Source of the DNA: Tubiluchus corallicola
Lineage: Eukaryota; Animalia; Priapulida
DNA length: 64,000 nucleotides
Reading direction: 5' to 3'
Assembly (NCBI GenBank): GCA_030141605.1
Contig: JAQGDQ010000003.1
Coordinates: forward strand, 496,001-560,000
Every line of letters starts with the position of its first letter. Position 1 is the first letter of the stretch. Below are positions 1 to 64,000 of this stretch, one piece after another. The notes beneath the pieces were generated by a model, which did not search any database, was not told where the DNA came from, and worked only from the letters and a program-made list of their open reading frames with translations. The position numbers were made by a program, and so were the translations under genes.

Positions 1-574
1 TCAAGACTCGCTGGCCTCAGTACTGTCACCACTTGCTTAAATAAGCAGTCTTAGCGAAGTAATGAATCGGCCCATGTGTTATGTGCTGTCAAGGCACAAT
101 ACATTATATAAGGGCTGAAAGTGCTCACATACCACAATAAAGACAACTTTGTTGGATTTTGATGTGAATGCAAATGTTTGCTTTACAGTTTGCGATGACA
201 CAACTTAAGACTGGATAACAAAAAACGAAACTGGAAATTACACTGTATCAGAGTCGACTCCCACACGTATTTTTCTCTTTTACACTGTATTAGAAAATGT
301 ATTACAAATTACAAGTATGTTTTAGTATTGTGTTTTTAATAATCTTGCTTGTACGTTTTCCATCTCATGAGTGACTGTGAGTCCATCTATTCCTACTGTA
401 CTACTATCACAACATTTCGTAAATTTATTTCACATAGTGCTGTTGTTTTACTTATACTTTAAGCATGTACAATTTTGTTCCACTATTACACCACTAATTA
501 ACCTACACCTGCTTTTTCATAAACACATTAATATTGAATCACAAGGTGCAACATTCAATCTCTATCAGAATCTC

Positions 575-1600
575 CCTGATATGGACACCTTTGCAGATGA
601 CTGCGAGTCATATTTATCCGTTTGTCCATTGATAACGTCTGATAGGGATGCTCTAAGGCTATGCAAAATTATGCTGAAGACTTTGGAAAGTGGATGTATG
701 CATTTCAGTTAAAATTAAGTGATGCTACAATGGAATTTATCTTAATTGATTCAAATAGCAGCATTCAAAAATTAATAATAATTGCATAAATGTTAGTGGA
801 ATTGACAATGCTCCAGTTGAATCAGCTTGCAATTTAGGGTTCATGTTTGATCTGAACAAGTTTATAGCTAATCACATTTCTAAAATGTGTCATACTGCTT
901 ATTACCAACTTTATAGCATAAGACAAATACATAAATGTTTAAACCAATCTGCTACAAAAACGTTAGTTCATTCATTGATAACTACTAGAATCAACTACTG
1001 TAATAGCTTATTGCTAAATGTTCCTAACTATAAATTGCAACGACTGCAGTATTTACAAACTCAGCTTAAAACCTTTACATCCAAGTTTCAGTACATCACA
1101 CCCACTCATAAGGTGAAGCCCCTAATTACATCTGTGACACGATTTGTTCAACAAATTCAAACCAATATAGTCTAAGATCAAATGATAACCTTTTGTACAC
1201 GGTTCCTAGAATGCACTGTTCCACTGGGTAAATCATTTGCTGTAGCAAGAACAACTTTACGGAACAGTCTACCTATCCATATCATAACACTTTCAGACAC
1301 TAGCGCTCTTAAAAAACAGATTTAAACATGTTTATTTAAAGTAGTATACACAAATTTTAGTGATCATTAATTTGTCATCATGATATACAAGTATTTTATG
1401 AATCTGAATGTTTTTATGTATTAAGCTATTGCACATTTTCATAAAATTGGTAGGCTTATTATTTATTCTTGTGAGCTTCTTTTACCCTTGCCATATTGAT
1501 TTACTTTTTGTGAAGTGTCTTTAAATATGTAGCAGTTTGCCAGTCTGTACAGATTTAGAAGTTATATGAAATAAATATTTATTATCAATATTATTATCAC
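575..1600 (+). mobile_element. Degenerate 3' fragment of an L2-clade LINE (RT C-terminus and tail)
   Basis: FADD near 590, NLGFMFD, AYYQLYSIRQI, TLVHSLITTRINYCNSLL, LQRLQ, ITP and SFAVA..NSLP motifs broken by stops and frameshifts; AT-rich tail near 1570-1600. Confidence 0.85.
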
Positions 1601-2176
1601 AAGTGTAAATGAACAAGGAATGCTACCATGTATTTTGATGGTTATAACCATCCATGTCACATTCTTGTCTGCTTTGCTGGAATGGCATTTCTGGTACGTG
1701 CACATGGAAAAGCAGGTGAGAGGAATTATCAAAGTCACGTTTTTCCACTCATATCTTGATACTGCTTAAATGGGCTTGTTAATCCTGATCTAGGTATCAA
1801 CAGCAATTTTCAGCCAAGTTGACATCTTGCAAAGGACAAAACTGATCAAATTAAGACGAGAATTAATGTTGCAGTCAAACGTAATCGAAATGTTTGTGTA
1901 GACAGCTCCTGGCAGCTTCAAAGCAAAATGTTATCACTTAATAAAATTGCATGGACTATTTTTGTAACCTCATTACTAGTAGGAATGAGTTAACTGTGAA
2001 AAAACTTTATTAAGTTAAAGCCTTGTAGAATTATAGTGAAAATTTTGTTATTTCCATATAAGCAGATGCCATTGGCAAAGGGCCATTAATTAATACATTT
2101 CTTAACATGAAGTAATACCGAAGCTAAGGTTGTAATTTTACATAGTAATTTAAAAGTTATTACACATTATACTTAC

Positions 2177-2278
2177 CCAAAATCTCCACCACGACCGCTT
2201 CTGCCTCCACGCATACTGCCACCACCACGGCCTCTCATACCTCCAAAACCACTACTTCGGCCTCGTCCTCCACCACCA
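2177..2278 (-). CDS. HNRNPK: hnRNP K exon, RGG/GRG-rich KI region ([34 protein letters not shown])
   Basis: TTTTAG acceptor (AG at 2279-2280), GG|GTAAGT donor; 102 nt, phase 2-2, in frame with the upstream exon. Confidence 0.92.
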
Positions 2279-5200
2279 CTAAAATATGTGATTATAATAC
2301 TGTAACTAACATTACAAAACTAGCTACAAATTTAGACTAGTGGCAATCCATTAAGGCTGTTTAATGTTTTATTATCTTCTCAAACTGTAGTTCTTATTCC
2401 TTTGAAAACTGTTTTTGTAACTTGCTTTATTATACTGCATAATTGCTGGATCATTTTAATTGCTGTTAATAATATTAAAACTTATACTGGAAATCATTAT
2501 GCACATTTCACAGTTTTTATATTAATAATTGCAACTTACAAACTTACACTTATATTATTCACGTTTTCAACTTTGTATAACTAACTTTAACTCGAATCTC
2601 CTGAAATTTTATATAATGGATGAAAAGTAAATAAGTTAGCAACAATTTACTTTTCCGTTAAATAATACGGAATTATGAAAAAAATCTTGAAAAAAATAAT
2701 AACAAAACTTGCCAGACAGGCTGTATGCATTACTCTATGTTACATGTAAACTCAAATGTTTATGCTAGAATAGGTAGATTTACTAGAAATTTTACCGTCC
2801 TCCACGTCCTCCTTTACCACCACGCATTCCTTCCTCAAATGTAAAACCACCATATTCATTGCAGAAATATTCATCAAAATCATCTGGGTTATATGGCTGG
2901 TTTGGGCCTTTAGGAGGTGCCTGTTATACAAAATAATAATAATAATAATAAATAAATCAGAGAACTGAATTGTTATGGACACTTGTGTACATTGGACTAT
3001 AAAGCATGTCAAAATCTGAAACTCATCTTCTCAAACTTTTCAGTTTTACCTAAATTAGGATTATTAAGTATCTACTGACTAACTCGTAGCCATTCAGACA
3101 TGATATGTATGCAAAGGACACTAAAAAACTGTACACTTAAAAAGTATGGTGTTGCAACGACTGACAATAAAAAAAAGTCCTAAAAAATCATCAAGATACT
3201 AAAGTTATATGTTCCTATAACTGAGAAGCAATTTATGAGTGCTTGCAGCTTTGTCTCATCAAGTCATTGTCCAAAAAGGATTACAAGATTCTGCACTTAG
3301 CGCTAGCTTCAACGGGGAAGGGTTCGTAAGGTCCTCAGCAACATATATTTCCACTAATGCAAAGGTAGAAAATTATTGTGCTTTGTGCTGCTATATAGAT
3401 CTTAGAAAGAAATTTCTGATTTTGAAGCTACACAACTTCACACGCATAAAATGTCATGGTACTAAAAACGTTTGTTAATTTAATCATTATGTCACATAAA
3501 TAGCAGAGTCATTATGTCACGTAAGAAACAACACAAGACAAATAATATTCATTTGACTTAAACAAAAAAAGCTGTCATTACCATCAAAGTACAACATGAC
3601 AGTTATTTAAAAACCCTAATAAACAATATCAGCTTTCGTTATCTTTATTTGTAATTAATAATTTTCTAGTAAATATATGAAGGTATCAAACTGCCTAGGT
3701 GCTGTGTAACATGTATAGCAAAAAGGTTAAAATAGAATCTTAATAACTTTGCTTTCAAATTACAAGAGCACTGGCTCAGGTTTTTGAAATTAAATAAGAC
3801 CAAAGAAAATGCCTGAGATGTTGAATCGGTCGGTAAGTTACTAATACCGAATTGAACTTCATTTCAGTGCAAAGAGGCTATATAAAGGTCTAATGACCAT
3901 GATGTTAGGCTTGAGAGCCAAAGACTCCTGGTTAAAATCATGTTGCGGATGTTGACTTGATCTTTTTGCATTTACTCGCATTTCATGAAGTTTGGTTTTT
4001 AACATTTAGTAATTGTGAGTTGACTTCGTTATTAATTAATAATCTTAAATTTGAAATTATAGATAATTACCAGATATCTTGAGAAATATTTGCAAAAAAA
4101 AGTTAAAGATTTTTAACATACCAAAATGCCTTCATCAACTTGATAATCAAAAATAAATTCAAGTGCACACACTGTAAAACTTCGACAATAAAGCATTTTA
4201 AAAAGAATTTTTGATACTGTAGCCGTTAGAAATTACTGGACCCAAGTTCATTAAAACAAAAGTTACAATGACAGATGACTGAAATATTTTAAATATACTA
4301 TATACAAAAGAAACTATTTACCTGTTGAAGAATGTCATATATTTGTTTGATACAATCAACAACAACGTGTGGTTTTCCCATCATTTGTGTACACCTGTCT
4401 GTAGAATTTGGACAACACTCGCTATACACTTTGATATTTGCACCAGTTTTCTATAATGAAGTTAATGACAGTACAAATATAATGCCTGCAAGAAAAATGT
4501 TTGCTGTCAGAATAACTGACAATTACCTAATGATGTGTCCTCATTTATGAATTTTCAAATGTCACAAAGCTAGACAGATATGACAATTAACAAACAAACC
4601 GGGGACTTTTGTTGTTATGCTGGCGTTTCTAATCAGCACAATCTGTGAATTGTTTGCATGATGTAGAAAATCTCCAATGTTTCGGAGTTTTTTGGCAGTA
4701 AAATTATAACTTACGAAAGGCACAGAAGTGATAATAATAATAATAATAATAATAATTAAGCAGTTTATAATGATCACAACAGGGCGTGCTTACTGGTATA
4801 AGACAGACAGTTTGATGTTTTTTAGTGACGTCCAAGAGCTTATGAGCCCAGCTTTTCCTCAAATGCTTTGTCTCGCACCTTAATGCTTTAACATTTTTAT
4901 CAATCTTTGCTTTGTTAACATTAGTATGACAGAACAAACAGACCTGTAGATTTTCACTAAGTTCCATTAGCAATAAAATGTACATACCGGTAACTTACAT
5001 TTCTCATACTAATTTAGGTTTTAATACTTTAAATAACCTATTAAACTTACTACCTACTAAATACTGTCAAAGGTTCTAAAAGTACATGACACTACATTCG
5101 AAAAATGCCAGAAACTCTTCAAAAACAGTCGTACTCTCATGGCCTAACAGGATAAAAAAACCAGACATTTGTAAATTATGAAGTGTTGGCATACAAAGAC

Positions 5201-8200
5201 AAAATTATGTTAAGAGATGCTGCATTAGAACTCTGCCTGCAAATGGAATTTAATGAATGAGATCCTAATTCATCATCTCAAAGCTAGAATTTGCACAATG
5301 TCGACACTATAATATGTTTTAATGCAGTAGGGTAGTGAATGGTTACATTATAATGGTTACCACATGCAGTCATCCTACAGCATAGACAAAGGACAATATT
5401 CCGTACCCATAACATATGTTGATTAGCTGCTCCTCTCTGCTTGACTACAAATAGGCTATCATAATAAAATTTTTAACCAGTCTACTAGTAGTCATGCATA
5501 GTTAGTTTACACCTGTATGAAGGCATACATGTATGCTTCAAACAGATCCATGAATGCAATCGATCCAGTCCAATTTACATTAACCAGTCTCACAATGCGC
5601 CATATTCTCACGTGCGGGATAAATAAACACTGCCATGGAAACGCATCAAACAATATAGTGTCTTTTTACAGCGGCGCTTTCACAAATGCGACTAAATTGC
5701 TATTGAATAACAACGAAGGAAAAAGCTGAGCTGATCACAGCCACAATAGCACAAAGCCAGTATAGTGGTACATGTCAAGCCGATTAAATTGCATTTAATG
5801 CGTTACGATTATGTCTGACATACACAGAGATAAAACAAAATAATACAGAACAATGGACCGAATGTAATGTTTGTCAAAAGATGGTGAAGCATTATTGATT
5901 TTAATAAATCTGATCTACCTCTCACACTAACTTAAAAGCACCACTTTTGCCTGAAACCATTTACAAAATCTTGTAAGACTTCCCATAGCAGATTATTAAA
6001 ATGCGAACATATTGATGTGATAATGCATTTTCACGAAACAACTATAGCTGCATGCTGAAACAAAAAATATATCCAACAAAAACCCCATCATGTTTTTTGT
6101 TGCAAGATATAAGTGTATTACACGACAGGATTAAGCGATTGCACTTTTTTCTTTGATTTTTCAGCAAAATTATTCAAAATTACATTTGCTGCTTAAAAAA
6201 TAAACGTCATGAGCACATTTTGCATACCAGAAGATGTGACACTATAGACACAAATGCCTATTAACAATAGGATATGTTAACAATGTAATGACAGAAAAGC
6301 AAATATGTCCAAAATGAAAAACGTATTTTTTTGAGTTCAAAAACTGTTGCGACTCAAGAGTAAAAGTATTTCCTGCCATTACAGAAATTTCCAAAGCTTT
6401 TTCTAATACACGTGCAGACGACAAATCTATTTTTCTACTAGAAGGCAAATGATTAACAAAATTACAAAATTAGCTTTAACATTTGGCATCATTTTTTAAA
6501 TGAAAACAAAGCAGTCGATGTATTAAAATAAAATAACTTACATTAATTAGGCTTGTGAAACCTTATTGTAACTTCGTAGATCATCTGTAGGTAATTGTAG
6601 ATACGTATTATGATTGTAAAAAAATATCTTCCTGTTTCCCCATTTTTATATGTGATTATATTTCTTTGGGTTGTCATTTATGATACAAGACTGTACTGCA
6701 CACACAAATTTGCAAATGTGAATCAAATGAGATGCTTTCTTGTAATTTGTAATGTACAGAGTGCAATAATTCAGTTTGTTAATTAAGTAATACATAAATA
6801 TTGTATACTTCTCTAAGTTCTTTAATTTTGTAGCCAGCACGACCAATGATTCCACCAGCTTGACTTTGATGCACCAACATACGGATGTCACATCTGAAGT
6901 CTAAATCGTTGTACTGTTGGTACTGAAACAAATTGAAGTGCAATGCAATAAACCTTTCCTCACCTGTGTTAGAACGCCTATAATATTATACATGATTTCC
7001 ACAGCTGCCGTATTTACACAACAATTTAGCGAAGTTAGAATCTACAGTAATAAAACTTTACAGCATAGTAATCTCAATGGTCACTTACATAAACCTATGT
7101 TTTAGCCAAAATCGAAAAAGCATTATTAAAGTTGAAGAATCAGATGATAAATCTGTGATTAAAATCACACACACACTTCGTCCACATAACTTGTACAATT
7201 ATTTATCTCATTCTAAAATATCTTACAACACTGTATGAAAAGTTTATACCTCCTCCAATGTAGGTATGATATCAAGTAGAACATCACAAGCTGTGTTAAG
7301 ATCCGAGGAAATCGTAAGAATGCTACAAAATTTAAAAGCACATATGATATTATACTATCATATAAATATAATTAAGTAGTACGTTATAAGCATAAAATAC
7401 TTTCCAATTTAAATGGTTCATTGCACAATTAAAAATAATGTCATAATAAGTTCTAAAGACATTATTTTTTTCGTATGCAGTAAAGCAGCCAATATTATGC
7501 ATAAATAATTATATATGTGACAGATGTTTAATATGTCTAATCAAGCTCAGTGTTAATTGTTATAATCTTAATGTCACGATTATTATTTTTGGCATTACAA
7601 ACCCACAATTAATGAAATTTTTACCAAACTTGAAAGACAGGAAATGAGAAGAAAGAAGAATCATGCAGCCTGCAACTTACAAAAGTCTCATCATTTTGTC
7701 TAGTCAGACAACGAGAGTTCAACTTTTTAGCACTCTTATAACATACTTCTGAAATGCAAACTCTTTAATGGTTGTAGATTCAATAAGTTAAAGTATTATC
7801 ACCTGTATTGGTACAAGAAACCATGAATGATAATTACGTACTGGGATACAGGCTGCATCCCAACTTTTTCACATTTCCAGTCTTTTAAGTTTGGTATCAA
7901 AATTAAATGAATTGTGGGTTTTTAATTAACTGTGTATTTTTCTTAGAAGCAATACTACTAAACTGTCAGTTATTGAAGGTGCTTATTTAGTCTTGATATC
8001 CTCTGCATAATAGTAAGACTATTATGTTGTAAGACTAAAGTCAATTATAAAGCACTATGCTCTTTTGACTACTAGATGTAGGTTATTTAAGAAATAATAA
8101 ACTTCCACTGAAAATTAGCAAATTATGCATGTAAAATAGCTTCCACAAAATTTTCATTGTCTACAGAAATAATTTCAGCCCTATCTGACAGAGAAATGAA

Positions 8201-11200
8201 AATGAAAAATTACCTTGCATCAACACTATGAAAGCGAACAACATAAATGGATTGAAAATGCCTCAGTGATAATGAAGAAATGGGTGTATTGTAGAGGTGG
8301 TTGTTTTTGTGTGATTATGAAAAATGGCATGGTTCACTTGGACTAATTCATGTGCGGCAAACTTGTGACATTGCATGCATGCAACTACTAATGGACTGAA
8401 TTTTAAGTTTACTGTTAGGCTGGAAATGGTTGCACACAGACAAATAAGCTAACCTGATGAAATGACAACAGTTTTAAATGTAGTGCATGACACGTGTTTA
8501 TTGCAGAAGACTACAAATTTAGACGATGGGAAAAATGAAAAACTATTGAACAGCAATTAATAATTCGACTCTAAGTGGACTCTTCTATTGTTCTAAATAT
8601 GTCAGAGATTTAAACTATCAGCCAAAGTTAATTACAGGAAAAGTTCAGTGAATTTTAAAGGAAAATGTTAAAAACATTCTTACTCATTTACATGATGATG
8701 ATGATGATGATGATGATGATTAATCTTTTATTTTAAAATACATATTTACAATAGATGTGTCTTAAATAATTATATGTCATTTGCCAAACAATTTTTCAAT
8801 GATTATAAGATAGCAGCTATGAAATTTAAAAAAATTTACTTGGTTTTAGTCTCACACTATTAATATTAGGGGATATCTTGTAATTATGCACTTATAATGT
8901 TTGTAGTATCATTGACGTTTGTATTATAATGAAAACCTGAATAAGTGCCCAAATTATCCATTTCATTCTTAAATTGACAAGCACAATTTTTTATCTTTAA
9001 TATATCTTTAAATAATGAACTAATTTACTTGAAAAAAAACAAGTTTTGGATTTAGTCTGTGTGGCCTCTAAATTCGCTGAACTTGACCTTTCAACTCTTT
9101 ATGCGGGTTTCGCATCAACCTTTTAATAGATATAAATCGATTTCTGAAGCAGAAGATGCATTTGAAATGTTGAATATAGATGTTGATACCTTTATCAAAC
9201 AAAAAATATTTGGTTTAGGCTTTGAAAACGAAATCCGCAATTACAAATAATTTTAATGTGGGCCATCAAATAAATCCTATACTTAAAGCTAACCAAAACT
9301 AGCTAGAGATTCAAAGCACTTCAATTCAATCCACATTAGACAGGACATGAACTAAAATATGTTAAACTGATAATAAGATAAAAGTAGGAAGTGGAGGAGT
9401 TATCATACCGTTCTGGACCTTGGCTGTCTGGGACTGTTACTGCTGCTTTGTACTGTGGGTCGATGGGCCAGCGCGGGCCGGGCCAAGGGTCAGGACAATC
9501 ATTGAGCATATCAAGGTCAGCATCGTTGTTCGTGGCCATTCAGGGTGGCAAGACCCCAGGGGGAAAAATAACAAAAGGCAAAATAATTAAGATAAGTTAA
9601 TATTATCGTTTAACAATTACATAAAATTACTATGAGAGGTGCCCGTTTACTTGTACAATTCATAAATCTGCTTAAATACTTATTACAGTATTGCATCATT
9701 AAATTATCACATAAAATTAGCAGGCACTGCATTAAAAAGACGGTAGATAACAATCTGCTGAATGAACCAGGCTGCTGAGTGTTGACCACTTGTAAAATTT
9801 AAACAATATAGTTTCCATGTTTGAAAAAATGAAAATTTATTTATTCAACACCCCATTCAAAATTATAGGCTGAATGTTTTTACATGTATTAGTGTCAACT
9901 GTTGCAAAAAACCGCAAATGCTGTCACTATAAACAAGTTGAAAAAACGATAGAATTGGTTTCAAAATAATAAAATGGGCACCTCCTTAACAGGGTTGTGC
10001 TATATAAAATACAGACTTTTTAAATGAAGATCATTAATGGATAATAATCTCATACACATAATTCAAATTCATGTTCTAGCAACAACTAGCAACAACCCTG
10101 ATCAATGAAAGCGATAAAACAATCACATCACTAAGGAGTTATGATAATACTATTACATGAATTCTAGTTAGTGTAAACTATAATGAAAATGTTAAAAACT
10201 TTTGACATTACAAATAAGCTCCTCACCACGTTTAAAACAATGTTGTGCAACATAGACAAAACCTGTAATTTCAAATTCTTATTTCATTTAAATACTTTGC
10301 AAGACTGGTTAAGCTACAAAGTTAAAATTGCAGGATTATTTGGAAAATAAAGGTACCGCCAATACATACAAGTCTTTTCATATTAGCACTTGGCAACATT
10401 AATTTTTCATTCATTAATTAATTACTCACTGAGATATTAAATTTTATCGTGAATAAGCTGCTAACTCTTATTAATAGATATTCAAAGTTACACAAAATTA
10501 AAAGCAATTTCACTAAATCTGCAGATAGAATAAAAAGTACGTCGATTGCTATGAACAGTTGGAGAAGTCAACAGAAATCATTGCGAATGTAAATTCAAAT
10601 CATGAATTTAGATTCTCGTTCACTCAAACAGCCCGACACTCTACGGCGAGTTTCATGTTTAAAGGGGTAAACAGGATCAGTTTGCTAACTTCACAATAAC
10701 AACGAAATTAGCACGCCTTGAAGCAGAGACATTAAAAAAGTAATCTTTTCCATATCTCTGCCTTAAAGAGTTAAGCGAACCAAAAGCTCTGGGTTACCTT
10801 AGATGATAGAAAGCTCTACATTTTGATTTCTTTGCTGTTACCACAATTTGCAACAATTGCCCGGTCACTCTTAGTCTGGGCCTATACTAGGCACCAAAAA
10901 CTACTATCCATCAACTCCATTAACTATATTTTTGTTATTTTTTGTAGCATTTAGTCATTTTAAATAAACAATACAATTTGCTCATACTGCCGAAATACAA
11001 ATTATGGAATGGACGATAAATAAATCTACTAAACTTACGTCTGTTCTTAAGCGCTTGATATTTGCACCACCTTTGCCAATAATAGCGCCTGCATTCTGCA
11101 TAAACAAAAAAAAAACAACATTAATCTTCAGAAAAGGAATATTAGAATTTTCTCTACGAGCTAGTAAGTTCAAAAACTTTGCATGATGACAACTATGCTG

Positions 11201-14200
11201 TGTTTCAAATTGATCTCAGTATTAAAGAGATCGTTAACTATGACTGACATAGAGTAACTAATTAATTATTTTTTGATGACATATTTTTGCAGTTGTTTAA
11301 GAAATTCTTGCTTTAGATATTGGCCCATGAATTAGCCTTACAAACTCTAATCAGCTTCAAGAGGCATTTCAAGCAGCTGCAGTGTCCAAACTCCTACCCC
11401 AAGAATATTAAACTCAGTGGGGATTTAATCCAGCCATTCATTCGTTTTATTCAAACATTCCTAAGTTATATTTGTTGAGATTCAATTTATTACAAAGTAC
11501 ATTGTAATGGTACGAACAGATTCACAGAAGGGTATAATAAGTGTATAAAGCTTAAAGTTGGTTGTTGATCATTAATATTCAATAAGCACACGTACAGTGC
11601 TTTTTATAATGTATAATATCATAAATTCAACGAGTAGTTTTAGACAGCAGTTGCAGGCCAAGTAGTTTTGAAGTCTGAAATTAAAATAAGAGCAACTCCA
11701 AAATGCATATAATCCTATTATCCACTTTATCCTACTATCTAACATACCTTGCTTTGAAGCAGTATGCGTAAATCAACGTGAAAAGAATCTCCCGCACCTC
11801 CTCGGACTCTTTTAAATTCACCGCCCCTATCTTCATCTGCCGAACGTTTTCCTGGAAAAAAACAACATCAACTTACATTTGTAAACAGTTTGTGATTATC
11901 TAAGTTTACAGACTGTTAACAAAATGGAGATGGCTAGAAAATTCGAAAACCCGCAAGCCATCATATTTGCGATTCAGTAGACTCGAGTTCACCCATTTAG
12001 TCAATAACCAACATCTGTCAAGAGAATTAACACACGTTATGAAAAAAACGAAATAGGTTTTTAAAAATGCCTTGGTGGTTTTACATGAAACAAAAGATAA
12101 TACTACATTTTCAATTCAGAGACAGATACAAAGTTGAAATTTAGTATTATATTTTATTTCATTTAAAACCACCAAGGCATTTTTAAAAACCAGCTTCGTT
12201 TTTTGAATATTATTAAATAAATGTATATATTAAAAAATAAACAAAAAATATATACTAAGTTTCTAAATAATAAATAACAAAGAGTACTTCCACATCAGCC
12301 GGCTTTGTCCGAATTACTCAGTTAATGTTGTACTTAGGAAATAACACAAATCACATTTGGCTTCAGCCTCTTATAAGAGACACTTAATTGAGATTCCATG
12401 TAGCTACACTAACTACCATAATGATCTACAGGGGGATAATGTAGCATCTAGAAGAAATGATGCATTAGAACTAATAAAGCACATGCACTGCCCCAGGTTA
12501 TGCTAGTTAATAAGGATTAAGCTGAAACACAAGAAATTTTTTATAAAAAAAATTTTTCCAGTGTGGGAGCAGTGCTATAAAATAATGCATTTCTTATTTT
12601 TGTTCTTTCTCATTCTAGTGATTACTAAAACAGAAGATTGTTGAGATGGACAAAATTATGTTAAGTGATATACTATTATATACCTAATTTTACCAAGGAA
12701 CTATTTTTCAAGTTTTAACGCTTTAAGTCACTTTCTTATAGTAAGATCAGATCAGCCATTTATTACTTGCTATAAAATAAAACGTTCATTACAAATTCAG
12801 ACGTTTAGATTCTACCAAGAGATATTTGTCCAGCCACAGCATCATATAATTATCAATTTATTTGTAGACTTGACGACAACAACTCATCACAGGCTGGAAT
12901 TTGTAGATGCAGTCCAGATCTGAAACTCTGCAGGGTAGTAGGATAGCAACTAGACAAAAATAATGCTGCTAGGAAAATACCTGGATTCTGAATGCGTGGC
13001 AATATTAGTGTTATGTAAACGAATGTAGTTAAAAATGGGACATATGAAAAAGTAGGAAAAATAACACATATTTTGATAGCACGTATATTATTTTGATACA
13101 AATAATTTCTATAATAAAACTAGAACACGATCAGTAGGAAACAGGTCTCCGCTAAGGATTAAAAAATCCTAAACATGTTCGTCTGATTCTTTTGATTGAA
13201 AAATCGTAAAACAAAGGTAAACAAGCAAACATACAAAAATGTGCCAGTATTGATATTATATAGACTAGCAAAAGACAAAACATTTTGTTCAATAAATAGA
13301 ATAACAAGCAACAATGCACGAGTATTCCACATAGAGCTTCTCTACATTTCTTTAACCATTTAGTGATGGTAATAGACTGTGAAAAAATGCGTATTTATAT
13401 ACTAAGCCAGTTTATAAGGTTATATACACTTATAAGAGAGCGTTGCACAGTTTTTCAAACGAGAATTTGTCGTAATCTGCAACTACATAAAACTTGTAAT
13501 AAAAATGGTAGAGATAATAAAAATGAAGTACCCTATCTTGCAGCCAAGTCCTCCACTTTCTAAAGAGCTATAACATTCCCTCTCAGATCTTCACGAAGCA
13601 CTTCAAGAGTGGTTTTTGTACGTGGTATTCGGTCAAGTATTTTCAAAAGAAGGGCGGGAGCAAAACGCTTATATTAGAATAACTTCTTTGGCAGTGAAAA
13701 TAGTTAAAATTATTATCATCCACAATAACCCTAACCTTAAACTCATATTTATACGTGTGCCATGATTTGTAATTTTCAAATTTGTGCCTTTTTCCTGTGC
13801 CATTTTTACCTGTGTCACTTTTACACCACATTAAAATAGTTATATTGGTTACTTATTCGTTACAGGGTAATTTTCAAATTTCTGACAATAGAATCCATGG
13901 GTGAGCACCAGCTTGCATTAGCGAACTGCTAAAACTTTACAGACTTAGTCGTGTATTAAGGTCTAGCAATGATGGAATGATGGTTCACTTCTGGAAATTT
14001 ACAACACAAAATAGGTCACTGGAGTGACAGAGCCTTCTCTTCTATTGCTCCACTCGTGACGAAGACTTTATCAAAGCATATCAGACAATGTGAAAATTTA
14101 ACTGTATTTAGGAAACATTTAGATACTTTGTTATTTATTAAAGGATACAAATGGTTTGCACCAATTGTGTTTTAAATTGTTACTAATCTTTTAATTTCAA

Positions 14201-17200
14201 GTTTAGTACGTTTTATTACGTAATTTTTGCTATACTGTTTTACTGTATGTTCGTCATTTACAAATTGTCTTTAATAATAATTATCAGCTTTACATAGTTA
14301 TCCTAAAATATGCACTTAATCAAATAAGTACTACATGCATTTACAGACGATTGTAGGAGGATTTAGAAAAAAAGTTTAACGGGGGTGTAAATATGAGAAA
14401 AATAGCGCATCAGTTCCTTTGATAATTTATCCTTTATAATGTTCTCTATGTACCTGTAAATTGCTGGAAAAACACTATGACTATTGATCAGAAAGAAACT
14501 ACTGGATAATATTATGTACTGCCTACCACTATGAACTTACTATGGCGGCCATTCTGTATAATGCAATATCATTCTTGTTGACCTCTAAAAATTTGTGGGT
14601 GATGAAAGTCATTGTAAATCAATAGTTCTGCTAGCAGCATAAGTCAGTTTTTAAAATCACAGAACTCTACTACTATTACTGTTGCTGCAGCACTAAACAG
14701 GTAACAGGTAAACAGGTAATTATTTTAGGGGTAATTATCTCATAATTAATCACTCCACACCTCTCCACCTCCACACTCTAGTACTCACTCAAAGCCTACT
14801 ATTAATATCAAATGGCCTAGGACTTACCTAATTACCAAGGAATATCCTCTAAGAAGAGTTACTATTGTCTAGTTACTAGTGAACGAAGTGTCAATAAAAA
14901 TAGTCAGAAATAGTGTGACAAATGAAACGACTTGTAAGTAGCAGGTTTCTCAGTGGATGTTACCCTATTGGCTAACAAGACTCAGCACTGCTTAACTTCG
15001 TAGCCAGTCTACATTGTGACAAGTTAGTTACTTCCGTTAGCCTAAAGGTACTCTGCACAAAGTCGAAACTTTGAAAAAAACGAGCTTCGGGCAAATTTTA
15101 CGTTTATTTCTCTCTAGTGAGCATTTATTGTGTAGCGAGCACAAAGCCCAGACAAAATCTGAGCAATTGCCGAACATTAATCTCGAACGATACAAAGATA
15201 AAACTGTGAAGCAATTCTTGGTGAGATGGAAGTTACACGAAAAAAACAGAGTAAGAACAAAGTTCACTCTAAGACTGGTACATTACAGACATGTCAAAAG
15301 ATACAGTTCTCTACTTCTTACTTTTCTTCACATTTTCACAAAGTCACCCACGGATGTACTACTAACTGACGTTTAACCAGTTAATGCTAACTGACTTTGA
15401 AGCACAAGGCTATTTGTATTAGTTATATAACAGTATAACAGTTTTTAACAGTACAAGCTTTAATATATTTGTTACTCAAAACACCTTAACTCATCAACAC
15501 TGTACCTCTCGCGCCAACATTGTCCTAATTGTTGTATCAAAAAATACTCACATTTGAAAAATATGAGTATAGTGAGATCAGTTACTGTCGTAATAAAACT
15601 GCTAGTAAGAGGAGGCTTCTTTTTATCATCTTCTTGAACTAAGAAACGTTTTTTTGTAAACATACTTATTTGTTATCAGAATTAATATAAAGCCAAAAGG
15701 ATTAACTTAAATCTCGTCTGAGAAGTAACGTTATAGTTAACGAAAGAACAATTTTCTGAAGAATTCTATAAGAAACATATTATAAATGGAACTATATAGT
15801 GAACGGAAAATGCTGCCAGTATCTAGGAATGTCTAAAGCAAAATCATGAGAAGCCTCAGCAGCAAATTGTATATTCCAAAGCAAACTCTCTGCAACATAG
15901 CATACAAATTTCAGGGTTTAAAAATACTTAATAAGAAATTCTTCCTCGCAGAAATAACATCATAATCACCCTGTATTGAAGTTATAACATAATGTTAAGC
16001 ATTACGTCATTATCACGTGGTTTAGGAGCATAATCTGCGTCCTATGTTATAAAATATAAGAATCTCCAAAATAATGTTAGTTAAGAGAATGACTGGCATC
16101 AAACACATTGTACCTTTTATTTTGGAGACTTTGTCCGTTAATGACTTAGTGTTGGGTTTCATATAGTAACACGCAAACTTCAGGAACTTTTAAATTAAAG
16201 TTTATAACCAGAAAATGCGAATGATGACTTTAAAGCAATTTTGTCTGGTGCAGACAGATTGTGGCCAGGCAAAACTACAACTTCCCATATGTAAACAGAT
16301 GCTGCAGAGACACATACTGAAGTTCACTTATGCCTGGGTACACAGAATTTGAATACTGATCTGTGCAGACAGACTTAAAGATTCTCTTGTCTGGACAAGA
16401 ATTGAACACATCCTGGTGCAACAAAATTTAGGACTAAATGATCGACTACTTGTGTAAAACCTCAGTCAATGTTTATGAGTTTCACTACTGTTTGCTCAGC
16501 TCGATTTTCATATGAATTGCTACGATAAACACGAACTAAGCATAAAACACTTCATAAACTTTCAGTTAATAATGGAAATAGTACAGTGTAAGAGAGACAG
16601 GTGCAACGACCATGGACGCAATTTTCTAATGATACTAAAAAGCCTTAAGAAGCCACATAATGGTGAGCGTTCTGCAATTATTACAAAATAATGAACTATA
16701 ATTTATAGTGCAGGTACGAGTAACCTCTACACATTGTAAAAACGGCAAACTAAGCAAGTACACATAAAGTACGAACAAGTATAGCACCAAATGCAGCGGG
16801 AAAACGTCAAATGTAGTACAACAGTATAATTCTATTTCCGATCTCCAATGATTATGAAGATTCATTAAATTAAAATTCCATTTATGTACTGTTTTCCATC
16901 TGTTCCTATTTTAAGGCAGACAAAATTTAAGGTTACGGTTTTTGTGTGTCAAGGAAGCCACTGATGATCACATAGTAGTCTAAAACCCCGGAAACAAGGA
17001 CTTAAATGGCCTTAATACTGAGATAACTGGAACAGTTCATTATAAGTTGAAGGTAGCGATATTTTAGAATCACAGACCCGGAGAGTTTTTAATACAAGTA
17101 CCTATCAAAAGATTCTTACTTAGCATCATTCTGGACTAATAACCAAATGAGGTTATTAGTGCCTTGACAGTGACGATAATGAGAACACAATATGACATAT

Positions 17201-20200
17201 AATTTCCACGTGTAAAAACTACTAGTGTGCTAACCTACGTTTAAGGATTTTTGTATATGACCAATTTTTACCTAACCGGCTGTATTAATAATCTCTTAGA
17301 AACCACATCAGTTCTCCAAACAACGAATTGTCAACAAGCTTCTAATGTACACAATTATGAGCACCTATATAGATTATTTGAAATATCATCTACGTGCGTG
17401 CAATGAGCTTGGACGGAAACGCACCTGAGTAAATCAATACATTCTAATCATGACAGGTAAGTGAGCTGGAAATATATATCAGATTACAGGACAATGTGAT
17501 TAGTGTAGGCTGATGGCAAGGTAAGATTGTACCTATACTCAATATTAATCCACTAAAACACACTGGACTTATCAACGTCTTGACTCACCTGGATTAGAGT
17601 CACACCTGGTCAATTAAGAGATGCATGATTTTGCAACAAATGAAACATAAACATTGAGAAAAAAGTTTACCTTTGTAACTTCACACTTCACGTTTTACAC
17701 GTATGTGCATCCTTGAAAGCAATAATTAAGGAAAATACGGTGATTTTTTTATATCCGACCCTATTTTGAAGTATCATAAAAAGTATGCATTTTAACACCT
17801 ATTATAATGCCAAGGCGTTTCTGATAATTAAATAATAGTTCAAAGGCTCAAACAACAGCGGGCGGGCTCTGACGACATCACAAATGAACAGTTTTATGCC
17901 AATATCTGTACAGTGTAAGTACAGAATACAACCAATTCTACTCAGATAACAACTAACAGTGTTACAGTACACATGTATATACTGTAACTATAGCAATTAA
18001 CAGTTTATGCCAATATGTAAGTGAAACAATTGGATACCTAATTCTGAAACAAAAATTACACCAGAATCAGCTTACGACGCCAAAGTAGTTCAATTCACTT
18101 TTGACCCCCTAGCACAATTGCATAAGATTACTTTATTAAAAAGAAATGTTATGTTGCTAAAATACTAAATTTACATAATACCTACGCCCTTTGTAAAAAT
18201 TTAGGGATTTTAGGGAAAATGATTTAGTTACCCTGATTTAATACAGAACTCCTCTAAGGCAGATGCATCAAAGCACTTTGCCAACTACACAATACAAAGA
18301 AAGAAAGGCAAGATGTCAGGAAAAGTACTATGTACGAGGTAGCATTGCATCAGACCTGACGCTTTTTATTCCCACATATTTGCAAGACAGTGTCCCCAAC
18401 AAGATAACACTTTACAAATTTTATTTTTTCGAAAAAATGTTTCGAATAACTGCACGGTTAGTCATCTCAACTACTTGGTAATAAATTTTCCACAAAAATT
18501 CATGCATATATTTTTAGCTTTCTAGTTTTCGTGCAGTGTCATAGCAAGAAATGTGTAGAAAAGGTAATTCTTTTAGCAAGTTTTCCGATATTTTCAACTT
18601 AAATATTTTTCACTTTTTAAGTTAAATATTTTTCATTTACTCCACAGTTAGCCATAAATAAATGAATAAGTAAACAAGTTTACAAGTGAATAAATAAACA
18701 ACCCTAGTAGTACCATAAATGCCATACTTTAAGCAAAACCATTTGCAACTAATGCAGTGATAATGAAATCTCACCAAATAATGAAGTTATCACCAACACA
18801 AATGTTCTTATGTTTTTGACAAGCGGATTAGTTGAATGAAAGGATAATTCACTCCAGGTTAATAACGTTAGGTTAGAAACTGACCATTACCTATGGTGCC
18901 TATTGTTGAACAGGATTAATTAGTTCCCTAGTATGGATCTCAGGTGCTCCTATGTCGAACAAAGAAATGCTTGAAGAACAAAGACACAAACTGATAGCAC
19001 TCACTTCTAGGTATTTATATCTGCTATGATCTGCTGTACGTAAATCAGCTGCATATACACTATATATACATGCAGCGGACTTAGTATATGTTAATAATGT
19101 TTTTTGTATAATATATACATACATATATATGTTTTTTTCTGTTTTTTTGTTAAATTCTTTTTAATGTGAGGGATGTCAAGAAATGATTGGCTCCCACTGC
19201 ATGGAAGAAACAGAAAAGAATAGATAAGGACCAAAAAACCATAAAAAGAATAATTATAAATAAAGAATTTGGTTTTGCAATGTTAATGGTGCTACGACTT
19301 ATTTGTTCAATAATTTTACTTTCTGATGTCTGACAATCAGTAGAACGAATTAAAAAATACATTAAATAAGAAATAAATGATAAAATAATAAAAATGCGTT
19401 TGTAGATACTTATAATATACTTTTAAGCATGGCCAGAGAAACCTTTCCTTACATCACAAATTTACAGAAGAAACACGTAGCTAATATCAGCAAGAAAATT
19501 TAATGTATGTATAGTGTAACATAAATAAAATAAGTTTGATATTAATACAGAATTTACTTAAAGTCCTGTTTTGTTACCCTGCAAATTCGGTAAGTTTCCT
19601 CGGATTGAAAACTGACCAAGGGCAATTACACATTACAGTCATTAATTGTCAAAATTAATATGACGGCACGGAATATCTCAAATCTTAATTTGAGGCACCA
19701 CACTAATTCTATTAAATATTGTTTCTGTTGTCGGATATTGCGAGTAACCAATCGTACATGTTTTGCATTTTCACAATCTAATGAACAACAGATGAAAGAA
19801 GAATACATGAGCACCATTTTAGGTTAAGAGTTCTCTGTGACGGCTGCAAACCTCAATTTATTCAACAGATTAAAGAGAAAATAAAACACTTATTGTTAGA
19901 AAAAACTATACAGAAAGAGCAAGATGAGTTGAAGTTTGTCTAGAAAAGTACTTTGTGAACTTGTTCAAGGTTTTAAAGGCCAAATATTTGTTTACTTTTG
20001 GACTGCTAGGAGAATTCTACCTATTAAGCAATTAAGTAACAAACGTCAGCCAAATTAGTATATGTATCTATACTCTTATATTAATATTCTTGGTATGGGC
20101 TTAATTTATATATATATAAGATTCGAGGCTACAGCTTCGACGACGGCACCATTTGCGGCGATCTATATATCAAACGAAAGGTCTCGATCTAGTGTCTTCT

Positions 20201-23200
20201 CATTGATGGTTTATTTTTCGAATCGGGCCCACCGGGAGGAACGGGGGGCGAAAAACCTCCAAAAATGGCCCTTTTTCGGCCGTTTTTTGCAAAAGTTATA
20301 CGGCTGAGATGTAGAGAACGGGAACGGGCCGAGGGGGGTGCTGGGTATGGATAGATAGCCCGTTCAGCGGTGGGTGTAGTAGGCATATTTAGAATTCCCG
20401 AGAGGGCCAGGGCGCCCCGCAACGGGCGTTTTCCCGGACCCAACTCGCGATTTTTTCGAAATTTTGACCAAACGGCCTGCGGAAAAAAACGTTCTAGCGG
20501 CGCTTGGTGAGACTCTTGGAAGGAGATATGGGGCTCTTTACAAAGAGGAAGAACAGGGCTACACGATGATGTGGGTTATATGTTAGGACAGGTCCACCGA
20601 GAAGAGTATCGACGAGTTAATTAGGTGTTTTATTTTCGGCGATTTTCGCTTAGAAAGCTGTGAAAATTCTCGCTTAGAAAACTGCGACGCATTCCATTGT
20701 GCTGACGTCATCCATTGTACTCTGTCTATAAGTTTAATTCAGCAAAAAGCTGCTTTGCAACATACAGTAGGCAGGAGTAAACGCTGCTGGCTTTGCGTTA
20801 GGTAAGTAGGCAGAATGTTACGGGCTTTGTGTTATAAATGAGGACTTGGTAGGACGTTTGCGTATTATTGATTACACGTGTATTTATACGCAAAATCTTT
20901 TGCGGGGCCTTTGCTAGTTCTAATTATTTTTGGATACCCCAATAACTGACATTCTACCACTGTTTCTGATTTGCCTCCTGTTTCCACGAGGTTCAAGTAC
21001 CACAAACAGATAAAACACTGGTTCATATTTAAGTATCTTTTTTCAAGAACATGAAGAGCTGCAGAAGCTTTTTATTTTACTTCATTAATTATTAAAAATG
21101 ATGCAGGATTGGATTTACTAACTGCAGACACACCAAATTGTAGTTTTTTATTTAAACATTTTCAGTTTTTAGGTTTATCTACTACTATATAGCTTCTTGT
21201 AAACTAGTTTAGCTAATTCTTTTTATTATGTTCCAGGCCTAATCTGATATTTGGGAACTAATGTTGTTTTTAATTAGAAGTGAAAAAGTTGAAGACTCAC
21301 CCAAGGCCTGCCATTACAATACTGCATAATAAAAAAAAGTTAAAACATCAACCAAACATAACTAAACAATCTCTTAGATTTTCTCGTTACATGTGCATTA
21401 ATTTAGCCAAACTAAGAGTATTCCACACTTAGATTTTTTTCACGTTACATGTGCATTAATTTAGCTAGACTAAGAGTATTGCATGTTTCCAATTGGGTAT
21501 TCAACGTTTAACACAGATGAAGAGCCAGTTAAGACTTCACCTAGCGTTGATGTATACTCGGTATTAGCTGAATTATTGTATGTCATGATCTTAATTATGG
21601 CGAAAACTTAGTTAATTAAACACTGTATAACCTGTATAACAACACTTAACCCAGTTATTACTATTTAATTTAGGTGAGTCATATTGTGTTTAGGGAGCAT
21701 ATTTATCTACAGTTTTCTACATAATATGCATAAAGTCAGCGGCTGCAGTCAGAATTTTGAAAAATATTACAAATTTGGTTACATAAAACTTCTTAATGAC
21801 TCAAAACTAATTAAAAAATTGTTGATTTATGTGTAATGCACATGTACATGAAACGCGTTTAGTTTTAGGCAAACTCATATGAAGACTTGACTAAATATCT
21901 ACGTCACGAAACATATTACTTTACTACATTATATCACATAACTAAGGGTCGATTCCTGCTCAAGGGCGCCTACGATGTCAAAAGATTTTCTAAGCAAGTG
22001 GCAACGTGTCACCTTCACATTACTTTGAACTAGCACTGCAACAAACTAAAGGTTCGAGTTAGGCAAATGATTTTGATTAATAACACGGAATACAATCAGA
22101 TATCAAGATGAAAGCTTATGGCAAAGATATTTACAGTTAAGGCTTTATTCAAACTGTAATCTAGACGCCAAAATATGAATAGGGTAAATAAATTCTGTAT
22201 AGTATTCGTAGTTGTTTACTGTTATTATCAGCATTCAAACAGCTAGTCTCTAGTAAATCAAACACATCTAGAAATAACAAGTCACCTTTACATAACAAAC
22301 AATTTAAAAATGGAAGCAACAAATGAAATACAAATCAGAGTGTATCAAACCCACTTACTAAAATATTAGAAATTACATTTCCTTAGTAGTTTTGTAAAAT
22401 TCTCCTAGTGGAATAATGAAAAATGTAAGTAATCAAAACCGTAAAAGTAAGAAAATATACTCTAGGAAAACTAGAGAAATGATTCTGTACGGAATCGATG
22501 TAAGCAGCAAACAATTGATATTAGAACCTAACTCTTCCACTACGGGTTGTACTTTTTTTGTATTACTTATGCAAGCATTTGTCTCCAAATACCTCAGCTT
22601 AACACTGGTTTTGAAGACATAAATTTGTTGTGGCACACGTCATAATATAACAAACAAATTGTCACTAGGTTTTAAAAAGAACTTTTATTTTCCACATTTT
22701 TGAAATTTATACGATGCTCTCTCTAAAATATCTCCAAAAAGGTACGTCTAATGAGAATTTTACCGATAATCTAGAACCGTATTGGACTTCTCGCTAATGT
22801 GAACCCATTGTGAGTGTGCACAGCCTGTGCAGCCAGGCGCTCACTCCGTTAACACACCTTTTCACGTTCAGCCAATTTTGCACGTGGATATTTATACAGC
22901 TGAATGAATCCGTGCTGACCAGTCAATACCTCATTTCCCTCACATCCAATTAGTATAATTAAAATAATTGACTGGTAGCCGCCGTACAGCATACTAGGCC
23001 ATATAGCGCGTGCATGCCCCAAGACTCAACAGCGTATTACATTAATATTTTACCTACGTTGTCGTTGAACATAACGGTCTTACAAATGAAACCAGACGTG
23101 TATAACGTCTCACACAGTAAGCATTTCTACCTGCAACAGAAACGGCATTACTCCAGCCATTGAGCCTTTTTATGCAAATCTTGTCGACTTTTTTTTAAGA

Positions 23201-26200
23201 CTATAAAACATCAGCATTCAAGAGTAGACCTAATACAGAAAGTCTGATTCAGATTACTAGAAAAAGTTAGTAAACAAAAACATAATCGCACCCAGGCGTT
23301 GCGGAAATTACGGAATGCGGCTTAATTTATTTACTTACGGTGATCTTTTGCTTAACGTGCTTTACTCTAAATTTACCTGCATTAGTTCAGTTCAGTTCAG
23401 TTCAAGTAAAAAAACAACAAATAAAAAAATTATGAAGGAAGCGATATGCCGCAAACTCCGCACCGCCTGGCTGCAATTCTGAAATTAACGCATTAATCTT
23501 TGAACTGCCTTGAATCATGGAATGGATGTTTTCTATGAACAATGTAATGTCAGCGCAGTAAGCTAAAACTATGAAAAACAAAATGTAAAGAGATGCGCTA
23601 AAAGTTTAAAAGAATCTCATGAGTTGGCTGAACAGGCTATTCTAAATACAACAAGACCTAATCAATTCAGATCCAAATTCGCAAGCGTAACGCCGTGACT
23701 GTGTTTACACTTAACTATAGCTGGTCAAGCGTGGTTTACTCATGTCAATACTCGTAGATAATTATGGTGACTAAGGTGACTAACGAGTCTGTAAGGCGCT
23801 TGACTGTACCTGGACCAATGCAGTTTACTCGTGTGTGACTGAGCAATTTGCCATAGTTTTCACATTTCGACTCTTATTCTACCTCGAGCACTACACTATT
23901 GTCTGAGCCCCTACTCCAGGTGTCTACCTTGCAAGTTTCGCGACTCTAATTACCATGGTTTTAGAGTTATTCAATGTTATGTATTTTGGGTTCTATCTCG
24001 GGCCTTTTAAAAAAATCCCAGTTTTTTAAAATTACAGGTACACATCCTACCCTATAATGTTTAAATGCTTACGAAAAAAAATTAAAGCCCTAGGAACTGA
24101 ATGGCATTCGAAAAAGTGATCAACACCTAGTGCCCTTGACCCTTTGACAAGAGGTCACCGTTCACCACATCATTTTCAAGGCCCCTACCTCAGGTATCTT
24201 CAATGCGAGTTTCGTGTCACTTTTGCGAGTTAACATGACTTAGAGGTGCATTGCTCTAATTTTCACATTTTGGCCCAGTCTCGGACCCTTAAATAATTCA
24301 AAATTTACATTGTTTAAACCCCTACCCCAGTTGGTTTTTCTTGTAAGTTTCATTACTTTACTTACTACAGTTTTACATTATTCCGTTTTATACATTTTTG
24401 GCTCCTATCTCTGGCCCTTAAAGAATCTCAGCGTTTTAAAAGCCCAGGTATACATCTGTACCACATTACCTAAATATTTATGAAAAAACTGAATTGAACT
24501 TAAAGTGCTAGAAGTTGAATGGTAATCGAAAAACTGACCAATTTTCAGTGTTCTTGACCCTTCAGTCGAGATCACCTTTCACCAAACCACTTTCAAGATC
24601 CCTACCCCAAAACACCCTGTAAGTTTTATTATTTTTTATTACTTTTAATGACTCTAGCCCCTTGCGTTGCCAGTTAACGTGAATTAAAGTGGAAAATTGA
24701 ATGCCTAACACGATGAAAAGAAACCAGTGTATGCCAGATTCGCGACGCTAGCCCTCGCAGATAACAAGTGCTGTCCGCAAAGTTTTAATTTATTTCGACC
24801 AATTTGTTTATCTGTATTAGAAAAGAGAGGCTCAAACTGCCGACCGGTTCCCGAATCAAAATCTTCATGAGATCTGCTGGTGCCAAACCATTTTGTAGGA
24901 CACTGGTGTATGAAGAATTTTGAACATTGGCGATAAGAAAAATCGACTGCCATTCCAGTCCTAGCGCTTCAGTTAAATTCGATTATTTTTTTCATAAGTA
25001 GTTAGGGTACATCTGAGTCACTAAAAAGCTGGGATGCCTTAAGGGCATGAGATAGGAGCTAAAATACATAACACTGAATAACTGTAAAACTGTAGTAAGG
25101 GCTCAGACAATGGTAACATTAGAATTATTTAAGCGTCTGAGAATGGTGCCAAAATGTGAAAATTAAAGCTTCCGCCTCTAATTCACGTTAACTGGCAAAC
25201 GCGTGGTTAGACACGGAACTCACACTGTAGACATCTGAGTTAGGGACCCTGAAAATGGTATGGTGAAGGGTGACCTCTTGTTAAAGGATCAAGGATTGTG
25301 TAATTTTAATTGCAGCTTTTAAGACAGCTGTAACGTGATCATATTTCTTTGATTTAAATTTGTTGAGAAGACGAACACCAGATGTATCACTACATAACTT
25401 CGGCAAAGTCAACAGGAGACAATATAAACAACAAAATAAACACATAAATGAAGTAATCATCGAGATGTCCTTGATTATATTTTTGTTAGGTTATTTCAGC
25501 CAGGTTTCGACTTCCCAACAGGAGACAGCCAGGTGAGCAAATTGTAATTAGCTCACCTCTCCAGACAGACACAAAAAACCAAAAACAACACAAATGTAAA
25601 GGAAGAAAAACTACATTAGACTGTGGAGACACACATATATATCTGCATACAAGCTTGCGCACAAATATCTACAAACCCATACTCAATCATACAACAATGC
25701 AATTCGTGGAAAGCCACGACAGGAAAAGTCACAAAGTCTCCCAGTTACATCGTAAGTGTATGGCAACAACCACCATGCCTGAAAAATTCTATTCAGAAGT
25801 AGTATATTATAAATTTATGCTTTATAGACACTTCTTTGCAAATGTCATTGTTATATTTTTCTAAGTTTAAGTGATAACAGTAAAATAAGCCCAGCATACT
25901 GAGTCACTTGTTCTTTCCTTTAACAAAATCTAAAAAAAATAGGAATTTGCTCGACAGAAAACATGTTCAACGTAAATAATTCCAGATATACATACAAAGA
26001 ATGTTTTGCAGGTTTGCTACTTTTGTAGCCTCTCTTTACTATTAGGCTTACAGTATACGTAGACTCCCTCTTTTAATAAAATCTGCAATAACCAGAGCAT
26101 ATTCTTGCACGTAGTGGACCAGCTGCATAGCAAGCACCCTCAAACCCATGTTTTCTGGAATATTACAACAGAACGAAATGTATACTTTACTACAGGTAAA

Positions 26201-29200
26201 TTAAAATCGTCTACTTTGTGACAAACTGCAATTACTATGTTTTCATTGCCCACCTTTATGTTAACATCCAAATAATACTAATCTACATTCTTATTACTTA
26301 GGTAAAACCGTTGTCTCTTGTAGATGCAATACCGGACTACATTACCATTTTCATTGACACTTCCAGAGCTAGTTTGTTACTTTCTTAACTTAAATAGCTT
26401 TGCCGTGCGCACGACTATCACAATCTCACACAAAGTATTTCATCTTTTATTATTATGGTATACAATACCACTTCCAAGTTTACAATGTCAAACTTAAACC
26501 CACATATCAAAATAATGTCTGCCAATTTTAGTGTATTTAACTCTTACTTTAACCATGGTAAGACTTTAGTTCTTACCACCTTGGTATGCTCTAGTTCCAC
26601 ATATAGGGACTATATGCGTCTAAGACACAACGCTTTCACGTTACTTCCAAAGATTTGCCCGAATCAGGGTTAAAATCACCCCCATACAACTGATGTAGTC
26701 ATCAAAACGAGCCAACGGTTTCACCCAAATAATAAGAATATAGATTAGTATTATTAACACGTGTTAATATGGCATGTAAACATTAGTAAAACGTAGACGA
26801 ATGGACTTGAGACTAGTCTGAATAGTTAAAAACCAGCATTCACTTTTATCCTTATCAGCATCAAAAGCTACAATAAAAAACACCTACATTATTTTCTAAA
26901 CTACGCTGAACGCGCGCGTGGCCACTAAGCAATATCTCCATTAGTAAAAAAGATTTATAGTGTTTTAAAAGTTCAGTTCTTGCCTTAATAGAACGAGATC
27001 TTAAATGACTATTACATCTACAACTTGTTGAATAAAGCCTCAACCTTTTAACTGGATTACAGTTAATGGTAGCTACTTTCAGATGTTCCATCGCGACATT
27101 AAAACTTTTCTGCTTATTATGAGATTTCTTATCAAAGTAAAAAGATTTAACAAGAATGTCACACTGCAACTGAAGTCTGGATTAAGTAATGTATTGAGTA
27201 GGCTTGTAGCTTTTCACGCTGTTAAGAGTCACGAATAACTATCATACTTCATAGTCAAGCGTTCACAGATTGTAGTACATTTGACTACATCAAATTTTTA
27301 GTAGCCTACTTGGCTGCATCATCGATTGATTTATCAGCATCGAATCAAGTAAAAAATTATGCATGGCTTTTCTACCGTCCAGGTGCAGTAAGCAATAATC
27401 ATTTCAGAATTTTAGCTCTGTGTTATCATTACTCTCCATGCTGCTTATCGGTCAATTACTCTCTTACTCTCTAGATAAGTCGATGTTGTAATTTTCTTCT
27501 TGACTCGGCTAGTACATTCTGCGATAACCGTGAACTTATTAGTTGCTTCAGGTAAGAAACAAGACTTCAGCCGCCTAAAATCTATTTGGTATAGAGCTTC
27601 ACAGAACATGAGCAAAATTGGGCACCGGGCGCTTTCCAAGTTTCGCTTATATTCTTTTCTACAAATACATTTCCACAAAATATTACTGCTAACTGTCAAT
27701 GCATTTTAATTTTAACTATAAAATCTAGGAAACAATCTTGGTAGTCATCTGCGGCCAAAATTGCAGTAATTATGACATAACACAAACACACACGCTTGAC
27801 TTCTCTCTTTTATAGATTTGAATGGTACAGTTAGACCAAACAGTTTTTCAACTGCAGGCGTATTAATAAATCAGATTTTTGCTATGTACAATTACAGGTT
27901 GCCGGCTGCCGCTGCCGCACGTCCACAGTAAATATTTTGCAGAGAATAAAGTTTTTACATTTTAATTCTTGAAAAAAAACTACGTAAGCAGTATTAAAAT
28001 GAATGAACCTATATATGGCTGTAACTACGAGCGATTAATATCAGACCAACAAGCATAATTTATAAACAGTCAGACAACACCCTCGCTAAATAATTTACAT
28101 CATGTAATTAATTAACGAGTTTATTGTCATGACAGGGACACGCTGAGTAACTAATTAATGCATACATTGTGCAGACTGTACTACGTAGGCTACCAGCGCA
28201 AATACATGAAGCAATAGGGTTCTGAAAAGTGTTGCCAAGCTAACATCACATAATTTAAATAGTCTTTATAAAGCAACTAAAGATCTTAAAAAGATCAGCT
28301 AACTTGCTGATGCAAATTGAAAAAGGATGTACACTAGAGGCAAGGATGTCAGACGGCTACTGCAGTCTCTAGATCAAGTTAATTGGCTATATAAGTATAA
28401 TTATTTAATCAAAAGGATAAGTGTTAAGTTTACAAATGCATAAACATGGCTGGACTCAGCTGTTTCTCTTTTTTTACCAATATAATATAAAAGGAAGGCG
28501 AAAGACTAATTCAACTACAACAGCCCAAAATTTTAATGCTTATAAAATATGTTACTGACAAGAAAATCCACAAAATAACAATTACAACAACGACGATATC
28601 AAATGAAGACAACAATGATGACGACAATGGTATCAAGTGAAGATAACGGTAACAACGACAATGACTATATTATTATTGTATTGTTAGGACTGCAGTTGTT
28701 TACACCCTCTGCGTGACAAGGTTTGATCACAAGTCTATATTCATAACCGCCAATCAGACGACGTTTGGTTTACACAGGTAACATTGTAAGAGTGTGCTGT
28801 TTGTTCACATGTGATGTATAGATTGATCACAGGAGGTCGCTGAGTATCTCCAGGCTTCGCTAAGCAATTACTAACACCTTGTTTTAATGTTGTGTGACAT
28901 GCAATGACCAGCAATTCACAGATAATGTAAGCAATGACAAAAATATTATGTATATAGAAAATTCTTCGTTTGACAAAAACAGATGGCACTAAGCAAACAA
29001 CAGTATATTGTACACGATCTACATTATGAATTCTGTCTTGAAAATTAAGTACAGAAAAATTTTCATTAATGTCAGTCGACGCTTAGGACACAAGTCATGA
29101 AACGATTACAACTACTATTTTCTTCAATGTATAATGTAGTAATTCACTGATAATTTCCCAAAATAGGGTGAAACTGCACTTCATGCACAACGAAAGTTAA

Positions 29201-30403
29201 TAATCATGTAATTGTGGAACTCCGAGTAGTGTGGGCTTCCCTTCCCGCTTGCTTTCTCTCCGCCTACCGTCCCTTCTTTCCGGACGCCAGGCATAATAAT
29301 TCACTCTCTCTTCTTTCTTCTTAATACTTCTACCACCTCTCTCCCTCTCCCTCTCCCCCCCTCTCTCTCTCTCTCTCTCTCTCGCTCTCCCCCTCGTCGT
29401 ATTTTCGTTTAACGTAAACACACATAAGTAAATACTGTCATCTATGTTATTTTCCTTTTACATAATATATGCTACACAAAATAAACAAAAACATGGTGAT
29501 TTTCTGGATCTGTAAAAAAGCATGAATGAATGCAAGAGTAAAAAAGAAAATGGATAACTTTTTCGAGCGTTTTTCAAAGCATTCCTTCATTCTTGGAAAA
29601 AGCAAGGACATTGTGTATAAATAGCCTATTTAATGAAGCAAAATATACCGCAACAGAAATAATTTATGTTTATGCTTTTCAAATCAACGTTTGGTTTCTA
29701 AATTTTCTCAGAGGGGTCAAAACATAAAAAAGAAACACATAAACGTATTTAGAATGGTAACAGAGATATCTCCTTACAGCTAAATACTACACGTAAATAT
29801 AAATCTTGTTATTAAAGTTACTAAAATATTTCAAATGTAATCAAATTTTTCACAAACTTTGGTAATATATTATTAGGTGAGTAACATTACGCAACGTATA
29901 TAGAATAAATTCAAATTTAATAATATTATAATGTCTATAAAACAAATTACACTTAAGCCAACTTAAACCTTGCAAGAAAAACCATAATCAAAGTAATATT
30001 CAATGACTAATAAATTAAGGTATATCTAATAAAATAGTTTATAAACTTTGGAATAAAGCTGAAAGGGTGATTTGAAATAACACACAAAAAGCGAGCTATA
30101 ACTAAACTCAGTTTATCAAAAATGACATTTTGTTGTGGTAATTACATAAACAGGAAACATTGTGTTGAAATTCACAAACTTTTTCACTTTTTTGGTTTAT
30201 TCCCTATTTAAATTTCCACACTTAAAAAATGGAAACATGCCTGATAACGGTATACAAATAATAAACAAAGACAATCTAATGAAATTTATCTGCAAAATTA
30301 AGCTATTGCAAACTTATATTAATTAATTAAATATAGTTTCTCAATATCAAAAGAAATAAAAATATTATAATGAAATGTAAAAAATCGTACCTGCATCAGC
30401 CAT
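2177..30403 (-). CDS. HNRNPK: Heterogeneous nuclear ribonucleoprotein K gene (spliced, 3' part runs off the window)
   Basis: Manual splicing at GT-AG sites gives (MADA)[200 protein letters not shown]...RGG. Two GxxG KH domains and an RGG region, closely resembling hnRNP K; all phases compatible. The 5' boundary depends on the inferred start exon. Confidence 0.95.
2796..2920 (-). CDS. HNRNPK: hnRNP K exon, post-KH2 linker and start of KI region ([42 protein letters not shown])
   Basis: ACAG acceptor, CG|GTAAAA donor; 125 nt phase 0-2; PYxP..DE..YGGF motif typical of hnRNP K. Confidence 0.95.
4322..4450 (-). CDS. HNRNPK: hnRNP K exon, C-terminal half of KH2
   Basis: ATAG acceptor, CAG|GTAAAT donor; 129 nt phase 0-0; [14 protein letters not shown] motif. 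Confidence 0.96.
6809..6922 (-). CDS. HNRNPK: hnRNP K exon, N-terminal half of KH2
   Basis: TTTCAG acceptor, GAA|GTATAC donor; 114 nt phase 0-0; [25 protein letters not shown] (GxxG loop). Confidence 0.96.
7250..7322 (-). CDS. HNRNPK: hnRNP K exon, end of KH1
   Basis: TTTTGTAG acceptor, GAG|GTATAA donor; 73 nt phase 2-0; [24 protein letters not shown]. Confidence 0.96.
8214..8225 (-). CDS. HNRNPK: Candidate 12-nt alternative microexon (adds VDAS after GPER in KH1)
   Basis: Minus strand reads TTTATGTTGTTCGCTTTCATAG|TGTTGATGCAAG|GTAATT; phase 2-2, no stop, flanked by YCAY clusters and TGCATG motifs. Confidence 0.55.
9409..9452 (-). CDS. HNRNPK: hnRNP K 44-nt exon in KH1 ([15 protein letters not shown])
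   Basis: CACAG acceptor, CG|GTATGA donor; phase 0-2; VPDS.GPER motif. Confidence 0.96.
11039..11095 (-). CDS. HNRNPK: hnRNP K exon with KH1 GxxG loop ([19 protein letters not shown])
   Basis: T-rich tract + TGCAG acceptor, GAC|GTAAGT donor; 57 nt phase 0-0. Confidence 0.97.
11748..11851 (-). CDS. HNRNPK: hnRNP K exon, NLS-like N-terminus and start of KH1 ([34 protein letters not shown])
   Basis: TTTTTTTCCAG acceptor, AAG|GTATGT donor; 104 nt phase 1-0; bipartite KR...KR NLS and LRILLQSK. Confidence 0.96.
12043..12204. mobile_element. Fold-back palindromic MITE-like element
   Basis: About 73-bp inverted arms (AAAAAACGAAATAGGTTTTTAAAAATGCCTTGGTGGTTTTA... and its reverse complement) with few mismatches and a short spacer. 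Confidence 0.8.
13118..13503 (-). mobile_element. Non-autonomous Helentron/HINE-like element, copy 1
   Basis: Minus strand starts TTTTTATTAC and ends GCGGAGACCTG...ACTGATCGTGTTCTAGTT; aligns by eye over about 300 bp with 54545-54910. Confidence 0.6.
13695..13830 (+). repeat. Short dispersed repeat with CCCTAA-like tract and about 15-bp TGTGCCATTTTTACC subrepeats
   Basis: Same architecture at 54945-55020, 55606-55812 and 58615-58747. Confidence 0.65.
14943..15000 (-). repeat. 5S rRNA-derived fragment (SINE3-like or 5S pseudogene)
   Basis: Minus strand CGAAGTTAAGCAGTGCTGAGTCTTGTTAG resembles the 5S internal control region (box A side). Confidence 0.45.
20067..20917 (+). mobile_element. Complete non-autonomous Helitron (851 bp)
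   Basis: 5' A|TCTATACTCTTATATT; 3' hairpin CGCAAAATCTTTTGCG (20889-20904), 9 nt, then CTAG|T; A-T insertion site with no TSD; GC/CpG-rich interior unlike flanks. Confidence 0.85.
21375..21483. repeat. Tandem duplication of about 57 bp
   Basis: CGTTACATGTGCATTAATTTAGC(C/T)A(A/G)ACTAAGAGTATT occurs twice. Confidence 0.8.
23054..23072 (-). CDS. HNRNPK: Candidate alternative start exon of hnRNP K (MFNDNVG); whole exon 23054-23130
   Basis: CCGTTTCTGTTGCAG acceptor at 23131, TAG|GTAAAA donor; ATG at 23072 leaves phase 1, matching the 11851 exon. Confidence 0.4.
23857..25293. repeat. Composite repeat: two tandem units of about 410 bp plus an inverted, permuted unit
   Basis: Units at about 23857-24259 and 24260-24700; reverse-complement copy at about 24940-25293 (perfect 20-bp match, 24667-24686 vs 25179-25198). 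Confidence 0.75.
25900..27700 (-). mobile_element. Highly degenerate 5' part of a CR1/L2-like LINE (Cys-rich ORF1 remnant and APE endonuclease)
   Basis: Colinear motifs on minus: KCICRK..C (27670), LKVATINCN (about 27080), NNVGVF (about 26885), GDFN (26669-26680). Confidence 0.55.
29241..29390 (-). repeat. (GA)n-associated dispersed repeat, copy 1
   Basis: Reverse complement of 58871-59058, including GGTAGAAGTATTAAGAAGAAAGAAGAGAGAGTGAATTATTATGCCTGGCGTCCG. Confidence 0.85.
30391..30403 (-). CDS. HNRNPK: Probable start-codon exon of hnRNP K (MADAG)
   Basis: GCAACATGGCTGATGCAG|GTACGA: strong Kozak context and a phase 1 donor matching the 11851 exon; promoter-like motifs just upstream. Confidence 0.65.
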
Positions 30404-30439
30404 GTTGCCTTTGATTGATCTTGCCCGCTACCGTCACGA

Positions 30440-30780
30440 CCTTCAGTTTCCGGTTTACTAGTTGATGACTCACGCAACTTGCAGCTCTTAAATACCTGAA
30501 ACCCACCAAAAGCAACCAATCAGCAGGTGCAACGCATGCATTTCATTGATCATAATAATAAGTATGGCAAGCAGGCAGGTAGGATTCTGATTATTGGAAA
30601 ACACACCTATTCGCAAAACCACGTAGCCAATCGTCATGCAGCCGCACAGGTAGTACAACATAATCAATAAACAGCCATCACCTCTTCATACCTGGCTTCT
30701 AATTTGCACGCCGTCAAAATCTGACAACGGACAGCCAATCCCGTTACGTTTCACAAATAAGACCCGAGGCCCAAGGTATT
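30440..30780 (-). promoter_or_regulatory. Candidate hnRNP K promoter/enhancer
   Basis: CCAAT boxes at 30516, 30593 (ATTGG), 30627 and 30735; TATTTAA at 30488-30494 (minus); TGAGTCA site; locally raised CpG. Confidence 0.45.
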
Positions 30781-32626
30781 GATTAAAAGGTCTCTCGTAA
30801 TACAGTCCCAAAGGTTGTTAAGACCATATCATGCATTATATGTACACTGCGACAAATTCATTATGCATACTAGCGCATTTGTTATGGTGAACTGATGAGG
30901 AAGCAAACAAAAAGACATTTCAGAAATACAGTATCAGCCATGAAATGCTCCAAGCAAAATAAAAATTATTAAAAGCAGTAATATACAGGTGTGATAGATG
31001 CAATAATAAATGTTAACAGCTTCAGTGCACATGTGGCCCTCAAGGTAACTTCACCGTGACTCTAAACACAAAGAAAGCTCTACAAATTAATTTTTGGATA
31101 CTGTTCCTTTTAAAATCAACTCCAACTAATTCATACCCACAAAGCTTTTTAATAGGTTTTTCATCATAAATATGTATTAGAAAACTGACGACTTTTTACG
31201 CCTTTGCTCAAAACCTTAACGAACTCTCCTCAAGCCTTATTACATTTAGCCACCTACTGTGCTTACATACTGCATTCACACCTATTCATGCATGTTCGAG
31301 CTACAAGCGTGAAACCTCCATAGAAAACTAACGTAGAAATATCACAGAACATGAAAACAGACATAAAAGCACCTGTGACACCATCCATGAGACTGATCAC
31401 ATGACAATTAAGTCTATTCTGACTAGCGGGGCAATACCTTAATGGCTCACTTATATTTCAATAGGCTCTAGAAGCTTATGATCCGCATAATGGCTCAGCG
31501 GTGACAAGGAAGCCATTGATCGAGTTAAAAGTTTCTTTCGGAAGTTTTAGTCGCCAAAGAAACAGCTTTCAAAAACTAACAGATCATTTTCAAAAATAAC
31601 AAAAGTGCGATTGCTGGTTGTTCTAGTCGCTAACACATTTACAGTGAATAAACTCGAGCAATTAGGTGCAACTATTGCCAAGAGAAACGAGGTGATCAAA
31701 GTCTGAAAGAACTGTAAATTACGAAAACGCATGTCACGATTATATTGGAAATCTATGCTAATCACATAAATGAATTAACAGCAAAATGTAACGATAGGGC
31801 AACAGAAAATGTGGAAATAGAAATGCGAGACTAAAAATCAATATGACTTAAAAATCACTGAAATGGAAACATGGGCAACCACTCATTGAATAGTTGCTAA
31901 GGAAAAGCAAGAAACCTCGACTAGAATATTTCAAGTTTGGGAAGAAGTAGTTAATGCCTACTTATTTTTATCAAACAAAACGAAGTAATACAGTATAACT
32001 AAATGAAGGTTAAATTTAAATGTGCATACCTGAACTGTTCAAACCTTAATCCAAACCAGCACTACTTTTGCTGATGGTGAGCAACAGAATAAAAATATCA
32101 AAAATGATTTTTTATATTTCAGTTTGTGTTAAATTGCTTATTAATTTTTTTGCTATAAATATACAATAAACTATATATATATTAAAAATACAATGCACAC
32201 ATATCTCGGATTGACTACCCATTTTAACGCATTGAACCTGTTGTATGTGATAGGTGTCTTAGAAGAACCTAAATAAATGCTAACTTCATTCAAACAGGTT
32301 TTTTGATGATTTAACTAGACATTTTTGTTATACGTATATATATATATATACGTATATATGTTTTCCTGATATAACAGGAAAACATGTAACACTTGTTATT
32401 CAGTTAGACTTTTAAAAATTTACTTTCTATCTTAACAGTTAATGGCACAAAGAAATCCACTCAGAAAGCGAAAAATTGTGTTTAATAAATTTTTGTTTTG
32501 TCATGGATGATGTTTTAAGATTTTTCTGCATGGAACCAAATCAGTGTGCACCTTTATAAATTACATTACACTTATAACTATTTATCATTATTTGAGGAAG
32601 AGTGGTTTTTCGTGTACTTTGCTTCT

Positions 32627-32684
32627 GAAGTTAAGCAACACTGAGGTTTGTCAGTGAATGGGTGAGTGACCACCTTCAATACTC
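32627..32684 (+). repeat. 5S rRNA-derived fragment (SINE3-like or 5S pseudogene)
   Basis: GAAGTTAAGCAACACTGAGGTTTGTCAGTGAATGGGTGAGTGACCACCTTCAATAC is colinear with the 5S box A to box C region. Confidence 0.55.
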
Positions 32685-33167
32685 TCTCTGACCAATTTAG
32701 TGGTTCACCTTATAGACTTATCCTTGGTTTGGGCACAAACATCAATGATCAATGGTGAATAAGCCTTGTCATTCATTGCTGAATTCCAGCCTGCAGTATA
32801 TCAAACTATATAAACATTTTTTGATATTCAGTTAAATGCTTTTTGATGAAAGTGGGAAGGCAGAACATAATAAAGAGGCTCATGTACAACTCATTAATCA
32901 GCAACCATATATACACACATTGCAAACGAATTTACATGACGTACTATTCCAGTCCTTGATGGACAGTATAACAAAGTAATTACCACCTGTACAGGAAAAT
33001 CAATACGAAAATGCCTTCCCCAACCACAAGTGCATAAAATGCTGATTAAAAAAGGCTGGATTCTGCTGCTATAGCAAAATCTCAAGAGAGAAAAATAAAT
33101 TAATTACCAGCCTTTACTGCCTAAAACAATCGTAAACAGTACTCCTACCCATAGAATATGGAATATT

Positions 33168-33390
33168 GTTGCCAAGCCTGGCCATATAGTATAGAGGGTT
33201 GTCAAAGATTGGTTATGCAGCATAGAAGAGGTGGTAGTCAAAAATTGGTCATATAGCGTAAAAGAGGGGATTGTCAAAGACTAGTCATACAGCATATAAG
33301 AGGGCGTAGTCAAAGACTAGTCATACAACATAGAAGAAGGAGTTGTCAAAAACTGGTCATACAACATAGATGTGGGGTTGTCAAAAACTG
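33168..33390. repeat. 36-bp minisatellite, about 6 copies
   Basis: Consensus about GTTGTCAAAGACTGGTCATACAGCATAGAAGAGGGG, head-to-tail without spacers. Confidence 0.9.
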
Positions 33391-36300
33391 CTTTTTCTTT
33401 GGAACGAGATATTTATGTTTATTAATCTGCTATTTGGGTTGCACGTTGGAGATTAATCTTTTCATTTTTGTTTTATCTTAAGTTCATGCATGATAGTATT
33501 ATTACCCGAACGGTAACCTCGTATATCAAGTAATTTTACTTCTCTGCTATTTAAAATTTGACCAAAACAATTGTTCACAAAACTATTTTTGGTATTTGTA
33601 CGAATTAAGCTAAACCAAATCTATTTTTATTTTGTAAGTTTTTTTGTGCCCGTAAGTAAACTTTCACTTTTTTAGGGGTAGCTGACTAAGTGACCAACAG
33701 GTCTTTTCGCTGCTCCTACTTAGTGATGTTAAAACTGTTACATAACTATATTCTCTTTAACTAATGTTCAGAACATAAAACTGAATTAGTCTAGACAAAA
33801 TAAAAAGTGGAAACTGCAAACAAGTTCTTGTTGTCATTGATAAATCCTTATTTAGCTAAGGGTATCACCCCCAACTTCTATTTGCAGACAGAAAGTATAA
33901 AAATGCTTAAAAATCGGCCGTTTTATTTTTTTCACTTCTAGATTACACAGTTACCGCTTCTTTATTTCAATAAGTATGCATATGGTGATTAACTTCTAAT
34001 CTTGTACTAGCATCAAATCAAGTCAAGTTATTTCACTCCAGCAATAGTTATATATACAGCAATATGCAAGACAAATAGACTAAACAGTATCCTATTAGAA
34101 ATAAAGTAATTGATGAAAGCACATTAACCAAATAAATTAATTGTTGCATGACACCTTGAATGTATGGCTTGTTAAGAGGTCATAAATGAGTGAATAAAGA
34201 ATGGTTGGGGTTAGTGGATATGATAGAATGGAAAAATAATACACAGTGTACGTTTTAAATTACATAGTTATATTCAAAACAGCATAGAAAATGGGAAGCC
34301 AGCCATATCGACTGTGATAAGACATGGAAGGATCAGTGATGGTATTATTAATATGAATTTAGGATGGATCACTCTATTTGAAATTCTCAATTTCTGTAGA
34401 GCTTTCTCATACAGATTCATTTCTACTCCTACCACTGGCTTCTAAGACTGTTCAATGGACATCATTGCAGACCGTTGGCCTACTAAATTAATCAGTATTT
34501 TGTAAATACATTAATGTTTGTTCTTTATCGATTTATTTCTCTTGTAACAGACTAACAAGGAATTTAATTTGGCCCGCGATCTTTAACCTCTAATCCATAA
34601 ATGCCCAATCTTCATACAGCATTTGCGAGAATTTGACTACCTTTGATATAACACACAAAGCCCACAGTTACTAAAGATTTTCTCGCTGAAACCAAGCCTA
34701 CCAGGATTTGACAGTTTTTTTAAACTGCAATAACACCAAATTGATCTTTCGTGCTGTTGCAAATATGCAAACTCCAATAATTAGTCGCGGAAATTTCTCT
34801 GTACTGCAACAATGCCGACTCTTGTTAATATTGTATGCAAATAGCTAACGAAACCATGGAGTTTTCTGTATGATCTATGATATTGATTAGTTAGTTCATG
34901 GTGCTGAAACATGCAAAGGGACTTTAATTATTTACTGCTGCAGGTAGGGAGTGCAAAAGGTTGCTCGCAAGTAGGCAACTATAAGTACACCAGTTTTCTT
35001 GAATGCCACTAAATGAAATGGAAAGGCATTCAAATTCAAAATATCCATTTAAATGTCTGTACACACCCAAGCACACAAAATGGAAGGTACGTGAATAACT
35101 GGCAGTTAAACAAAAATAGTCTTAAGGGAACTAGGGTCGCATACTGTGGTGGTACTAACGCAAAACTTTGATAGTGGCAAAGTCATAGGTGATCCCTTTT
35201 CTGGATCAGTAGGACCTTGCCATCTTGCTTACTTGCATCACTAAGGTAATGCCAAGTATCAGTGTTTCAGGGGAACCACTAGATGGTATATGTCTTAAGC
35301 TGGCAGACTGCAAAACATTGAACATCTTGAACTTGAATATGTTTGATTTTTAGATTCACACATTGACTAAGAAATGCGAACAAAACTTTATTAATGATTT
35401 CATTCGAAAAATATCCAAGTATTTTATTCATTATTACAAAAACACATATCTACGTATAAATATTGCAAAAAATTCCACTAGATGTTAAAAATATTATAGA
35501 GCACTCAGTTATCACATGAAGTTACCATAAGCAAAATTTTGTTTTCACAGTTTTCGATCCTGTGACGTTGAGCTTTGACTTTTTAAATTAAAAAAAAAGC
35601 AGCCATGACAGGTTTCCATGTCTTGGTCAGAAGGTCCAGACCTAGTATTTTTGTCAAATTTGGTGATTATCGCTTCGTCAGTTTTTATTTTTTTCACTGA
35701 ACTGCCAAGCAAACAGATGCAACTAAATCATCGTCAGCGTGCGTAATCATTGAATATAACAAGTTCCAATTAAAAATTCTGTTAAAGCTATAAATAATGC
35801 ATGAAAAGACAAGATAACGCGATACACAGAACATCTTTTATTTATTTTCGGTTACTGCCCATACGACGAGAACGTCGTTACTCGTGAAATGCCGAAAACT
35901 TGTAATGGACCAACATATCATGTCAAACACCCACACAAAGTGCTTACATGGCAGCAAGATACTTCAGTATCCTTCCTCTACCTGTCTCACGCCTAAACTC
36001 TTATTGCAACACTCACAAAGTCTGCCTAGAAGCCATGCCAATGCATTTACCATACTAGCAAATCCGCCAAAGGTCAATACTGAAAGCTTTTCCTGACCTG
36101 ACGAATGCATGTATGCACTCAAGAGCGACTTCTACGGCGGGTGGGGGGCGGTCATCACGAACTGAACAGTCTCAAAGACAATGTGAAATGTTTATATGGG
36201 CATCCACACAAAGAAAAGTGAGCTCCTCATCGCAACACTTCCCTTTCGTTTACACTGAGAAGGAGAAAAATCTATTCACTGTTATCAGACAATCAATGAA

Positions 36301-36744
36301 ACTAATCATCATTTCAGCGGTTCCTTGCACAGCCGCACTTAATCGATATCAAACATCCTTCTAATAAAGCAAAATTAATGAGGTCATCTTGCAAATCTTG
36401 CACGGGTTGTATGATTGTAGCCCTGTCAGAGATACATAATTTAATTTGTTTGAAACGGCTCCTCACAATGTAAACCAGAATACAGCACTCAATCACACCA
36501 TTTAACTACCTTCTGATGTTACATGGTTGTGAAGGGCCTGGAGCATAGCTGGTCTATATACATGGAGAAGAAATAATCATGGCAGATGGTCACCCATCCA
36601 CTTGCTAAGTAGGTTGGAGCTAATTGACTCTATAGCCAAACACATACCATAATTACTCAACTATCCCCATTGCTCTTTTTGATTCAAATTAATTATACTC
36701 AAGTTATAGTGAAAATCTACTTGGATCCCTGAAAAGGGGCAACT

Positions 36745-38432
36745 AAAGAGTAATCAATCCAGTTTGCGCAGGTGCCTGGGGTGTATGTCTATGACCATTC
36801 TCTAGTTTGACACATTAAAGCCTATGTATTAATCCTCCAAAATGACGTCAACTTTGGGGATGAACCTTAGAGAATAAACAATAAGAGACGATAGCTCACT
36901 TAATCAACAATGCAGCTGAAACGTTACATGAAAGTTAGATTTGGTTTTTTAAATGATTTCATGGTGGTGTCAATTATTCATGAATCAAAAATGACTTTAT
37001 AACTCCAAAACAGTGCAAAACAAACAGACAAACAGAACACACGTCCTCTAGGCTAGAGACTAAAATATAATCCAGAAAAAGTACTTCCATAAATCTCTAG
37101 GGGTGTTTCTTCTAGAAGTTGGCAACATGGCCAAACTTATCAGTTTGACTACGCTGAATACCAAATAAACGAATAAATTAGAAATAAATGACTAAAAAAT
37201 TGCTGCTAGCTTGAAAAACTAGTAGAAAGAAGATGCAAACAGAATGGCAACCAAGTTTTTGCACAAAAAAATCCCAGAAAGTTAAAATTAAGAACATAAT
37301 AATAAGAAGTGATTATAACGTATATTACAGGGTAGTTGGACCTAAGCAATCCAGCCATTTCTAATATTTTCATTTCAAAAATGGCCGCTACACAAAACGA
37401 AATTATGCAGATCACGCAAATGCTGCAGTCTGATCCCAAGCAGTATAAGCATCAAATGCTGACAGAACTGATGCTTTTGGGGGCATTTATATTTTCATAT
37501 GGTTTTAGGTACAGCCTTTATAAGCTAGCAGCAGCCATCTTGAAAATGGCGGCCTTAGCGGATACTACCCTAAATCCTTGACCTAGTTTTAAAGTCGATA
37601 TATAAATACTAAAATCATTATCCAATTTAATTTAGAACACGCAATATGTTACAAAAGCGGCTGCAGCCATATTGGCAGCCATCTTTACATCCTAATTGAG
37701 GTGATGTCATTTCGATGGATTAAGCAACAGATGTGGATTTGTTGACACTGACATACCAAAATCTTCGTCTTATTTGCTTTACCAGTTAAGATGTGGGCTT
37801 TATATGCTAGGGACAGTCATTTTGTCAGTCATTTTGAAAATAATGACTATATTTCCATTGGACGATTTTCCATTGGCCTCATTAATCACCTTGATGGGTT
37901 CTAACAATGTGCAAAGTTTCACAACTTTTAGGTGAAACGAGTAAGTTTTTTACCATTCTGTTAGACTCAGACTACATTATTATGTTGGGAATCAAATGGC
38001 CTTTTTTTGCTTATTGGACTGATTGTGGCTTTGTATCCTTGAGGTTTAGTAGCAGAATAAAAATAATTTGCTTTTTGTTTTTATAATAAATATAATTTGC
38101 ATGATCAGCATAACATCGTTTTTTGTAGTGGCCATTTTGAAAGCAGTGGCCACTTTTAAAATAAAAGTAACAGAATGGAGTCCTTTGGTCCAACTACTAT
38201 GGAATAGATGTCATAACCACCTCTTAATGTTAATTTTCTGGGAATTTTTTAGTTATACTGTTTGTGCAAAATCTTAGAGGCCATTCTGTTTATTTTGCCC
38301 TTTTTCCCTTAATTTTTTAAGCTGGCAATAATTTTTTTGGATTCAGCACAGTCAATAAGGCTGGCTATAATACCAATTAAACTGCAATAAAACGCCACTA
38401 GGGTTCCTCTTTTCTGAAAATTCGTGTAGTCT
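36745..38432. mobile_element. Degenerate non-autonomous DNA-transposon remnants rich in GCCATTTTG/AAAATGGCGGC motifs (possibly Academ-like)
   Basis: Many AAAATGGC and GCCAT(C/T)TTG motifs; AGACTA and TAGTCTA termini near 37975 and 38432; family assignment is inference. Confidence 0.35.
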
Positions 38433-41400
38433 ATGTGCTATTGCTAATGTTCGGTTTCACCTTGGTTGATAATTCAGATCAAACTCACAGTCACAAGTTT
38501 TGAATGCAATGTAATGTGAAAATGGTGCAACATACACACACAAATTGTTATATATGTCGTAGGTATTATATGCATACATAGAGTTTCTGTTGGCGACATC
38601 ACATTTGACCTAGAATAATATTTCAAAGTCAAATTCATAGACTGGATGTGTTAAATCAAACTAACCCGAAAAGGTGCAGAATCTATTTCAAGCTAAATCT
38701 AGCAAGATCATAAAAATTATCACCTACTTTACAGGAAAATTTTCCTCCAACTGGTTATAATTAGTAAAACAAGGAACTCTGCAAATGAGAAGTTTAAAAA
38801 CAACAACTTCTAGAAATCACGGCCAACAGGAGCAATTATTCCCCTCTATCTCTCTACTCAAGAGGCACAGCTTGTTAAATAAAAGTTTCAGTTCATTTTT
38901 TCATAATACAGAACAACACGTAATTGAAATCTGTTTTCAGCAAAATAGCAGATATGGATGTCATAGATGCAATAAAATATTTCCAAATTCTGCCGGTTTC
39001 TATGTTCAGGTTAGTACTATGCTACTCTCAAATAGGTAAACTAAAGAAAATTTAGGATCTGGTAAAGCCCAATTTTTATTATTTATAAAGGGTGGTTCCA
39101 TCCTCGTCAAAAAATTAATGACGAGACACTACCAAAATTTCCAACTATTCTGATTCTCGTAAGAAACTTTTCAAAAATAGCTTTGGATGCTATTTTTATT
39201 AATTTTATTATAAAGTTTCACATTTTAGAAAATTCCACCAGAGTGAAAAACTGGATTTATAAGCAGCTGTTCTACATTTACGGATGTCTATAACAGTGTG
39301 CCTTTCAGGAACCAGTAATGAGAAGCCCTGAGAACATCCTCCCTAGAAGGAGTGAAATTTCGTAAAAGTCATTTTAATATAATGTTGCAATACTGAAACA
39401 AAACTATAAAACACTTTATAGTCTTTGGTAGTGAATATGATTTTATACGTCTAAGTATATGTCCACCCCAAAAAAACTTACATACACCTGATGACACTGA
39501 TTACTTGTTAGTTCTGATAGTCTATTACGGCATTTCAAGAATCGGATAAATTTTTACCATCAGAGAGCTAAGATATAGATATAGATTTGTAAGTTAAGAT
39601 ATAACAAAATTAACTAACAACTTATGATCATTTGGCAGCCATGAATGACACACTTGAAAAATATATTAAATGACAAAACATCATTTATGTCCTTTTTTAA
39701 ATTTCTTTCCTAGGAAATCATGTTTGGACGACAATAACGCCATATTAAACAACTCAATAACACACACAAACACACCCTAATGTACGCACAATAATTTACA
39801 TTATCTGGCAAAATAAAGCTGTAATGTGTATGACACATGTCTAGTTTACTAGTTATGAAGCCAAGGTAAGATACTAAGATAGCCAACGAATTTCCCGCTA
39901 CATATTATATGTCTAACACCCCAGCGCTAGTGACAGTCAGTACCATTTTCAGACAAGTAGCAACTGAACGTGGCAAAAGACAGATACGCCCTGTAATAAT
40001 TTAAAGCAATATAACAGAACTTCGTACGCTGCAGGTAGGTATATCGAATGGGAGAATATACAGATGGGTGGACAAAAACCAGCACACGCTACATCAATAC
40101 TACATTATTTGCAGCCATTCAACAATCGATTTTAATCAGGTTGATGTAAAAATCTCTACGTTGCGAGCAGTATAATGAATACACGCACTCGATAGTTTTC
40201 TTACAAAGAAATTTCTGCAGCTTAGTTAATATTATGCGGAAACAATGCCCATTAACTCGCTAAACAACTTTTTTTCTTGAATGTCTCAAGTTTTTAATGC
40301 GCGCCAGTAATTATTGTTGAAAAAATACTAATAGTAATAGTTGTTTTCGTGGAAACAAATGCAGCCGCGGGCAAGTGAGACTGTTTCTTAATACGAAATA
40401 CAGAGTTCTAAATTCTGGCATTAGGTGAAAACGATATCTAACGCTCATTAAAATAACGCAAAAAATAGTCGTCAACTCTGAAGAGCGATTAATTGGAACG
40501 GCAAAGTTGAAACAGTAAGCCCAAACCAAATTATGCTTTGAACGCTCAGTTCCATACTCATTTGGAAGGGATACTGAATCCTTCTATGTTTAGTGTTGAA
40601 GCCCTTCCCATGCACTCCCTACTAATGTTCTCAGTATGTTCGCATGCCTGCGTTAGTTAGGAATCTCTCTGTATAGACCATTAAAGACTTGATTTAATGA
40701 GGTACATCCCAAGTCTTAATTTAATTTTCACTTAATTTGATTTTTATGTTACTACATAACATTGCCGGCAAACATTTGCAAATCATTTTTAAGAAGAGTG
40801 CTCAGTCGTTTTTAAGATACTAGCAACTAGAGTAACTAGTACTTTAGTTACTCTTCCTTCCCTATTCTCGCTCGGAAAAATACTGATTTAGCATCATAGT
40901 ACCTATTGCCGAGGCATCGTCCGCAACTGGCTCAGTTACCGCGTCACGAAAAAGACATTGATGTCTGTGCAATTTAAAATTCACTTCCGGGGTGTACAAA
41001 AATTTACTTTTACAGATCATCAAGCAACCTTTCTTACCCCTTCTAGCCCCACTGGCTAATATTAAGATCCAGAGCCTCTGGATTTGGCTTCATATCTGGA
41101 CACGAGCATCTGTTCTATTTTTAAAAAAAATATACTATACCAGAAAAATGTTTTCCATCTCTACAAACTTACTTGCATCAACAAAATCATTAACAGAATC
41201 TCACTAGAAATAAAATTACAAGGATTGCAACAAACAAGTGCAGAAATACAGAATTTTTATACTGTCCTTTACTTTGAGTGGGTAATTAGTATAAAAATGG
41301 CTAAACTGTACAATACAATTTTAAATAATCGATTTGAAAAAATGTCTCCAGTTATTAAGAGTATCCTCAAAGGCAAAGGGACAGAAAATATGGACGCATT

Positions 41401-44400
41401 TGACTAAAACAAACTTCAACAATGCATTTACTAATACGTAAAACAAAGATTAATTTCAAACACAAAACAATCAATACTCTCTGAAAAAGAAAGAGCACCA
41501 CAGTTTTACTCTATAGAATATTTTTAAAAATCTTATCGCTTTCTAACAATTTTTTAATTAATAGATGATTAACAGTTCAATTTTTATACGTGCTAGTTGA
41601 CTAGGTCTCTATTAACCCATCAGTTTTTCAGTTACTGTACTAATAATTTTTCGTGAAAAATTTTGTGTGGCCAACTGTATTTTCACTGAAAACTACAAAA
41701 GCCCGCAATGCAAAAAATGAGACAGTGTAAATGAAACCATCCATTTTCTAAAAGGTTCTTAAAAGCTAAATGCATTTGCCGAGCCTTCGCCAGCCTAACA
41801 AAATCAGATTTGGTCAAAATATTATCACTAATATGCTTTCAAATAACAAGCTTCTTATGAAACAAAACCTTTACGAGGGAATGAATCTTTTTATGCAAAC
41901 AAGATTTCTGCTAATTTAATCTTCACAGACAAAATGATTGGAAACAGCAACTCCAGCTCTCAACGTTGAAATTTTGACAGATGACAACATTTCCATAACC
42001 TGGTTACAGTCTTTTTACTTATACACAATGCGACTGTAGTCATTAAAATTAATGTTTCAGAAAAAATTAAAAGTTAAAACTTTTCCATAAAAATTGCAGT
42101 GTAATTAGATTGGGAAGATGATTAAGTAAATTTAATTTAGCGAACTTCTATCCACTTAGTCAGCTACTGCATAAATCCTTTAGCAAAACTTAATTTAAAC
42201 AGCAAAATTTATCTTTTATCTGGGGTTTAAAGCTACTTAATAAAGACTACAAAAACATTAAGAAATGATGTACACCAGGCAACGCTGAGTACTTACAAAG
42301 TTAAGCATGTAATCATCAAACAAATTGGTTGATAATATTAAATTCAGGGTATTCACTGCATAAAGAAGTCTGCAAAAAAATGAGAAAATGAACTCTTACA
42401 TTCATATACAGAGCTAAATCAAGAAGGATTAAATATATGATGCAGCTGCCTTATTTTTCTGGTGTTTCTTGGTAAATCATATCAGCACTGTTCACTGTTC
42501 AGTTACCGCTTCCAAATGAATGTTGATTTAATACGATTTTCAAACTATTAACTGAAAAACAGTTCGTCCATGAATGCTTTTCGGCATGATGTGAGGGCCC
42601 TGAGAGTGTCCTGCATTAAAATCGCGATAAAACTTTTAAAAAGTAGTAAGAGGCGTTCGATGTTTAAGATTTGTTCCAAATCAGAGAGTCCACATCGACA
42701 TTACTATTCTGCAATCTGACAAGCATTTGAGCTAAGACAACAAGTGGAGGTGGCAGCCCAAGATTAGGCTGCAGTACATCCTGTACTAGTCAAAACTTGA
42801 TTCGCTTTTTGTAAGCGACCAATAAATCATCTGAAAGTTACAGCGTTCTCAGACGGTCTAAATAGTGTTATTGGTGGCTTGTAAAAATCGAATAATTGAA
42901 TTTTAATCTTAAACACCCTAATGAAAGACTTAAAGTCTGAAAGCTTAGTATTAAAGAATTTATATAGGGTTTTACAAAATACTTTCTCGTGGTTTTGTGA
43001 TATATAAGAACATTTATAATGCTCAGTTTAAAATTTATTATAATCTGTTAGCAAACTGATACTACTTGGTTTACAAACAATTGAGACTGAGCTTATTATG
43101 CTGACAATATGCTGTCATAATTTTAGCCATTTTTTATCAAGATGCATTATCTTCGTGTTTCTAAGGTATTATTATACCTGTCAGAGTTAACAGCTATAAC
43201 AGAGCTCTATGTAGTGACCAGTGCACATATATTTCAGTAACTGACAGCTTCCATTGTGCTAATTCAAACACATTAGGATCCTTATTGTCACCTAGCCACA
43301 GGACTGACAACAAAAGAGGATACAGTGTTGGTTTAAGCGCACCATAAATGCGTTTCGCAGATGACTCCCCGCTATTACTGTTAATGCGAATTTAAACATC
43401 ATTACATGTATAGATTTTGTCTGTTTGTAGAATCGGGGAAATAAATGCCGCAGCAACAAAAACACTTTAGCCTTTTATTCTCTCGCCTCTGATATTAGTG
43501 ACTATCTATAGCTTTTCATTTACGAACCAACAAAAAATTGTTTGCACAACTTATTTCATTGTCATGGCTTCTCTATATAGTTAATTATATAGCTAGACCA
43601 GTTGGACTCAGGACATTATTGTTAGCTTACTATTTTCCATTAGATTTGAAAATTTCAATTTCGGATTACATGTTTGAGCTTATATCTGTGTGTCATTTGT
43701 TTTTTGTGGTAAGGCTTGTGTGATAACACTGAATGAAAAAACCCGTTTGTTATTAAAAAAGACATTTTGCCAACCCGATCATTAACATTATTTTGTAATG
43801 CTTAAATACTCTAAAAGAGATTATATATAATACTTGTATCACAAACCAATATGTCTGAGGCAAAATGGCAATTTCAATATTGAGACAACAACAGTTTAAG
43901 TGGGTTATTTTAATAGACAAATCTCTATTTTTATGCCTTTGCAAGTTTGTATTGAATAGTAAGCTGAGTTTAACTTGCTCCAATCTGAGTCATCTGACAG
44001 CAAGAGGAAAGTACATTTTGCTGAATTAACTGAACAGCTGCTTTACTGATTTTCTGCAAATAACCATACAAGAAATACTTTTCCAACCAACCAATAATGG
44101 TCAGTAAGGCTTAATACTTCCTTATCAAACCCATAACCACTAAAAGCACTCCACAGTTATACATATAACTTTACAATCTGCATAATGTATAGTAGTTTCA
44201 ATGTATATTACTAAATCCAGACTGCCATTTGTAATAGCATACTAGTCACAGTAGCTGGTATATATAAAAACAAAACAAAGTTATGTGACTATGGCACATT
44301 TGAAACTGAAAAGACATTCTTTTCAGAATACCCCACTGGATCAAACAAATCCACATTTTGACATTTCAGTTTGTTCATCAACCTTTCTCAAGCATTTAAT

Positions 44401-47400
44401 AATGAATAACGGAATTGTCAATATAATGTATGTATATACAATAAATGGGTTTCAATGGTGTTATAATTTCATACCTTTTCTTACGTCTGTACCTAAAATC
44501 AGTCCTAAGCCGAAAACAGAAGCTGAATCAATATTTCTGAATACAATAACAGATGTTAAGAGAATCTAGTCACATCAGCAGTGTTGTTTCGGTAAGGTTT
44601 CTGATCACATCAAGTTCTGACCAGGCAAAATACATGTATGCCTGATAATTTATTATTAAACACTGGGTTTAGCAGTAGGTACGATCGGGTATCTGATGTT
44701 AGCCAACAGGCGATTTTTGTAGTAAAAAACAAAATCACCTCTTAAACTGTGGTGTAGTTTAAAACTAATTTATCAACAAGTTTCATGAACTGCAAAATCA
44801 ATTGTGAGTTGCGGCCAAGTTAATTTGCACAAAAGGCACCATCTACGTAATGATGAGTCAAGCTGGTCGACGTCTGCAAGCAACTTATCACTGGCTCTTC
44901 TTGGTCAAATCTTACTATCATGAATGAGATTCATGCATGAGATCAAAATCCACAGTGCAGGATAATTATCCGAACTTAGTATTTTTAAGCCAATTTCAGA
45001 GAAAAAAATTGTTATTAACAAACAATAGAAAAGATACATCAAAAAGCAGTTGAGATGAAACTCATCCACTTCAGAATGTAAATATGCTATCTTTGTTTCA
45101 CTTGACACACATCATTGTGTATATAACTTACCATACATAACATAAAATGTAAAAGAGAGAATTCGTGGAAAAGTATATACCATTGAGTATTTGAATCAGC
45201 AGATTTTTTCTAATGCCACAGAGCATGTGCACACTGCATAGTACTGAAAAATCGAAATCTTGAGAGTCGCAACTTTCTAGTTTAATACTCATGTGACAAC
45301 AATAATCCATATTCGTAATCACGTGTAGTTCCTTTCATCTGTGACCGAATGTCAGAAATCTTTTTTCTAGTTTACAACAGTTTTCTTTGCATACGAAAAT
45401 TTTTAACGTCCGCACCAGAATAAGTGAAACACAGCACTTTTGATTAAAGTTACCTCTACAATATGTACAAATACTTTATGGCTTCCTTCTAAGGACTAAT
45501 ACTCTTTGTGTCACCTTGCTTTTCTGATAAACGAACCTATTCAAAATCTATTGAATACAGTTGAACATGATCAAAAGATAATACAGTTCACTCTTATCTA
45601 TGAAGATCAGAATACCTTTCACAGGATGACTTTTAACAAACATCAACTCAAGCAGCACTTTCAATACTCAAGCATGATTGGGCTAATAATATTTCCCAAC
45701 AGCACGACTTTCAACGCAAATGACTGGATTTTCTGATACTTGAGAATTCGAATAACGAAACATATCATTTTCCATTTAAAGCTTGCTAACACAATGGCAT
45801 TATAACTTATGAACAAATCTATACCATACCAAATAGATGCAATTGTGTAAACAATAAAAATCTCATTTTTCTCTTTAAATATTAATAAATGATTGAAAAA
45901 AGGAACACTGTGTTTTCCCCTTAACATTAACCACTTTGCACAAGTTCAACAATATGGCTACCACTTCCTAATATCACAAAAAGTATTATTTATAAGTGCA
46001 CAGTAGTGCTAACACATCACAACATGTAATTAGAATAGCATTGCATAGTGTGGAAAGACAAAGCATGATAAGAAATTTAGCACCTATAACAAAAAAATAA
46101 CCAAGATCAGTGACATTCTCTTTGTGTTGATTTAGCAAATTACAGCTAAGCTGTACAAGAAGTGACATTTAATTCAAACCTAAAGTGTACTTGTAGTGAC
46201 TAGGTCTATTCATATTGTGCAAGAAAACACATAACCTTAGGAGAGAAGTAAATTATTTATTAATGTCAAAAATATTATATGCCTTTTCCCATTTAGCTGT
46301 GCCACCTATAGGCACTTTTATTAACTATACATTAGTTCCAGTGATGGAATTGTTGACCCATTCACAAGTTCAAGAAAAAGCAAAAATGAGAGCAAATCAC
46401 TGTTCATAATGGTAAGCAACTGGTCTGGTGGTTATTAGACAGACCTTTTAGAAGTACGAGCCAGAAACATTCAAGATTTATATGATTTAATTAATTTTGT
46501 GTCAATGCTTTCGCATGCTAATGTGATATCAGTGAGAAGCTGAATAAGGCTTCAGATTAAGAAAGCAACAAATAACTATCAACAGAGCTTGAAAGTCATC
46601 AACAATAATATTTTTAAAGAAGCTGTCAAGTTACACTCATTTACTGTTGGTAAAGGTTGAGAAGAACCATTGGTAAGGACTTATGGAAGCAATTAAACAA
46701 GTCAGTACCAGACTACCAGTATTTTCCGAAGATAGACAAGACTCTAAAAACTGGAAAGTTTCAATGTCTATATAAACCATATACTTCAACAATGAAATAC
46801 TATTTACTATAGTTAAGGTGATATTTATTGATATGACACAGCAAACAATTTCGGACCTGGTCACTCAGCAACAGCATTACAAAAGTTTGGGCACAGACAG
46901 CACTGCAGTTCAAGTAGTTGTGAAGTTTTACCAACTAACAACAACCCAGATGAGGTCGGTAAACTTCCAGATGAAAACCTCAGAGTAACAGGTGGATTTC
47001 AAAACACAAGAAAGAAGACTCCCACTTCAAAGAACGGATTTTACAAGAAACGGCATGCAAAACGCAATTTTTAGACTGACCGTCAAATTGTAGGTCCACC
47101 ACAGCGAACAAAAAATCAAGTCGCAAACAGAATAATTTTATGAAGAAAGGCAATAAACCAAAAACAGCAACATGTAATGAGAAAGACATTTGATTGTAGA
47201 TGTGCAGCTTGCTAAGGTCACCCAATTTGGTATCAGCAGAAATACAAGGCATATTAACTGTCCCCACCACTTCTTGGTTACAGTTAATTTACCAGTAATT
47301 TTATTTTATTTGGTATTACTAATCTTACTCTTTTCTATATGACGATGGAGTTTTATACTTGGATACCAGTTTCCAAAAATTTTCATTTCAGCTAGTTCTA

Positions 47401-49438
47401 TTTTTTGAATTAAGTAAAAAACTCACTTGTATTCCCAGTCTAATTTTGACTTAAAAATTCTACTTTTATCCTTACTCATATTTACAATGATCTCGTTTAA
47501 TTACTATTTCTGCTCATTCTTTAACTTAGTTTACCAATTTGCTAAGCAGTTCACTTTAGAATTAAAACAGATACTCTACTCTAGTTTCATTTCAGAATTT
47601 CAGTAGATCCTGCTACAGAATTTAAGAAAAATGGATCCTGCTCAACGAAAAACTTTTTTGGATTTTGCGTATGCTGTGTTTAGTTTTCTACGTAATATGT
47701 TATTTTTAAGCAGAAACTTTTCAGTCTTTAACTCAAAAAAAGTTGTGGTGTGACAGCAAAATTTGACCTTATAAATCATGTAAAAGAAAATGTTTTTCTT
47801 AGTAAGTAGGCCAGCTCATTTGTGAATTCAGTGGTTATTTGCTTTCTAAATTAAAATGCTTGTATAACAATTTCAAACCATTTCCTTACTTCTAAGTATA
47901 ATAACAAACAATTTTAGCCGCTATCGTAGTCAAAATCATTTTATGATACAACTGAGAAATAATATAGACTTCAATGTAAAAAAACTGCATAAGGTTATTA
48001 TCAGAATATCGCAAAACATGTTCAGTTGATCTATGAAGATCCTGGAGGAAGATGCATTTCTGTTAACTCTAAAATGCAATAACACAACACCATGCTGCCA
48101 TCTACAGGAAAAAAATCAATAAGTAGCTAGAAATCATAAGTTCAATATTGCTATGGGAAACCATCTCACAGCAGCTAATACAATATTAAAAAGTATTAAG
48201 GTACTTCTGGTAAATAGTTGGTTGCATCAAATGAGTATAGTAAAAAGGTATAGTAAAAAAAAAGCAAAATATAGTAACAGTAACTTGTCATACTTTTGCA
48301 TGATGCTGAAGTCTGAAATAGTTGATTACGAGTTCTTGTTAGTTAGATCACTGCACTGCTTTTTACACATAACAGTTAAATGTACCAACACAGTGTTAAA
48401 AAATTAACATACAGGGCCACAAAAAGCTCAACAACGATGCAAAGAGTAATTCACATAGTATGTAAAAACTATGAGAGTGCAATGCGTATGATAAAAACAT
48501 TACACATGCAATACTTTTTTAATTTATTTGCATAATTAGCATTACATTTTGAAAATGCACACTACACGACAGAATAATAGCTGCAAAGGCAATACTTAAA
48601 TAATCAGTTAAATAACTAGTTATATGGCTGTTGGCAAATAAGTCTTTTCTATCAATTAATTTTGTCACAAGTCCATAAGCTTTCAAGTCTCAAATAAAGA
48701 ATGAGGAAAGAAAACGCTACTAAAATAATGCCATCACTGGAAATGTTGGGAGCAGTTTGGCACACTAGCTCACACACAGCACTTGTACTACATTGCATGC
48801 ATGAAATTACTTGAACACAAGTAAGGTATATGGGCTGCCTAAGTACCGCACTGAGTTTCATTATAGGTAAAACTATAGTTAATCAAATTTTAGCCAAGAA
48901 TTATTTGCTCACTCATTTCTTTGTAAAGTGTTGTAGTGCTTAAACAAGTGCATCTGAGCCACATTTAATGCTGCTTTATCTGTATAAATTGTACAGTTTG
49001 AGAGTCTAAGAACTTGAATTATTTACTGTGTCTTGTCTGACTCCTATTTGAATAAGAGTCAGGCGATATTTTTAATGGTAATAAACTATAAGAAAATGAA
49101 GTAGCTAGGCTTATTTTGCTCTAACAGTAGTCTTACTGACATAGGAAAACTGAGATCACAGCAACTGTCGCCAATAACTATGAGTAAAACTCTAAGTAAG
49201 CATAAAAACATGCTTTGCAAATTATTGCAAAAATGGTTTGCCAATTACTAGTATTGAAATAAAAACTGTATACAAGTACATGTGGCAGGCCAAATCATCC
49301 ACGAATTATAATACGCTTATCATGCACTTAAGTGCAACTAATTCATGCATGGGTCATAATGCAGAACACAAGCTAGTAATAAAACAGAACAACTCGATTA
49401 CCAGCCTGCAAATCTAAACCTCAAAAATTTATTTGTTT

Positions 49439-49660
49439 ACTTATTATAAAGGATTACAAAAGATGTGTGTCTATGTCTCTAGGCATCCCTCAGCTATTGG
49501 ACCTACACAGCTGAATCTTGTTACGCTGCAGAGTTTTTGTCAAGGTTGTGTAATATAACACAATCAAGAATACAGATAGTTCTAGCCCTCAAATATATCC
49601 AGAACCCCTCAATGGATTCAGTTAACGGATCTGCCTATTAAGCGGGTCACATGTTCTGGG
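49439..49660 (+). mobile_element. Degenerate short Helitron-like element
   Basis: 5' CTTATTATAAAG..TGTGTGTCTATGTC and 3' GCCTATTAAGCGGGTC..CTGG (decayed hairpin and CTAG). Confidence 0.3.
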
Positions 49661-52600
49661 TATCTCAAACTTACTTTCACTAACTTGCACTTTCATCATA
49701 TAGTTTTATGATTGAGGGCTGTATGCTCGGTGACCGTAGTGTCTTTCTCCAGCCCGTCTCTCTCATAAACTACTACTTTGCCACTAACACTTTGCTGTAT
49801 ATTGTTTTTTGTATGAGACAAATAAAAAACTCAATTCAATTTAATTCACTTCCAAAATGAAATGTTTGGTGAACAGGTCTACAGCTGCAGAATTTGACAC
49901 GCAGGCTTTGCTAAAGCAGCTTTACTTGAAACTCACTCCAAAAGGAATGTGCACAGGATGGTCTATTCGCGACTAGATCGAGTACTGGCGACCATTTCCT
50001 AGAATATATTAGGAAGCAAAGGGACAGGATGACAGACTAGTTATTCCAAATGCCATTAATACGTATATAAATGTTAGCAACTAGAACTGACTATCTTTCA
50101 CTACTTTACAATGGATAGGGCTACCAGAAACCAAGGAAACTTGCCATTAGGTGAAAATTTATTGTTATGTTACTGCACAAAAAAAAACAAGTAAGCACAC
50201 ACAAATGAATTAACTATAAACTGCGAGTCAATTATGACTTGGCAAACCAACCAGCAACATATGGTAATTCGATTTGTTTATTATGTATGACCTATCTTGT
50301 TATTCAGTCTAGAGATATAATATTATGATATTTACCCTAGTATTTCTGGAGCGAAATAAATTGATATGATTTCTAAAAGTAATACAACTCTGCCCAATGC
50401 CAGAACTATTAGTATTACTATTATTTTTACCTACTAGTACTATGTTATACTTACACTAACTGTGACTAACAGACTTTCTCCAGTTTACCTATTCCTAATT
50501 TTTGACAGACAAATTTATCAGGTAAAGCCTAGAATTTTCTTTTCACGATGCAGCAGATACAAGTCACACAGCAATAATAGTGAATGTCAACACGATTTCG
50601 ACGAAATAACATTAATTGCAGGACAAACACTAAGCAGTCTGTCAAATTGAACAAAGAAACAAGTGAACTGCAAAATTTTCCTTTTGCAATACGGGAAATC
50701 TTACTTGCCTGCAAGTACAAGTCACTGCCGTTTGCTGGCGTGGCATTACGACCATAATGATAGCATAATTTACGTGACATATCCAAGTCCGATATGAAGA
50801 AAAAATAGCACACCTCCCGTTCCGTTCTGTTGCCGACGTACATCAAAGCGATTGTTTATACCGTAAGAAAACACTCTTTACAAAATAAATATTGAAAAAT
50901 TCGTCTTGAAATATCACTTTATTACATGCTGTTTTATTGCATACTAGATTGTGTAGGCAGTAGCCTGTACTAACTTGCAGCTCATAAAAATCGTATAATC
51001 TTTTACTAATCACACATCCGTATAATCATTGCCATACCGCATAATATGGTTGTGGCCGTTAGCAAGTGGATTTCATTTTTGAAGGGAATAGGCTAACGTG
51101 AGGATTTTTACAGTATTACATAAATCGCGTATTTGCAATAATTATAATCATTGCTGAAGCAAAAGAAGTGAGGCTAGAAGCATAATACAAGATTGCGATG
51201 TCACGACTTCAAGTCGAAACCACACGTGCACAAACATCCCAGAATATGAGTGGACCTTTACTGCACTACGTTCCTAAAATGACTCTGCGCACCATTCTTA
51301 TGGGGAATGTTTATCTTTGCTATAATGTAAATCTTTAGAATAGCGCTGGATTTTTATAACTGTCGACACGTTTTATGAGAGGGTGTCGATGGGCCTTTCT
51401 TACCCACTCTGAAGTTTTTATGGCCCAGTTGATTGTTGTCCACAAATCGTCTATTTTACATTCCTGAAGTAAATTTGTTATCAGACTTAAATGTCATATT
51501 TATATGAATTATTATGAAGAAAACATTTCTCCCTCATAGTTGTTTTACGCCTTGTGATTTGACATAACTCGAGGTTTGAGCAATAATGAAGCAAACGCAA
51601 GATGGGTAACTGAGAAGCTGAACACATCTCAGCTAGGTCGCGATCGCCATTCTTGCGACAAGATTAATCGTATTGATCTAGCGCCCTCTGAGCAAACACG
51701 CTAATTGACCTTTGGGTCGCCTACAACTACTCAAGCCTATGGAGCTTATCTAGCGCGGCGTGATGTGTTAAGATTTCAAAGCCATACAAAGCCATGACGA
51801 AAATGTGAAACAGCTTTAACTGCCTGTAAAAGTTCTTTGTATGCTGCACAGCAGTTTCATGCATGGTGTCAAACTAGACTAACATGTCCCAAAACATGTC
51901 CTTGAGCATCGATCTTAAAGGAGGCTAATGCTGTCACTAGCACAAATGCAAGTATAAAGTCATATTTGAAGTTTTGAGACTGCTATGCCTCACACCACAA
52001 AAATGGTTGATTTTCGGGTTACTCACTAGGGAAATAACTCTATAAAGCCATCTTTTTCGCCGTGGTGCCTGTTTTGTTCTCGTTCAGGTTACACTAAACT
52101 TTGCCATTTACTCACCGTAAACACGGGTAACTATGAAGTAGAATGTTCGCCTATTATTACGATCATTTCAAGAGCAGAAAGCAAAGACTACATAGAATGT
52201 TCTGGTATTATTGATCATCAGCAGACAATTTATTTGTCGTTTCACGCAGGGTCTCAACATTTTGCAATTTTTTTCTTGTTGTCGCACTTGTTTTGTGGTA
52301 TGTTGAGAGTGATATCCTGTTTTGTGGCTGGGGTGGGCTGGTTTTTTGCATCATTGTGCTGTGTTGTCGAACGATTTAAAAGAACTGGGGCATCTAAAGT
52401 TTACACATTTACAAATACACGCAAGCAAAACATGCATGCGTGCATTGCGTGTGCATATGCGGGAGGTGGGTAACCCAAACCTTGCATTTCTGACTAGTTA
52501 CAGGTAAGCTCACGATCAAGACGCATCTTTGGCAAAATCGTGAATGGGTCGAGGACAGTAAGTGCAGACATCTCTGTATGACTTAGACGTAGAAAAGCTA

Positions 52601-52748
52601 CGAAAATTTACTCGAGTTCCGACCCAGAGACAAGTTTGAACTAGCTTCAATTTTAGCAGGATCAATTCTTTTTGCGTGAGTAAGAACTTATAAATAAAAA
52701 TGAAAGTGTTGTAGGGGTCTTGTCATCCGAATGAGTCATAATTCTAAT

Positions 52749-53161
52749 CACGGGCGTTATCAAGACATTACGACGCCCTACGTTAATAGTTCCATTCACC
52801 AATGTCTATTATGGGCTTATATGTAATGGCCAGTGTAAAATTATTTGTGGTGTATTAGTGGCACTATAACCTAAGCTAAGCACTTACATGATTACTGTTA
52901 ATTACTGTACGTATATTTGTATAGAACTTATTTCCAAGAAGGCTGCGCAGCTGCTTGTGGCATAGTACCTTTCACGAAATAATACTCACTAACTGCTTGT
53001 AGTGTGTTATAAAATACGCGCTTTATTTGAATATGAAAGGACTGATAATCATTTTCTGATGAAAATAAGAATTTTTAACACTGGTCCCTAAAATCTGGTA
53101 CCCTTCAAAATGCGGCGCCCTATACTGAAACTTAGTTAGCGTATTGGTAAATACGCCCCTG
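52749..53161. mobile_element. hAT-type MITE with 8-bp target-site duplication
   Basis: Termini CACGGGCGT...ACGCCCCTG, subterminal (G/A)CGCCCTA motifs, flanked by ATTCTAAT (52741-52748) and ATTCTAGT (53162-53169). Confidence 0.75.
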
Positions 53162-54544
53162 ATTCTAGTTTTTTTTTTGTAATTTGCTTATCCTATCCAA
53201 GGTAATATCATATTGGATAAAGTTCATCTTCTGGCAGTTTGGTACTTCCATTGTTTTTTGGGTCATAATTTCCTGGTAGAACACATCGCATGTACATGAT
53301 CACTGCAAAGCGTTAGGGTCAGAGGGTAAAGTGTCATGAACCCTATGATGCAGTCATGGCATTTGTTAAATAATGAAGATAGTATGTGCTTTGACTACAC
53401 TTGTCTTTCAGTTGCGCAGGTACGTATTCACAGCATACGACACACTTCTATGTCTGCAGCGCGCTAATTTACCTGGGCTGATTATTGACACTATGTGAGA
53501 AGACACTACCTACATGATATTCTGTCAATGTGACAAGACAACTTCAATCACGAAATCTTATTATCGCCTGCTTATTTCTGAACTAATTTAGGCGGGTAAT
53601 TAATTACGCTTGTATTGAAGGTGTTCGCATTGTATAGGAATATTGGGTAAGGTGGATGCGAGTCTGCGAATATCATTAACTTGCACAGCTTGCCATGAGA
53701 TCGTTGACAGCATACGTTGTTTTGGAAAGTTTATGCTGTAAAATTCAGGTAAGTTATCTACTTCAATGTTAAGTTTTCTAATATGAAATGTCATTTTAAG
53801 CAAAAAAAAGATTAGGCGTTAAAATGAAGTAAAGTAAACTAAGCCATTAAAGCAAATTAATTACTCAGCAAAGAAAATAGTGACGACTTGGCATATAATA
53901 AGCCTAGTGAACAGGGTGTCAGGAAATGAAGCCTCTTACACTTAAAAGTTATCTCTGATAGAGATGTATACGTATTTTTTAGTATTTTATCATGATATTA
54001 TTTCTCATTTGATGTGTTTTTATTCTTTCTACTTCTTATTGCCTGAAATAAAAATCAACGAAGTTCTTGAAGAAATGCGTCATGACCTCATTTCAGTTTA
54101 AACTTTTTATTGGATTTATAATGGATTTACAAAACAGACTGCGTCAGAAACAGGTATCTTCACTCTGCAAGTGCTAAGTGCAAAATGCTAATAAAAGAAT
54201 ATAGGGCTTCACTACTAATATCACACTTGATTTGATAAAACAATTGATCAATTACAATCAGCAGATGGTGATTAAACTTACAAACATGAACAATAAAAAA
54301 GACAACATTTTAATAATATCAGTAAAAATAAGAATACATTTACAAAGTAAGTTGGCTGGTTAACCATCTCACAGTAAATTCCAGTATATTGTAAAGCGAA
54401 AGGTTGATTTAATAAACTGTTGTAATGAATTATGGGGATAATAACAGAAGAGGAGATTAAGAGAGGGAGAGGATGGGAGAGGAGAGGAAGGGAGAGAGGC
54501 AAAGATGGAGAAACAAACAGAGAAAGAAAATCGAAGGCTTTATC

Positions 54545-54910
54545 TTACTAAAACAGCAGATTTAGCAACGAATGAAGTAACCGTGATTTTTCTGTTAAGA
54601 ATTCATAAGGTCGTCTTATAAGGTGACTTGGTCCGTGCGTATTTGTTAGTCTACTACCATCGCTAAAATTAATGGTTAAAAGGAAGATGAACACGAGGTG
54701 GAACATTCGTGCATTATTGGTTATAAATCTGTTTAATGAACAAGTATTTAGTGAGTCTTTTGCTAGTCTACATAATACCGATACAGGTACATTTTCTTAT
54801 GTGTTCTTGTTTATCTTTGTGTTAATTTTTTAATCAAAAGAATTAGACGAATAAGTTTAGTATTGTTCGGCTTTGGCAGAGATCTGCTTCCTACTGAGCG
54901 CATTCTAGTT
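54545..54910 (+). mobile_element. Non-autonomous Helentron/HINE-like element, copy 2
   Basis: 3' end GGCAGAGATCTGCTTCCTACTGAGCGCATTCTAGTT; diverged inverted copy of 13118-13503. Confidence 0.6.
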
Positions 54911-55605
54911 TTTATTACAGATATCAGTTACATCAAAATAACATATGTGCGCCTTTTTTCTACTTATCCATTTGTGTAATTTTTCCTGTGCCATTTTTAC
55001 CTGTGCCATTTTACCGCGCATGCAAATATTTTAAATTATTAAGAATTTTCCTTTCCCGTTGTACAAGTCTTTCGAACAGGTAGCGTAAGCGTAATGCTAA
55101 GTAATATAACTTTGTTTGTAAAGCTTTTTTGAAATATACTTAAAAATTCCCTTTTCTTTCTCTTTAGCCATCATATAGTGAAAAACATCTGGTTATAAAG
55201 AAATTGAATAAAATTTAATTACTAACAGCAGCAGAATTTGTTAGGTTTGAATCCATTCCCCAATTGTTTTCCACAGAAAAACCATTCCAAACACAGTTTA
55301 ACAATCGAGAATTTCTCGAAATGGAACTGGAACTAATCGTAGTTGTTTGTCCAGGTGGAGATAACAAAAAATAACTAATGAACACTATCTCTGAGACCTC
55401 CACGAAATGCTTCACGAATGTTTTTTGTACGTAGTGTTCGGCCAAGTTTTGTGGAAAAAGAACTGGCGAAAAGATTCAGAATTTGGCATCCTATACCCGC
55501 CTTTCTTCGCAAAATTTTTTGGAAATCTGTTAGATAGTTTTTGCGTAATAGGTTTATGTCATAACAGACAAAAAACCAAACAAACTGTGTTGATGAATAA
55601 CTTCC

Positions 55606-55812
55606 TTGGCAGAGGTAAAAATTGCTAAATTAATTATCCCTTACTGTAACCCTAACCTAACCCTAAACACATATTTAACTAAGCGTGCCATTTTTTCCTG
55701 TGCCATTTTTACCCACTTTTCCATTTGTGCCATTTTTACTGTTCCATTTTTTCTTGTGCCATTTTTCCTTTGTCATTTTATATGTGACATATTTACTTGC
55801 CCTGTGTGAACC
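55606..55812 (+). repeat. Same dispersed repeat family (CCCTAA tract plus tandem TGTGCCATTTTT units)
   Basis: AACCCTAACCTAACCCTAA followed by about 7 TGTGCCATTTTT-like units. Confidence 0.7.
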
Positions 55813-56897
55813 ACCAATTCACCAAAAAACACATTATTGATCTTACTGACAATATCATATAATTTATACTTTCGCTTAGTTAGCAAAGAAGGTGCTACGA
55901 ATGCTGTGATTATATTATTTTTTCAAACCTCACGCAATGTTATTTAAACTTTTCAAACGTCTTATCGTCAAAATGGCTGCGCCTAACGGTTATCGTTGGA
56001 ATTTAAATTACCAAGTTTTATACAGTTGCTAACACAACTGTTACACAAGCCCTGTGTACAATAAGACAGCATGTAACTGATACAAAATTTAAAGACGAGT
56101 TTTTTACGCTTTACTTATGACGAATGTTTTCTTAATTGTGCCTTAAATTTATAAATAAAGATGCTGTTCGACTAGCACAAGATTTGAAATGTTTTTTTAT
56201 TTGAAAACAATGACGTACCTACTATCTCGGAAAAAGCCCTCATTATTTTGATATTATGGCGAAATGTTAGAAAATGGTAAAGACGTCACATGCACGTGCA
56301 ATGCTGTATTAATTAAAGCAAACATGAAAATGTATTAAGAATAATGATTTACGATTGTCAGCAAGCAGCTGCTCTGACGCTTAGACGCTTAACCTATAAT
56401 TAATCCTTTTAACTAGCCTATATCCGACCAGTTTATTTGTGTAAAATAATTTACAATGATTACTACTAAAATTTATGCTATACTGCATTGTGTAAACGTC
56501 TAGCTAGCAGGTAATAACGTAACCGCTAAAAAAGGAACAACCACAAAACACATCAAGGAGGTTCTCCGGGTTATTTGTTTACAGTTACTTGAGAAGAGGA
56601 TCTGCAGAGACACGCACTACCAATATACATATCTCAAAGGGTGGCTGTATATAAATTATGTTGAAATGCAGGTATAAATGCAACTTCAGCGCTATTTTAC
56701 TTGTCTTCCCCCGCCCCTCCCCCTTACAGGAGAACCTGAAAACATCTTCATGTGGTGATGTCTGGAAGGTTGACTGGTTTTGTCTTTATGAGGTGATTCG
56801 TTCATTGGGGATCTTTTCTGCTCTATTTGCGTAGTCGGACAGCGCATTGATTAGCATAATGTATAGCATTTTGTCTTTGCAAAGAAATTTTCAAATA

Positions 56898-57245
56898 TAA
56901 TTATTATTAACGTGATCATCATCATCATCATCAACACAATCATCATAATCATAATCATTGCTATCCTAGTCGTCGTCGTCGTCATTATAATTTTTAATGG
57001 AAAGTTAGAAATTTTGCTATTCAGTATTGAAAGGCTCAGTATTCAGCATTTTAAATTTCTGTTATTTTGTTATTCGATATTGAAAGGCTTCAGTATTCAG
57101 CATTTTAAATTTCTGTTGCTATTGTTGTTGCAGTTGTTGCTGCTGATGCTGTTGTTGTTTTTGTTGTGGTTGTTGTTGTTGTTGTTGTTTGCTGCTGCTG
57201 CTGCTTCCGCTGCTGCTGCTGTTGCTGCTATCATTGCTATTGTTT
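56898..57245. repeat. Compound trinucleotide microsatellite (ATT/CAT/GTC/GTT/GCT) with an internal duplication of about 37 bp
   Basis: Directly visible runs; TTGAAAGGCT(T)CAGTATTCAGCATTTTAAATTTCTGTT occurs twice. Confidence 0.9.
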
Positions 57246-57936
57246 GTAGTTCCTGCTTTGTAGTAATGACAGATGTGTTTGCTAAGCCAGGAATTAAGCT
57301 TTGATGGATTTCTGTACATGGACGGTAGTTTTACAGCACCCTCAACATTCGGCAGACGAACAATAATTCCCGATCCGCGAACAGTAATCGATAAGTAATA
57401 AAAGTGCCAACATTGTCAAAAAATATTGATGATGTGTATTGTAATTACATTGTACCGGCATTTTCAAAAGCGACCATCAAAAGGAACTTATTCATACCTG
57501 TTGACAAAATTTTCTGTTTGATTGTCTTGTAAAAATCCGGTGCATGTAATTTGTCAAATATAATAGTAACAGTAAATCGGGTTAATTGACAATTCTGAGC
57601 CTCAATCTTGTGGGTTTAAGCTAATTTACGAGCAGATAATCTTTTATGAGTGACTGTGACAGCCGTTAATTAACCACAGATTAACTGTAAACAGTGTTTA
57701 CTTCTACAGAGCTTTAATTATCTGAGATGTAGAAAAACTGTCAGAGGAAAAGTTAATGCTTCCGGAAAATTTGTACTTATCTTACTGCTGAGGAAAATTA
57801 ATGTTATTTGACCAATATAAGCGGACTGTTGGTTTGTCTGACTGAAATTTGAAAAATTAATAACGTTTGCTGGATCAACGCCTTATCCTTTTGCAATGCC
57901 AATCCGAACTGAGCAACATTTGTACCTCTACCTCAG

Positions 57937-58135
57937 CTAAAAGGGGGAAATTTCTTTACAAAGAGCCGAGCTCATTGAGAGCCCTGTAAACAAAGTACCA
58001 CATTTTGCGATTAGAAAGGCTACAACAACACATTCTGAAAACACAACAGATACTGAAATTACACAATGAGCAGTTTTTATTAAAGCAGACGACTTGCAGA
58101 ATGTCGAACTGCATAAGAAAGAAACGTACATAAAG
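57937..58135 (+). other. Candidate 5' UTR exon of the Amt gene
   Basis: TTTGTACCTCTACCTCAG acceptor and AAAG|GTATTG donor, giving a 137-nt TG-rich intron to the 58273 acceptor. Confidence 0.35.
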
Positions 58136-58291
58136 GTATTGAACTGGATGGCATTGTTTGTTTGCTTATGTGTATGCATGTTTGTTTGTTTATTTGTTTT
58201 CTGTGACTCTACATTTTGTACCACAGATAACTGTAACACATTATGCTGTACTTAGATTTTGTCATTACGCAGATAAAAAGAACAATTTACA

Positions 58292-58484
58292 ATGACAACT
58301 CAGCTGAATTTGGCCGATGATGACTACTTATATGAAGTAGAATACGTCATGGTAAATGTGAGCAGTTCAGGTACAGTAGCAGTACCTATAGCCAGATACA
58401 GCTCCCGAGGAACTGGACAGACAACATGGGATGATGCCACATGGATTCTCACGAGCTCCTTCATCATTTTTACGATGCAGTCAG
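58292..58484 (+). CDS. Amt: Ammonium transporter (Amt/Mep family, invertebrate Amt-3-like), first coding exon
   Basis: MTTQ...TWDDATWILTSSFIIFTMQSG is the Amt TM1 signature (D.xW....xxxF.MQ.GF); acceptor TACGCAG at 58272, donor CAG|GTACGG after 58484 (phase 1); N-terminal NVS sequon. Remaining exons lie beyond the window. Confidence 0.9.
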
Positions 58485-58614
58485 GTACGGGAGACCAGTA
58501 TTGTTGAATATCATGCAACGATTGTAACTTTGTATAATGTGATTGTGTACTTTCTGTGTTAGAATTAGTCAATCAGGAAGTGTTAAACACAGAGATATCT
58601 ATATTTACCACATC

Positions 58615-58747
58615 TCTCGGAAAGGTCGCAGGAATAAGGTCAATTAATTTTGGCTAAGGTTAGGGATTAGGGTTATGGTTACGGTTAGGAATAGGGTTAT
58701 TTCTTTTTACACGTGGCTTTTTTCCTGTGACTTTTTTACTCAGATTC
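58615..58747. repeat. Related short element with degenerate TTAGGG tract
   Basis: GGTTAGGGATTAGGGTTATGGTTACGGTTAGGAATAGGGTTA flanked by imperfect inverted 15-mer-type repeats. Confidence 0.55.
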
Positions 58748-58868
58748 GACAAAACAATACCTATTCTCTTACCTGGTGCATTCGCGCTAAGCACTTTATT
58801 ATAATTTTCTACTGCCGTGTTCAACAGTTGCATACTTTAAAATTCAGTAGTGGCTATAATGACTGGAC

Positions 58869-58870
<2 letters not shown>

Positions 58871-58964
<94 letters not shown>

Positions 58965-59058
58965 GTAGAAGTATTAAGAAGAAAGAAGAGAGAGTGAATT
59001 ATTATGCCTGGCGTCCGTAAAGAAGGAAAGATAGGCGGAGGGAAAGCAAGCGAGAAGG
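58871..59058 (+). repeat. (GA)45 microsatellite plus dispersed repeat, copy 2
   Basis: Pure GA run 58871-58960 followed by about 100 bp shared with 29241-29340 (inverted). Confidence 0.9.
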
Positions 59059-60094
59059 AAACAAAAAAAAAACAGAACGAAAGATCTGTAATAACAATGG
59101 TGATAGCGATAATAACTTTTTTGAACGTAGGTATTCACTTGGAAAATAATTCACACGGTTCAGTTAGCTTGATTATAAATAAAGGTTATTCTTGCAATGG
59201 GCTTAATTATATAGAGCTCACACTATATTATAGCCTCGGGCAGGCAGTTTTCATAATTGCGGGACTAAACAAAAAGGTTATTTGATCGCACGTTAGTTGC
59301 ATGATCACGTTGTCATGTCCCTGCGGGTTGCTCGGTCATTATCTTCGTCTTCTGAGATTGTGAAGAACTTCTTGGTACATTCAGAAATTGTAGGAAACTG
59401 CAAACGCAAATATAATCATCGAGAGATGAATAGCGGAATTCAACTGCAATGCCAAAAGGAAAGAAAATAGCTTCAAAAATAAGAACAATTCCAAAATCAG
59501 CACATTTACGTGAACAAGATGTGTGAAGGCAGATTTGTGTGCCCATATTTGTTAATTATGGCTATGGGTAATTACGGCTTTTCCGTGAAAAATAGACGGT
59601 GTTTTTTCTAATTACTTATGCGGGATACATTTTGTAATCAAAACTTGTATATATTGGAAAACCTTATTCATGAAAATCAGATGTGTAGATTGCAGCACAG
59701 TACTTAGCATAAGTGTTGTATTTATTTATTTATTTAATTCTTGAATTTCTATCGTACACAACACACAGTTCCAAATTAAAATAGGCGACATATATTAGAA
59801 GATTAAAAAAGATATAATACTATATTAAAAACATGCACGGACTATAAACGTCTATACAAGAGAGAGTTAATTTGTAGGTAAATAATTTAAAACACGTCAT
59901 TAATTGCATTGCCTTGAAATTCCTCTGCACATTTGCTTCATACATTTTTTTAATCGCAGTAGTTGATTCATATTGGTTATCTTGCACATTGTTCAGAATG
60001 ACTACAAATTTTACTCACTTTTTAGTTGCGCAACCGATTATTAAATTATACTTATATTTCTTGACACTTAACAGTCTCCTTGCGAAATTAATTG

Positions 60095-60102
60095 CTCTCT
60101 CT

Positions 60103-60180
<78 letters not shown>
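60095..60180. repeat. (CT)n microsatellite, about 43 units
   Basis: Directly visible, one interruption at 60107-60110. Confidence 0.95.
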
Positions 60181-60182
<2 letters not shown>

Positions 60183-60540
60183 GCATGTGCAAACTTATGT
60201 GCAAATCTATTAAGAAATCTCGAGTCGATTTTCAGTGTTTTCTAGTGGAAATTTTATGTGCTACTTAATATATTTTGTATGAGTGTGTGTATAAAGCGCC
60301 AGAGAAACTGAAGGTAATAAAATTTTGGAACAATAAACTGCGGTTTAAAAAATATAAACGAAAAACTATCATAAATATATCCAAAGTTTTGGCAAGAATC
60401 GAAATTACACACAAGTCGCATTTAGTTATAGCTATTGTGCTAGTGAATAGGCCTAAATTGGCCTATTCTCTGTTAATGAGATCACCTGGCCGCAGACTGG
60501 TCGTGAAATAGACACAAACTGGTTTCTCCTGATTGCCTAA

Positions 60541-61792
60541 ATGGCTGATGGCGAGAGGAAAAGCTGTGTTCTGTGTAGGAATGCAAAAAAGCCTGTCAAC
60601 AAGAAAACTGTATCAATAGTAATCTGTGACCGGTGTTTTGATAAATCAGCCTGTACAGACCAGCCTGAAACGTACAGAGAAAGGGTTAATTCAATTTCTC
60701 TTACAAAAACAAACGCAAGTGGTCAGAGCAATAGCACTGAAACTTTAAAGGCCCAAATACTGGAATTGGTTGAGCAAGAGGAAAGCCAGCGAAAATTACA
60801 GTACATGTTAAATTGGCTCTTGGAAAACGATGAGTGATCAGCTCAAAAATTAGTACTAGAAAAATTGACCAGTGTGGACAGAGAATTAGAGGCATTAAAT
60901 GACAATGTAAAGAAACTAACCAATAGTAAACCTGGTGTCTCATACAGCTCAGCAGTGAAAGACAGCCTAGGAAAGCAACAGCTCAAATTAACTAGCGGCA
61001 AAAGTGACAGTGCTATGACGACGCCCTCTTATAGATCCGCCCGCAAGACTGACAGCATTGCTTCAAATGTGCGGTACAAGCCTGAGTGTACGGTAATTAT
61101 CGAGAACGTAAAAAGCAAAGAAATAGTTAGGAACAGTATGTCGATTAAAAAAACACCTTAGTGAGAAATTTCCCAGATTCAGGTTTGATACAGCTTATAA
61201 GACAGCTAGAGGAAAAATTCAAATACAGCTCAGAAGTGAGGAAGAAGCTGATGGCATCGTAGAGGGTTGGAGAGAAAATTTCCTTGGTACCGAGACTGTA
61301 GCAAGGAAACCTTAACAAAACGCAATCGGTCTTCTCAAAGACTGCGATACGTCCTTAACAGATGATGAGATAAAAGCGGACATTTGTCGTGCATTTTGGG
61401 ATGCCAAAATTGAAAGATTTAAACGGAAAGACAAATCACCCCTACCACTGGTTAAAGTGACATTTGCAACAGAGAAAGACCTCGATTTGGCAATGCGAGA
61501 CGGTATTCCAGTTGGAAAAATGTATTGTGGTGTGGAGAAATTTGTGTTCAAAAATAGGCCATTGATTTGCTACAATTGTTACAGTTATGGTCATGTCGCA
61601 AAATGGTGCGCTCGCAAAGTGGTCTGTGGAAACTGTGCAGAAAATCATAAGACGGATGATTGCAAAAATGACGAAGAAAAGTGCAAAAACTGCAAAGGTG
61701 GTCATAGATCTTGGTCAAGGGATTGCCCTATCTACAAACAGGAGCACGCTCGCATAAATGGGGAAGCAGACGACACATGCCATGTTTGCTAG
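60541..61792 (+). pseudogene. LINE ORF1 (gag-like: N-terminal CxxC..CxxC, coiled coil, three zinc knuckles), disrupted
   Basis: CYNCYSYGHVAKWC, CGNCAENHKTDDC, CKNCKGGHRSWSRDC; in-frame TGA 60835-60837, frameshift in the A-run near 61150, TAA 61313-61315. Confidence 0.9.
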
Positions 61793-64000
61793 TATAAACA
61801 ACACATTGAAGGTGTGTCAAATAAACATAAACAAATTTTCTAATCACTCGAAATTAGCAGTTGATACATTTGTCAATGATCATCAATGTGATATTGTGGC
61901 CTTACAGGAGATCAAAGTACTTGAGAAAGATATAGCGCAAGTATCTTTATCCAACTACATCAGTTACGCAAAGCCATCCAAAGGATATTCGGGTGGGAGT
62001 GGTCTAATGATTAGAACTGGCTTCACCAGCTGCAGAGTGCCTGAACTGGACCTCCTGAGTTAGATACTGTCTGGGTTATCGCATACATTTATGGCAGGAA
62101 ATATTTGATAAACTCTATATATATAACTCCTAACAATCCTCAGCTAGTGGAAATATATGTGAAAAATATTAAAAATGCTTATAAATTTGCCGAGACTCAT
62201 GGCATAACCAATTTTTTATCCGTTGGAGACTTAAACGCGCGTAGTTATGCATGAGACCACAACTTGAACACTCATGGAAGACTTATAAACGACTTACTTG
62301 CAGATAATAATATGGACTTAGCCGTTATTGCGCCCAACATAGAAACTTTTCAATCGATAACCGGGAAGAGCATCATAGATATCATTTTAGCATCAAAACG
62401 TAGCGCAAATGGTATTTTAACGCAAACAGTGCGCACTGACGTTGAGCTGTTTACAGGAGCACCACAAATGGGACATTTTCCTGTAATAACTGAGTTTAGA
62501 GCAGGTGGTCCAAAACCTGAGAATACTAAGGTCCGCTATGACTTTAAAAATAGCGATTGGACTCAATGGTCAGCAGCTCTTGAAAATAATTTAAGACAAT
62601 GTTTCACCAGAATTGCTGCAGAGTTAGAAAACAACAATGCAGAAGCCGTGTGGACACTCTTTTTACAATCTGTTCAGGAAAGCTGTAGTGAAGCATCAGT
62701 GACTAAACGTATCTGCACACACAGCAAGCCATTTTGGACACCACAATTATCTGAACTATTACGAGAACTCAGACAACTAAGAAAGAACTACAAGCGGCAC
62801 TCCAATTATGTCAATGTGAGTGCATATCTTGATAAAAAGACTCAGTTTGAAAACATATTAGCTGCAGAGTTAAATGACTGGGTTGTTAGTAATACTGTCA
62901 ACTTAAATGTCCAGCAAGGCAAAGCTTTCTGGAAAACTTATAAAAAAGTGTTTGTTGAAAATTGCCAGAATGAGGTTGCTGTGTTGAAATGGCAGGGAAA
63001 GTATTATGTAAAAGATGAAGATAAATGTAAGATATTGTATAACACGTTTTTTGCTGGGGCGCATTTTAGGGGAAGTAATTTTGATCAGGGATGGTATCAC
63101 CGTATAGAGAATGAAGTGCAAGGCATAAATTTTGAAGAACCACATAACGTTTGGTATAACGAACCCTTCACTATGAATGAATTAAAATTTGCGATAAACA
63201 GTGTGAAAGTAAATGATAAAAGTATGGTTATTGACGGAAACCACCCGCTCTTGGTAAAGCACACTGGGTTTTGGGGGAAAAGTGTACTACTCAACCTAGC
63301 TAATTTGTGCTTAACGAAAGGAATATGGCCTTGGCAAAAAGCAAAAGTAGTTTTCATACGCAAAGATGGTAAAAACGACTACAGTAACCCATCGAACTAC
63401 AGGCCCATCACTATTTCATCTTACTACAGCAAAATAATTGAGAAACTTATTGAAAACCGGTTGAGGAAGTGGTTTAACGATCATAATATTATTGATATAG
63501 AACAGGAAGGGTTCAAGCCAGGGCATAATACAAACCGTTACATACTAAGGCTGGTTTCAGTTATCGAGAGAAAGAGACTTGAAGGGCAACTCGGCATTGG
63601 GATATTCTGCGATTTCCAGAAAGCCTTTGACAGTGTGTGGATAAATGGCTTAATTTTTAAACTGATACAGTCTGGTATCAAAGGTAACTTGCTGAATGTA
63701 ATCTGTAGTTTTTTAAAAAATAGGACAATTGTGATGAAGCTAAATGAATTTATATCAGCAGAATATCGATGCCATATAGGAGTCCCACAAGGCTCGGTTT
63801 TGTCCCCTTTATTGTTTATATTCTACATAGCAGACATGTTTAATGAACTGGATTTTAATCAAAACTTAGCTAAGTTTAAATATGCCGATGATGGCACAGT
63901 TTATATTTCTGCTGTCTCTGCTCAGGTCTGTCAGGATATTGCACAGCAATGTTGTGTTAAATTGTACGAGTGGTGCCAAAAGTGGAGGCAAATTTTAAAT
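61782..64000 (+). pseudogene. LINE ORF2 (APE endonuclease + reverse transcriptase), disrupted near its 5' end, open from 62255 to the window end
   Basis: QININ, DIVALQE, GGSG, GDLNA, IIDI; NYRPITI, QEGF, DFQKAFDSV, GVPQGSVLSPLLF, YADD; frameshift near 62055 and TGA at 62252-62254. Confidence 0.95.

Follow-up and report, generated by a model that had tools for sequence, protein, structure and literature searches.

A PTB-exon-11-like acceptor on the frame-shifting 44-nt exon of hnRNP K in Tubiluchus corallicola: a conserved AG-free zone and a candidate self-limiting switch

The closest described parallel to the acceptor discussed here lies in the gene for PTB. Exon 11 of that gene is preceded by an AG-free zone of 381 nt, its branch site has been verified at -351 while a candidate at -51 stays idle, and PTB itself drives skipping of the exon, which leads to nonsense-mediated decay (NMD) (PMC1431707, PMC1940037). 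Distant branching is also documented for hnRNP K: in the human intron before HNRNPK c.214, lariats map branches to 13 positions between -230 and -270, Table S5 listing no closer one, and the validation of such distal sites used primers for human, mouse, rat, and zebrafish HNRNPK (PMC5378181). All eight distal sites treated there were found in human and rodent and five of the eight in zebrafish, a count that the text gives for the eight sites together, and Taggart et al. proposed distal branch sites as a kinetic holding state (PMC5378181). The Au-Kline variants c.214-35A>G, c.214-77G>A, c.257G>A, and c.257+5G>A bound the same 44-nt human exon (PMC9606382, Table 1). The vertebrate distal branch site is already published and the mechanism class itself is known; the accessible text of these two papers describes neither a regulatory role, nor a C-patch array, nor invertebrates (PMC5378181, PMC9606382). 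Two further systems invite comparison. In C. elegans, fubl-1 and fubl-3 are RNA-binding-protein genes whose autoregulated non-triplet exons are skipped to NMD, as in the case proposed here, but these are other genes, and neither a distant-branch layout nor hnRNP K is mentioned in the accessible text (PMC13247117). The yeast COF1 3′ splice site, in which structure bridges the gap (PMC3239191), shares the long branch-to-AG distance, but no conserved or covarying stem was found in the hnRNP K zone.

It is informative to set the hnRNP K exon of Tubiluchus corallicola beside these systems, using a 64,000-nucleotide stretch of DNA that we refer to as the window. With PTBP1 exon 11 and PTBP2 exon 10 it shares a small exon of non-triplet length in a gene for an RNA-binding protein, a long AG-exclusion zone, a distant branch (predicted here) with an adjacent tract, a premature stop on skipping, candidate binding sites for the encoded protein, and a zone that is kept where its sequence can no longer be aligned. 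The differences lie in the protein family and the motifs, in that the PTB exons belong to the RRM family, with 34 nt and CU repeats, whereas hnRNP K is a KH protein with a 44-nt exon and GNCC or C patches; moreover, feedback and decay are proven for PTB, whereas we propose them for hnRNP K. With the human HNRNPK intron the likeness extends to the orthologous exon and its phases, the distal branches at -230 to -270 being those of human and the AG-free layout being that seen here, with pathogenic intronic variants at -35 and -77 on the human side; the zone in Tubiluchus is shorter (175 nt).

The 44-nt exon and its acceptor

The gene lies on the minus strand of the window. Its exon translation matches proteins named hnRNP K, which align to the exons, in agreement with the identity given in the original prediction, and an open frame crosses KH1 and KH2 through exons 11850-11748, 11095-11039, 9452-9409, 7322-7250, 6922-6809, and 4450-4321. 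In a KH1–KH2 tree the protein falls among non-vertebrate bilaterians without supported placement, with a best identity of about 70%. The KH3 exons at the 3′ end of the gene appear to leave the window (positions 1-2200). In other animals, the last intron of hnRNP K hosts miR-7.

The exon of interest (9409..9452, minus strand) lies in KH1 and is orthologous to human HNRNPK c.214-257. Upstream of it is a 57-nt exon carrying the KH1 GXXG loop (11039..11095, minus strand; joints 11095/11748 and 7322/11039, with GT-AG ends), whose donor at 11039 pairs with the 44-nt exon or, when that exon is skipped, with the 73-nt exon that follows (7250..7322, minus strand). As predicted, the exon shifts the frame: on the window sequence, its skipping leads to a stop after eight new codons, at a TAA (7298-7296) within KH1 and inside the 73-nt exon, with junctions 7250/6922 and 6809/4450 downstream. 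The exon resembles PTB exon 11 in exactly these respects, being small, not a multiple of three, and followed on skipping by a premature stop with junctions beyond it. In four of the five loci scored (window included) the skipped frame meets a stop in the next exon; in the mammal-type locus it runs without one through the 73 nt of that exon.

The acceptor itself is unusual. Read from the sequence, the CAG occupies 9453..9455 (minus strand) and stands at the end of a 175-nt AG-exclusion zone (9455..9629, minus strand), a length that no other AG-free run on this strand of the window reaches (3594 AGs; second longest, 144 nt); the plus strand holds runs of 194 and 165. At intron AG frequency, a run of 175 nt has a chance of about 3e-5. 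The other acceptors of the gene have AG-free zones of 28–42 nt (five scored of seven), and the T fraction of the last 30 nt is 0.10 at the 44-nt exon acceptor versus 0.43–0.63 at the seven others. The polypyrimidine tract is displaced upstream (9559..9586, minus strand) and adjoins two predicted distant branch sites recognized by motif, TTAAC with its A at -145 and TTAAT with its A at -135 (9586..9601, minus strand). Between tract and CAG lies the C-patch spacer (9456..9558, minus strand), a candidate hnRNP K or PCBP binding array in which GNCC occurs 11 times and six CCC patches are present, another C run ending the tract itself; nowhere else on the minus strand do 11 GNCC motifs fall within 110 nt (mean 0.52). 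The AG-free run, the displaced tract and branch-like motifs, the T-poor acceptor, and a CU patch at 9399-9386 all sit where the original prediction had placed them; it overlooked a proximal branch-like CTGAC within the spacer, with its A at -38.

That prediction had also named membership in a dispersed repeat family as an objection to itself, and this origin was rejected: the depth of the island in DNA run X1 (12.9–14.2) equals that of its flanks, whereas a repeat bin close by reaches 1490, no second copy within the window scores better than E 0.11, and Rfam gives no match anywhere in the window. Run X4 covers 9304-9983 without a difference to the window, but it differs little from it anywhere. 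Two other segments of the window may be recorded here. A GC-rich island at 20100-20480, with a peak GC equal to that of the target, looks like part of a mobile element or a promoter lying upstream of the gene, and a 158-codon open frame at 61316-61792 (plus strand) has CCHC zinc-knuckle-like spacing and is likely a retroelement gag-like remnant.

The original prediction called for a junction joining 11039 to 7322, and this junction is present in an RNA-like contig of a relative. Specifically, run X6, which we guess to be RNA and whose source is about 92% alike in exons, yields a 731-nt contig (depth 162.7) with the joints 11748/11095, 11039/7322, 7250/6922, and 6809/4450, all canonical. The second of these bypasses the 44-nt exon, so that the predicted skipped, frame-shifted form exists, as one contig in one run that speaks of presence and not of level; the stop of the skipped frame is read from the window sequence and not from X6. 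Among the runs listed, none of RNA contained the exact sequence of the window and none came from an NMD-blocked sample. The spacer is uncovered by runs X5 and X6, and X6 covers 8 nt of the 44-nt exon, the included path being unseen there; such gaps in coverage speak neither for nor against inclusion or spacer conservation in the relative. An annotated skipped HNRNPK isoform may well exist in transcript databases.

The intron that follows the exon has features of its own. It contains both sizeable intronic contigs of X6, 9220-9416 (depth 30.5) and 7325-7566 (depth 84.9), a weak hint of late splicing or retention at this place. It also contains, at 7550-7925, high-copy repeat fragments with a depth of up to 1490 in X1, whose loose ends carry GGTTCAAATCC, which we take to be tRNA B-box-like; this suggests a tRNA-derived SINE.

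Conservation of the layout and its motifs

A degenerate pattern of acceptor, 44-nt exon, and donor, which occurs by chance in none of 100 shuffles of the window, was searched in metagenome contigs and returned 95 loci. Five of these, with less than 250 nt upstream, were set aside (four were AG-free up to the contig end, and one had a run of 174). In each of the other 90 loci, whose upstream DNA measures 250 nt or more, the acceptor carries an AG-free zone of 118–396 nt (median 189), reaching at least 150 nt in 83. AG-free zones at the acceptor of the preceding exon have a median length of 26 nt (range 11–79; 29 of 57 scored), and those at the acceptor of the following exon measure 15–73 nt (six of 57 scored). 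Together with the window, the loci form 57 groups at 97% identity and 25 at 70% identity; since three similar clusters account for 54 of the 90 loci, the count is better taken over the 25 groups, whose zones span 138–396 nt. The best hits of the loci are annelids, bivalves, a bryozoan, insects, fish, and mammals, labels that are rough throughout and weak where a locus offers one exon only. The pattern detects solely genes that keep the exon and both splice sites, so losses of the exon are invisible to it. No locus is more than 60% alike to the window, which indicates turnover of the sequence under a stable layout. The conservation foreseen for invertebrates and vertebrates is present as an AG-exclusion zone of at least 100 nt, as at PTB exon 11; what is conserved is layout and motif density, and neither an alignable sequence nor a single stem.

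Within the zones, composition changes from the 5′ end, T falling from 0.46 to 0.21 and C rising from 0.16 to 0.37, and the motifs follow a particular grammar. Counted over the 25 groups against dinucleotide shuffles, GNCC occurs 178 times versus 87 ± 7.5, GCCC 65 versus 30, and GCCCA 20 versus 4.5, whereas plain CCC is under-represented (127 versus 177). The hnRNP K binding logo is GCCCA. The GNCC count at the acceptor of the 44-nt exon exceeds that at the upstream acceptor in 29 of 29 loci, at least three C patches are found in 28 of 29, and a CCC patch in the last 110 nt is absent from two of the 25 groups. The enrichment of C patches and GNCC agrees with published hnRNP K preferences and fits the PCBPs equally, the sites being predicted ones; hnRNP K requires several C patches, about three (PMC7498318, 10.1101/201996).

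Comparison within clades gives a similar picture. In one clade, TACTRAY and the T tract are kept in 16 of 16 aligned loci, the middle of the zone varies in length, and the C-patch block at the acceptor is near-invariant; a second clade (15 loci) has the same order of elements in a different sequence. A small hairpin-like block stands mid-zone in L001 and related loci and is deleted in L023, L035, and L040 (three of the 16 aligned), which shows that the spacer can shorten with its flanking blocks retained. Over all groups, YTRAY at the 5′ end of the zones shows no enrichment (14/875 versus 66/4886 nt) and is present in 13 of 25. The donor side is less consistent. In the window, the donor GTATGA and its CU-rich patch occupy 9386..9408 (minus strand), and the predicted patch is indeed there at 9399-9386, but across loci it is weakly shared (C 0.23 versus 0.17; higher in 22 of 29), and we have downgraded it as a conserved element.

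Possible mechanisms of control

We favor the reading that the 44-nt exon is a distant-branch essential exon of the PTB-exon-11 type, with hnRNP K, once bound to the C-patch spacer, causing skipping and decay, and we give it a probability of roughly 0.6. On this account, branching in Tubiluchus corallicola would take place at -145 or -135, and the spliceosome would then cross the spacer to the first AG; we propose that AG is barred from the zone because the first AG across the spacer is the one taken. Bound to the spacer, hnRNP K may hinder recognition of the tract or the second step, whereupon the upstream donor would join exon 7322 instead, and the product, with its eight new codons and a stop inside KH1, would presumably be degraded.

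The strongest competitor, which we regard as unlikely although far from negligible, keeps the same distant-branch layout and either assigns its regulation to PCBP-type poly(C) binders or other factors, or holds that the layout mainly delays splicing, as retention or a holding state. PCBP1 activates exons from C-rich motifs upstream of acceptors, motifs that it has in common with hnRNP K (PMC13751310, PMC5829739), and the kinetic variant can draw on the holding state of Taggart et al. (PMC5378181) and on the two X6 intronic contigs, which are a weak hint of slow splicing. However, hnRNP K has been inferred to silence exons from precisely this position upstream of the acceptor (PMC13751310), and a C-patch array confined, across this span of animals, to the one frame-shifting exon of hnRNP K is most simply explained as self-sensing.

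The original prediction had envisaged a different device, in which two helices, GGGTC/GACCC and GCCA/TGGC, loop out the spacer, bring the tract beside the CAG, and compete with hnRNP K. The segments are complementary at the positions named, and GGGTC/GACCC pairs with a probability of 0.93–1.0 in three folds that end in the first half of the exon, before the donor; yet this falls to 0.0 in both folds that include exon and donor, also at 15 and 25 °C, and GCCA/TGGC stays at or below 0.01 in every fold tried. The zone as a whole folds no better than shuffles (z = 0.11), and 15 of the 25 group zones fold less well than their own. A 5-bp match between the acceptor tail (last 15 nt) and the far zone is found in 21 of 25 groups, above both nulls (15.5, 3/200; 13.7, 1/200), but the matches stand at scattered positions, and matches of 6 or 7 bp show no excess. 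Likewise, the effective tract-to-AG distance falls in the lowest tenth in five of 25 groups, but its mean rank among shuffles is 0.46 and there is no consistent shortening across the 25. In the second clade, a 5-bp analogue helix is 96% paired, but three sequences break it and none of its five pairs is compensatory; the consensus folds of the two clade alignments, with 24 and 38 pairs, contain no compensatory pair either, counts that concern the helices of other clades, the arms of the window's own helix being uncovered by any close relative. With neither a stable stem that shortens the branch-to-AG distance nor covariation found in these folds and alignments, a structure-bridged 3′ splice site is not supported, and we consider this form of gating improbable. 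A local stem in Tubiluchus corallicola is possible, but it is not the conserved feature. In the predicted fold with exon and donor (9567-9395, minus strand), the spacer pairs with the 3′ half of the exon and the end of the tract with the donor region, so that in this one species both splice sites would be hidden.

That the exon is constitutive, with an odd but unregulated acceptor and with skipping as splicing noise, is a very improbable reading: there is one skipped contig only, and by the estimate of Gooding et al. chance can account for at least half of long AG-free zones (PMC1431707), but the zone is present in 90 of 90 loci against its controls, it carries a motif array, its human counterpart has mapped lariats, and the main X6 contig of the gene is the one with the skipped path.

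Implications for hnRNP K and its evolution

The favored reading, control of the exon by hnRNP K through the spacer, bears on human disease. In the mammal-type locus L022, the published HNRNPK branch motif sits at -245/-242 and the distal-branch primer matches the same intron exactly (PMC5378181), and on this locus c.214-35A>G and c.214-77G>A would each create an AG. We offer a new AG inside the zone as a possible reason why the variants at -35 and -77 are pathogenic, and predict that the gain of an AG anywhere within about 240 nt of the acceptor is a risk. In people hnRNP K is dosage-sensitive (Au-Kline syndrome), and we found no feedback mechanism described. HNRNPK autoregulation is absent from the accessible text of PMC7547044, PMC9895063, PMC12179342, PMC13247117, PMC9284458, 10.1101/2020.05.20.107375, and 10.1101/2025.04.25.648738 and from the accessible part of the PMC6547761 supplement. 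More generally, in a literature search with subscription journals mostly outside its reach, we found neither HNRNPK autoregulation through the 44-nt exon nor its conservation in invertebrates, nor hnRNP K binding, feedback, or decay data for this exon in any species; the motif array, the skipped form, and the breadth of conservation among invertebrates likewise had no precedent in the literature searched.

It is also worth considering how old such control may be. At slightly better than even odds, we suggest that hnRNP K has controlled itself through the 44-nt exon since the last common bilaterian ancestor, by means of a distant branch and an AG-free array of GNCC and C patches that has retained its grammar through complete turnover of its sequence. 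The exon would then be an independent, KH-family twin of PTB exon 11, the deep-intronic Au-Kline variants would fall inside its zone, and blocking with an oligonucleotide could raise hnRNP K from the healthy allele. The switch can be reduced to a precise and cheap test, with one exon, one spacer, and one junction. The zone also shows that an intronic element can be kept across bilaterians in its arrangement and its density of motifs, of a kind that alignment-based scans miss.
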